Origin: Sphyrna mokarran
Taxonomy: Eukaryota
Direction: 5' to 3'
NCBI GenBank assembly: GCA_024679065.1
Contig: JAGIQG010000006.1
Location: 78,740,001 to 78,804,000, forward strand
DNA length: 64,000 nucleotides
This document shows, in pieces, positions 1 through 64,000 of this stretch. Made by a program: the position numbers and the translations under genes. The stretch's first letter is position 1. Each line of letters opens with the position of its first letter. Under the pieces are notes generated by a model, which worked only from the letters and a program-made list of their open reading frames with translations, did not search any database and was not told the origin of the DNA.

Positions 1-399
1 CAGTCGGGAAAGCTCACCCTTAAAGCAGCAGTGGCCCCACAATCAATATGTTAAATATCCCTCAAAACATCATCCACCTTCTAAATTATGTTACTTTGCC
101 AGGTTACAACAATGTTACATCTCTCCTATGTTGCCACAATTAGTGGATGGGGTTAACCTCAGCTCCAGAATGTTATAGCTCTGAAATGAATGAAAACTTA
201 AGATAGTATAGGGCATTTGGAGAATTCTTTTTAAGATGATGCAACTAAATCTGATCTAAGTTTGAGGGATAAATTGACCTGAGGCCACTGTGCCATGTAG
301 AAGCTTTGGAAGAGGCGGACCATCTTTTACACCTCCTCCTCAGTACAGATCAGTACATGATACAAAAGACAAAAGCTAGCCATTAAAAAGACAGGGAAT

Positions 400-3247
400 A
401 AATTCAATTTTAGAATATAACGTGCGGCAATGCAACTATTGTACAAATAAAGTACAGCAATCATTAACTTTGCAAAACCAGATGACAAATATCCTCGCGA
501 GTCAGCGATGCTAACACAACTTGACTACAAGTCCTGTTCCGGCTTACAAATCTGCTTAAATTAGAATTGGTTATAAATCAATTAAATTTCACAAACTCTT
601 TAACAAACAAAATTGAGGAAAACAGACACTCCTGTTTAAAACTCTTTCTACCTCCAGTTCTTTCCCACAAACTGGAGTTGTATGAACTCAACTTCAAAAA
701 CACTGTCCAAAAGTATGTGGACTTAAAAATCATTACTGTGCAATATTATTTGTTGATTTTGTTCCCCCCCACCCTCATTCCCACTTAAAAATTGCAATAC
801 TATGCTGACCACATAGATGCATACCCAACCAGGGACCAGTGGAATTAGTAACTCTGGCATGACCATATTATTTAATTTAAAGGGCTGTCAGTCACTGAAC
901 ACAAACTATACCACCTCCAACTATACAAAGATGTTGAACATTAAGCAAAACAACGACCTGTGGGTTCATACATCTCCAGTTAGTCTAACTGTTCCATAAA
1001 ACAAAGTACACCGCGAAGTGACATCAGCTATGACATCAACTCAAACCTAAAAATAAATAAGTTTCAATTACAAAACCTAGTTAACTGATGAAGGAAGTCT
1101 TGAACAGAAACCAACTGGCATGATTGGCTTGGAAATGCATAAAATCTCTTCTGTTTGGATGCCGAGGCTAGACTGCTTTTCTTTTTTGGAAAATGACTGA
1201 ATAAATTAATCTTGGTTGCTTCAGCCAAAGCTGTAACTGTGTAGATGTAAAATATATGCAACTATGACAGCTGATAGTCTATACCATAACGGCATTTCAA
1301 GCTCATCAACTTACAGAATTAAAATCTTCATGCAGTAAGTAAATATTTAACTGGTAAAAAGGCAGAAAATATTGGATTATGGCAAAACAAATTGTCGTCC
1401 AAAGAGGACTTTTCTTTTAAAGACACTGCGACAAAGCAATAACGGCAAGCTATAAAACTGCAATGATTATAATAAAACTACTGATACACAGCAATACAAT
1501 TTAGTGTTGCCAACAGGAAATTCAACAAAACTTCTTCCATCACCAAAAATCACCCAGTTCAAACTTCACAAAACAACTAAAATTAATGAGTACCACATTT
1601 CTCTCGTAGAGCCCTACACCTGCAGTTTACCAATTAACAATAGGGCAGGTAATTTGTTATTTAGAAATCAGCATTTTCACTGTTTCTTGGGCTTATTACA
1701 CAAGGTTGTAGTACGTGGGCAGCAACATGCACTACACACAGTAAGTGCAGAAATTCAGGGCATTTGTTGTGTGATACCAGTCGTGTCAAATTATTTACTC
1801 CAAATCAAAATTCAGGCCTCACAGGATTGCTTAAGTCCATTTGATGGAATACAAGTTGCATTTCAACTCACACAAAAGGTGTAATCTGTCAATACAAATT
1901 CTGGCACAGAAGTCTTTAGCCTCCTGTACTTTTAGTGCTATTTAAAAATAAAACAAGCCTAGTGCTATACCTTCATGTTCACTTCAGTAAAATTAAACTT
2001 CAGCAACAATGCTTAAGCGCTGACGATCATCTACAAGATACAACTATCTCTAGTTAAGTCAGATATTACAATTTTCCAATAGCTGTGAAAGAGGAAATAA
2101 ATGTTTCACCTAGCTGCATACAGGTCAAATTACTCTTTTTCAAATTCCATTAGCAAGATTTTTAAACTACTATAAATTAAGTATACAGTAATCTACTTCA
2201 GTGGTATTTTCAGAGAATGCTATGTTCTACAGTATGTCAATACTTGGTCCGTGTCATGTATATTTTGAAGTTACTGTAAGTATCTGCAACATATTAATTT
2301 GAGTTCCAGTAATAGGTAAATATGAGGCCATATTTTTTTAAAGTGGTTCCCATTTCATCAATTTCTCTCTTCCAATTTCTATAGATCATGTTTCAACTAT
2401 GATAAAGGTGGGTTGTGATTACTTATTGCAGCTAATGGACAAAAAACACAGATCACTGCACTATCCTTTCCAATATACAAGCAGTTCTCAAATAGCAGAG
2501 CTCGGTGAACATGCTATCAGTGCATCCGAAAGGATTGCTGAAAAGTAGTTATAGAACTCAGCAGCTTAAAAAAAAATAATAACAGAGCGATAGGATTTAG
2601 TCAATGACCCACGATAAAATAGACTGAGTGCTGGAAATCTAAAGTATAAACAAGAAATTATAAGAATACACTTGCAACTTAGATAGTGCCAGGAAGTGAA
2701 AAAGTTAAGCTGTCATCGCAGGATTTTTTTTGTAAAGATATTCCTTCTGAAAAAAAAAGTCAACTTGCTTTCCCTTTCTTTTGGATGCTAACTGAATTCT
2801 CATGAGTACGTCTATTAATGTTGCCAGTGTTAAAAGTGTATACTGAAGCATAACAGAAGTTTGAGATCACAAAGGAAGATCTCAGAAAGGCGCTGCTCAT
2901 CTTACATTCCATCAAATAGTGCGAATTTTGCACTATAAATGCAAGTTAAATATTCCTGCTACACCTAGAATTCAGCACCTGCAGATGCAAATCTTGCCCT
3001 ACATTATCTGATCCTTCAAAGCTTTGCAATATTTTCTAAACTAAAACTTTACATAAACAAACTTCTTCCGGTCAAAAAGTGCATAACACTGGTGCTCCTT
3101 CAGGCAAGAGCAACAACATTCATCATCTTAAGTTCTACAATAATAGCAGCCTATTAAAAGCAAAATATAAGGTGCATGACTTGTCTAGTGATCTAGTAGG
3201 ACCCTAGTTCACAGACAGTTCCATTTCATAAAATGTATGCATTGCAG
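400..3247 (-). other. ZNF367: Probable long AU-rich 3' UTR of ZNF367
   Basis: Repeat-poor, U-rich minus-strand sequence downstream of the stop codon. The poly(A) site cannot be determined from sequence. Confidence 0.5.
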
Positions 3248-3482
3248 TTACTGGCGCAACTGTGCTTCAGTTAAGTTCGCCAGCTCAATGAGAGCCAGAG
3301 CCCCATGCAGTCGCTCCCGTTGCTCTTGCATACGTCGGCATGCTGCAGCATGTGGCCCATTTTTCTCCTCATCTTCATCTTCATCAGACTGTATGAACTC
3401 CAAAGGGTCTTGCTGCTCCTGGTCAGCCTTCTGTCCAGTAGTCTTTACAGGATGGGTACGTTGTTCTCGGGTCTCCCAGTAT
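3248..3482 (-). CDS. ZNF367: ZNF367 exon 5, last coding exon (YWETREQRT...QEQRERLHGALALIELANLTEAQLRQ*)
   Basis: Acceptor ttctag|A TAC TGG, stop TAA at 3250-3248. Matches the ZNF367 C-terminus. The five exons sum to 903 nt (300 aa + stop). Confidence 0.96.
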
Positions 3483-3585
3483 CTAGAAGACAGAATTCAG
3501 AAAGTTAGCATTTCCAGTTTAACAAGTTTTTCGTCACATCCAACACTGGGAAATAAACCACTTTGGAAGATCCATTTTTAATCAT

Positions 3586-4170
3586 CAATCATAGAATCCC
3601 CACGGTGCAGAAGAGGCCATTCAGTCCATTAAGTCTGCACTGACTTTTTGATACAGCATCTTTCCCAGGCTCTCTTTCCCACTGTAAGTGCAGAAATTCA
3701 GGGCATTTATTGTGCAATGCCATGTATGTCAAATCATTTGCTCCAAATCAAAGTCCAGGCCTCACAAGATTGCTCAGGTCCATTTGATGGAATACAAGTT
3801 GCATTTCAACTCACACAAAAGATGTAATGTCAAACATTCTGACACAGAAGTCTTTAGCCTCCTGTACTTTTAGTGCTATTTGAAAATAAAACAAGCCTAG
3901 TGCTATACCTTCATGTTCGCTTCAGTAAAATTAAACGTTAGCATGCCTCACACATTTCCCATGGCCAATCCATTTAACCTACACATCTAGTGACACTAAC
4001 GGGCAACTTATCACGGTCAACCCACCTGTCCAACGTATCTCTGAAGTGTGGGAGGCAACTGGAGCACTTGGAGGAAGCCCATACAGACATAGAGAGAAGG
4101 TACAAACTCCATTGACGCAAAGTTGGAATTGAATCCTGCCTGTGAGGCAGCAGTGCTAACCACTGTGCCA
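3586..4170 (-). mobile_element. HE1/V-SINE-type tRNA-derived SINE, interrupted by an insert at 3684-3943
   Basis: Reverse complement of a GGCACAGTGGTTAGCACTGCTGCCTCACA head, V-domain-like GGTTTCCTCC core and CR1-like TCTATGA tail. Confidence 0.8.
3684..3943 (+). repeat. Direct copy of ZNF367 3' UTR segment 1741-2005 inside intron 4
   Basis: Colinear match from GTAAGTGCAGAAATTCAGGGCATTT to CTTCAGTAAAATTAAAC at both loci. Confidence 0.93.
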
Positions 4171-4892
4171 ATTTGCAATAGCTGGAGGCCTTTCTTTGGC
4201 ATTATTTCATCCAAACACATGTACAGCTTTCCCAGAAATACATACCTAACAATTGATCTTTTAAAAAGGAGCTCTGGGGGAAAAAAGCACTTAAAAATAC
4301 AACCAATCTCTCTCCACGGAATAACAGAAAAGTCCACAGCAAATTCAGTGAAGAGAACTTCTTCTGCGGTATAAAAACTAATCAATTTGCTGTGTCACAA
4401 TTAAGGTGAAGATAAATGGGATCACAATTTACCAAACAGAAAACTAAAAGTTGGGGATAAATACAGAGATCCAGAATAGACCAATCAGAATCCAGACACA
4501 TAGCTCTGGTAAATCAACACAATGAACCTTAGAATATAACTCACCTTACAAACCAGCTACTCAAAGTGCTCTCACTGATCCAAAATTTTACCATTTACAA
4601 CATGCTCAAAGCAGTAATCAAAACCTGATTTGTTCTCCCTTCACTATTAGATCAACTACTGAGACAGTGGGTGGGTTTCAGCATCCAACTGTAAGACATC
4701 TAATTTTCAAAAGGGGCAGTGTCCAGCAGGTTGCACCTTTCTTCTCCAAACTTCAATCTGAATCTATGGAATTGTTTCCAGAGTGAATAATTGGATATTT
4801 TAGCAACACGTGATAATAATGGATTATTAGTTGATACACTGAAAATAAAAATAAACCTTTTTCCAGAAGATATTCTTTCTAAACATACTCAC

Positions 4893-5031
4893 TTTGCCAG
4901 CCATTCTGCAACAGCCTTGTTGTCTGCAGCCTGTGTTTTGTTAGCTCCATTGGACACTTCATCTCTCCGTAAACGTGCATAAGGATGTTTGGTGCAGTGG
5001 CGGTTAGCATGTGTAAACCTGCTTCCACAGC
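4893..5031 (-). CDS. ZNF367: ZNF367 exon 4 (GCGSRFTHANRHCTKHPYARLRRDEVSNGANKTQAADNKAVAEWLAK)
   Basis: Boundaries gcgcag|GC and AA|gtgagt, 139 nt. Matches the ZNF367 motifs SRFTHANRHC.KHPYARL and AADNKA.AEWLA. Confidence 0.96.
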
Positions 5032-5544
5032 CTGCGCAGAAAACCAGTGATGTTACGCCACTTTTCTCATACAAACTGCATCGCTCTTTAACAACGTAAT
5101 TCAGAGGAAATGATTCCCAGAGCTAACACTACCTTAATCCAACTCTCAATAATTGAAACAACATTCAAGATCTGATGCAATCAACTTACATTTCATATGT
5201 AGCAACTCTACACTCCAAGAGCCAAGCTGTAGCCTGTGCCCTGGGAGAGCAGGTGCTCAGCTAATAGAGGAAGTGCTGAATTAAGCAATAGGTTCTGTTC
5301 TGTAAAGTTTCTTTCTGGCTTGCCATTCCCTACGCCTCTGTTTCCAATACTAGCATCCACATCCTGTGCAAGCCTCATTAACAATGCAACCCTGCGCTTC
5401 ATGCCATTAGATTCTAAATATCTTCAGTCCAGAATGATTTTGCTTGTGTTTGCAGAATTGCCTCATTTGCAAAAATGACAGTGAACATAAATGCATCAAT
5501 GCCTTAGTGAAAGATGCTCCAATTTGTACATTACACCCTCCTCA

Positions 5545-5889
<345 letters not shown>

Positions 5890-6822
5890 TTAAAACTGCA
5901 CCTGCAGGAATTATACAACTAATATTCTTACCAAACTAAGGAAGAACCTTTACAATATTTAACTACATAAGAATCTAAAATTACAACAAATAATTAATCA
6001 TCTGAAGCAAATACTCTCCACTAAAATAGTTATTCTGGCTATACCCAGTTATTATTCAGTTTAAACAAACAAAATGTGAATGATTAAGGTTGGAGTCCTG
6101 CCTTGTTTTACACATCCCTTCAGTGCAATATTCTCAGTTGGTGCTAATGACTAAATTTAGGGCAGCTCTCAATTCTATATGGAGTCAAAAGGGGTTAAAA
6201 TGAGATCATCACAAGAAGAAATGTCCAGATGTTTTTTATTGTCTCATGCAATAAAAATAGTTATTCTTGTTTCAAGTTAATAGATCAACTGCCACTAAGA
6301 AGTTGAAATTTGTTCAGTTGTGCAAATATTCAATGTTATGATAATTGTCACACATCCAAATTTACATTATTTAAAAGCCAATCATTTCCAATTTAGAAAG
6401 TTTTCAAAAAAAAGCCTATAACTTCCTGGGTTCCCAGCATTACAGGGCTTCTTTTATAGGTCAAACCAAGTAAACAAACTCAAATTACATTAGGACAAAG
6501 TAAAAGGGGCAGCTCCCCAAGTGCTAACTTCCCCTGGGCAATTGTGCTGGACAAAGAACCATCCAACAACTTTGGATGGTTCAGCCAGTTTTACCCTGAT
6601 AACCACTCCTGAACAGTTAGAAGGGGGAAAAAAAACAACACTTCTAACTCCAGGGGAACTATCTAAGCACCCAGACCCAGCCTCTCATGGGGCCTGCCAT
6701 CCACCTCCCCCTCATCAGGGGCAGCAGCCATTATAGCAGCGCAGTCCCTTCCCCCTACTGCCTCTTCCTGGTAAACCACTTAGCAGTGAAATTTACCCAT
6801 ACCCTTTAAACATCCTTTTTCT

Positions 6823-7150
6823 GGGCAGCACAGTAGCACAGTGGTCAGCACTGCTGCTTCACAGCTTCAGGGACCTGGGTTCGATTCCGGCTTGGGTCAC
6901 TGTCTGTGTGGAGTTTGCACATTCTCCTTGTGTCTGCATAGGTTTCCTCCAGTTTCCTCCCACAGTCCAAAGATGTGCAGGTTAAGTTGATTGACCATGC
7001 TAAAATTGCCCTTAGTATCCTGAGATGCTAAGGTTAGAGGGATTAGCAGGTAAATATGTAGAGACGTAGGGGGTAGAGCCTGGATGGGATTGTGGCAAGT
7101 GCAGACTCTGAATGGCCTATTTCTGTACTGTAGGGTTTCTATGATTTCTA
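6823..7150 (+). mobile_element. Near full-length HE1/V-SINE-type SINE
   Basis: A box TAGCACAGTGG, B box GGTTCGATTCC, TGTGTGGAGTTTGCACATTCTCC core and CR1-like TTCTATGATT tail. Confidence 0.85.
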
Positions 7151-7615
7151 CATCTCTTTACAGCAGCTATTTCCATATAAAAGTGGAGTGTCTCGTCTAT
7201 CCATATAACTTATGAATTCTGTTAAGAATGTCAATCTGGATATGCAGGCAAGAATGAGCAATGAATCTGGTTAATAATAGGGGTACAAGGTCAGAAACAA
7301 AGCTGAATGATCCAATAAGTTTATCACTCTGAAATTGATAACAGTTTAAAATAAAACTTTGAAGAAAATTAAGAAAAACCTCATGAAAGTCAAAATGGAA
7401 AATAAAAGTTCTGCAATGTCTTCTGCTGTTTACATTGATTATTCCAGGAAAATTGCTACTAAGTTATGGGCTGATGATATAACAAGCTGCAAAAACTAAA
7501 ATCTTCTACTGGAAGATTTAATTTAAGAATGAATTGTGCTTAATACAGGTGATCTGTTTTTGCAAGGATTGTGGTAACCATCATGTGCTACCCATGTAAA
7601 AGTTTGATATCTTAC

Positions 7616-7766
7616 CAGTGTGTGTTCTCTTGTGAGCTTGTAAGGATTTCTCGCGAGGAAACACTCGGTTACAAATATTACAGCGGATTCTGCTCGAGGA
7701 GTGTTCGCCCTCGTTTATCAGATCACGGATGAGCTCTGCTCTTGGCCGGCCACGTCTGGTCCCATC
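7616..7766 (-). CDS. ZNF367: ZNF367 exon 2 (DGTRRGRPRAELIRDLINEGEHSSSRIRCNICNRVFPREKSLQAHKRTHT), C2H2 finger 1
   Basis: Boundaries ttatttcag|GAT and ACT G|gtaag, 151 nt. Near-identical to the known vertebrate ZNF367 sequence. Confidence 0.96.
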
Positions 7767-8359
7767 CTGAAATAAGGCACCCCGATTTAAATTAATAACT
7801 TACTCTCTCATTAATATCAGAGGCACGTAGCATTGGTTGATGTTTGGTACAATAGACAAGATTGTGAATTGCCCTGCCAAATATCTTCCACATGAGCCCC
7901 TGATGCTTTCTTGAAAACAAATTGAGAACATTTTTCAGAATTCTCCAAACCAAGCTGAGGAATCCAGTTCGTTTCTCAGAGTCCAGCATAGAAAGCACAC
8001 TCTCTCCCCTCTTAAGACTCAAGCCACTTACAAAGCTCAGGGAGTTCTGCCAAAGTTGGAAATCTTCAGCACTGCCTTCAACTATTTGTAGTGATAATAG
8101 TGGGCTTAAAACCACATAGCTCAACAGTTCTCACTGCTTGTTCAACCTCCTATCTTGAAGTATGGTGAAGTCGAATGGGGAGAATGGTTGTCCCCAGTAA
8201 TAGGTTTATCTACTGGCAATCAGTCTACAGCAGCAGAGGCCCTAACTTTCAGAATTCAGCCTCTAAACATACAGATTTTCCTTTAGGACAGTCCTGAAAA
8301 CTCATTGTTTCCTGTCTTGTTCCTTGGCTCGATACCAGTTTTGTTTTTAAGATGTTTTA

Positions 8360-8652
8360 ATATAGAAACATAGAACGCCTATAGTGCAGAAGGAAGCCAT
8401 TTGGCCCGTTTTACCTGCTCCAACAACAACTCTACCAAGGCCCTATCCCCATAATCCCACATATTTACCTTGCTCATTTCCCTGAAAGCAAGAGGTAATT
8501 TAGTATGGCCAATTAACCTAACCCGCACATCTTTGAAAAGCGGGAGAAAACCAGAGCATTCAGTGGAAACCCACGTAGACACAGAGAGAATGTGCAAATT
8601 CCACACGGACAGTGACGTAAGCCAGGAATTGAACCAGACCCCTGTGCCACCC
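8360..8652 (-). mobile_element. HE1/V-SINE-type SINE
   Basis: Reverse complement of the same family as 6823-7150. Confidence 0.8.
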
Positions 8653-9084
8653 CAACTATATTATACTTTTAAGTTGTTGTTGCTGTCATCCAATTGGGCA
8701 CAATAATAAGCCAGTGATACCTGACCAACCAACTAACAATGACCTGAAACATTGTGAACCCATTCAGATAGTCTGCCAGGTAGACTTACAACCTTTCAAT
8801 CACAGACATCATCTTAGAGGCAAAAGAAACCCTGGAGACTATTTCCTACTCTCTCCTATTCTAAAGAGGATTAGTGAGTAAATGGTCAACATGTATTTGA
8901 GGGCTACAAGACTGGCACCAGCTGCACAGTGAACAGCACAACTTGGTTTACAATGTAGGAGTACAAAGCCATCCTGGTTATAGCATACACTCAATAAAAC
9001 CATAGCTCCTGCACTTGTAGCTGCAGACTCAGAAGTAGCTGCCTAACCCTACAACAAAACTGTTGGTAGGCAACTATATAGTGA

Positions 9085-9370
9085 TATACAGGTTTACAGC
9101 ACGGAAACAAGCCCTTCAGTCCAACTTGTCCATGCCACCTCTAACTCCTAAGCTAGTCCCAATTGCCCATATTTGGCCTATATCACTTTATACCCATCTT
9201 ACTCATGTAATTGTCTAAGCTTTTTAAAAAACAAAATTGTACCCTCCTCTATTACTATTTCTGGCAGCTTGTTCCAGACATTCATCACTGTGTGAAAAAA
9301 TTGCCCCTCTGGACCTTTTTGAATCTCTCCCCTCTCACCTTAAACTATGTCCTCTAGTTTTAGAACTAAA
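9085..9370 (-). mobile_element. CR1-type LINE 3' end fragment
   Basis: ACAGCACGGAAACAAGCCCTTCAGTCCAAC tail motif plus RT C-terminal coding remnant. Confidence 0.65.
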
Positions 9371-9569
9371 ACTACAGTTGAATGGTTTGACACAGGAACT
9401 ATTTTTTAAATCCTGCGTGTGTGTGACACTATTTATGAATCAGATTGCACATCTTTTTAACAAAAACAAAAATCACCCGACTGTGACTATCAGGTATGTC
9501 CAAAAGGGAGCAGCCGGGTAAGTGTTGCAGGCAGACACGGAGGAGTGAGGATGAGAGGGTCTCTTTAAA

Positions 9570-9910
9570 CAAGTCAGCGGGAGGAAGCTGCCTGCTTCTT
9601 TTGGCGCGCTGGAGTTTTGACAAGCTCTCCAGGAAGTGATTTCATTCATTTGAATCGCTCAGTAAATGAATCAGCAGCAAGGGCGGCGGGAAAGTAACTG
9701 GAGCCGGATTTAAATGTGTAAACTGGCAGCGGGGGAAGAGGGGGTGTTGAAGCAAGGTCTGGGTGTAAAGGGCAGTCGCGGAATGAAGCTGCCCCTTTGG
9801 GCACTGCCACTCTTGTTTATCGCCTCCTCCATTGCCCCTGTACACACACACACACTGAAAATAGGCGCCAAGAGCAGCCGGACAAACTCCACAGTTACAG
9901 CCCGCCCGCT
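9570..9910. promoter_or_regulatory. E2F/ETS/CHR-like motif cluster in ZNF367 intron 1 (candidate enhancer)
   Basis: TTTGGCGC 9600-9607, CAGGAAGTG 9630-9638, TTTGAA 9649-9654, GCGGGAAA 9686-9693, GGCGCCAA 9864-9871. CpG-enriched relative to its flanks. Confidence 0.5.
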
Positions 9911-10174
9911 CTAAAAACACACCCTTTAAACTCCAACTATTCAAAACTGTTCCCTTTCTTCTAACAAGAAATCCCTTAAATCGAAAACATTCGGATCGCA
10001 GTGCAGAATTTAAGCTTAAGCAATGTTTTCTTTTAAAAATTTTTTTTAAAAAGTCTGCTGGAGTCTGTTTCACTCCCTATCCTGGTACTAATAATCTGCT
10101 GTCTGTTGTGGCTTTTTTTTAAATATGCGTTGGTGGGGGAGGTTGCTCCTACCGATCTTCACTCACCGACCGAC

Positions 10175-10432
10175 CTGTGAAAGATGATCCAGTTCCCGGT
10201 GCAGAGCGGCCGCTGTCCCGCACTGGGCTTCCCTGGCGCCGGAGCCGGTGAACGGGGCACCGGGGCTGAGGGTGACATTGTGGGCGTTCTCGCCCCAGCG
10301 CCACGGGTACACCATGAAGTCACTGAAGCCGGGGCTGGTGGGGCTCAAGTCCAGACGCTTGGGTTTAATCGGGGTGGTCTTAATGACCGACACACGCCGG
10401 GGAGAGCCGCCGGCCATCTGGTTGTCCGCCAT
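10175..10432 (-). CDS. ZNF367: ZNF367 coding exon 1 (MADNQMAGGSPRRVSVIKTTPIKP...TSPGFSDFMVYPWRWGENAHNVTLSPG...HLSQ)
   Basis: Contains the ZNF367 signature SPGFSDFMVYPWRWGENAHNVTLSP. ATG in a GCC-ATG-G context. The phase-0 donor CAG|gtcggt matches the phase-0 acceptor of exon 2. Lies in a CpG island. Confidence 0.9.
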
Positions 10433-10499
10433 GGCAGGGGAAAGGTGCCCCGCAAGCAGAGGCGGGCGAGACGGTGGGAATGAAATAAAGCGGCGGGGC

Positions 10500-10770
10500 A
10501 GCTTAGCGGCCGCTCCGACACAATCTCCCGCGTTTGAGCATTTCCCGCCTTTTCTGCGGAGACCAACCGAACGCGGCGACGTCACAATGCCTGATTGACA
10601 GCCCCATTCATGGTTTGGAACGTCCAGCCTCAGCCAATCAGCAGCCCGGCTTTTACCCGCCGGAATCCGCCGCCCCCACCTCCCCCTTGCAAAAGAGCCG
10701 CCGACTTGTGTTCCTTTCTGGTTAAAGAGACAAGAGAGGCGTTGGCTGAGTGCCGCGTTATGCAAATAAT
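10500..10770 (-). promoter_or_regulatory. ZNF367 CpG-island promoter
   Basis: E2F site TTTCCCGC 10541-10548, CRE-like GACGTCA 10578-10584, CCAAT 10634-10638, GC box near 10670 and octamer ATGCAAAT 10760-10767, all directly upstream of exon 1. Confidence 0.7.
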
Positions 10771-10811
10771 ATTGTGCATCTGCTCGGGGTTGGGCATGCA
10801 TGACAGACAGT

Positions 10812-11046
10812 AAGAAGTTTCACAACACTAGGTTAAAGTACAACAGGTTTATTTGGTAGCAAATGCAACTCGCTTTCGGAACTGGCTGTAGTTCCGAAAG
10901 TTAGTGGCGTTTGCTACAAGTATACTGCCCCTTCCAGTTCCGAAAACCAATGGCCTTTGCTATCAAATAAACCTGTTGGACTTTAACCTGGTATTGTGAG
11001 ACTTCTTACTTTGTTTACTCCAGTCCAATGCCAGCATCTCCATATC
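10812..11046. mobile_element. Palindromic Penelope-terminus-derived element just upstream of the ZNF367 promoter
   Basis: Arms 10812-10863 and 10956-11007 are reverse complements. Shares the CCAAATAAACCTGTTGGACTTTAACCTGG motif with the 3' end of the 44704-45850 element. Confidence 0.7.
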
Positions 11047-11677
11047 TTGCATAATAGATACATAGTGTATTTATGTGATCCTTGTCTGCACAAAGCTCAA
11101 TGCTGTGCTTCTGGCACTATGCTTATTTATAGACAAGTCTTAATAAAAACAACCAAAACGCTGCATAAACACAGCAGCTCTGGCAGTGCCTGTGCTGAGA
11201 TAACAGCATTTCAACTCCACGCAACACTTCTACAGATTTGCAGGGAATTTTCACAGCAATTTCATTGCCGTGTTAATGTAAGCCTACTTGTGACGCAAAT
11301 AAAAAAAAACTTTAAATGATGTCTGTGTAGAGATAGTAACATGGATAACAACGTTTCAAATTCATACGACTCATACAGTTCTGCAGTCTGTTCAGAGTTA
11401 GTAATAGAAGTAATATTTCGAATCCATATGACCCTTCTAACAGCTGCTGAGTTCATCCAGCGTTTTCTGTTTTTCTTTTCTTATTTCAGGTTTCCAAAAT
11501 CTTATTTTGATGTTATAGATTAACAGACCAAAGTCATGCTGGAAAATTAAAGAATGTCAATGAGCAGGTCAGTCAGCAAGTGCAGAGAACTGAGAATTGT
11601 GCTGAGTCACAAGTTTGCTGAATTTGTTGGTTGATATGTACCAGACCAATCAACTTTTATAAATAAGACGGTAGCCA

Positions 11678-11815
11678 TGATGTGGAGATGCCGGCATTGG
11701 ACTGGGGTGGGCTGGTCTCACAATACCAGTCTCATAATACCACTGAGTTCCAAAAGCTCATAATTCCAAATAAACCCATTGGACTTTAATCTAATATTGT
11801 GAGATTTCTTACTAT
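11678..11815. mobile_element. Short Penelope-terminus-derived remnant
   Basis: GATGTGGAGATGCCGGCATTGGACTGGGGTG and CCAAATAAACCCATTGGACTTTAA motifs in opposite orientation. Confidence 0.6.
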
Positions 11816-13429
11816 AAATAAGAGGTACTTTCACCTTGGGATGATGGAATACTGTTCACTGTGAGAGTGGGTGGGGTGGATGAATAATAATGGAGGAAAT
11901 CAAGTAAAACTTACAATCTATAAACATGATGTAAGGGTTCAAAAGAGTCATAATAAACTCAAAATATTAACCCTGTTTCTTTCTCTACACATGCTGCCAG
12001 ACCTGTAGAGTTTATCAGCATTTTTTTATTTAGATCTTCAACACATGCAGTTTATTACAACGTGTGTCATTGAGTCACAACATTATGATCTCTCCGCTGG
12101 TCAAACACTCTTGCAGTAACTTTTGAATCATTCAAACTCATCCCAGAAACTATCTGAATTAATTTCTCCAGATTGTCCTAGAGATATGAGACAAATAGTC
12201 AAAATAATGGACAATACCTGAAATGTACAGGTAGTTAGTTGCCCTGGCTGGTTGCCCTGTAAAAGCAGCATCTTACCTATAATCTCACTGCTATTTTTAA
12301 GAACTTTCTAGATTTGCACATTAATTGGCCATTAAATTTGCTACAACCGCCCCTGTTAACAGCATAGGTACACTTTTAACAATATGATAATCATTAATGA
12401 AATGCCTTTCAATCTGTTTGTCCCAGAAAGGAAAGTGTCATGTCTTCTGGTTCCAATAAATTAGAAATAATCACACTTTTGAATTCAAAGTAGTGCACTT
12501 TTGTCGAGCGTATTTCTTTCAGCTTTCCATGATGGACTGATAGATTGACATGTTGTTACTTGGCACATGTCTGCAATGCTGCAGCGAATGTGACACCCTG
12601 AGATATATATTCACATATGACAGGATTTTTTATGGATGATGGGGTCTCCTGCTTCGCCACCAGAGGAGTCAACTAGGAACACACTTGCAACCATTTGATG
12701 CTCAATGAGGCATTGATTTCTTAAGACCGAGACTTCACCCACATCTAGGGAGGAAATGCTACCATAGAGAACTTCATATTAAATATTCAATATTCAAATG
12801 CTCGACTAAGGATCATTTTTGCTGGTGGTGAATCCATGCTCTACCAAGTGGGAGGCTGCCGGCTGAATGCAGGCAGCCTCCCAGCAGCAGCCTAGAGAAG
12901 GAATGTTTATTCATAGAGGGGGCCAGAATCAGGGAAGCCAGTTTCTGTGGCTCAGTGATTGTAGGTATGTACCCCTTTATCTGCTGTCCCAAAATACAGA
13001 TGTACCCAAAAACTAGCTGTGTTCGAAGCTAGTGCTTTGGATAGAAATTTGAGTAAAATGATTTTATTGTTTATTTTTCATGATTTATATATTATAAGTA
13101 TATGTTCGGCCTAGGACCCAAAATCCATAAAATCCCCAAATTCGGTACACATCCAATCCTGAGCTTCCTAATATGGAGCTCGCTATCTGTACCTCAATGT
13201 AATTTCCCCTCCCTCCATCTAACGTTTGAATTATTTTGGTGAAAGCTGCATGGCCTCTGATGAGTTGCTGACTAATCAGATTGGTCAGCAGCACTCTGAA
13301 AGAAGACTTCTTCCCAAGGAAGAGGCACAAGTCCTGTCTCCAGCTAATTAATGCTTCACAGAGGGGCTGCCAACATGAATGGTGGGTGGGAAACTTCACC
13401 ATCTGAAAAATCCTGCCCGACGTATCATA

Positions 13430-14135
13430 TGATAGACTTGATAGTTAAATTAGAACCCAGGAAATTGAAATGTTATTGGCAGGGTGTTATTATAATATCC
13501 AATTACAAACTTGGCTAAATGGCAAAAGTGGTTTGTTTTTCAGACAGCAGGAAGTATAGGGTGGTATTCACCACTTGCTGGTATTGTAACGATTGCTCTT
13601 TTGGTTTACTGGACTTGGATGAGAGGGGATAATTTGAAAATAAACAGATGGTGTGAAATTCAGAAGCGTAGTATCAACGAGGAACATAGTAACAGACTGT
13701 AGGAGGACACAGACAGAAAGATGAAATGGAACTCACAGAGGAAGAATCAGGCCAGTCAATGTGGCACAATTTTAAAAAGAATTCAAGAACAGAGGAAAAT
13801 GAGACATTATGTGCAAATCTTTGAAGGTAGCATGACAAGTTCATAAGGAGGCTTTTTTAAAAAAAACATAGAATTTGTGGCTTTATTAATCGTGGCCTAG
13901 AGTAGAATGACAAGTAAGAAATGCAAAAACTTTTCAAAACATGTCAGCTGAAGTCTTGAGTTAATACTGGGTACCACACTTTACAAATGATGTCAAGGCC
14001 TTGGAGAGGCGCAGTGGAGATTTACTATAATGGTACTAAGAATGAAAGACTACTGTTATGTTAGGTAAAGGCATCATTATTCTCATTGCAGCAGAGCAGA
14101 TAAACAGGACATTTAATTGAGATATACTGAACTAT
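13430..14135 (+). mobile_element. Decayed CR1 LINE RT fragment
   Basis: Remnant motifs such as TACCACACTTTACAAATGATGTCAAGGCCTTGGAGAGGCGCAGTGGAGATTTAC (P.YRKD..ALERVQRRFT type). Confidence 0.6.
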
Positions 14136-14200
14136 GAAAGATAACAACAATTTGCATTAATGTAGCACATTTAATTGAATGAAACATTCTAAGGCATTCC

Positions 14201-14672
14201 GTAGAATCATAGAATCCCTACAGTACAGAATGAGGCCATTTGGCCCATTGAGCCCAACCAGCAACAAACTCACCCAGGCTTTAAGCCAGTAACACCACAT
14301 ATTTACCCCACTAATCCCCCTAACACTAAGGGGAAATTTAGCATAGCCAATCCACCTAATCTGCACATCCAGAAGGAGACCGGAGCACCCGGAGGAAACC
14401 CATTCTTTCCGCCTGATCCTACTGGAAAGATAGTTACATATTTGTTGGCAATAAAGCCCTTTGATCTTTAGCCTCATTGAATCACACTTGGTATATTCCA
14501 CTTAGGATGCTGAAAATCTGAATAAAGACAGAAAATGCTAGAAACACTCAGCACACCTGACAGTATCTGCGGAGGGAAGAATGTGCAAACTGCGCACAAA
14601 AAGATCACCTAAGGCCGGAATTGAACCTGCGTCCCTGGCGCTGTGGGGCAGCAATGCTAACCACTGTGCCGT
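14201..14672 (-). mobile_element. HE1/V-SINE-type SINE, interrupted by an insert at 14403-14580
   Basis: Tail AGAATCATAGAATCCCTACAGTACAGAA, core GGAGCACCCGGAGGAAACCCA, and the head resuming at GAATGTGCAAACT...GCTAACCACTGTGCC. Confidence 0.8.
14403..14580 (-). repeat. Inverted copy of 15397-15570
   Basis: TAGTTACATATTTGTTGGCAATAAAGCCCTTTGA is the reverse complement of TCAAAGGGCTTTATTGCCAACAAATATGTAACTA. Colinear over about 175 bp. Confidence 0.92.
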
Positions 14673-15956
14673 GTGCTGGGAAGAGCTATATAGCAGCTTT
14701 AATTTTTTTTAAATGATACCAAGCCACAAAAGGAAATGTCAGATCAGATCAGCCCATCAAGTCTACACCAACTCTCTGATAGAGCATCTTACCCAGACCC
14801 TATTCCCATAACCTTATATATTTACCCTGCTAATCTTACTTACTTATTTTGGAAGGGAACAACCTTAGGATCAGTTAAGACTTATCTAGGTAGCCTCATG
14901 AACAGACTAGAAATGGAGGGATACAAATGGATGGTCTAGTTAGAAACACATGATCAGTGCAGACCTGGAAAGCCGAAGGGCCTGTTCCTGCGCTGTATTG
15001 TTCTTTGTTTTAATCCCCTAATCTGCACTTCATAACATAAAAAGACGTGTCATGGTTCATTGTTGATTATATGTTCAAATGAAGAGACTCTAGCATTGCA
15101 GAGAAACATATTTTTTAGCAGGAATAACAAAACAAGAGGCAATGTTGTAGTAATTAAACAGATTTAGATAACTCAAACATCAAGATTCAGTACTTTTGGA
15201 ATGTTTTAATCAAGATGCCAATGGATAAATATCTGATTATCCCACAGCCTCGTCCATGTTTCCTTATGGACACTGAAGAATATACAATACTGTCTAACTG
15301 CATGAAGACTATTTTGACTTAGAATGATAAATTTCTCCTAGTTTGATGAGACTTTACAGTTAAATGAAAGATCATTGACCTGAAAGGTTAACTCAATTTC
15401 TCTCTCCACAGACATTGCCAGATGCCCTGAGTGTTCCTAGCATTTTCTGTTTTTATTCAGATTTTCAGCATCCTCCGTGGAATATGTCGAGGGTGATTCA
15501 ATGAGGCTTCAAAGGGCTTTATTGCCAACAAATATGTAACTATATTTCCAGCAGAGTCAGATGGAAATAACTATATTTCCAATGACTCTTCCTGTTATTC
15601 CTCATTGGAGGTAACTTTGGCTATATGAATTGCTCTCATTTTGCAGTGAAGGCTCACAGCCAGGAAGTTCAGATCAAGCTGAATAAAGTCTAAATAAGTA
15701 AAATGACTTCCAAAAAATTGGAAATCAGTTTGAAAGTAGTGAAATCAGTCTCTTAGAATAGGTCCCATGAGCATGAGCCTTCAGCTGGCTGGCCACAGTC
15801 TTTGCAGTTTAATTCTTTATAGGCTTCTCGTATGCCAGTTTCATTAAACAATGACTCCTTATTCTACTTCTGCCTTGCTGACTCTGACTATTTCCGCTTG
15901 GCTTTAGCAACCAGTGTGCTGCTGTTAAACACAAAACCCTGGGTTAAAGTCTAAGT

Positions 15957-17165
15957 CAGATTTGTCCAACACACAACCTGCAAACCACTGCGCAACCCAC
16001 CAGCCCTTTCTATCTGGCCCGCAGGTATGTTCAAAATGCCAGTAAGCGAATTTGAAGATTTTTCAAAGTATTTCTCCTCCAATCAATCACAGGCCAATTT
16101 CTCTGCCATATTTGCTGTTGTTAGGATCATTAGTGAACGAATCAGCAACAAAAGTGGAAGAGGATTAGTCTCTAGTGGAGGAACAACTTTCTTCAGCCTG
16201 AGGCTTGCATATATAGCACAATGCCTGTGGTCAGTCTTCTGGGGAGGGAGGGAGGTTTCCAGGATATGGGAAAGAGTCAAAGTGTTTGCTGGGCACTGGG
16301 GAAGTAGCTGCTGAGTAGGGAAGGAGTGTCTGCTGGGCAAGGCCACAGTGGTTGCTGGGTAAAGCCAGAGTGCTTGTTGGGCTGGGCCATATTGGCTGTG
16401 AGTTGGGGGAAAGTCCCTGCACAGTGGAGATGGAGCGGCTGCAAGCAGGAATAGAGTGGTTGCTGGGTATTGCTAGAGTGGCTGCTCAGCAGAGAGGGGT
16501 GGGAAAGAAGTGACTATAGGGCCAGGGGATGAAACTTGGTGGGAGATTGGGGGGTGGGGGTGGAGGGAAATTGGCACTGGTTGAGGGAGAGAAGCTGGCA
16601 TATGTGTGTGGATGAGAGTGTGTGTGTGTCTGTGTGTGGGTGAGAGTGTGTGTGTATCTGCATGTGAGTGAGAATGAGTGTGCGCATATGAGAGTGTGAA
16701 AAAGATTGTATGAGTTTGTATAAGAATGTGAGTAACGGTGTGTCTGTGTGAGTGACAGTTTGTGTGTGTGAGTGATTGTGTGTGTGCGAGCAAGAGTGTG
16801 AGTATGAGTGAGACTTTGAGAGTGTTCACTCCCAGTCTCAGGATTCACACTCATCTTCACTGTCGTGCAACAACATACTCATACAATGGATGTGAGTGAA
16901 TAACTACCCTGAGAGTGAGAGTGACCCTCTAGAACTCTAATGGTCATCTTTATTAATTACTCATCATTTTAAATTATCAATTTATTGCTTTGACATTAAT
17001 TCGTTTTTGTTCAGAATGTTGCTTCTTTTCTTCAGACCACAACATTTAGTTGAAATTTATCTTAATATTGTCCCAAATATTATCTTTTCCAAATTTGTTC
17101 ATGGCCTCTTGAGCGAAATAAAAAAGTGAAATGTGGCCACTTGCACAAAAGGTTGGACAATCCTG
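15957..17165. mobile_element. Non-autonomous hAT (Charlie-like) DNA transposon containing a degenerate (TG)n tract
   Basis: TIRs CAGATTTGTCCAAC (15957) and GTTGGACAATCCTG (to 17165). Flanks GTCTAAGT and TCCTAAGT resemble an 8-bp TSD. Confidence 0.6.
16600..16830. repeat. Degenerate (TG)n/(GAGTGT)n microsatellite
   Basis: Visible GT-rich tandem array. Explains the His/Thr-rich spurious ORFs in the track. Confidence 0.85.
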
Positions 17166-19556
17166 TCCTAAGTTAACAATGTATTTCTAATCAAAATTAC
17201 TTATACCTGACTCCTCCACATGGGTTTCTCACTTACTTACACATTCTCCAGGGTTAAACCTGAAAGTGGGTGGAATACTTGATGCCATTTTGTGGATCTT
17301 TATTTCCCTGCTGCAGCCAGTCCTTGCCGGCCCCTCATCTCACCATTCCCCCTTGGTAGTTAAAATTCTGCCTATTATCTCAAAGTTTTTCCATCATCAT
17401 TGAAGTCTTTTTTGCTGATATAACCTATATAATTGTTGTATTATATATTACTAGAATTGTTGTGCGAAGAATCCCATCAGTGTAAAAAAAAACCTTATCT
17501 TTCTTTTAAAAATGAAAATAAAGATACTCAACTATCTTCTACGTGCACAATGACAATGTACTCTGATTAATACCAATGTAATCTCTAGTACATTAAATAG
17601 ACACCATGACAAAGAAATCTAAGACTGTTATAAGTATAACTGTCAATAACTGGCCAACAGATTTTCTCTCTGTTGTGCATCAAACACGCCAATGTAATTC
17701 ACTTTTTACCATCACACCATTCTATATTTTGACTCTACTCGTTCTATTCCATATCTGGATATGTTAGATCTTGTGGTCTTTGAGCAACATTAAAAACAAT
17801 TCTAAACAAAGAAATCTTCCATAATAGTAAATTTTTGGGTAAGTATTTCAGATTTGATGATTAGATGATGTTACCCACTCTATATTCTGTACGTGCAGCA
17901 ATGCTGTCACTGTGATAGGTATTGACTTTATTTAAAATAGATTCAGGCTCTAAAAGTTATTAGTGTAAATCTCACAGATTGACTCTTTGCTCCTGTCTTT
18001 TTCATGTGAACTCGCTAGCAGTTTAACAGCATCAGTAGACATGGGATCAGCTTTCACATGCACACTAATAACACCTAGTTTACCTCTCTACTACCTATCT
18101 GGACTCCTGGATTGCCTCTATGCTGTCATCCAATCACACTGTCTTCCATTAAACTGAGAAGACTGAAGCCAACATCTTCTGCTCCTGCCACAAACTCATA
18201 CTATTATTACCTCCAATCACTGATTCAGGATAAAACCAATACCTCCTTCACAAAGAATGTCTACTTCCAGCTCTATACTTCCTATCTCTGCTTCTATCAC
18301 AGCCCATTTATAGTACAAAGCGTGTTCCATTTCAGCCTGTGTCACCTCCAATCTTGACTATTTGCAAACACTTCTGGTCAGCCTTTCACCTAAACCAAGC
18401 TTCTACTATAACTCAATTTTAATCCAGTTAAAACCAAGTGCAAAATTGCAAACATATAGATAATTGTCCATAACATTACACTTATTCTAGGGAAGTATTT
18501 ACCTGAAATTTTTATTTACTTCTTAACATGATATAAAGTGAGATTTTTTTGAAGAAATGTAATTCTTTAATCTGAATCTAGGCTGCAAGATTTCAACACT
18601 AATCTGGAAACAAAGCTTAAAAAAATGATGTTCCACATCAGATTTCAGAAGTGGCAGCCAGGTGGTCACCCAGTTGGAGGATGTATATAGTTTTCTGTTA
18701 TAAGTATAAACACTTGGGTATAAGTACTTTTCTGCATGTGTTCTCAAAAAACCTATATCCCCTAAAGGTAGACAGCCATATCTTGATGGACTCCTGTAAA
18801 TGTTGTTGCAATGAACTATTACTTTTATCAACATTCCCAGGCAATGACATTTCACGATGCACTTACAATGTGTATTGAAAATCCCTTGATTCAATGTCAC
18901 CAATGAGCAAGGTGATAAACAATGAGTGAAAGAATGCGGCTGTTTAGCTCAGTTAGCTAGGTGGCTAGTGTTTCCCCACTCTAGCCCTGTGTGGAAGGTA
19001 ACGACAACCCACCACTGACCAAAAACAACAGCTGTGGGTGAGGAACTAGTCACTGGGGTAAGGACCTGTCTTTCGGGCAGAACACCAGCGAATTGAAAGC
19101 TGCTGAACTGATAGCACTAGTAAAGGATTTAGCATCTTCAAACTCTTCCTTCAGTGCAGCTTATATGTTATGTATCCTTTTCTTTTTCAGGTTGAACGGC
19201 TGAACTGAAATTGATGACATATTTTATACCAAAGATTATAGTACTGAGATTGTTTTCAATGGCTGATTGAACTGTAAATACAATTGAGAGACAAAGATGA
19301 AATGGTTTATGGTGAGAGGCAGTTTTTCATTGAATCTTGAACCAAATTCTGTTCTTTCATCCCCACTAAATAGTAGAAAAATTCTGTTTGTACTTCTGTA
19401 AACATGAGATTTAATTGTAATAAAAGAAATTCAGTGCAGCAGCGAGGGAGTAGCTCATTATTGCTGGCAATGTCTTTTGAATGATATTTTAAATCAAAAC
19501 TTTGCCTGCTCATTTATAGCAATATGAACAATATTTGAAGATGAACAGGGGAATTT

Positions 19557-19728
19557 TCCTAACCCACACATCTTTGGGCTCTGGGAGGAAATCGGAGTAC
19601 CTGGAGGAAACCCACATAGACACGAGGAGAACGTGCAATCTCCACACAGACAGTGACTCAAGCTGGGAATCGAACCCAGATCCCTGGAGCTGTGAAGCAG
19701 CAATGCTAACCACTGTGCTACTGTGCTG
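19557..19728 (-). mobile_element. HE1/V-SINE-type SINE, 5' part
   Basis: GGAGGAAACCCACATAGACACG...GGAATCGAACCC...GCTAACCACTGTGCTAC. Confidence 0.8.
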
Positions 19729-19744
19729 TTTGACCTAATGTCAT

Positions 19745-20390
19745 CAAAATTTGTGGAGTCCAGAGTCAATGTTGATGAGGACTCCTGGGACCACTCCTCC
19801 AGATTTATTTACCACTGTACTGCCATCACTGGTTGTCTGAACCACCAAAGGGACCAGACACACTCAGGTACTGAGTCTGGGACATTGGCTGTAAAGTATG
19901 ATTTCATGAGTGTGTCAGGCTGTTGCTTGACTAGTCTTTGGGTCAGCTCTCCTAAGTTTGGCACAAGTCCCCAGATATTAATGAAGAGGACTTGCAATGT
20001 TGACTGATCTGGTGCCTAGGTCGATGCTGAGCAGCTTGTCTGGTCTTGTTTAATTTTTGATATAGCTGAGTGGCTTGCTGGGTCGTATCAGAGAGAAGTT
20101 CTGCGTTAACCAGATTGCTGTTGGTCTGGAGTCGCCTACAGACCAGATTGGGTAAGGATGGTAGATATTCTTCCACAAAGGGCATTAAGTGAAACAGATG
20201 GGTTTTACCACAATCCAGTAATTTCATGATCATCATCTCTAAGACTAGCTTTTTAATCCAGATTTATTAATTAATTGAATTTAAATTCCCTCAGCTGCCA
20301 TGTGAGAGTTTGAACTAGTGTCCCCAGAGCATTTGTCTGGGTCCCTGCATCACTGGTCCAGTAACATTACTACTATGTTACTGTTCTCCT
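19745..20390 (-). mobile_element. 5' end of an APE-type non-LTR retrotransposon with a tRNA-like head
   Basis: Minus strand shows an A/B-box-like head, a UTR shared with 46975-47330, then NIWGLVPNLGELTQRLVKQQPD, an APE endonuclease N-terminus (ORF 19809-19997). Confidence 0.6.
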
Positions 20391-21136
20391 GAATTACATC
20401 TGTACTCCCTGATCCAATTAACTCCCATACTCGAATTCCACTTCACTTGATCCTAACTTCCCATATTCAATACCTCAGGATATTGACAACTATTATATAT
20501 AACTACAAATAATAATTAATGTAATGAATGTTTTGTTAACAACATTCTCTTCAGAGGTTTCAGTCAAAGATATTGTGCTTTCCTCTAATTGTTTCTGATA
20601 TTTGAATCCTTTGATTTAACTGTCTTATAATCATAATTATTTTTATCCTAACAATAAACAAGGAATACAATGCAGTGAATTCCAAAATCATAGTGATAAC
20701 AATACCAGTGTGGTATTGTTCATAGTAAAGTCAGTAGCACTATTAGCCTCAGACTATAAACAAATGAACTAGTCATTCAACTGATTGTTTTTGCTATGTG
20801 CAAGTTGACTTTCTGCATTTACCTAAAGAAGTTACTCCAGTTCAAAATAACTCAGGGCAATGCAGTAGTTTAGAACCTCTTTAAGAGAGAGTAATAAATG
20901 GCATAAAGTACAAAAGTCTATTTATGTTCATTTTTGTGGATCCATATACCTGCTGACATATTTTCTGCATTTTCTAGAATACAGTTGAGATGCACCAAGT
21001 TTCACCAACAAAGAGAAAAGAAAATAAGTAGATGTTTTCTGGGGAAAGTGGAATATTTGAGAAAAGACTTGAAAATAATAAATATAAAAGGGGAGTTTCG
21101 AATTGTGGATTTAGGGGGAGCAGAACATTAGGTAAA

Positions 21137-21250
21137 ATGAGAAAACAAAAATAAAAAAAGGACCAGGCAAGAAGAAGAATAAAAAGGACCAGGCAAGAAT
21201 GAGAAAACAAAAATAAAAGGGACCAGGCAAGAAGGAGAAAAGAAGAATAA
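21137..21250 (+). repeat. Purine-rich imperfect tandem repeat upstream of HABP4 (three copies of GGACCAGGCAAGAA)
   Basis: Three GGACCAGGCAAGAA units and two ATGAGAAAACAAAAATAAAA units. Confidence 0.8.
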
Positions 21251-21359
21251 AAGGGGAGAGGAGGATTTAGGCGAATTGATGAAGGTGGGAAGTATTTTTT
21301 ATTGGGGATGATGTTTGTGGAGTGTGAGGTGCTAGTTGTTCACTCAGAGTTTGTCTGAA

Positions 21360-21513
21360 GTGGGGGAGGGAGGTAAATAAAGGCGCCATATTGGGAGTGT
21401 GGGCCGGCCGGAGGAGGAGCTCCGGGAAAGCTGGAGAAGCCCGAGCAGAATAGAGTTATAAACCGGTGTGAGGAGGGGGAGGCGGCGGTAGGCGGTAGGG
21501 AGGGAGCAGGGCT
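21360..21513 (+). promoter_or_regulatory. HABP4 promoter / 5' UTR, start of CpG island
   Basis: YY1-type GCGCCATATT 21383-21392, TATAAA-like element near 21457, GC boxes. The CpG island extends to about 22000. Confidence 0.55.
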
Positions 21514-21883
21514 ATGAAAGGAGTTATTTTGGCCGCTCCCGCTGCCGCCATGCAGGAGACTTTCGGCTGCGCCGTCACCAATCGCTTTGACCAGCTGCTT
21601 GACGACGAGTCGGACCCGTTCGACATCCTGCGGGAGGCCGAGGAGAAGAAGCAGAAGAAGAAAAAGGAGGAGGGAGGCCGGAAAAGCAGGGCCGGAGCCG
21701 GGAGCGGGGCCTCCGGCGCCACCTCGGCCGCGGCCGCCGCCGCCGCCTCCAACGCGGCCAAAGCCGGCAGAAGGGAGTCTCAGAAGGCCCGCAAGATCCC
21801 GGCCGGCAGCGAGGCCGGCAGCAGGCCCGGGGCAGCCGGTGGCACCGAGAATGTCTTCATGGGCAGCGGGCAGAGGAGAGAAG
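21514..21883 (+). CDS. HABP4: HABP4 (Ki-1/57) coding exon 1 ([43 protein letters not shown]...[10 protein letters not shown]...)
   Basis: IHABP4_N motif [24 protein letters not shown] with the HABP4-type MKG leader. Phase-1 donor GAA G|gtccgt matches exon 2. Lies between ZNF367 and CDC14B. Confidence 0.9.
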
Positions 21884-22157
21884 GTCCGTATCCCCTTCCC
21901 CGGGCTCTGCGGCACCCGGATCAGATAACCAGGGAGGAGTGCAGGCCGCCCGGGGGAGGAAGGGGGTTGGGGGGTGGATAGTGAGCAGCGACCGGCGAGT
22001 CAAACTTACTCCTTTTGTAAAAATGTCGGGCAGGAGTGCGAATGCAGTTTTGGGTTTAATATCTATTTTAAAAAAAAAACTCCGCACATGGTAAAATGCA
22101 GCATTCAGTAGGAAATTCATTAATTAGCTTGCAAAGAGGGTTTGAACTGAGCAGCGT

Positions 22158-22230
22158 GGGGGGGGGGGGGGGTGAGGCGCTGTCTGGGGGGGGGGGGGGG
22201 GGGGGGTTGGGGCGGTGGGCGAGGGGGGTT
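22158..22230 (+). repeat. Long poly-G runs in HABP4 intron 1 (G-quadruplex potential)
   Basis: Two homopolymer G tracts of more than 12 nt plus further GGG runs. Confidence 0.75.
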
Positions 22231-22319
22231 ACCCGTGCCTAGATGGGGAGGGTGCAAAGCTGGTGTGTGGTTCTGGGTGGAGGGGATGCCTGGGTGGTTC
22301 ATGGGTCTGGGTGGAGGAG

Positions 22320-23160
22320 GAGATGGATTGCATTGCTTTTAGGAAGTGGGTTTCAGGATTTTGATCCTGTAGCAGTGAAGGAATGGACATATAGTTAGTT
22401 CCAAGTCAGGATGATGTGTGGTTTGGGGGTGGTGCATTTTGCAGGTGGTATCAGATGTGTGGCCCTTGTTTTCCTAAAGTGTAGACACTTTGGGGGGTCT
22501 GTGGGTTGGGGTGGGGAGAAGTGGAGGGGGCTGTCAAAGTATCCCTGATGAGTTACTTCAATGTATCTTGTTGTTCGTGTATACTGATGCCATTGCATCA
22601 CTGATGGAGGACTGAATGTGTGTGTTGATGACTGAGTTCAGTTCAAGCAGGTCACTTTTTCCTGAAGAGTGTCATGCTTCTTGAGTGCTGTTGGAGCTGC
22701 ACCCGTTCAGGGCAAGTGCAGAATATTCTGTCACTTCCCTGACTTTTGGATAGTGGGTAAGCTTTGATGTGTTAGGTGGTGAGTTACACGCCTCAGAATT
22801 CCAGCCTCTGATTGATATTGGTAGGCACTGTATTACATGACTGCTTCAGTTTCATTTTTCTCATCCTTGGTTAATCCCTAGGATGTTGATATTGGAGGAT
22901 TCAGCAATGGTAAAGCCTTGACTACCAAAAGCAAGTTAGATATTCTCATGTTGGAAATAATCACTGCCTCTCACTTGATGCATGAATGTTATTTCCATCA
23001 ATCCAAGCCTGAATATCATCCTGGACTTGCTGCATATAAACACGAACAGCTTCAATATTTTGAGTTGTGAATGGCATTGTATACATATAATCAGCAAACA
23101 TCCCTACTAATCTTGTGGAGGGACAGTCATGGATGAGGCAGCTGAAGATGGTCGAACTAT
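22320..23160 (-). mobile_element. Decayed non-LTR retrotransposon RT/3' fragment
   Basis: Similar to 32740-33060 (shared GAAGG..ATTGA...CAG.TGAAGAT.GT.G motif). Heavily mutated. Confidence 0.5.
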
Positions 23161-23199
23161 GATCCCCTATCCTGGTTCCCTTTGTCTGTTACTTCAAAA

Positions 23200-23300
23200 C
23201 AAAGTAAGAAGTCTCAACATCAGGTTAAAGTCCACTTTAACTTAGTATTGTGAAATTTGTTACTGTGCTTACCCCAGTCCAATGCTGGCATCTCCGTACC
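23200..23300. mobile_element. Minimal collapsed Penelope-terminus palindrome
   Basis: AGTAAGAAGTCTCAACATCAGGTTAAAGT-CC-ACTTTAACTTAGTATTGTGAAATTTGTTACT, followed by CCCCAGTCCAATGCTGGCATCTCC. Confidence 0.65.
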
Positions 23301-23599
23301 AAGTCAAAATATCCCACGTACAAGCCAATTTGTACGTGGCAAGGGAAGAGAAATGAGTTTCTGAATTCTACTTGTTTGGGACCTTACTTCATAATCGCTT
23401 GAGCTTAAAGACTGCTTACTTGCAGCTTTGCAAAATTAGCTGCATCAGTCCATTTTTCTGCCCTTGGATGCCTTTGTCAACTCCAGATTCCAGCATTCTG
23501 GTCAGCCTGTGTCATCAGAGCCACAATCTTCAGTTGTTTAGCCAATACTCTGGAATTCCTTTTCTTTCTTTGAAACCCTCCTTTAGCCAGGCTTTAAAA

Positions 23600-24130
23600 A
23601 ATAATGATCGGTACAGTATAGGAGCAAGCCCTTCAGCCCATAAGTCAGTGCTGACACAGATGCCTCTCTAATATTTTCTTGCCTCTATGTGGTCAATGTT
23701 CCACTTTACTTTCCGTGCTCAAGCCAGTTTTGTATCCATCTTACCAGCTCACTTCATGACTTCACCTTTTGTATTAGCCTGCCATGAGGAACCTTATTGA
23801 AGGCTTTATTGAAGTCCATGAATACAACATCCATTGCATTGCATTGCTGCCCTGGTCCTGTTTTTCTGTCATTTACTCAAAGAGCTCAACTAAGCTCCCC
23901 TTCACAAAACTATGCTGCCTATTGCTAACAAGTCTAATCTCTTCCAGATGTGAGTACATCCTGTCTCTAAGAATGTCCTCCAATAATTTCCCCACTTCTG
24001 ATGTAAGGCTCACAGGTCTGTAATTTCCTGAATTGTCTCTTCTGCTGTTAAACAGAAAAACAATGCTAGCTGTTCTCCAGTCATCTGGTACCTTGCCCAT
24101 GGCTAAAAGGGATATAAAGATTTTGAATTT
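23600..24130 (-). mobile_element. CR1 LINE ORF2 (RT) fragment
   Basis: ORF 23873-24181 reads GKVPDDWRTASIV...GNYRPVSLTSEVGKLLE...QHSFVKGS, classic CR1 RT motifs. Confidence 0.9.
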
Positions 24131-25065
24131 TGCACTCCTAATATCACTCATCACATCCATTTTTCTGTCATTACTATTCATTTTAAATGTGATTATAGAA
24201 GTGCAAGTTGCTTAAATTTATCAAGAAGCAACCCAGAAACCTTTTTAATTTGGCTGTAAGATGCTAAATTTAGCGAAGAGTTCCTATACAATGATAATTC
24301 TTCCATTATAGATGTTGTGAAACGACAAAAGAAGACCACCCAATAAGGATTTTTTTAGTATGCTGTGTAAATGGAGCTGGCTTTGCTGAATGGGCAGATG
24401 TAAGAGTTCCAGTATACATAATGAATGGTCTGATAATCTTTCACTGTTCCTTCATCTTTGGCCTTTGGTTCCCAAAATGATTTTTTATAACCTTTTGATC
24501 TTCCATTGTCCTGAATTTAAAAACATCTTTGGATAATTGAAAATTTCCTTTTGTGAATAATGAAAGTTGCACATTTTTCATTCCAAGTTTAATATGTATA
24601 TGATAAAAGTCCTCTTTACCTTGGTATTTTGCATCATTTGATATGATTAACTAGAAATGCCTTCTAAGAACACAATTATTTCTTAAAACGTAATCAAATT
24701 GAAAAACGATCATTGTATCAGAAAAAGCAATTAAAACTGCACATCTTGTATCATTGGGCAAATGTTTGCTTGTGGGATGGTTATTCGACCATTCAGAACT
24801 ACACACACAGGGTCACAGCTCTTTTTTTTTGAGGGATGTTGCCAAAGCTAGCCAGTTATTTGAAATGGGTTACATGTTGGTGTCTCATTGGGGTCCATTA
24901 CAAAGTGCTGTAAAATGGATGTAGGTTTATAATATCCTTAAAGAGAGATAAAGTTGTTGAACTTGTAGTTCTGTATTATTCAGTCCTTTCCATAAAATTC
25001 CACTACAGATTCAGGGATGTTGATTTTTTTTTTAATATTAGTCATATGGTTTTAGGTGTATTTAG

Positions 25066-25396
25066 GGTGACTAGGGGATTTTCACAGTAACTGCATTCCA
25101 GTGTTAATGTAAGCCTACTTGCGACTAATAAATGAAATTTTACTTTTATTCATTGTCACAAATAGGCAATTTGTCTGCAATGAAATCACTGTGAAAATCC
25201 CCTAGTTGCCACACTCTGCCTATTTGGATATACTGAGGGAGAATTTAGCATGGCCAATGCACCTAACCAGACTGTCTTTCAGACTGTGGGAGGAAACTAG
25301 AGCATCTGGAATTCTGTGCAGACTCTGCACAGACAGCGGTTCAAGCCGGAGTCTTTGGTGCTGTGATGCAGGAGAGCTAATCACTGTGCCATCGTG
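25066..25396. mobile_element. Tail-to-tail SINE ends: short plus-strand tail (25066-25130) abutting a minus-strand V-SINE-type SINE
   Basis: GGTGACTAGGGGATTTTCACAGT pairs with ACTGTGAAAATCCCCTAGTTGCC. The same tail occurs near 11243-11305. Confidence 0.7.
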
Positions 25397-25759
25397 TTGT
25401 TGGTATCACACCAGATTGTCTAGAGATTGCTTTAAAAAAAAAACTCCCTCTTGCTCTAGTGTGTTTTTATCTTTACTAAAAACACTAATTGACTTTTAAG
25501 CAGTTTGCCCAATTGCTAACCTCTAAGGTGCTGAAAAGAAATACCAGGTCAACTTTAAACTCTCTTGATTGAACTCCTTTCAGGGTTTATTCAATGTAAT
25601 ACAGAATAAAACAGGCCATACTGGAAATGCTCAAAGACAGGCAGTACCTGCAGAGGCAAATGTTTTAGGCCAATGACCTTTTTGTCAACTGGAAAATTAC
25701 CAGAGTAGGAAGGGTTATGTGGAAAAAAACAAAGTCTGAGTAAGATATAAATGCAAGTC

Positions 25760-26080
25760 TTTCTGTGTAGCATATTTCATGATCACTGAATATCGCCAAG
25801 AATTTTATAGCCAATGAAGTACTTTTCAAAATGTGGAACTTATTATAATATAGGAAATGCAGTAGCCACTCAGTGCGCAGCAAACTCAATCAACAGCATA
25901 AAATACAAATTATCTGATCATTATCATTGAACAGTTGTTAGGAGGATAAATATTGGCCAGGATTCCAGTGATAATTCCCAAGCTTTTTGAAATAGTACCC
26001 ATCTGAACACACAGGCAAGCAGGGCCTCGATTTTTAACATTACGTCTGAAAAACAGCCACACTCCTATCTATCCTTAGTC
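25760..26080 (-). mobile_element. DeuSINE-type (SacSINE1/AmnSINE1-related) SINE
   Basis: Minus strand reads GCTGTTTTTCAGACGTAATGTTAAAAATCGAGGCCCTG...CCTGGCCAATATTTATCC, resembling the Deu domain. Confidence 0.6.
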
Positions 26081-27149
26081 TCCTCCATTGTCTCATTGAA
26101 GCTTAGATGCTGGAGGGGAGGGGGAGGGGTACAACTGATTCAATAATAAACCCTGTCCAGCTGTAGTGATGATTCTGATTTACCTATTTACACTTTCTCC
26201 AGACACGTTGTTTCTTTACTTGTCCAAATAGCATATTATTTTATCTTGCTTTTGTCATTTAAGTTTTTAGATTTTCCTTTTCATTCTTCCCCCCTTCCCT
26301 CCCTCTTCCTTTCCCTGACTGCGCTTGATTAAAATCTGTTGTGTTGCTAATTTTTCTGGTTCTTAAGATTTGAAACATTAACTTTATTTCTCTCTTCAGA
26401 CTTGCTTCCTGACCGGCTAAGCATTTCTGTTCTTATTTCATCTGTATGTTGCTATGCTAAGTCTGTTGTTAGTGGTACATGAGAACAGTTTTGAGTATTG
26501 TCTCAGCAGTGTTTCTGATTTTTGGAGTTCTGTAAAATAAGGAATTAAATCTGTGACAGCAACCAGCATGCTGTTTCATTGTCAATTTTACTCAGTATTA
26601 AACTGACAATGCCAGAGGAAATAGCTCAACTGAAGTTGGTTTCTGATAGATTGATCTTGTATCATAAATGGCTAATAACAAATACAAAAGATTGTGCTGC
26701 CTGGCACATAGTTGTATTTTTTTAACTAGTTGATGTGTTTTTAAACAACTGTAACAAGATAAATTAACTAAAACTTATTTTGATGCACAGATCACTCTTG
26801 GAGATTGGGAACTGCACTAACAATTCCACAAATTGCATTCACTGAATTATGAAAAAAGCCTCCACCTTGGCTTGTGTGACTTCTGTGAGTTGGTTTCATT
26901 GTGATAGAATGGGCAAAGTACTTTGGAGAAGCGTTGTTAATATGGTTTGCATTTTTTTTTAAACAAAAAGCAAAATATCTAAATGTTTCTTAAACCAGAA
27001 CAGTGATGATGTTTTAAGAGTATCTCATTGACTCTGCTTTGGGATGTCCTGTGGATGTGAAAGCACTGTATATTTTTTTTCCTAACCTTATATTTGGAGC
27101 TGCATAGACTGCCTTAACTTTTGCATACATTTCACTTGTGTTTCCTCAG

Positions 27150-27300
27150 GTCCAAAGAGAGGCCCAAAAAGGGCGGATGTGCGAGGTCAGAATGAAAATC
27201 AGGATATTGAAAGAAAAATGGAAAGACCAGAGCGTAGAGTTGTATTCCGAGAACGGCGCCCTAATGAAACAGAAGGAGCTCCTGACTTTTCAATAGAAGT
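27150..27300 (+). CDS. HABP4: HABP4 exon 2 (GPKRGPKRADVRGQNENQDIERKMERPERRVVFRERRPNETEGAPDFSIEV)
   Basis: Boundaries tttcctcag|GT and GT|gtaaga, 151 nt, open frame. Resembles the HABP4 ER.ERR...RP.ETE...DF..E segment. Confidence 0.9.
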
Positions 27301-28789
27301 GTAAGACTTAAATCAGTGTTTGACAAAGATGTTAGTTTTTCAACAATATTTCCTACATATTTGGATTTAACCTTGATGGCGAAGGGTTGCTGGAGAGGGA
27401 AGTTAGGAGAAATTCATAAGCTTTAGTGTAACTTAATGCACTGCAATGCTGTTTGTAGCAGTTTTCTAATCTTTAACTTTCTTATTTTGGCACCCATGGA
27501 ACATTCCTCATTTCATCACTTTGTAACCAATAATAAGTTGTCAATAGTGACTTGTTAACTGCATTCCTTTGTACTTGTCTCTTTCTTCCTTCCTTTCCCT
27601 GTGAATTCAGTGATACTGTCGGAGCCATATAAATTTCCATCCATTTCTCCATCCCAACTCTAAGCTATACTGTGTAAATGGATCATGTAGAAGAGGAATG
27701 CCTGAGGTTTGTTCTCCGATTTTGTGTTGAATTGGCTGGAGCAGTGGTAGCTGCGCCGCATTCTGCTTCAGTATCCCTGAACGCAAAAAGGAAATAGCTG
27801 TTCAGTATTCCGTAAACCCTGCTGAAAACACGTGTGTTGAAAATCTAAAGGAAAGACTGTATTGCTCTTTTTCTTATGAACCCCTTTAAGAACTCATTCC
27901 TCTGAACCTGTAGGAGATGAGTGCCAAAGTTCTACATGTCAAAGTTCTATCTACTATTAAATAAAAATTAGATTGGGAATGTATGGGAGAGGGGGGTTGC
28001 AAATTAATGTCATATCAGGCAACCTTATTCTTGGAAGCGGGGAGGTTTGGCAGGTAGATGTTGAGAGGTCATTTGCCTTGTGGGAGTGTTTAGGCCCAAA
28101 GAGCATAATTTCAGAGTAAGAGGTCATTGACTTAAGACAGATGTGGAAGAATTTCTTCTGAGAATAGTAAATATTTGGAATTCTTACTGCAGGTATACAT
28201 TAGCTTAATCTTTAATTAGATTTTTACATTTATTAAATAAAAGGGCAAAAACAGTGCAGGCTGCTCCATATTTCAATGAAGATAATTATGTAACATCAGT
28301 GAGAGGAGAATACTGTCAGCAGTGAAGCTGTGGCTTAGGCTGCTGTAGAAAGAACCTGATGTCCTGGCTACTATGTGAATAGGTAAAGTAAGTAGTGTTC
28401 CCTGGTAGTGAAGTGTAACTCCACTGACAACATGTCGTGAACCGAAGAAGTGTCCCTTAAGGTCTGCTTTCAGTCAGTGACATTCAGTCTTTTTTAAACA
28501 TGCGTTATGTTCCAATCTTTACCTGGAGACAGTATGTTAAGGAAATTTTGTAATTTCTCTGAAATCCCTGTTTAATCTCGATAGTTTTTAAGAATGCTTA
28601 ATTGAAAAAGGCTTCTGAAAAATTTACATCAATGGTAAAGAGATCAGTTATGCCTTTCTTGGATAGTAAGAAATGCTGCTCCGTGTGATCTGGTGACCGT
28701 TAACCTGGAAGCAATATCAACGGTAAGAAAGTTAAGGTGATGCCATGTAGCTGGAAACGAAAGCTATAGACAAATGAATTGGACGTTGA

Positions 28790-29430
28790 GGTTAATCAAT
28801 ACATAGATGCAATACCAAGAGAGAACAGAGGCAAAAAGAAGCTTAAGGAATGGGGTATAGAAGTAAAGGAGTGTTGCTGCAACTGTACAAGGCATTTGTG
28901 AGATTGCATCTGGAGTACTGTGTATAGTTTTGGTCCCTTTATTTGAGGAAGGATGCAGTGGCATTAGAGGCAGTTCAGAGACGGTTCACTGGATTGATTC
29001 TAGAGATGAGGGGCTTGAAGAGATTGAGCAATTTAGATGTATGTTTCATAGGATTTAGAAGAATGAGAGGAGATCTAATTGAGATATTTAAGATGGTTGA
29101 CAATGTAAAGGTAAAAATGATGTTTTCCTGTTGAGGCAATGTAGAACAAAGGGGTCATAGTTTAATGGGTCATAGATTTAAAACAGATGAGAAACAATTT
29201 CACTCAAAGGGTCAAGAATCTGTGGTATTCACTATTGCAGAGTAGAGTGGATGGCGGGACATGACTAAATTTGAGGAGATAGACTGATTTTTAATTGAGA
29301 ACGTGTTGCAAAGTCATGAAGAACAGGGAGGAAAGTGGAATGGAGTCTGAGACGAGATCGGCCATGATTGAGTTGAGTTGCGGAGTAGGCTTGAGAGATT
29401 CTATTGCCTACTCCTGCTTCTAGTTCTTGT
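28790..29430 (+). mobile_element. CR1 LINE 3' fragment
   Basis: ORF 28943 reads RKDAVALEAVQRRFTGLI...RRMRGDLIEIFK, followed by a CR1-type 3' UTR. Confidence 0.9.
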
Positions 29431-29829
29431 GTGCAAGCTTCTGTTTGTCAATAACCCTCTTCCCCCCCCCCAGCCAACCTCCATGATTGCTACCAGAAGG
29501 AGGTTGACTTTCACTTAGCGGTTCCTTGCAGATTGCATCACCAACTTTTGAAATTAGGATATGTCTTATGGTAAATGAATATGACAGTGCATTGGACTAT
29601 CATACTGCCAGTTGGAGGAAATCCAATGCTGTACTACTACAAAACAAAATAATGACCATTTAAGGATTGCATTAAATACAGTACACAGGCTAGTCATGCA
29701 ATATGTTTTGTGATGACCATCAATATCTTTTTCTCATTTGTGTATTTTAATTTAATTCTAACTTTGCAAGTAATTTAAAAACAAAATATATGCCTGAAAT
29801 TAATTGCTGTTAACTTTTTTGTTTTGTAG

Positions 29830-29979
29830 ACCAATCGACAGGATGGACAGAGCATCGATGAGAGGGCGCGGGGGTGGAAGAGGACGTGGTCGAGGACGAG
29901 GTGGATTTCCCAGGAGTGTTGATGGGTTCGATCTAAGAGGAAAACGAGAGTTTGAAAGGCATAGTGGAAATGACAAAGT
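29830..29979 (+). CDS. HABP4: HABP4 exon 3, RGG box ([50 protein letters not shown])
   Basis: Boundaries ttttgtag|A and GT|gtgagt, 150 nt. RGG repeats plus the FD.RGKREF.R motif of the HABP4/SERBP1 family. Confidence 0.94.
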
Positions 29980-30970
29980 GTGAGTTGTTTGAGCACTACA
30001 ATAAGTAAAAGGGAGGGAATGCTATACCAATCAAGGTAACATATTAGACATGTCTTTGCAAGCATGATACAAATTAGTTATGATCAGTGCTTGTGAGTGG
30101 AGTGTGTATATCGATTGTGGTGTTCTCTTTGAATGTATGCTTAAGAAGAAAAGGGATTTAATGCTGTAATATTTGCGTTGTGTGAATGTTTGCAGAGATG
30201 GCTTGATAACCCTTAGCTAAATTTAAGGGCATTTAGCCCCAAATACTGGACCAGAATTAAATGTGGGTGAAATGAAGAACACATGTATTAGTTGGTAGGC
30301 ACCATATTTATTACAGTTCAATGTGGCTGACAAGTGCATTTGAACATTTTTAAACTTTAATAGGTTACAGTATTGTACATTAAAACATGATACTTGTGAT
30401 CAGTAGTTGCTACTGATGAGGAAAAGTGAAATGACCTATCTTGGTTGTACGATGCAGCAGGAGCTTGTTTTCCCAACTGTAACATGGGTCCAAAGGCAAC
30501 CAGTGGAGAGGCCTAGCCATGTGAAAGGTGCGCCCTTTTAAGTCACATGCTGAAAGTGCACTCTTTGAAGGTCTGTATTCAGCTTGAGTACGGACAAGTG
30601 TTTCCTGATTCTTAGCCTGCATCAAGTAAAAAAATTCCAACTGCATCTCCTCTGATGTACACCTAGCTCCTCTCCAACCTGGCAGCTCAGTCCTGTTGAT
30701 CTTGGCAACAACTAGTATGGGGCAAGGGAGGAGGAAAAGAGTCAGGGAGCTGGAGGAATGAGAAGAGTTGGCAGAATAATAGGAGAGTGTGAATGCATAT
30801 TTAAAGGAATGTGCTTTTAAACATAACAGTGAATCCTTCTGAAGCCCATTCGGGTTCACCGCAGATTCTACATTTGAACATATATGGGATCCCTGGAACT
30901 TCTCAATTTTCATTATCAGTGGCACATTAAAATGTCCAGTTCTGTATTAAGGGTATACCAGATATATAAC

Positions 30971-31148
30971 AGCATGCATGATGATGTTGCACTTTGTGTG
31001 TCTTGAGAATGTTCATATGTTGTGGTTTTATGGAGTGGAATTGTTTGTTTTTGAAGTGTACTGCTGGGTTATTGTCTGTTAGGTTTTGAGTGTAGTGCCA
31101 GAGTTAAGTGGAATGGACTGTATGCTTGGTTTGTGTTGCTGACGTGCT
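30971..31148 (+). ncRNA. Candidate intronic box C/D sno/scaRNA in HABP4 intron 3
   Basis: C box ATGATGA 30978-30984, D box CTGA 31139-31142, and 6-bp terminal stem AGCATG/CGTGCT in k-turn register. No guide target recognised. Confidence 0.3.
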
Positions 31149-32024
31149 AGTTGGTTAGAAATTGTGATCTGATTTTTATATTAAAACTCTTGGATTTTGC
31201 CTTGAAGGGTATATAATTTTTCTCAGACTGGGTGGCACGATCCTCCTGCCACCCGCTGTAAGCCTGAGAGGGAAAGAGATTTAAATAGCTGTATGATCCC
31301 TTGAATCTGAATTGTGAAGAGACTTCATGTGGATTATTTATTAATTTTTGGTCTCTATCCAAAAAATTGAAATTCTCTTTTGGTCTTGTGTTTCTTGACT
31401 TGTGATATTTGCAGTGTTTACTATAACAATTTTGAATGGATTTGTTGATTATGCATTTTCTTCTTTCTAAAATCTCAGTTTCACTATACATTGAGCTTAC
31501 ATTCATCCCACTTTTGGAGTTGTAGGAGTAAATCTGGAGCTGGTATACCTTTTTTAGCAATGTGTGCAATCGTCATTCTTTTTCACTCTATTTCTTCTCT
31601 GTCTTCCCCCCACTCCTTCTCGTGCTCATGTGTCACTGACAACAGGAGGCAGCTTTCGCCCTGTAGGTGTACCTGAAGGTCAGAAGGTTATGAATGCAGG
31701 CTGCACATAATTGAGGCTCTCGGGTGCATGTCTCATCCCTCCTTCATCTGACCTTTATCCCATGTATGTGTTAATTAACAAAATAGAATATCTAGCTTTC
31801 CCTTAAATGCATCAGTGCTGATCGCGTCAATTATTCCTTATAGCAAATCTCATATTCATAGATTCTTTGGATAAAGAAGTTTCTCCTGAATTTCCATTTG
31901 AATTTGTTGGTGAACGATTTTTTATATTTATTGATATATTTTCTTTGTTTCCCCTGTAAATGCCAGTATGATTTCTAACCCTATCAAATTTTTCATAACC
32001 TTTAGAGCTCTGCCAGGCCACCAC

Positions 32025-32535
32025 CACCTCCCATCACATTACCAGAAGGATGTGGAGGCTTTGGAGAGGGGGTACATAAAAGATTTACCAGAATGTTGCC
32101 AGGCATGGTGGGCATTAACTATGAAGAGAGATTGCAGAAACTTGATTTGTTCTCACTGAAATGACAGATTAAGGGACTACCTAATAGAAATCTGCAAGAT
32201 TGACGGGCATGAACAGAATGATAAAAGCTTTTTCCCAGCGTGGAAGAGTCAATTCCAAGAGGGCATAGTTTTAAGGTGCGAGGGGCAAGGTTTAAAGGAG
32301 ATATATGAAGGAAGCTTTTTTTTTTAAGAGGGTGGCAGTTGCCTGGAATTTGCTGTCAGGGGAAGTAGTGGAAGCAGATACGATAGTGAATTTTAAGGGG
32401 CATCTGAACAAATACTCCTATAGGATAGGAATAGAAGGATATGGTCCCTGGAAGGGTAGGGGGTTTTTAGTTCAGTTGGCTTGGAGGGCCAGAGGACTTG
32501 TTCCAGTGCTGTAATTTTCTTTGTTCTTTGTTCTA
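32025..32535 (+). mobile_element. CR1 LINE 3' fragment with (TTCTTTG)n tail
   Basis: HYQKDVEALER and RVAVAWNLLSGEVVEADT motifs, tail TTCTTTGTTCTTTGTTCT. Confidence 0.85.
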
Positions 32536-33069
32536 CAAAAGCAAGAAGTTATTTAGTTATCTAATGCACTAATTAATCTTCCATGGACAATATCATCTAA
32601 AAATAGCCTCTTATCCATTGAGAGATTTTGCTGGTGTTATAGCTGCTGTGTAAGAGTAACAGTGCTGTAAATTGTGGCATAACCTAATGTGCTTTGGAAA
32701 AGCCTGCAGTTTATTTCTATTTGTCCATTTTTAAGATGAACTGAAATATTCTGAAAGTGGAGTCATGAATGGTGCTGAGCATTGTAAAATTATCAGCGAA
32801 TGTTTTCATTCTGATCTTGTGGAAGGAAGGTGATTGAAACAGATGAAGATAGTTGGGCATAGGGCACTATTCTGGGGAGCTGTCAGTGATGTTCTGAAAC
32901 TGATTGACCTCCAACAATCACAACCATTTTCCTTTGCGAGAAGTGACTCCATACCTGGAGTAAAAAGATTTTCCCCCTGATTCTCATTACTTCAACTTTC
33001 TACTCAGGCTCCTTGAGACTGCATTCATTCGCATGGTGCTTTGATGTTAAGGGCAGTCACTCCTAACAG

Positions 33070-33635
33070 TTACTATACACTAACAGTTGGAAAGGATAGA
33101 GAACTGAAGACATGAAGAATAAAGATTAAAGGAGAGTGGGTTGAACAAGACATATTGCTGCTGTTTGTGTTAACAGAGCCCACCAAACCATTTAAAGAGA
33201 TCAGAGGAGGGAGTCTCTGGGGATTTTGTGCTATTTGGATTTTCATGACTTGAGTGAGAGAGGATTAGTAGATCTACGGTTACTGGGTAGTATTTGGGGA
33301 CTTCAGATGGAATAAGATTAATGGGACTTGAGGATCCAAATGATTGAATGATAGAAGAAAGAGATTCTACGTAGCAAAGACTCACCTAGAAAAACATTGC
33401 CCCGGTTCTGGATTTTGTGCAAGGGCTGGTGTGAGTGCTTGTAACTTGTATGAAGTGTTTGTTGTATTAATTATTTGAAGTGACTTTATCTTTTTAATTC
33501 AAATATCCTTTACCTGTTAATGTTTGAATTTAATTTGTTATGTAAAAGTGTTTTAAAAAGTGAAATCTTGTTCATTTGTTTCCTTTTGGTGTAATTGGGA
33601 TCCCTTTCTTTTAAAAGTTCTCTATAGGCATCATA
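33070..33635 (+). mobile_element. Possible solo LTR
   Basis: Composition and 3' end (...CATCATAA) resemble the LTR-like segment ending at 55590. Confidence 0.35.
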
Positions 33636-34885
33636 ATGAAAGCATTAAAATTTTTTGACTTAAAAGAAGTTTTATGTAAACTGGTAATAAACCGTGAAAT
33701 ATTGAGAGTAATGATGCAAGCAGCGTAATATATTTGTTTCTTTTGGAAGGAAGTTGGGAAATGTAGGTTGGAAGTCTGGATTATTTGCCATCAGGACATT
33801 AGGGGTAAAAATAATGAATTTAGCTGCTTTGGGGAGGCTCTCTGCATGTGGATTGCCATTTATCAGCAGCTTAGGATTTATCAGAAATGGGGCATTTATT
33901 TTATTTCTAACGGTATTGCCTTAGTTCCTGTGGAGGACAGAGCCAAGCAGAGAAGGATGCTCGAGCCCTTGAAGAATACATTCCTCCTCTTTCTCAATTT
34001 TCAGAGTATGAGGCATTTTGTTTAGGAATTTGGATGCTGATGGAATATACCTAACTCACTACAACTTGGAGATAACGATCATGAGCTGTTTAAGGCGCTT
34101 TGGTTAAAACCACAGAGCCAAATGAAAATTTGGCAGACGTTTATCTTTTGTTGCGAAGATGTCTAACAGTCAAAATTGGTTTGCCTTATTACATCGTTGA
34201 TTGAATGTTTTGAGGTTGGAACCTGTGCCAAGTGACAGATGACTGAATTGTTTTGGATAGTCAAACCACCGAGCATTTTGCTGTAGTCACTTGCTAAAAA
34301 CCAGAGCAGAGTGGTATTAAAACAATTGAGATTAAGATTTCTAACCTAAAATCTAAAATAAACGAGAGGATTTCTTGAGCTATGAAGCTTTTGACATGGA
34401 ACTGGCTATTTGATTTTTGATAGTGAAAGCAATATATGACAGAGACTGAATAAAGACTAATGCTGCTAGAAGTGCATGGATCACATGTAAAATGAGTATT
34501 GCTGATAGAACTATTAATAATGCTGAATGACTGCTTTGTATGCTTCTGATCTAATTTGGCTGTTTCTTTCTGAATTGCAAAGCTGGAGAATTGAGATTTT
34601 AAAATATTCTTAATCTATAATTTAACATATTTCATCCAGAAATATGGAAATAGTGCTAATTGTGCATAATAATTTGGATGTGACCATGACAACACCTGTA
34701 GCTCCCATGCAGAATATGTGTCAGTCTTGGTGGTAGTGTTTGTAGGTCAGATATCTCCCAGATGAAGGGAAACTGAATTATGCTATCATAATTACAGTAT
34801 GTTTGTTATTGCACACAAGATGATGAATATGTTGGACCTCAACACACATGGCCACCAAGTAGTGGAATGCAGACCAATTGGTGTC

Positions 34886-35202
34886 ATGAATCATAGAATC
34901 CCCACAGTGCAGAAGAGGCCACTCAGTATGTATCAACTCTCAGAGCATTTTATATAGGCCCTATCCCCATAACCTCACACATTTGTCATGGCTAATTCAT
35001 CTAACCTGTATATCTTGGGACATTAAGGGGCAATTTAGCATGACCAATACACCTAACTTGCAGAGCTTTGGACTGTTGGGGGGGGGTGCTGATGGGCAAA
35101 ACCAGAACACTCAGAGGAAACTCACTCAGACCCAGGAAAAATGTGTAAACTCAACACAGTTACCTAAGGCTGCAATCAGCAGTGCTTGCCACTGTGCCAC
35201 CC
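34886..35202 (-). mobile_element. HE1/V-SINE-type SINE
   Basis: ATGAATCATAGAATCCCCACAGTGCAGAAGAGGCC tail and CCACTGTGCCACC head. Confidence 0.75.
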
Positions 35203-35529
35203 ATGTTCAATTGGGGCTGGTATCCTTGTATAAATGCTTCAAATTGTCCCTGCTGATCCTGTCAAAGGGAAGTTTCCTGATTGTAATCTCATTGGTACTC
35301 TTGTGAGGTTAAAGGGGAGAGGAAACTTCAAAAGAAAAGGTTTTTTTCTTTCAAAAGTTTACAATATTGGCCTAAAACGGGTCTAAGCTAATGTGGTGGC
35401 TTGCCAAACCTGGCCCTGACAGGAACATCTCTGACTGCAACTCAGTTGATTGGAGGCACTAATGCAGGAATTGTTCGGGAAACTTTAAATTTAGTCTAAA
35501 TTTTGTGGAGCCTGCTTCTATCTTCCTTG

Positions 35530-36240
35530 ATGTAGAGATGCCAGCGTTGGATTGGGGTAAACTCAGTAAGAGGTCTGACAACACCAATTTTAAATCCAAC
35601 TGATTTATTTGTAAACTTGCTAGCTTTCAGCCTTTGTAGAATCGCCTGACAAAGACTACAAAGGCCGAAAGCTAGCAAGTTTACTATCAAATAAATCGGT
35701 TGAATCTATCTTCCTTCCCAGAGGAATCTCCCCACTGTGGCTGACAGGGCCCTTGATCAATTTCCTGCACTTCTGTCCTCACCCCTTCCCCCTATATCAC
35801 GGAACCACTTCCTCTTGTCCTCACTTTCCACCCCATCTGTCTCTATATCAAAGGATTATCTTCTGCCATATCTCTAGCTTGATGCCACTATCAATCAAAT
35901 CTTTCCCTTCCCATCAGCATTCTGAAAGAGCCATTTTCTTCACAATATCTACCCCAGAACATCTCATCTATTTCCCGTAACACTTCTCTATGCAATCACA
36001 ATTGTAACACCAGCCCTTTTTACCTCCTTTCTACTTGCCATGCAAGGCTTCACCCACTCCTCACAACTGAAGCTATGATTTATTTGACCTCCTTTCATTT
36101 AAGTACACTGTATTTGCTGCTCACTATGTGGTCTTTTTCTCTCCCTCCAACCTATCCGTGACCTCTTACTCCATCTGATCCCCCTGAACAGCATAAATGC
36201 ATTACATTCCTATCTCCCTTTAGCTCAGAAGAAGAATACT
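35530..36240. mobile_element. Penelope-terminus palindrome (35530-35710) adjacent to a decayed Penelope-like coding remnant
   Basis: 29-bp hairpin arms 35611-35639 and 35656-35684 containing CCGAAAGCTAG. The downstream C/T-rich segment resembles a Penelope RT/GIY-YIG linker. Confidence 0.55.
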
Positions 36241-37201
36241 ATTTTTCCAGAATGTGTGTTTGGTCTTGTAACTCATGGTCTGAGGCTCTGCCCCTAACAA
36301 GGTCCTATGGAATCCCAAGCACAGGCTGAACCAGTATAACTGAATAAGAACAGAAAATGTGGAAATACTTGAGTCAGGCAGCATAATTGGAGAAATAATT
36401 AATGGGCAATTTTATGTCCTCCCCACCCCCCTCCCTCCCCCACACACACAAGTACACATACCAGCATGTTTGCAGACAGGGATGGGGCACATAAATAGAA
36501 TGGGATGCTGGCCTACCACCTTTTTTCCCTCTCAAATTGTTCCCTCACAATGTGTGCATAGATAAGGGATCAGCTGGTCTGCCTGCCCCTGAAGCCTACT
36601 GAGGGCCTGTTTCCAAAACCAGCTGTGTAGCTGGGACTGGAAGTCAGCCCACTCTTATGACCTCCAGCTGAAAGGCAGTGGGAGGTCCTTTTTTCTTGAG
36701 AGGTGGAGTGCTGTGTGCCCAGTGGACCTTCTCAAGGTGGCACATTCCTATGAAGGTATGATGTGAATTAGGATTGTAGAATTATTGACTCTATCTTTGC
36801 ACTGCAGCTTTGATGGCTCCCCACAGTGAAAGGAAAACCATTCTTGAACATATGCTTTGTATGCCAGGACTGTGTTAAATCACTGAACTTTGGGAACATC
36901 TTACTATCAAGTCAGACATATCCCAGACCACAGGCTGAGCACATGAATGATGTCTAGAAATTTGAAGGCAGGATTTTTATTAATTGTTGGCTGAAGAGGT
37001 GTCTGTTATTGGATGATTTTTTGGGGTAGGAGAAAAATTGGTATATTTATTACTTTTTCAATCCAGTGTCAAGCAGCCTAAATCCCCTTTTGTCCTCTCC
37101 TTTCAGAGTGCATTACTAAGCCAAAAGAAATAGCTTTTTGGGTTGTAATTTAAACCTATATTTTGAATAGCTGGGTTATACTAAGAAACTTTCTCTTTTA
37201 G

Positions 37202-37273
37202 GGGATTGAAACCAGAGGACAAAAGGGGTGGAAGTGGATCTCGAAACTGGGGAACAGTCAGAGATGATCTGAG
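37202..37273 (+). CDS. HABP4: HABP4 exon 4 ([24 protein letters not shown])
   Basis: Boundaries ctcttttag|G and AG|gtatga, 72 nt. K.GG.G..NWG motif of the HABP4_PAI-RBP1 domain. Confidence 0.93.
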
Positions 37274-38289
37274 GTATGAACTTGTACAGCAACATTCAGG
37301 AAACCAGAGTGGAAATTGCTTGCGACCATATACCTTCTTACTGAAAAGAAGCTCCCTTATTTGGAGAAATGTTATGCCAACACCACTTCTGATTCTCTGA
37401 TGGCACTAGCAGCTGAATACTGTACCCTAGTAACAATATCATTGTTCTTCAACCAGCTGCTAGGAAACGTGCAGAAAGTGACTTACTCAGCTTCCGATCC
37501 CCTCATTTTTGGTCAAGGTTTTCTTCTGGCTAGTTTTCAATGTAGATGAAATATGATTTGAAGTGTTTAGGAAGCAAAATTCTATCCAACTCCACCCTTT
37601 TTTTAAAAAATAAAGATTATAAATGCTAAATCAGTTCTCCATACTCTTTATATTTCCAGTAGTAATTTTATGTTGCCTCATGCTGCATTGGGAACATTGC
37701 AGTTGAAGAGCTGTTGTTACCTTGTTAATTGTGATGAAATTGGTGGCGTAAGTTTACCTGCCATGTTGACTTGGTTCTGACGGTTGATGAGAAAGTTAAG
37801 GGTAGGAAGTCTGCACGTTTACGGGCAGGACTTCCACCGGCTGCTTTGGAATGCTGCAGATTCTGCACTCAAATCCTGGTGACAGCTCTGAGCTTGAGGC
37901 AAACACTTGCACCAGTTGTAACATAGCAGGTGTGTCCATCCTGATAAGGGTGTAGACATTTAACAATGACAGTGTGCAAATGATCTCGTCCTAGCCAAGC
38001 TGAAGGACACTCTGTTTTTCCCATCTAAAAGAGGGTCAGTTTTGCAAAATAATTGATGCTTCTGGGATTATTGACCTTTTGCCTCAATTTTTTTATTTAG
38101 TAAGCAAATAACAGAACCCATATCTGTTTACAGCAGGTACATGTTTAAGCTAGTTATCTCCTAGAACTAACCTTAAAAGTTATGTGGAGGGTTACAGTGA
38201 CTTCACCCACCTAGCACAATTTGTAATCTTTTTAAACTGGACTGAAACCTAGAAGATAAGCGTTCTGCCCCAATTTGCAGTTTGGATAG

Positions 38290-39020
38290 AAGACTGGCTA
38301 ACTGACAGAAGGTCAGGATAAATAGGTCTTTTTTTTTTATGGTTGGCAAGATCTAACTAGTGGGGTGCCACAAGATTCAGATCTCTGGTCCAACCATTTA
38401 TTGTATTAATGACTTAGATAGAGATAATATGGTCACATTTGCAAATGACACTTAAAATAGGTGGGACTGTAAGTTGCAGTGAAGAAATAAGAAATTTACA
38501 ATTGGATGTAGGTGCATTAGGTGAGTGGGCCAAAATGTAGCAGATGGAGTTTGATGTGGATAAGTGTGAGGTTATCCATTTTGGTTGCGGAAAAACAGAA
38601 GGGCAACTTATAATCTAAATGGACGAAGCTTCGGGGTGTTTCAGTACAGAAGGATCTGAGTGCATGAGTTGCAAAAAACTGGTGTGCCGATGATAAGAAA
38701 AGCTGATGGAATTTTGACATTTATAGCTTAAAAGAATAGAGGAAGTATTGCTGCAACAAGGCATTGGTGAGACCGCACCTGGAGTATTGTATAGTTTTAG
38801 TTCCCTTGTTCGAGGAAGGATTTGATAGCATTAGAGGTAGTTCAGAGTGGGTTCACTAGGTTGACCCCATAGGAGTTTGTCTTATGAAGAGAGATTGAGC
38901 AGTTTAGGCCTATACTCCCAGGAGTTTAAATAAATGAAGAGAGATCTAATTGAGGTATACGGATGATAAAAGATATTGACAAAGTAGATTTGGAGATGTT
39001 GCTTCCTCTTATGGAAACAA
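38290..39020 (+). mobile_element. CR1 LINE RT fragment
   Basis: TSGVPQ-like (ACTAGTGGGGTGCCACAA), FANDT (FADDT type) and KCEVIHFG motifs. Confidence 0.85.
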
Positions 39021-39434
39021 TGCTTCTATCCCTGCATCTACATGTGTAACTGTTGTGTAACATTCCTGTTGAAGCGTCTTGAAATGGTTTTGTATAAATA
39101 CAGGTTTTATCTGCTGTGTCCCATCCTTTCAACTTAATAACTTCAGTATTGCACCTTTTTAAACTATTCAAATGGGCCTCAATTATTGAAATCTTCATAT
39201 TGTTAATTCTTTATGCCAGACAACATGTCAGTTTGCACAATACCTTTTTTAATCCGAATTCTCCTAATCAATCTGAGCTGCTGCTTAAGAGGAAGAGAAG
39301 GCACAGTAAAGACTAAAGTATTGTCATTTACATCTTATAGTTGTGTACTATGGGTTAGTGGATATATTTTTCAGATCAACCGTGAAACTAAAATACACAC
39401 CCGTGTCCGTGAGGCTTTTGTTGGCTGGTTAATT

Positions 39435-40200
39435 TATAGAAACATAGGAGTGGAAGTAGGCCATTTGGCTCATCGAGCCTGCTGCACTGTTCAGTAAGAT
39501 TTATGGATGATCTGATTGTGGCCATAACTCCACTTTGTTACCTGCCGTACTCCATAACTCTTGACTGTCTTGTCAGTCAAAAATCTATCTAGCTCAGCCT
39601 TGACTATATTCAGTCAACTAGTCTTAACAGCTTGCCCAGGATGAGAATTCCAAGCACTAAAGATTGAATGAGAGATGCAATTTCTCCTCCTCCCTCTCTT
39701 AAATGGGATCCCTTATTTTGAAATTCTTCTCTGGTTTTAGGTTCCCCTGAAGGGAAGCATCATGTCAGCAATCTACCCTGTGAACCACCATGACAATATT
39801 ATATGTTTCAATAAGATAACCTCTCTTTCTTCTAAACTCCAATGAGTATTGGCTCAACCTTCTCAACCTTTCCTTCTCAAATGCATCATACCAGGAATCA
39901 ACCTTATGAATGTTCTCTGGACTGCATCCCATTAAATATGCACCACAAGTAATACCAAAACCATACAAAGTACTTTAGGTGGAGTCTCAATGTACAGTTG
40001 TGGCAAGACACTTCCTTGCAATAAAGGCCAACATTCTGCTGCCTTCCTAATATCAAATTTGGCTGCAATACAGTTGGCTCCTTCATCCAAGTCATTAACA
40101 CAGATTGTAAATAGTTATGGCTGCAGTACTCATCCCTTTGTGCCCCATTGTTTAGTTTGCCATTCTAAGAGACTCTTTATCCCTGCCCCCATCTTCTGTT
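39435..40200 (-). mobile_element. CR1 LINE 3' fragment
   Basis: ATAGAAACATAGGAG...GGCCATTTGGCTCATCGAGCCTG tail. Minus ORF reads YSLEFRRKRGYLIETYNI. Confidence 0.85.
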
Positions 40201-40754
40201 AATTACTTGATTAATTGTTAATTAATTCTGTTAATCATGTTAATATATCTGGTTCTATATTTCCATGCTGTGAATGAGGAGTGCTAATCACATTGATAAA
40301 ACAATTTTTCCTTTTCAAATAATTGAAAGGACAAGAAAATGGATTGAGGGCTACTAGCAAAAAAGTTGCTTTTCCCACTTAAAATAGTCTGATCCTACAT
40401 ATATTTTTTCCCCGTGTCAAATTGGAGCTTAACCTAAAATTTCCTTCTAATGTGAAGGAGATTTGCATTGTCGTAAGTTATTAGCAAATCAAGTAAAATG
40501 GATTTGGGAAATAAGAGGGGAGTGGCTATTGGAGAGAGCAAAGATGTGACATTTTAATAAATAAATCAATGTTCCCACTGAGCTGTGCAACTACGTAGCA
40601 GCCTGAAGGTATTGTGAAGGCCTGATAAGTACCACATGCGCACGGTGGCACAAACGTTTAATGGGGACTGCTCGGCCACTTGCAACAAGGAAATGTTGGC
40701 CATGACCGTAATAGGATTGGACTGAATAAACTTCTTTCCCTCTCCCACAAATAG

Positions 40755-40835
40755 AGAGACTGAAACAACTCCAGCTGATGAGGCAACTGAAATGGAAGAA
40801 TCCCAAGAAGTACATGAAGGCGATGCAGAGAACAA
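40755..40835 (+). CDS. HABP4: HABP4 exon 5, acidic linker (ETETTPADEATEMEESQEVHEGDAENK)
   Basis: Polypyrimidine tract followed by atag|A, donor AA|gtgagt, 81 nt. Phase 2-2 fits both neighbours. Confidence 0.85.
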
Positions 40836-40979
40836 GTGAGTTCATTATTTTTAAATTTCTGCTACTATGCAGTTCTTGCACTTTATTCTTTTTTGTATCT
40901 GCTTAGAAGGTGCTTGTGGATGATGAGGCAAATCTATTCATCTTAAGGAGCCATCTTTTTTTTTTTCTTTAATTCTTTC

Positions 40980-41430
40980 TTGAATAGTTCAAGTTTTTTT
41001 TCACGCCTCCCTCCAGAAGTTCATTCCGTGCACAAATCACTTCTGGTGATCAATACTTTACCTTTTCAAGATAACCTTTTAAAGCTGAAAAGCTCAAGTT
41101 TCTTCAGTATTTCTTCCGTCTTTGCAAATCAGACTTCAAACTATGGATCAGTTTTTGGTGTTTCTCTGCATACGTTTTCTGGTAATTGAATGTCTTGAGG
41201 ACCAGAACGGGACACAGTACTCAAGGTATGGTCTGATTAGGCACTGTACAGTTTACACATGACTTCATCTGACTTGTGCTCTGCTATTTTGGTTATATAG
41301 GTCAGCACTCTATTTACTTTGTTGATTGTGGCTCTGCATTGGTTGGACATAGTGTCAAGTCTACTAAGACTGGTAGGTCTTTTTAAACTTCATCCTAGGC
41401 AATTTCAACACCATTCGGAGTACATGTGTC
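40980..41430 (-). mobile_element. Decayed CR1 LINE fragment
   Basis: GGACCAGAACGGGACACAGTACTCAAGGTATGGTCTG is the reverse of an RP.LEYCV.FW motif. Confidence 0.65.
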
Positions 41431-42249
41431 ACTGATACTGGGTCATGAATCAGTCACTGATTACCTTTATGATCTTGAGCTGTGAACCCGTTGGTTATTA
41501 ACAATTTATATTTGGTTGATTTGGAGTTACCTGTTAAAAGTATTTTTTCCTTTTTCTTGCACATCTTTCCTCACATATCTTCTATTTATAGAACAACCTG
41601 TCTTCTTTCATTAGTTGATGTGGAATTACCTAGTATATCCTTAGTATTAGTTTTGTTCTATTGCATTAAAAATGTCTGACAAGAATAATCAACCAGTTTT
41701 TTGCATTGCACAGGATCAACTTGTGTCTCAGGTGTTCTTTACATGTAGGGCTATGCCACCATTTTTCTTCCAGCACCTTTTATGACAGTGTTGTATTCAT
41801 TGCCAGTCCCTGGAGTAAATTTTTTGCCATCCTAATTGCTGTTGCGGGGGCAGTTAAGAGTCAACCACATTGCTGTAGGCAAGACCAGGTAAGGATGGAT
41901 GTTAGTGAACCACATGGATTTTTACAACAATCAACAATATTTTCACTATTAAGCTTTTATATCCAGATTTTTATTGAATTCAAATTTCATCATCTGCCAT
42001 ATGGGATTTGAACCCAGGTTCCCAGACCATTACCCTGCGGGTCTTGATTACTCATCCAGTGACAATTCCACAATGCCACTGCCTCGCAAGTGCTTGTTTC
42101 TGTGCAGTTTTATTGTGGGTTTGCCTCCATTTGGCCCCCAACATCTGTCCGATTGGTATGTGGTTCCCTTTAAAATTGAACTACTGTGTTTATACCCACC
42201 TGTTCTTGGGGTGGAGTGGAGTCTGTCTTTCTGCACCTAATCATGCACT

Positions 42250-42510
42250 AGAGCAGATTTTTGTCTGTTTCCAGAATTGGTTATTCCTGAAATGGGTTGC
42301 TGGTCTGTCCCTGGAAGATTATCGCTTGAGAAGCACCACTCCACGTCAAGCGTGGCTGATCAGGAGTCTCTCCTGCTCTTACCACAGCCATTGGCATGTT
42401 AAAAGGATTGCAGCTTTACACTCTGCTTGACAGCGTTAGTCATCAGGTCTTTGGGTAGAACGCGAACCTGGAGCTTCTGGTTCAAAGATGCTACCGTTGC
42501 GTCACAAGAC
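42250..42510 (-). mobile_element. tRNA-derived SINE of a different family
   Basis: Minus-strand head GTCTTGTGACGCAACGGTAGC...CCAGGTTCGCGTTC with A- and B-box-like motifs. Confidence 0.45.
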
Positions 42511-42699
42511 TTCATGGTGGAGTGGATAAGAGAGGGTTAAACAGGAAGCCAGGTTAAAAGGTTGGATTTCAGCCCAATAGTTCTGCTTAGTTATACACTG
42601 ATGCTCGTTGTATTAATTTAAAGCAGCCTAATTAAAAATCCTTGGTTCAATTTGGAGGGTGGATAAGATGATCACAAAACGAGTCATTTCTTTCTAGGG

Positions 42700-42800
42700 A
42701 ACAAAAGCAAAATACTGCAGATGCTGGAAATGTTCAATAGGTCAGGCAGCATCTGTGGAGAGAGTTGGCATTTCAGGTCAGTGACCTTTCATCAGAACTG
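42700..42800 (-). mobile_element. Penelope-type 3' terminal fragment with hammerhead-like core
   Basis: Minus strand reads CTGATGA-A-AGGTC-ACT-GACCT-GAAA, then CTCTCTCCACAGATGCTGCCTGACC. Confidence 0.6.
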
Positions 42801-42992
42801 AAAAGAAATGACCAGCTTGTAAGCAAGTATAGAGCCAGAAGAATAAAATCAAAGGGAGAATTTGTGATGGAATGGAGAGTAGAAAAATGATTAAATTGTA
42901 TAAATGATGCAACACTATCACCTTTTGCCTTGCACCATTATCAGATGTTTTTGGGAATACAATATTTCTTTGCCTATTTCTTTGTGTTGTAG

Positions 42993-43170
42993 ACTGAATG
43001 AAGGGGAACACGAAGCAACAGTTGATGATGGTCCACATGAAATGACTCTAGATGAATGGAAGGCGCTTCAGGAACAGACTCGCTCAAAGAAGGAGTTCAA
43101 CATCCGCAGACCAGATTCCAGTGTTTTGTCAAAGGCAGTTGTGATCCACAAGTCTAAATATGAAGGAGAT
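42993..43170 (+). CDS. HABP4: HABP4 exon 6 ([59 protein letters not shown])
   Basis: Boundaries tgttgtag|A and GAT|gtaagt. EMTLDEWK and HABP4-type [11 protein letters not shown] motifs. Confidence 0.95.
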
Positions 43171-43812
43171 GTAAGTGGATTAGATTGTAGAACTCCCAAC
43201 AGCTATTGATATTTATCAAATTATGCAAAATTGGAAAGCCTAGAGATAGACGTCGTGCTTTGTTTGTGACATGATGCCAGGTAGCTATCCACTCTATTCA
43301 GCCTCTGATCTTGGCACCCTGAACGTTTTGGTGCGAGTCCTAATTAGATGCTGCAAAACATCTACGCAGAAGAAAGAGAATCTGTAGGTAGATAAACCTG
43401 TTTCACCAAAAGACAAAAGTTTGAGGTTGCATACCAACTGACTCAAGAACAGTTCCCTGCTGCTATCTGACTTTTGAATGGACCTACCATATATTAAGCT
43501 GATCTTTTTCTACACCGTAACTGTAACACTATATTCTCTATCCCCTCCTCCCCAATGTACTGTATGAACAGTACACCTTGTTTGTATAGCACACAAGAAA
43601 CAATATTTTTCATTGTATCTCCATATGTGTGACAATAATATCAAAAAATATGCTTACAGCAGAGCCAGGAGCCCAGTGAGTCCAAAGAATGGAGATAAAT
43701 TGGAAGTTATTACCAATTTATGTAGTTTTTTTGAAGAAAACTATTTTTCCTGGCATTAGTCAATATGCCTACCATGTCAATGATTGATAACTATTTATTG
43801 CTCCTATGTTAG

Positions 43813-44001
43813 GAACAGAAGGAAGAATCTGATGAGGAGGAGCATCATTATTTTAGAAGGTCAGCAAATGATATCACTTCTAAACTGGACATTAACTTCG
43901 GCAGTCTTACACGCCCTGGGCGAGGACGGGGTGGTGCCAGAGGTCGTGGAAGAGCTAAACGGATCAATGAAACTAGGCCAGAGGTGCCAGCTGCAGAGAA
44001 G
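43813..44001 (+). CDS. HABP4: HABP4 exon 7 ([63 protein letters not shown])
   Basis: Boundaries atgttag|GAA and AAG|gtaaag, 189 nt. ANDITS.L.INFG.L.RPGRG motif. Confidence 0.95.
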
Positions 44002-44703
44002 GTAAAGGTGGTTTTCATTGGGAAGGGAGAAGAGTATTGATATGGCCAATTGCTAGGGGGAAAGAAAATTCTAAATGACTAAATAATAGTGCCACTTCAA
44101 TGCAGTGAATGCTTTGGTAACAATAGCTTATATTTTACATAGTACCTTTTAACACAGTATGTCCAAAGCCTTGCACAAGAATCATAACAAAAAAATTGAT
44201 GCTGGATCATATAAGAGGAATTGGAATAATGGCCAAAAGCTACTTAAACGTAGAGATATGGAATGGTTTAGAGGGTTAATTCCAGAGCTGAAGATAGGGC
44301 AAAGGGAATCTGGGTTTTACAGAGATCCTACTGTTTGTGGGATTGGAGGAGATTAGAGATAAGGAAGTACTAATTTTATGTAATGCACTAGCCCTACAGA
44401 CTAGTAATCCTTTAGGCTCTGTTTGTAGCCGGTGTAGGTTTGAATCAATTTATTCATGATGGTTCACCTTTACATTTCTGTTTATACATTTTTATTCATC
44501 CACCTTTCCATCTATGTGGTTGAGTGTTCTAAAGAATTCCAAAAAAATTATAACTTGAAGCAGGCCATTTATCCTAATAAGTCTGTGTGAAGGATAAACA
44601 TTAACATAAGCAGTACTTTTCATCATTGCTTTATCTTTCCTTGAACTGTCCATTCAACTAATTCTTAAATATTGACATTATCTCTGCTTCACTATAAATT
44701 CCA

Positions 44704-45850
44704 TGTTTATTTGGTAGCATGACCTTTTGGAATAATGCTCTTTCATCAGGTGAATGGAGAGTTTAGTTCACAAACAGGGCATATGTAGACACAGATTCAA
44801 TTACAAGATCATAGTTGGAATGCGAATCTTAACAGGTAATCAGGTCTTTATGGGTTCAGACAGTGCGAGTGGAGAAAGGGATAAAGACAGGTTAAAGAGA
44901 TCTGAATTGTCTCAATCCAGGACAATTAGTAGCACTTTGCAAGTCCCGACAGGTTGTGAGGGTTACACATAACGTGACATGAACTCAAGATCCCAGTTGA
45001 GGCTGTCCTCGTGTAGAACTTGGCTATCCATTTCTGCTCAGCAGTTCTACGTTGTCATGCATCTTGAAGGCAGCTTTGGAGAATGCTTGCCCAAAGATTA
45101 GCAGTTGAATTCCCTTGACTGCTGAAGTGTTTCCTGACAGGAAGGGAATACTCCTGCCTGGTGATTGTAAAGCAGTGCCCATCCATCCATTGGCAAAACC
45201 ATGCTACAACAATGTACCATGCCTTAGGACACTTTTTCCTGCAGCACATCAGATAGACAATGTTGGCAAGTTGTATGGGTAAATTGGCGAGACCATGCAG
45301 ACGCTACAATAATGGATGAGCGGACACTGCTCAACAGTCACCAGGCAGGAGTGTTCCCTCCCTGTTGGGGAACACTTCAGCAGTCAAGGGCATTCAATCT
45401 CTGATCTTTGGGAAAGCATTCTCCAAGATGGCCTTCAAGACACAGGACAATGCAAAATTGCTGAGCAGAAACTGATAGCCAAGTTCTGCATATGAGGGTG
45501 GCCTCAACCGGGATCTTGTGTTCATGTCACACTGTGTGTAACCCCCACCATTTGGCATGGGCTTGCAAAATCTTACTAACTGTCCTGGCTTGAGACAATT
45601 CACACCTCTTTAACCTGTCATTATCCCTTTTTCCACTCACATTGTCTGTACCTGTAAAGACTTGATTACCTGTTAAGACTTGCATTCCAATCATTATTTT
45701 GTAATTGAAGCTGTGTATCCTCCATTTGTGAACCCAACTCTCCACTGATGAAGGAGCAGCATTCCGAAAGCTTGTGCTGCCAACCAAACCTGTTGAATTT
45801 TAACCTGCTGTTGTGGGATTTCTTACTGTGTCCACCCCAGTCCAACTCCA
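44704..45850. mobile_element. Penelope-like retroelement remnant: two head-to-head GIY-YIG 3' ends forming a ~1.1 kb inverted repeat
   Basis: Arms of about 44704-45191 and 45311-45790 are reverse complements. Coding remnants NIVYLMCCRKKCPKAWYI and IGETMQTL...SLPVGEHFSSQGHS...AEQKLIAKF are GIY-YIG-like. CTGATGA...GAAA motif at 45745-45769. Confidence 0.85.
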
Positions 45851-46249
45851 TCTCATCACTATAAACATTTGGTAATGTGTTCCACTGCTTTTTTTTTCCC
45901 CTACCTATTTGCTGGGTATGAGCATTTTTTACTGCCTATCTAATTGCCCTTGAAAGTGGTAATGTGCCACGTTCTTGAAACGTTATGGTGCATTTGGTGA
46001 AAGTATTCCCGCAGTGCTGTTTTGTTACTGTAATTAATTGTACCAAATGGCTAAGAGTCAGCCATACTCTGGCCTATATGCTACTCCACAGCAACAAGTT
46101 AAGACACGTTTCTTTAATTAACTGAATTTTAGTTTCCCAGCTGTTATAATGGGATTTGAATTCATGATTCTGGATTACTAGTCTAATAGCATTGCTACTA
46201 TTCTCATAATTATAAAATGTTCATAATATTTAATCTAATTCTATGTCCA

Positions 46250-46930
46250 GTTCTTCATTAAAGCAATTTGTTTCTATTTACTTTGTAATTTTTCCTTAAA
46301 TCTTAAACACCTGTCTAAAATTGCCCCATAATCTCCTCTGTTCTAATGAACTGATTTTTGATGGGATTATCTTGCATAATTGTCATGCTTCATAGAAAAC
46401 AAAAAGCTATTAGATCTGTACCTTCTCTTAAATGTGCATCCTATATGTGTGGATCCCAAAATATGCACTCAGTACTCCAATGGTAGTTTTAGTTTATAGA
46501 TTATCCATTGCACTGTTAGCTTTTATATGCTGTATCTCAAGCAATAAAACCCCATAGTCTGTTACCTCTTATGATGTCTATATAGTTTCAATATATTGTG
46601 AACCTGAACACAATCTGTTCTCCCCATTCAGAGTGTCTCATGAAATTCCATCTGCTACTTTGTTAATCCCACTGTTTAATCAGTTATTGCTTTTGCAGTT
46701 CCCTTTGGTTTGCAGTTATTTACTGTATTCCCTGTATTACTATTTGCACATCATCCCTAGCCATATATCCAAATCATTTGTTGTACATAGTGAATAGAAG
46801 AGATTCCAGATCCAAACTCTGTGGGACACCACTACCCTGAACTACTTACTGAGGAACCACCCTAAACTCCCACTCTTTCTGCTTTTTTAAATAGATTTGG
46901 ATGATCAGTCACTTGCTCTGCAGCCCTATT
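46250..46930 (-). mobile_element. Old CR1 fragment
   Basis: CCCAAAATATGCACTCAGTACTCCAATGG and GGGACACCACT (reverse of SGVP) motifs. Confidence 0.55.
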
Positions 46931-46974
46931 GTTACTTGTGCATAAAACATACATGCTTCTGTTGTTTTTGAATT

Positions 46975-47330
46975 TGAGGAAATGGTGGTATATTATTAAT
47001 CACCTCAGTACTAAACCAAAGGCTAATGCTCTGGTGACACCAGTTCAAATTGCACCATGGCAGTGGGGGCAATTAAATTATGTTAATAAATTTGGGAATT
47101 ATAAGGAGACAATCATCGATTGTCATAAAAACTGCTCCTTCACTAATGTCCTTTAGGAAGGAAGTCTGCTGCGTTTGCTCGGTCTAGCCTACGTAGGCCT
47201 CCAAATCCACAGACGTGGATTGATACTTAACTGCCCCCTGAAATGGCTGAGCAAGCTACCTAATAAAGGGCAGTTAGGGATGGGCAACAAATGCTGGTGC
47301 TGCCAGCAACACCTGCATCTGTGAATAAAT
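46975..47330 (+). mobile_element. Bipartite SINE-like element sharing its 5' part with the tRNA-headed LINE at 19745-20390
   Basis: GCTAATGCTCTGGTGACACCAGTTCAAATTGCACCATGGCAG head, TCACTAATGTCCTTTAGGAAGGAA body and GATGGGCAACAAATGCTGG...GAATAAAT tail. Related copies at about 41810-42080 (-) and 45900-46200 (-). Confidence 0.6.
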
Positions 47331-47719
47331 TTTAAAAAATTGAATACAACTTGCAGTGTAAAATAATGGGTGAGGTATGCTGAAGTGTTACAGCCCAAAA
47401 TTAGAGCCTCAAGATACTATAACCAGAAACTTTGGAATTAATGTTATGCCTTTTTCATCAATTGTATATAATTGCCTGTTTTTAAATGTGTTTTAAGTGG
47501 TGGAGACTGTAAAAACATTAATGGCTAAGCATGTCAATAAATACCTTTCACTAATATTTGATGTTCTTTGGAAAACATGGAGCTGTGCTGTCACAAATGC
47601 AAGTGTTATGGAGTTTGCAATTGTGCCATCAGTGGAATCGGCATTTGATTTTCTCAAGATTTTTTTTATCTCATCGATGGCAGAATAAAATTTCATTCAA
47701 TAATTTTCTCCAGGAATAT

Positions 47720-48620
47720 ATTGCTAGGGGATAGAACCTTTTTATGAACCTGAGGGTTATTAACATGATGGATGTGGAGAGAATGTTTCCTCTTGTTGGT
47801 GAACCTAGAACTAGGGCTCACTATTTAAAAATAAGGAGTCTGTCATTTAAGAGGTGAGGATTTCTTTTCTGTGGAATGTGTCTTTGGAATTTGTTTCCTC
47901 AAAAGGCATTGGAAGCAGAGTCTGAATTTTTTTTTCCAAGGCAGTGTTAGTTAGATTTGTCTAGGTTATTTAAGAATGTGAAGTTGAATCAGATCAGCCA
48001 TGATCTTATTAAATGGCAGGTCAGGCTCGAAGGGCTGAGTGGCCACCACCTCTTGCTGATTTTCTAAGACTATTCTGCTGGTTAGGCCACATTTGGAGCA
48101 TTGCGTCTAGTTCTGGTCACTACACTACCAGAAGGACATGGAGGCTTTAGAGAGTACAGAGAAGGTTTACCAGGATGTTTCCTGGTATGGAGAGTCTTGG
48201 TTGAGGAGAAATTGGGTAGACTGGAGTTTTTCTCCCTGGAAAGACAGAATGAAGGGACACCTAATAGAGGTGTACAAAATTATGAAGGATGTAGATAAGG
48301 TGAATAGTGGGAAGCTTTTTCCCGAGTTAGAAGTGATGACATGAGGGATCACAGACTCAAGGTGAGAGCGGCGAGGTATAACTCTGATATCAGAGGGATT
48401 TTTTTTTTTTACACAGAGCGTGGTGAGGGCCTGGAATGCGCTGTCAAGTAGGATGGTGGAGGCAGACATGCTGGCATTGTTTAAGAATTACCTGGATAGT
48501 CACATGAGTAGCCTGGGAATGGAAGGATACAAATGAATGGTCTAGTTGGACCAGTGTGTGGCACAGGCTTGGAGGGCCAAAGGACCTGTTTCCTGTGCTG
48601 TACTGTTCTTTTATTCTTTG
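47720..48620 (+). mobile_element. Two adjacent CR1 3' fragments
   Basis: GHLIEVYKIMK motif and CCTGTTTCCTGTGCTGTACTGTTCTTT tail. Confidence 0.8.
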
Positions 48621-48964
48621 TATTGTAGGGACTATGTTGTATAGAGGAAACTGCTTCAGTGTAGTGGAGAAGGTTGTAGATTGGAAGATTACAGGGGTCC
48701 TTCTAGGAAAGATAGCATTTTTGGTGTAGCAACTGTAGCCCCAAAATGGAAAACTAGATAAATTACACACAATGCAGTTAATCATTCAGACTTCTGTTTC
48801 TAGTTCTTATTGTCCTGTGCATTGATTGTTTTGAGTTGGGAAATGTAAATGAACAAGCTTTTCAGTCGTCTCTTATTTGATCATGGTCTAATCTTGGAGC
48901 TTTGTTTGCTTAAAGTTGACTTTGAATTGCAACGTATAAACATTATTCACTGCTCTTTCTCCAG

Positions 48965-49021
48965 ACATACGTAAGTGCTCCCAATCCTGATGACCCAGAG
49001 GACTTCCCAGCTCTTGCTTGA
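48965..49021 (+). CDS. HABP4: HABP4 exon 8, last coding exon (TYVSAPNPDDPEDFPALA*)
   Basis: Acceptor ctttctccag|ACA, HABP4 terminus APNPDDPEDFPAL, stop TGA 49019-49021. The eight exons sum to 1248 nt (415 aa + stop). Confidence 0.95.
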   Translation, partial: TYVSAPNPDDPEDFPALA

Positions 49022-49733
49022 AGCAGAATTGAAGTTTAGGAGTTGGCACCAATCTTGAAGAAAATAAGTTTCAGCACATCAAGATGAGGCTTTTTGCTTC
49101 CGTGTGTAACACTGACAAGGAGTGGCAGTTGGCTCGCAACTACTGAAATTGGACTTTCCTGTTCACTACTGGGTGTGAACAGACCTCACTTCATGCGTGT
49201 GGATGAAAGATGGGTGGAATATGGCATTACTACTGAGTTTTCAGCACCTCCCTTTGTGCTTACTTGTGTGATATTGGCAAATGTCTTAAACTGCTGAAGA
49301 GAGAGGTATATTTGATGTTTAAAAAAAGCTATATATTATTGAATTGTTTGCTTGATTTGTAATGGTTTCCTGAAAAAGCACACGGGTAAGAGAATGCAGC
49401 TTTTATTCTGACAAGATGGTTCTATCATTTGGTTGACTGTAAATTTAAGTATTGCAGGCATGTTACAGAAATGGCCTACTTTTGGTGCCTATCCAGCAGA
49501 AGTAGCTGCAATTGCAATCCTGAAGCCATTTTGAATATTATGTGCACATGTCCTTGAACTTGAAGAGTTGCTTATTAGATCACAAATTTAAAAAACACAA
49601 CCAAAAAATCTTTTTCCCCTAGTGTCAGTTTTTGGAAGCCAAGTGTTAAATTTGTGAAGTTTGGACTAACTTATGTAAAGGGGAAAGACTGCATAATTTG
49701 CCTTTTTGGTAAATGATTGTGAAAACTTGATAG

Positions 49734-49839
49734 AATAAATGCAGATTTGTTGAAAGTTTTTATCTCATCTCTTCCCAAATTGCCAAAATCTCAACTGTGT
49801 AACAATCTTCTAAAATCAAGTATCTTCCAATATAATAAA
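49734..49839 (+). terminator. Candidate HABP4 polyadenylation signals (AATAAA at 49734 and 49834; another at 50401)
   Basis: Canonical hexamers in the AU-rich 3' UTR. Which one is used cannot be determined from sequence. Confidence 0.4.
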
Positions 49840-51429
49840 CTATTAAGTATATATCAGTCACACTAGACACTTTTAACAAAAATCTGAATGTTATTACAAT
49901 GGACTAACCAATTAAGTTATGGAATTACATTAGATGCATGTGTTTTTAAAAAAAAAAGTTAGCATCATTTCATATTCACAGCTGTGTATTTCCCAGTACC
50001 TGGCTTGAGTTATGTAATTTCCTGACGTTTAAACAAGCAGAGCACAACACATTTGGGTGAACCCTTGCCTTGCATAATGTGTAGCTGGAAGTTATTAATC
50101 CTATTGCAAAAGCCTACTTAAAACTTGAACAGTAAAATAGTAGCATTCTCCCTTTGTAATATTTTCAGTCTTGATGCTGCTTGTCTTTCCTGGAGTGGCA
50201 GAACTTTTTGCTGCTCAATCTGTCTGTCTCAAACTAGCATGCTGGGTGGAAAAGTCCAACTTTGTCAGGATTGGGGCAGGTTTTATTCGGTTGCAAATTT
50301 CTCTTGTGCAGTTTTTTTTCGAAGCACTGAAGCCCATTATAACAACGGGGCTGCAGTGTGGTGCATGTCACATTTCCTGTGGATAGTTTGTCACAAGAAA
50401 AATAAATAGCCCATTTGTTCCCTTGTGACCTGCTCCACCATTCAAGGTCATGACCTGGTATGGCCTTAAGTTACATTTTCCTGCCTGCCCCTCCTGACTC
50501 CCTTGTCAATCTGGGAGTACCTGTTCCAATATCTGTACTTGTGGATTTTGTATACCAATTTTAACTTGCCTTGTTTTGAGCCTATGTTAAGACAAAATGC
50601 ATGCTTTGATCTTTGTCTTCAATAATTTAAAACTGGCAAACAGTGTGTACATGAAAATCTGCTCATGTCATGGATAGGCTTTCATGATCCTTACAGACCA
50701 GAACCAGCTGGATTTATATCTTAAGGTTGCATTGAATCTAAAATAATGTTACACTTTAGCTTGACCTGAAGTATTAGCAGTTTGAGGCTCAAGCTCTGAA
50801 GGATCTGTATTAAGCAGCTGGTGATGGATTAAGCTTAGTTTAACACCAGACAATTTAAAAGTAGTGATCAACACTTGCCACAATTTTGTGATTTAACGAA
50901 AGTCTTTAATGTGAGGTAATAGCTGTTAGGAAGGTGTTATTTTGGTAAAGATAAGGTGAAACTAAGCACCTGTCTTGCTGGAGCCAATACGCTTTGTATT
51001 GTTGGCCATAGCAAAACAAATCAATTTAAACCTCCTGAAATATCTTAAGTTGAATTGGACAAATGGGTTCTTTAGAAGATATCCTTAAATTTGGAAGCAT
51101 TCTCTGGCAAGTCCAGTAAATAAATTATTCCAAGTCATTTAGAGATTGACTTGTGCTGAGCTTAAGAGTGGGAAGAATTCCACATCTTAACAGATGGGAT
51201 AAATCAATCATGAGTGACAGACTGTGTTGGCAGATACTGAAGAATGCTTGGCTGTGGAGTAAATAAACTTTCCAAAAGACCAAGACAAAGATGAATTTTG
51301 AAATAGATTGCACTGCCTGAAAAGGTGTGGAAGTAGATTCAATGCTAAGTTCTGAAGTGGAATCAGGGATTCTTCTCGCAGGTGGAAACAAAATACAGAC
51401 CAGTCAGCAAAGAGTGGGACAAATTGGAG

Positions 51430-51630
51430 TGGTACTAGGATTAGCACTGCTTCCTCAGCACCAAAAACGTACATTCAATTCAACAATGGGTCATGGTCTG
51501 TGTAGAGTTTGTACATTCTCCCTGTGACTATATGGATTTCAGAGAATGTGAAGGTTGAGTGGATTAGCCATGCTGAATTGTCCCTTAATGTCAGTCAGTG
51601 CAGACTCCTGTGCTGTAGAGATTCAATGAA
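51430..51630 (+). mobile_element. Decayed HE1/V-SINE-type SINE between the HABP4 and CDC14B 3' ends
   Basis: TTAGCACTGCTTCCTCA and TCTGTGTAGAGTTTGTACATTCTCCC motifs. Confidence 0.6.
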
Positions 51631-53282
51631 TTGCAAGCAGCAGTGACTACAGTGGGCTTGTGTTTGTCCATTACTGCAATTCCAACTCAGTGTCATTTAA
51701 GGTATTGTTTACAAACAGGATTCAAATTAAGTCTCATCAGAATCTTTAAATGAATACAAATACTTAATGCCATATGTTTAGTTAAAAGGTTTATATACTG
51801 CATACATACATTTCTGTACAAAATAAGTATATATATCTATATAGATTTGCATTTAAACAGATCGAATGTTTTAAACCAGAGAAACAATACAATGCCATCG
51901 TTTAAAAATATCCTCAACCCAAATAATTTGTGAAATTAGAAAACAGAAGACAAACACTAGTTATACTGGATCAGAGATTCCAGTAAAGACTTTGACAAGC
52001 AGATGCACGTTACAGTCCAACCAGAATTAAAAATTCATTAACTTGAAGATAAAAATCTGACTCCTAACATTTTGTGCAGTACAGTATTGCTTCTTAGTAG
52101 TTTAAGTACATCATACAATAAAGCTTATTTTCTGTTGCTATTACTGTACCAGACAAACTGCACATCTCCAATCCACAACACAACTGTATAGTTAAAATCC
52201 ATTCCAGAAGACTTAACTGCAAAAAAGACTGAAAATACAATTTGTTCATGCATACAAAAATATCCTTATATCCCAATTTGGGTCAACTTTATCATTTCTT
52301 TCCCATAAACAACAGCACTCCTACTGTTCTAAATCAACTCTACCACAAGATGGATAGAATAACTGTTTAAATGGTAGCTGATTACAAGGTCACTTGGCTT
52401 TTGTAGATTTTGGACTTTGTACAACAGATAAAGGATCAATATTACATTGTTAAAATGAAATTAAGTAATTATCAGTTTACTTCACTGAAGATGTAAGCCC
52501 CAGTAACATCATTACAAATTTAAAGTCAAATCATTTTTAAACTATCAAACTATACAGGTAAAGACTTCAGGATCTTTTTAGCTTTGGATGGTGGCCTAGA
52601 TTCAAAAAATAAAACATGTAGAATAAGATATCTCTGTATCTTTACATAATGATAAACTGTTAGAACTGATAAGAACCTCAACGGGGTAAATGTACACCCA
52701 AGTTTAGAATTGTAAGAGACATGATCTGGTATTATGGAATACTTCATAATTAGTGGGGAGGGGGATCAAAATAGCAACTTTCATGGTTGAAAGTTTATTT
52801 TTTAAATGGAATTAAATTCCAAATTTCCTTCAATATCCAGATTCTTCATATATGCCATTCTCTGGAAAACAATGAAAATACATGGCATGTAGCTTTTCAC
52901 TTCATACCATATCGTACAAGTATTTCATTGTATTATGCTACTTTGGCTATAGGATGGTGTTAAAGGCTTGACTTCTGCCTGACAACAATACATTGTATGC
53001 TACAGGATAGAAAACACATTTGCATTCAAACGTGTTAATATTCTTGACAATTCATTTAGTACATCAGTTGCAAATGCTTATAAAAGTCCATTATCACCAT
53101 CACTTGCTATGTTGTGCGCAGAAAATTCTCAAGGTGGAATAACAGCTGAGTTCAGGACAGTCATTTTGCAGAATCCTGGTGACACAAAGGGATGCTGTTC
53201 TGGAATAAATTCTTTCTTGAGGAAACGTAATTCTCCAGTTTCCACCATAAATGTTCCAAGGTGTCACTCCAAAATGCGAATG

Positions 53283-53322
53283 TTAACGGAGCAGTGGTAT
53301 TTTAGTGCTAATACTAGACTGA
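53283..53322 (-). CDS. CDC14B: CDC14B last coding exon (SQSSISTKIPLLR*)
   Basis: Acceptor gttgttaaag|T CAG, ends CTC CGT TAA. Phase 2 fits the previous exon. Resembles human SLSISRTKTVLR*. Followed by a U-rich UTR-like stretch. Confidence 0.7.
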
Positions 53323-54879
53323 CTTTAACAACAGATATAAAAAAAGTTAGTTAATTTATAATGCACTTTATAAACTCTGTACTAATCAAATAATTCAAGA
53401 AATTGATCAAAAACAGTACTAGATTTGTTGGAGATTCATTTTCAAGAACTCAAATGAACATTAATAAATTTAGCAAAGCTGGTAATGGATTAGACCATAT
53501 CTAAAATTTTTGGCACAATGATAGTCAAGTATTAAATACAAAATCTGGGGGCATCATATCCCATGGCACATTATTTAAACAGGTACAAGCATGTTCTTAA
53601 TTTAAAAAGCCAAAGGTTAAGGCAGATTAGTTTTGTTATAAACATTTTAAGCCAAACAGAGCTCTCAAATCAATTTCAAAATGAGGCAGCACTTACTGGG
53701 TTACAACAGTTCTACTTCAGGATAGGGAATAGTGGTGACATAGCATAGACCTGATGAGAGACACCAACAGAGGATAAGAGGGAGTATAAGCACATGATCA
53801 GAGACATCAGTGTTAAAGGATAACAAGGAGAGCACACACACACACACGTACAGCAAGGATCTGATTGGAGACAACAGCAATGGCAGCAAAGAAAAAGTGG
53901 AGACCTGATTGAGGTATTTAATTAGAAACAGGCAATGATAAAAACTGGTAGTGGCCCGAGAATGGAAGGTAGGCTATCGGTGAGTATTTTAAACAAGACT
54001 AAAATAGTGGTTTAAAGCAGGATTGGAAACTAAGTACTATATTAAATTTACTGCTTAACAAGTTAAAACTAAACATTTAAATCAGGAAACCACATACAAG
54101 AAATATATAGGTGATGATATTGGGGGACTTTTCAGTACCCAGTACTGATTAGAATATTAAAGAGCAAAAAGTGCTCTGGAGAACTTCCTTCAACAGAATG
54201 TTTTTGGTCTAACAAAATGTTGGATCTGGTACTATGCCATATGGACCGAGTGTGGGGAACACTTGGGTAAGAGTGATTATTTTATCATGAGGGTTAAATT
54301 GGCAATGGAAAAGACTAAGCAACAATTTAAAGTAGAACTTCAATGGGATGAGGGCAGATCAAGCTAAGGTAGAACAGAACCAATGAATTAAGAGGCAAAA
54401 CTAATGAGGCTATCTTTAAGGAAATGTTTTTCAAGTACAGTCTAGGTACATTTCAGAAGTGTGTAAAATAAGGAAACACGGTCAGGGCTCACTGGATGCT
54501 GAGGAGAATAGTGAATATAATGGAACAAGAACAAGACAGTGTATGATGCATGTCAGGTGAACTCTAAGTGAGAATCAGACTAACATAGTAAATTAAATGA
54601 AGAGAAAAATATGATAGAATATATGAAAATACATTGGTGGTCAACTTAAAATAACCTGTAGATTTTCTGATGGCATGTAAACAGCAAATGGGTAGTAAAA
54701 GGTAGGGTAAGGCTTACTCGGGACTAAGGGGATAATATGATTGAACACGCAAGGTCAGGCTAATACTTTATATCAGTGCTGACAAAACATCAGAAGGTAA
54801 TGGATGGGGTGAAAATTGATAGGAAGGATATAGCACAAGGGCTGGCTACTATTACATTTGGTGTACTATGCTTTAAACT

Positions 54880-57800
54880 TAGGTTAAAATGAAGGGAATA
54901 ATATGACTATTCTGAATTCTGCCTGACAACAAACCTGGATTAGTCATTGGACTGGCTGAGTAGGGCAAAAAATTTTCACACCTAGGAGCAAAGGGCAAGG
55001 ACATCTGTGCTAACAGTGAATAGACTTACCAGCTCCAAGCTTCTGAGGCAAAAGGAAAAGCACAGCAGTTGTGCTCAGCACACCTAAGAGGTACCAGTTC
55101 TCAGCAAGCTACCAAAACCAGATGTGGAAGGTGGTGGGGGGTAATCTCCTGTCAAGGAGATACATTCTGAATCCATCTAAGAAATCTTTCAGTTTCATCC
55201 TGGTTTGGTCAGGGAGGAAGAAGATCATTGGAGCAGGTTTCACTGATGGTAATGGGATATGGGCAATTGTCTAAATAGCAAGGGAGACACAGTCAAAGTT
55301 ACTACCCAGTGAACTGGGAAAATATTAACTGATTGGAAGCTAAGAACAACTGTGAACTGCTTGGTAGAAGGACTAAAATTCTGAAGAGATTGTGAAGTGC
55401 GAAGGAGGAATGTTCCCTGGTGTACTTTAAAGTATAAACTGCCTACAAAAATTGTATAGTTGTGTTTTTAGTAATTTGTTACACTAAAAATCTTAAAATA
55501 TAAAAACTTGTGGGATGTCCCTTTTTCAGCTGTTAACTGGAAATTTGCATGTCTTTATAAATTATATTGGTCTCCACAGAAATCATAACAAATGGGGAGG
55601 AGCTGTTATGGGATTTTGAATCTGCAGCAGAGACCAGTATGCTGGTTTAATCAGCGTTAACAAGTACAAGATTTCATTGACTTCTTAAGATGGCTGTTTT
55701 TTGCTAGAAGCTGTCCTCAAAAAAAGACTTGTTTTTGAGTTTCTTGATCATATTTTAATTTAAAAGCAGTGGTAGAAAAATTAGAAATAGATTTAAAATT
55801 ATGCACTAAATAAGAAGATAGTTGAGGTGTTGGCTTAGCAAGCTTAGCACTTGAGGAAGATAGATCAAGATGAACTTGTTAGGAAATCAAAAGCAATTTT
55901 AAGGGGTGGAAATAAAGTCTGGGTTAGGTGGGTTTAATTTAATGGTTCTGTGCCTGGAAGAGACCTGTAGTTATATTCATGCAAGAAAAAGATATTTGAA
56001 TTTGTGGAGATTGATTAAAATCCATTTGTGATTATATTGGGTTTAGAGGGTTACATGAAAAAAAACACCTCCTCTCTCAATAATACTTTTACTTAGCATT
56101 TTGAAATCCAGTCCAGGGTTTTCAAATGATACTTTTAAACAAAGCAAATCCAGTCCAGGAATTTACACCAACCCTTTAGGATCTCTGTCTTCATGCCTTT
56201 TACTCTGAGATCCAGTCAATGATTCCCAAAGATGTGTCAATTCACATTCCACAGGCTGTAATAAAGTTTCCCAAACCTTAAAGTCACTTCAGATGTCTTT
56301 CTGATGTCTCAGGCTTCCTCCAAGCTTTGTCTATTTTTACTTCAGTCATCTGTTCTCATACCTTTAACCTGAGACCACCTGGAAACACGTCTTCATTTCA
56401 GTACTTTCCTTAACTAGCCGCTCTTTAGATAACCATTACTCGGAGGATAGGAACAGCAGAAGGCCATTTGGTTCTTCGAGCTTGCTCTGCCTTTCATTAC
56501 GATCAAGGCTGAACAAAGAACAAAGAACAACACAGCATGGGAAACAGGCCCTTCGGCCAACGAGCCCGCACCGCCGTCCTAACGTCTTAATGACATATAG
56601 AGACCAATATAGGGACAATGAGCTGATCATCCAACTCAATAGCCTAGTCCTGCTTTTTCCCTATAACGTTTGATCCCATTCTCCCCAAGTGCTATAACCA
56701 GCCGCCATTTGAGTAAGTTCATAGTTTTGGCATCAACTATTTCCTGTGGTAATGAATTCCACAGGCTCACTACTCTTTGAGCCTCACCTCTGTCCTAAAT
56801 AGTCTACCCTGAATTTTCAGACCGTGAGCCCTGGTTCTGGACTCTCCCACCATCGGGAATAGCCTCCCTGCATCTACTCTGTCTAGTCCTGTTAGAATTT
56901 TATAAGTCTATGAGATCCCCCTCATTCACCTCAACTCCAGCAAAAACAATCCTAACCTTGTCAATCTCTCCTCATATATCAATCCCCCCATTAGCCTGGT
57001 AACCCTTTGCTGTATTCCCTCGAGAGCAAGAACATCTTTCCTCAAAAAAGGAGACTAAAACTGCACACAATACTCTAGGTATGACCTCACCAAGTGTTAT
57101 ATAATTGCAACAACACATCTCTGTTCCTGTACTTGAAACCTCTTGTAATGGAGGCCAACATGCCATTTGCCTTCTTTACTGCCTGCCACAACTGTATACT
57201 TCAGTGAGTGGTGCACAAGGGCACCTAGGTCCTGCTGCACATTCCTCTCTCCCAATTTACAGCCATACTCTGTTGTTTATTGAGTGAAAAATGAATAACC
57301 CAACAGGCCACTGCTTAGCAATAAGAGGCCACTTCCCAAAGAGAAAGAAACGGCTTTCTTTATCCTTAGTTTTAACTGGAAGCTAAAGCAATTGGAGATA
57401 TGTAGACAACTAAAAGCAGTTAGTTTAGAAGGCTAGAGGGGGAGCATCTCTCAGCTTTACTATAACAGAAAACATACACTGGAGTAATGCTACTTAAAGA
57501 GCAGCTCGTTAAGGACACTAAAGAAACGAAGAGGTGGTCTGAAGTTAAAAGTACAAGAACAGATGACTGTAAGTAAAGACACAGTTTGGAGGAAACCTCA
57601 GACACCAAAAAAGTCATTTGAAGCGATTTTCAGGTACGACAGATTTTGCTAGAGCCTGTGGAATATGAATTGAAATATCTGTGGGAACACAGGCTGGATC
57701 TTGGAGTGGGTAAAAGCCCTCAAGACAACAAATCCTAAAAGGGGTTGGTGCAAAATCCTGGACTAGATTCACTGGTGGAAGTGTCATCTGTAAAACCTGG

Positions 57801-60800
57801 CCTGGATTTTGGAACGTAAACAATTAAGGCTTACTGGTGAAATGATTTTAATGCGTGTTCTTGGGAGAGGAATTTGGAGACTCTCATATGACAATCATTT
57901 GGGAAGATTCAAAGTAGAAATTCACAGACTTTCACTTGGGTTTAAAACGAAGTGTGTATTTGACCACAGCCATCTGCATGTGTTAATTGAGACCATTGTA
58001 GCTTCAAAAGTACTTTGTTATCCATATTAAATCTTAAAACCAATGTGTATTTAAACAAAGGGGGAGTAAAGGAGTATTGTATTATAATCCATTTTTTTCA
58101 TGATTAATAAATGTTTTCTCGTTGTTAAAAGTAATTAGCGGTTCTGTGACTCTGTTCCTCCACTTTTGATTAAACAAAAATTAAAAGTAACAGTCTTCCC
58201 ATACAGGTACATCAACTGTGATTGTAACAAACTGCAGATTGAGTTATCCAAGATTTGGTGATAAATGATGCAGCTTGAAATGGGAAATGAAAATATGAAT
58301 TCAAAGAGGAGGAAAAGGAAATGAAAGAATCTAAAAACTTGAATTGCAAACAGAGGAAATTTAAACTAGAAAGAGAAAGGTTTTCATTATGCAAGCGCGG
58401 AGTAGCAGACAGGCTCGACAATGGATAAGATTTAACTCCTGGCTTTGATTTGGCAAGGAATATTTGCCTACTACCTAAATTCAGTGAGAAAAGAGTGGGA
58501 AATGTATTTTGTCCCATTTGAGAAACCTTACAAAGTTACAATGGCCACAGAAAATTTGGACAATCCTAATACAGAGTTTAGTAAGGAAAACAATGGAGGA
58601 TTTTTCAAATCTTTGTCATAAACAGACTACAGCTTATGATATGGTTAAGACTGCAATCCCAAAAGCCAACAGGGAAAGATTTAGAAATTTGGATTAGAGA
58701 CAGAATTGGCTGTTTATGGAATTGGCTGAAGAAAGAATGTTTGATCAATGATATAGGATAATGAAAATGGAGCAAGATTTTGAAAGCCTTAAGAGAGGTG
58801 ATGTCATTGGATGACTTTATAACTAGTATTGCTTTAGGAATCAGGTTCCACCTAGAAGAACGCAAGGTTGCTAAAGTTAGAAATTCTGGCTATCCCACAA
58901 ACACAGAGATAGCAGCAAACCCAGATACAAGTGAGTTGATAGTGAATAGATCGCTAATTGCAATAGTGACAGCAGTAAGGAAGATATTGTGCTGCTTGGA
59001 ATAGTGAAGAAGATAGTGAGACACATAGAAGTGACCAACCAACACTACATGAAAGCTAAGTCAGGAGCTTTCATGGGCATGTCTAGTGTTTCTCCAGAAA
59101 ATACTTGCACCAATTAAGTAAAGAACAAAGAACAATACAGCATGGGAAACAGTCCCTTCAGCCCAACGAGCCCACGCCATGAGTGAAACTGAGGCCAATC
59201 AATACCATTGAATGTATTTACAGTCGTGCAAGTCAGAGACAAAGATAATAGGAATTTTTCATTTGAGTAAAGTAACTCCATTTTTATTTGATAAAGGAAG
59301 CAAAAAGATTTTGTTCTTAGATATGGGGTCAGCTCGAAGCTTGAGAACAACATGAATTCCTCTCCAGAGTTTGCCAAATAGAAGTATATTGATAAAGGAC
59401 ACTGATGGAAATTATTTACTGTTGCTTTGTGTAGAGTGAATTTGAGTTGCGCTTCAGGCATTTGGTCTGTTATCTCTGGAATGGTCTCAAAATTGCCCAT
59501 GAATGATATTGATTTTATACTGGGAAATGATCTACTGAGATATAGGAAAGTGCTCCCACCTCCAGGGACGGTAGGCAAGTCTACAGAAATTGACAGACAA
59601 TCAAGGACTATTTGTAATTCTGCTTTAGAAAGTATATTTCCACTAAAGATATAGCAAAGAATCAAAAGTTCAGGCTCCAGAGTAACGAACGTTTGAAACG
59701 TCCGACTAGGGTAATGTCAAATGCAAATGAACTGAACCCACTGCTTTCAAATTGCCTGCAGATCCTAAACTCAGCTGCATGTGTTAAACAGAATACAGTA
59801 GCAGTGCTCCCGGCTAATGGGCAGAGACAGTGCTTTAATCCAAAATGATTTGGCTCTTTACTGTAGAATTATAAGGTCAGTTTAAGGTTTTGGGACCTAA
59901 AACTTCAGAATGAAGAAACTGTAGCTCCTATTCTGAAAAAAATTAAACAAAACTTACACTGAATGGAAAGATGAATAACAGAAAAAAATATAAAAGACCA
60001 CGACAGCGAATTAAAGAATGTGAAGAATTCTTGTCAGAAGGAAGATAAAATAATCTCTGAGGTTCTTAAGAAAGAAGAACCATAATCTTGTGTTTAAACA
60101 AGATAAAGACAACTTTACTAGTTGTCAAGCTGAGACTTTTTAATGGAATTAGACATTAAAAAAAAACTGGATGAGATTGAAGGTCAAACATTAAGACTTG
60201 GGTCGTCACTCACAGACTGATTCTAAAGGAAAACAGAAGGAAACACTGAATCCAGAAGGTAGAGAGGGAATTTCTTCTGAGTCTATGATTTACACCTGCT
60301 GGGATTCCAAAGCCAGAGGGATTCCCAGAACTCAGCAATATTGTTCATGCCAATGTTTCCCAAATTGATTCAGTTATGCCATCTTTTAACTAAGCACATG
60401 GAAACACGAACTTTAATCGTCACGAGAAAGGAGTTTTAAGCAAAGAAACTAATCTTTAGTCATCAAGAAAGAGTTATAAAAAGGATTTCAATTCCCAATT
60501 GTTACATGCACTTGGATTAAATAAACACTATGCTGCCAAGACAGGATTGTTTAATAAGAAATGTGACAGCACTGCAGGATAATGGCACTTTTACTGTATG
60601 CTGTAAGTTAGCTGTTAGAGTGTATAGAATGTTGAGTTATATTTTGACTAGTGCTCATGAAAACTCATCACTTCATTTATTAGTATTACAATTATGGAAG
60701 ATTATAATATTCTGGAGTTAGCTTAAATGAAGAGGGTCATGCAAATTCTACCTGACAAGCAGCCTGGCTTAGTCAAGAGACTGGCAAAGCAAAGTGTGAA

Positions 60801-61130
60801 CTTCTCAGGCTTGGGAGTAGAATGACAAGGGCAGCTGTGCTAACAGTAAATAGTCTTGTCAGCTCCAAACTTTTGGGCAGGAGATGACACATGAAAAAGT
60901 ACAGTAGTAAATGTGTTTGTCAGAGAGAAACTGCAGGTTGTACGTTATGGAAATTAGTGGCGGAGAGCCACTGTCTCTAGTCGAAAGGACAATTCTAAAG
61001 TGATCTAAGGAATCTGGAAGATTTATTTTGGTATGGCCAAAAGGAGGAATAATTATCGAAGTGGGCTTTACTGCCAGTAGTGGATTTGGGAAATTCCTAG
61101 AAAGAGTGTGCCTGGAGGTAGTCACTCGAA
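54880..61130 (+). mobile_element. Decayed Ty3/Gypsy LTR retrotransposon in the last CDC14B intron, with nested insertions
   Basis: Direct LTR-like repeats at about 54880-55590 (ending CATAACA) and 60725-61130 share GTGCTAACAGT.AATAG.CTT..CAGCTCCAA. Gag remnant FDLARNICLLPKF...WTILIQS (58440-58870) and protease-region motif LPMNDIDFILGNDL (near 59500). Confidence 0.7.
56440..57275 (-). mobile_element. CR1 3' fragment nested in the LTR element, itself carrying a second CR1-tail insertion (56511-56620)
   Basis: Reverse of .P.VLCAVLVSFFEERCS coding remnant. The second tail is ACAAAGAACAAAGAACAACACAGCATGGGAAACAGGCCCTTCGGCC. Confidence 0.8.
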
Positions 61131-61599
61131 GTTACTTCACATCAACATGAACCCAATGGTAGCATTTTTCATCAGTAACAAGGAAGGTTGTTGAAACAAA
61201 TATGTGGCATGTTGTCTACATGGACGTTAAAAAAGTGTCAAATAAAAGGCTGGTTACCAAAACTGAGATTCATTGAATAATGTCAGTTTGAACAAGTAAT
61301 TAGTTTTATGAACAGCTCCATTTAGAACTGGAATTCCAGCCAACAACTTGAAAACATGACTTTCATATTTTGCAGCTGAATTAAGCCCATGCTTTTTTCT
61401 ATAAAATAAATGTTTTGCACTTGTCATTAACTAAAAGCATGACTGAATGTATTGATTAACCCAAGGCATTGAATCCAATTCTTGACGATGTCAGCTTTTT
61501 TTTATCCCAAGCATTTTTAGAAAGAAAATACAAAATAAACTGTAAAGATGCCATTATTGTCAAACCTTATGCAATTCATTTAACTACTGTTTTCTAATC

Positions 61600-62117
61600 T
61601 AGTGGTTCTCAAATGCTTTTAGTTGGACGAACTTTTTCTAAGTGGATTCGAATCACAGTATTTTGTGTTATACCTATAGTATGAAAATGCTATATGAAGA
61701 ATTTTTTTCTAATTTTTTAAAATAACATATTTATTTACATAAATCAGTGAGATGGACCTACCTGTTTCTCCCTGTGGTTTCTTATCTATCCTCAGTTGTA
61801 ACACAAAGGGAGCAAGAACCCAGAAAAAGCACCAAGGAAGCAGATGGAAAAGCAAAAGCTTGGAGAAATCAAAGAAAAGTGGGGGTGGGGAAGGGGAGGT
61901 TACACAGAATGCATTATAACAGAAGGGGAGAGAGAGCATTAGCATGGCTGATAGTGACAGAGAGCACAGAATCTCTGGTTTTAGTTCACTGGCTTACTCT
62001 TATGCATGCTGCCCTGAGCAGTTACCCACATGGCCTGGGTTGGTCCTGTAACACAGATTCCCTGAATGGTTTCTGTGGACCCTCCAGGGTTTATGCATCC
62101 CAGTTTGAGAAGCACTG
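61600..62117. mobile_element. Possible MER5/Charlie-like hAT MITE ends
   Basis: TAGTGGTTCTCAAA at 61600 and TTTGAGAAGCACTG ending at 62117 are TIR-like. No clear TSD. Confidence 0.4.
61762..61858 (-). CDS. CDC14B: Candidate alternative CDC14B cassette exon encoding a hydrophobic C-terminus (SFCFSICFLGAFSGFLLPLCYN*, stop 61794-61792)
   Basis: Branch-point-like TAAC, long pyrimidine tract, ccaag| acceptor and ACAG|gtaggt donor. In phase with the upstream exon. Confidence 0.5.
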
Positions 62118-62739
62118 CCCTCTGTAGATCATTTAGATTGTCCCATCATGGTACAGATACCGTGCTTAAATATACACATTATATCCTAATGTTTGATTTT
62201 GACATTACAAAAGAATAAATTTTAAGATTGTGTGTAGAAATATTGAAAGCATTTGCATACTATCTTTGATAATGCAGACATATGGCTAATAATATACTAG
62301 TGTATGTACTTTAAATTGAACAAACAGAATATTTGAGCATGAATGCATTCCCCATAAATTCTACAATACTGAACAGCAGCATTTTATCAATGCTAGATTC
62401 TACTTATGTAGTAGTTGCAGCATCTATTTGCATTTTTCCAATAGTATTAAAAATAATTTACTGATGATAATTGACAATATTGCTTTCTCTTTTTAATATT
62501 AGTGACATACGCCAGCTATTCTTTACAGTGAATGCTCTTGCATAATTAGAATACGCTTATTTAGTTTTATACAGGTTCCTAGTCACCAATACAAATTTTT
62601 AATTGGAGAGAAAATGGAGAACTCATTCATAACACATTATGCGTGGACACTTGTAAAACTAAAACATTACTTTTTTCTGGAAAACTCATAACTTCGTTCA
62701 AGAGAACATTAGACTTCTATATTAAATACATTCCCTTAC

Positions 62740-62856
62740 CTCAGATTATTGTTTGCAACCATGGATCTGGTTGTCCGTTTGCTTAGAGGGCTTACACCAG
62801 GAATAGCACACGGATTAGAAGGCTTGCAGCTCTGTGTGCTAGACTGCAGTATTATC
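62740..62856 (-). CDS. CDC14B: CDC14B penultimate coding exon (IILQSSTQSCKPSNPCAIPGVSPLSKRTTRSMVANNNL.)
   Basis: Boundaries aacttag|G and AG|gtaagg, 117 nt. Resembles the human CDC14B C-terminal segment VILQSSVQSCK...KRTTRS. Expected syntenic position. Confidence 0.85.
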
Positions 62857-63379
62857 CTAAGTTCGTTTACAGTTGAAATAGAATACAAATAAAAAAATGC
62901 ATATTAAATAAGGTCACCAAGTGTAACATGATCATTCATTATAAATTTCTGCATCTTAAGAGTTAAATGAAATGGTTCAACACAGGGGTATTACAGTTTT
63001 GTTTCAACCCATATCAAGGTCAAGCTGAAAGGAATTTTAAACCACTAATTTAATTTACACTGTAATTCAATTCAAATCAAGAACAGCAGGGTCAATTCAG
63101 AAGTCTCTCGAATTGTTTGATGCTTAAAGATATCTTGCTTACATATAGTTTGCACACATTTCAGAGTTGCAACAATACGTACACACTTCCATATCAGTTT
63201 GTATAGTTCTGGTTTTGAAACGAGATGACTTGGAGGGAGCCTCATTTTCATCCCTCCTCTCATTTTTACTTTTTCAACATGATCAATTACTGCTTACTAT
63301 AAAAAAGAATATCCTTGCAATTATATAGAAGTATGAGTGATGTGATATATTTTTGTAAGAAGAGAGACGATAATAAGGG

Positions 63380-63770
63380 GTAACATTCTTAAGGGATGCT
63401 GAAGCAGAAAGACCTTGGTGTATATGTGCACAAGTCACTAAAGGTGGCAGGACATGTGGAAGGAGAAGTGAATAAAGCACATGATATTCTAGTCTTTATT
63501 AATAGGAGTATCAAGTACAGAAACAAGGAGATTATGCCAAACTTATACAAGACACTAGTTAGAGCTTAGCTAGGATATTGTGAACAATTCCCTTTACTTC
63601 ACCTTCCCTGCTAAATCCTGGCTTAACATTTCATCTGAAGACAGTGCAGCAGTCTATCACTATTGATCTGAAAGGTCAGCTTTCATTATATGCTCATGTT
63701 CTACAAAGTGGAACATGAGTCCATGACCTTCTGACTTGGAGGCAAGACTGCTATGATAGAGTCAAGTCTG
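63380..63770. mobile_element. CR1 fragment (+, 63380-63590) followed by a DeuSINE-like head (-, 63610-63770)
   Basis: LYKTLVR..L.YC motif, and CCATGACCTTCTGACTTGGAGGCAAGACTGCT as a reverse tRNA-like head. Confidence 0.55.
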
Positions 63771-64000
63771 ATATTACAAAAGATGCTCCATGTTAACTAT
63801 GGTTCACATTCTATCTGTCTCTGTCTTTATTCTGCTGTCTCAACTCAAACTTGTTGAGACAACAGGTCCTGATAAACTGACAATTTAATTGGCTGTAAAC
63901 AAGCTTCATTAAACCTATATAAGACAGTGATTAAATTTTCAGGAGTGTCCTTTGAAGTCTGAAATTTTGTAAACTTAATTCCAAATATTTGTTGAACATA

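Follow-up and report, generated by a model that had tools for sequence, protein, structure and literature searches.

Repair-mediated duplications were defined by Pace, Sen, Batzer and Feschotte in 2009 by the same anatomy as that found here: a transposable element is split by an inserted copy, 50-600 bp long, of DNA lying less than 5 kb away, with a small deletion, short microhomology and no poly(A) (PMC2671141). As described there, such duplications occur in SINEs, LINEs, LTR and DNA elements roughly in proportion to their abundance, with a mean length of 162 bp, a mean distance of 1.2 kb, deletions of 1-15 nt and microhomologies of 2-9 nt. In that account, a Mb of repeat DNA holds 0.62 such duplications in human, 0.19 in zebrafish and 0.08 in chicken, and no cartilaginous fish was surveyed. 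A related class, cited in the same text, are the 'doublets' of Thomas et al. 2004, short, non-tandem and closely spaced duplicates for which an origin in break repair was proposed (PMC2671141). Here we describe a 175-base inverted copy inside a shark SINE, which probably is a repair-mediated duplication, likely written into an already resident element during the repair of a double-strand break.

The inverted copy at 14.4 kb and its donor

BLAST self-alignment of the 64-kb window in which the copy was noticed gave positions 14403-14577 as the reverse complement of 15401-15570 (84.0% identity, E 1.7e-48; Table 1); 23 of the 170 aligned bases are mismatched, and the donor has a gap of 5 bases. 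The two segments are separated by a spacer of 824 bases, and their longest perfect run is 35 bases. The inverted copy inside a minus-strand SINE that the initial annotation had described is therefore real. It splits the element between GGAAACCCA and the AGAATGTGCAAACT motif, where the family, judged from five further SINE copies aligned from the window, reads ..GGAAACCCA-CGCAGACACGGGG-AGAATG.., and about 9-13 bases of the SINE consensus are missing at this point, the fragments being otherwise collinear. Donor and SINE share a purine run at the right junction, where the microhomology is 1-5 bases depending on the register: the most economical register gives 1 base, and one with an additional indel gives 5. 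The left junction has no exact microhomology. Inspection of the junction sequences revealed neither poly(A) nor a target duplication around the insert.

Table 1. Positions of the features discussed, counted from the first base of the 64-kb window
Feature	Positions	Strand	Remarks
Donor of 3.7-kb event	1737..2005	+	Downstream of last ZNF367-like coding exon; probably 3' UTR
Second host SINE	3580..4172	-	Last intron of ZNF367-like gene
Acceptor of 3.7-kb event	3680..3943	+	Direct copy of 1737-2005
ZNF367-like zinc-finger gene, probable first coding exon	10163..10430	-	C2H2 fingers in downstream exons
Host SINE, 3' part and tail	14201..14402	-	SINE copy alignment; separate ~10-base deletion at 14369/14370
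Acceptor at 14.4 kb	14403..14577	-	Inverted copy of 15401-15570 in SINE; ~9-13 SINE bases replaced
Host SINE, 5' part, tRNA-like head	14578..14677	-	SINE copy alignment
Short high-copy old repeat 'B'	15353..15479	.	Repeat matches in genome
Donor segment	15401..15570	+	Repeat homologies continue past copied ends on both sides
LTR-like repeat family, 5'-truncated 3' end	15480..15576	-	Alignment of family copies
ORF with first coding exon of HABP4-like gene	21499..21981	+	PF16174, E 4e-31

The donor consists of parts of two repeats, one of which, repeat B, is putatively Penelope-like. Marks of such elements are a hammerhead core and a link to an RT plus GIY-YIG ORF. An intact hammerhead core was found in 0/18 and 0/22 copies of B (1/22 when one mismatch per motif was allowed), two long ORFs lie near one of 18 copies, and Rfam gave no match at gathering score and three below it. 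For the other part, 15476-15570, which had been presented as apparently unique, all 13 scored candidates of a genome search matched, 11 of them elsewhere at 74-82% identity. These relatives, aligned over 15 other loci, form an LTR-like 3' end with AATAAA and the terminus ..TTATTACA, and a PBS-like TGGC is present in 4/15. The four copies with this motif continue into common internal sequence, and the remaining copies resemble solo LTRs. A 13-base direct repeat at 15539-15581, where the LTR-like fragment is truncated, is perhaps a small templated join. Further repeats of the neighbourhood are a set of degenerate 22-base repeats that gives way to a TG-rich simple repeat (16303-16480 and 16590-16830) and, upstream of the window, a 1.8-kb degenerate tandem array (contig C1215:78675627-78677468).

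Among 40 scored matches of 405 candidates, both halves (LTR and B) are covered by the insert and the donor only. Since the full LTR-plus-tail junction is confined to these two, the copy is local although its flank is multi-copy, and the earlier reading of a local copy rather than an independent transposon insertion is borne out. Three LTR copies extend about 20 bases beyond the LTR/B junction and then stop, and insert and donor have bases in common which the LTR family lacks. The 15.4-kb site is the source, because homology to both repeat families goes past the copied ends there and not at 14.4 kb, where the insert is cut inside both repeats. Some donor sites differ between related organisms and the window; in 4/4 such cases, among 40 of 265 matches listed, the related organisms have the base of the insert. 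This argues against an assembly artefact and for two copies that diverged independently for a long time, their separation predating the split of those lineages. A further feature of repair-mediated duplications is an outgroup orthologue in which the element lacks the insert; in four related runs, no contig listed bridges the insertion site, and joints that skip the insert may stem from paralogous SINEs.

Host SINEs and the relative age of their inserts

The host SINE is presumably HE1/V-SINE-like. It is an ordinary old member of the main SINE family of this genome, and among 3516 candidate relatives in the genome the best 40 share 76-83% identity with it. In its tRNA-like head, length of about 330 bases and short tandem tail it is like the HE1 V-SINE as described in PMC3747384, where the HE1 V-SINE/HER1 LINE pair is known from sharks and rays.

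Divergence of the host SINE amounts to 39/270 non-CpG sites from the family consensus and 35/270 from a consensus of the ten nearest copies (13-14%), and to 9.5% when limited to the most conserved SINE columns. Donor and acceptor of the 14.4-kb event differ at 19/162 sites (11.7%, over two branches). A same-time origin of insert and SINE has P=0.0005 at 12% host divergence, P=0.012 at 10% and P=0.13 at 8%; given the 9.5% of the most conserved columns, a younger age of the insert than of its host is probable though not certain.

A second local copy inside a SINE, which the initial annotation had also noted, is confirmed at 3.7 kb by two out of two matches in the genome search (Table 1). Two further SINE acceptors were found outside the window, at contig C2:40000385-40000588 (the C2 event; inverted, donor ~0.5 kb away, 94%) and contig C772:15012083-15012221 (direct, donor 2.3 kb away, 89%), so that two of the four are direct and two inverted. 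For the 3.7-kb event (19/258 donor-acceptor differences) a same-time origin has P about 1e-4 at 8% host divergence, and for the C2 event (9/200) P about 2e-6; judged by divergence, both inserts clearly appear younger than their host SINEs. Gene conversion between copies would also make donor and acceptor look younger.

When interrupted SINEs were recognised from adjacent fragments, 25 were obtained: 19 with repeat inserts, two unclassified and four flagged as local. This adjacency rule missed the 3.7-kb event, which other screens found. One of the four flagged SINEs, on contig C557, was dropped, its 22-base match being attributed to chance. For a 64-kb window to contain two SINE acceptors, P is about 0.003 per window; the genome holds ~43,000 such windows, from which this one was chosen for its events, and such a choice can supply a local cluster of this kind.

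Private local duplications in 1.77 Mb

The frequency of such copies was assessed in a sample of 1.766 Mb in 16 blocks, one consisting of the window extended by 100 kb to either side and the other 15 being arbitrarily placed stretches of ~100 kb. Pairs were excluded if shorter than 50 bp, if the gap was below 50 bp or above 10 kb, if more than half was tandem repeat, or if a distant match scored at least 60% of the local one. The sample yielded 60 private local pairs, with a median length of 155 bp and a median distance of 1149 bp; 57 lie within 5 kb, 7 are at least 97% identical, and pairs are present in 15 of the 16 blocks. A stricter filter left 53 pairs within 5 kb, where the between-block rate would predict about 0.6, with a sharp drop beyond 5 kb. 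Orientation is unbiased (31 direct, 29 inverted, P=0.90).

Four young non-SINE pairs, picked as the likeliest transposon ends, were checked against the genome, and the possibility that they are terminal repeats was rejected, as each of the four has just two full-length genome copies. For the remaining 52 pairs outside the window the comparison was with the 1.77-Mb sample only, except for the C2 pair. Two older private local pairs of the window at 74% identity (56104-56441 / 57482-57809 and 54915-55050 / 60744-60879; one inverted, one direct) lie outside SINEs. At C1548:30005836-30008460 and C557:30002144-30003414, two or three local copies overlap in chains whose members differ in orientation, resembling chimeric or serial events of break repair.

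An acceptor in a recognisable repeat was present in seven pairs, namely four SINEs (two in the window, C2 and C772) and three other repeats, leaving 53/60 pairs without an identified acceptor. SINEs make up 6.5% of the sample (527 profile hits). Of 1500 random sites put to the same acceptor test, 68 passed in SINEs and 330 in other repeats, from which 2.7 SINE acceptors are expected among 60 pairs, compared with four observed (P=0.29); outside the window the count is 2/56 against 2.5 expected. SINE interiors thus receive local copies at the rate predicted by their share of the DNA, numbers being small, and the 'recurrent SINE-mediated capture' of the initial annotation finds no support. A non-random orientation is likewise absent, from the 60 pairs as from the SINE acceptors. 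Among repeat acceptors alone, SINEs account for 4/7 against a 17% share, with P=0.019 when both window events that prompted the finding are included and P=0.20 (2/5) without them. Other-repeat acceptors are under-represented (3 versus 12.3 expected, P=0.002), presumably because the filter drops donors that lie in repeats.

Mechanism and comparison with known systems

The repair-mediated origin that we favour would begin with a break inside the resident SINE and the loss of ~10 SINE bases. A free 3' end could then have annealed to nearby DNA about 1 kb off, in the broken chromosome or its homologue, where DNA polymerase would have copied 175 bases off the plus strand of the donor before the nascent strand was joined to the opposite SINE end within the short shared purine run. 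Candidate enzyme routes are SDSA, polymerase-theta synthesis or a replication template switch, among which the sequence cannot tell. Local origin, direction of copying, the small deletion, the absence of retrotransposition marks and the occurrence of similar pairs in both orientations are shown by the sequence. The microhomology is weak and cannot distinguish DNA polymerase from reverse transcriptase. The SINE is a mere marker showing which copy is new.

The initial annotation had instead proposed a reverse-transcriptase template switch during SINE insertion, and had named as contrary to it a multi-copy 15476-15570 and the lack of an orientation preference. As both are found, the SINE-capture mechanism is unsupported, and we consider it very unlikely that, at SINE insertion, the reverse transcriptase of the partner LINE left the SINE RNA for a local plus-strand transcript or for exposed flank DNA and then returned. 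Template switching in TPRT is an accepted route to LINE-1 chimeras in the account of PMC13174262, and inverted duplications of flanking DNA are described at L1 integration sites (bioRxiv 2024.12.14.628481). A jump would also suit the two SINE events of this one window and the age of the 14.4-kb event, incompletely separated from that of its SINE. The same holds for three local copies that adjoin SINE 5' heads (C1:120023114-120023947, C783:12022116-12023187 and C224:60094541-60096345), the first of which is inverted, has its partner ~200 bases past the tail of the SINE and comes closer to that SINE in age. A strict head test gave 3/322 against 3/3000 random points (Fisher P=0.014) with a distance window set after seeing the data, but a looser flank test gave no head excess (4/213 heads, 7/241 tails, 11/760 random). 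Two of the head-adjoining pairs are 9% diverged against 17% for their hosts, and one 18% against 14%; a minority of copies at SINE 5' ends could arise during retrotransposition itself. For the 14.4-kb insert, however, two switches would be required, with a return ~10 bases further along the same SINE. The U6/LINE-1 chimeras of PMC13174262 are described as same-sense partners and not as internal inserts. The inserts of two other SINEs (3.7-kb, C2) are far younger than their hosts, and neither SINE enrichment outside the window nor an orientation bias was observed.

Very unlikely as well, if slightly less so, is a break after SINE insertion that was patched off local nascent RNA by reverse transcriptase or polymerase theta. 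Such a patch fits the younger age of the insert, and at 3.7 kb the template strand is the transcript strand of the zinc-finger gene, which is presumably ZNF367-like. The 15.4-kb donor is intergenic, ~5 kb upstream of this minus-strand gene and 6 kb upstream of the plus-strand HABP4-like gene; placed between two divergent promoters, it may plausibly be transcribed on either strand. For the same reason the gene layout predicts neither RNA polarity, and polarity at 15.4 kb lends the RNA template no support. The spread of pairs over 15/16 blocks and their sharp fall beyond 5 kb are as expected for DNA proximity, and in the text of Pace et al. 2009 poly(A/T) is absent in 39/39 proximal cases (PMC2671141). 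Both halves of the copy are repeats, which would suit two chance insertions, less than 1 kb apart, of a composite transposon (LTR end plus B tail), but this idea is largely refuted and hardly credible: no third full junction exists among the 40 scored matches, insert and donor share private bases against the family, and the insert is cut within both repeats with target duplication absent.

If the region were transcribed, the inverted arms would form an RNA hairpin, for which 153-157 arm-to-arm pairs were computed. A look-up of RNA data listed none that carry this sequence. A DNA cruciform is implausible with a spacer and a longest perfect run of the sizes found here (824 and 35 bases).

Outside the window, five acceptors in ~0.45 Mb of recognisable repeat correspond to 11 per Mb (95% 3.6-26). 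By our judgement, about three of the acceptors pass the single-donor rule of Pace et al., giving 6.6 per Mb (1.4-19), and all private local pairs together amount to 33 per Mb (25-43). These densities appear roughly tenfold or more above the human and zebrafish values published in PMC2671141, a comparison across different pipelines, for which reason the high density is only a lead. We tentatively suggest, as a possibility rather than an expectation, that this shark-type genome carries repair-made local duplications at a density at least ten times that reported for any vertebrate, ~33 per Mb or by extrapolation ~90,000 genome-wide, still forming and half of them inverted. If so, the germline would be copying nearby DNA unusually often at breaks, or keeping the scars unusually long. 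A literature search, with subscription journals outside its scope, found no study of such duplications in sharks. The single event is of little weight, and its value is as a pointer to the density question. Should the density survive a matched comparison, slowly evolving cartilaginous fish would offer a large, datable record of germline break repair, and tens of thousands of pairs would allow a direct test of DNA against RNA templates (strand versus transcription) as well as of differing repair-pathway use in sharks.

LINE-1 chimeras, made by template switching, RNA ligation or twin priming, likewise join a retroelement to other cellular sequence, but as described in PMC13174262 their partners arrive with the element and target duplications flank the insertion. 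The 14.4-kb insert, in contrast, lies within the SINE, has taken the place of some SINE bases and seems younger than its host, and it differs in position and timing from the L1-linked inverted duplications as presented in bioRxiv 2024.12.14.628481. Doublets, according to PMC2671141, are near-identical and shorter than 100 bp, whereas the 14.4-kb pair measures 175 bp at 84% identity. The closest match is to the duplications of Pace et al. 2009, as delimited in the text of PMC2671141. The insert has 175 bp (at least 50 bp in their definition) and a consensus gap of ~9-13 (collinearity within 30 bp in theirs). It has one match among the 40 candidates scored out of 405, 824 bases off (>50 bp and <5 kb) and covering at least 80% of the insert. 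The breakpoints show a deletion of ~9-13 nt and a microhomology of 1-5 nt at the right junction with none exact at the left, and no poly(A/T) lies at the insert end. Unlike the cases in that account, the present donor is composed of two fragments of old repeats. The 60 shark pairs, with medians of 155 bp and 1.15 kb, match the means of 162 bp and 1.2 kb given by Pace et al. (PMC2671141), and the 14.4-kb event is one more case of the process described in 2009, ordinary in the parts of this genome that were sampled.
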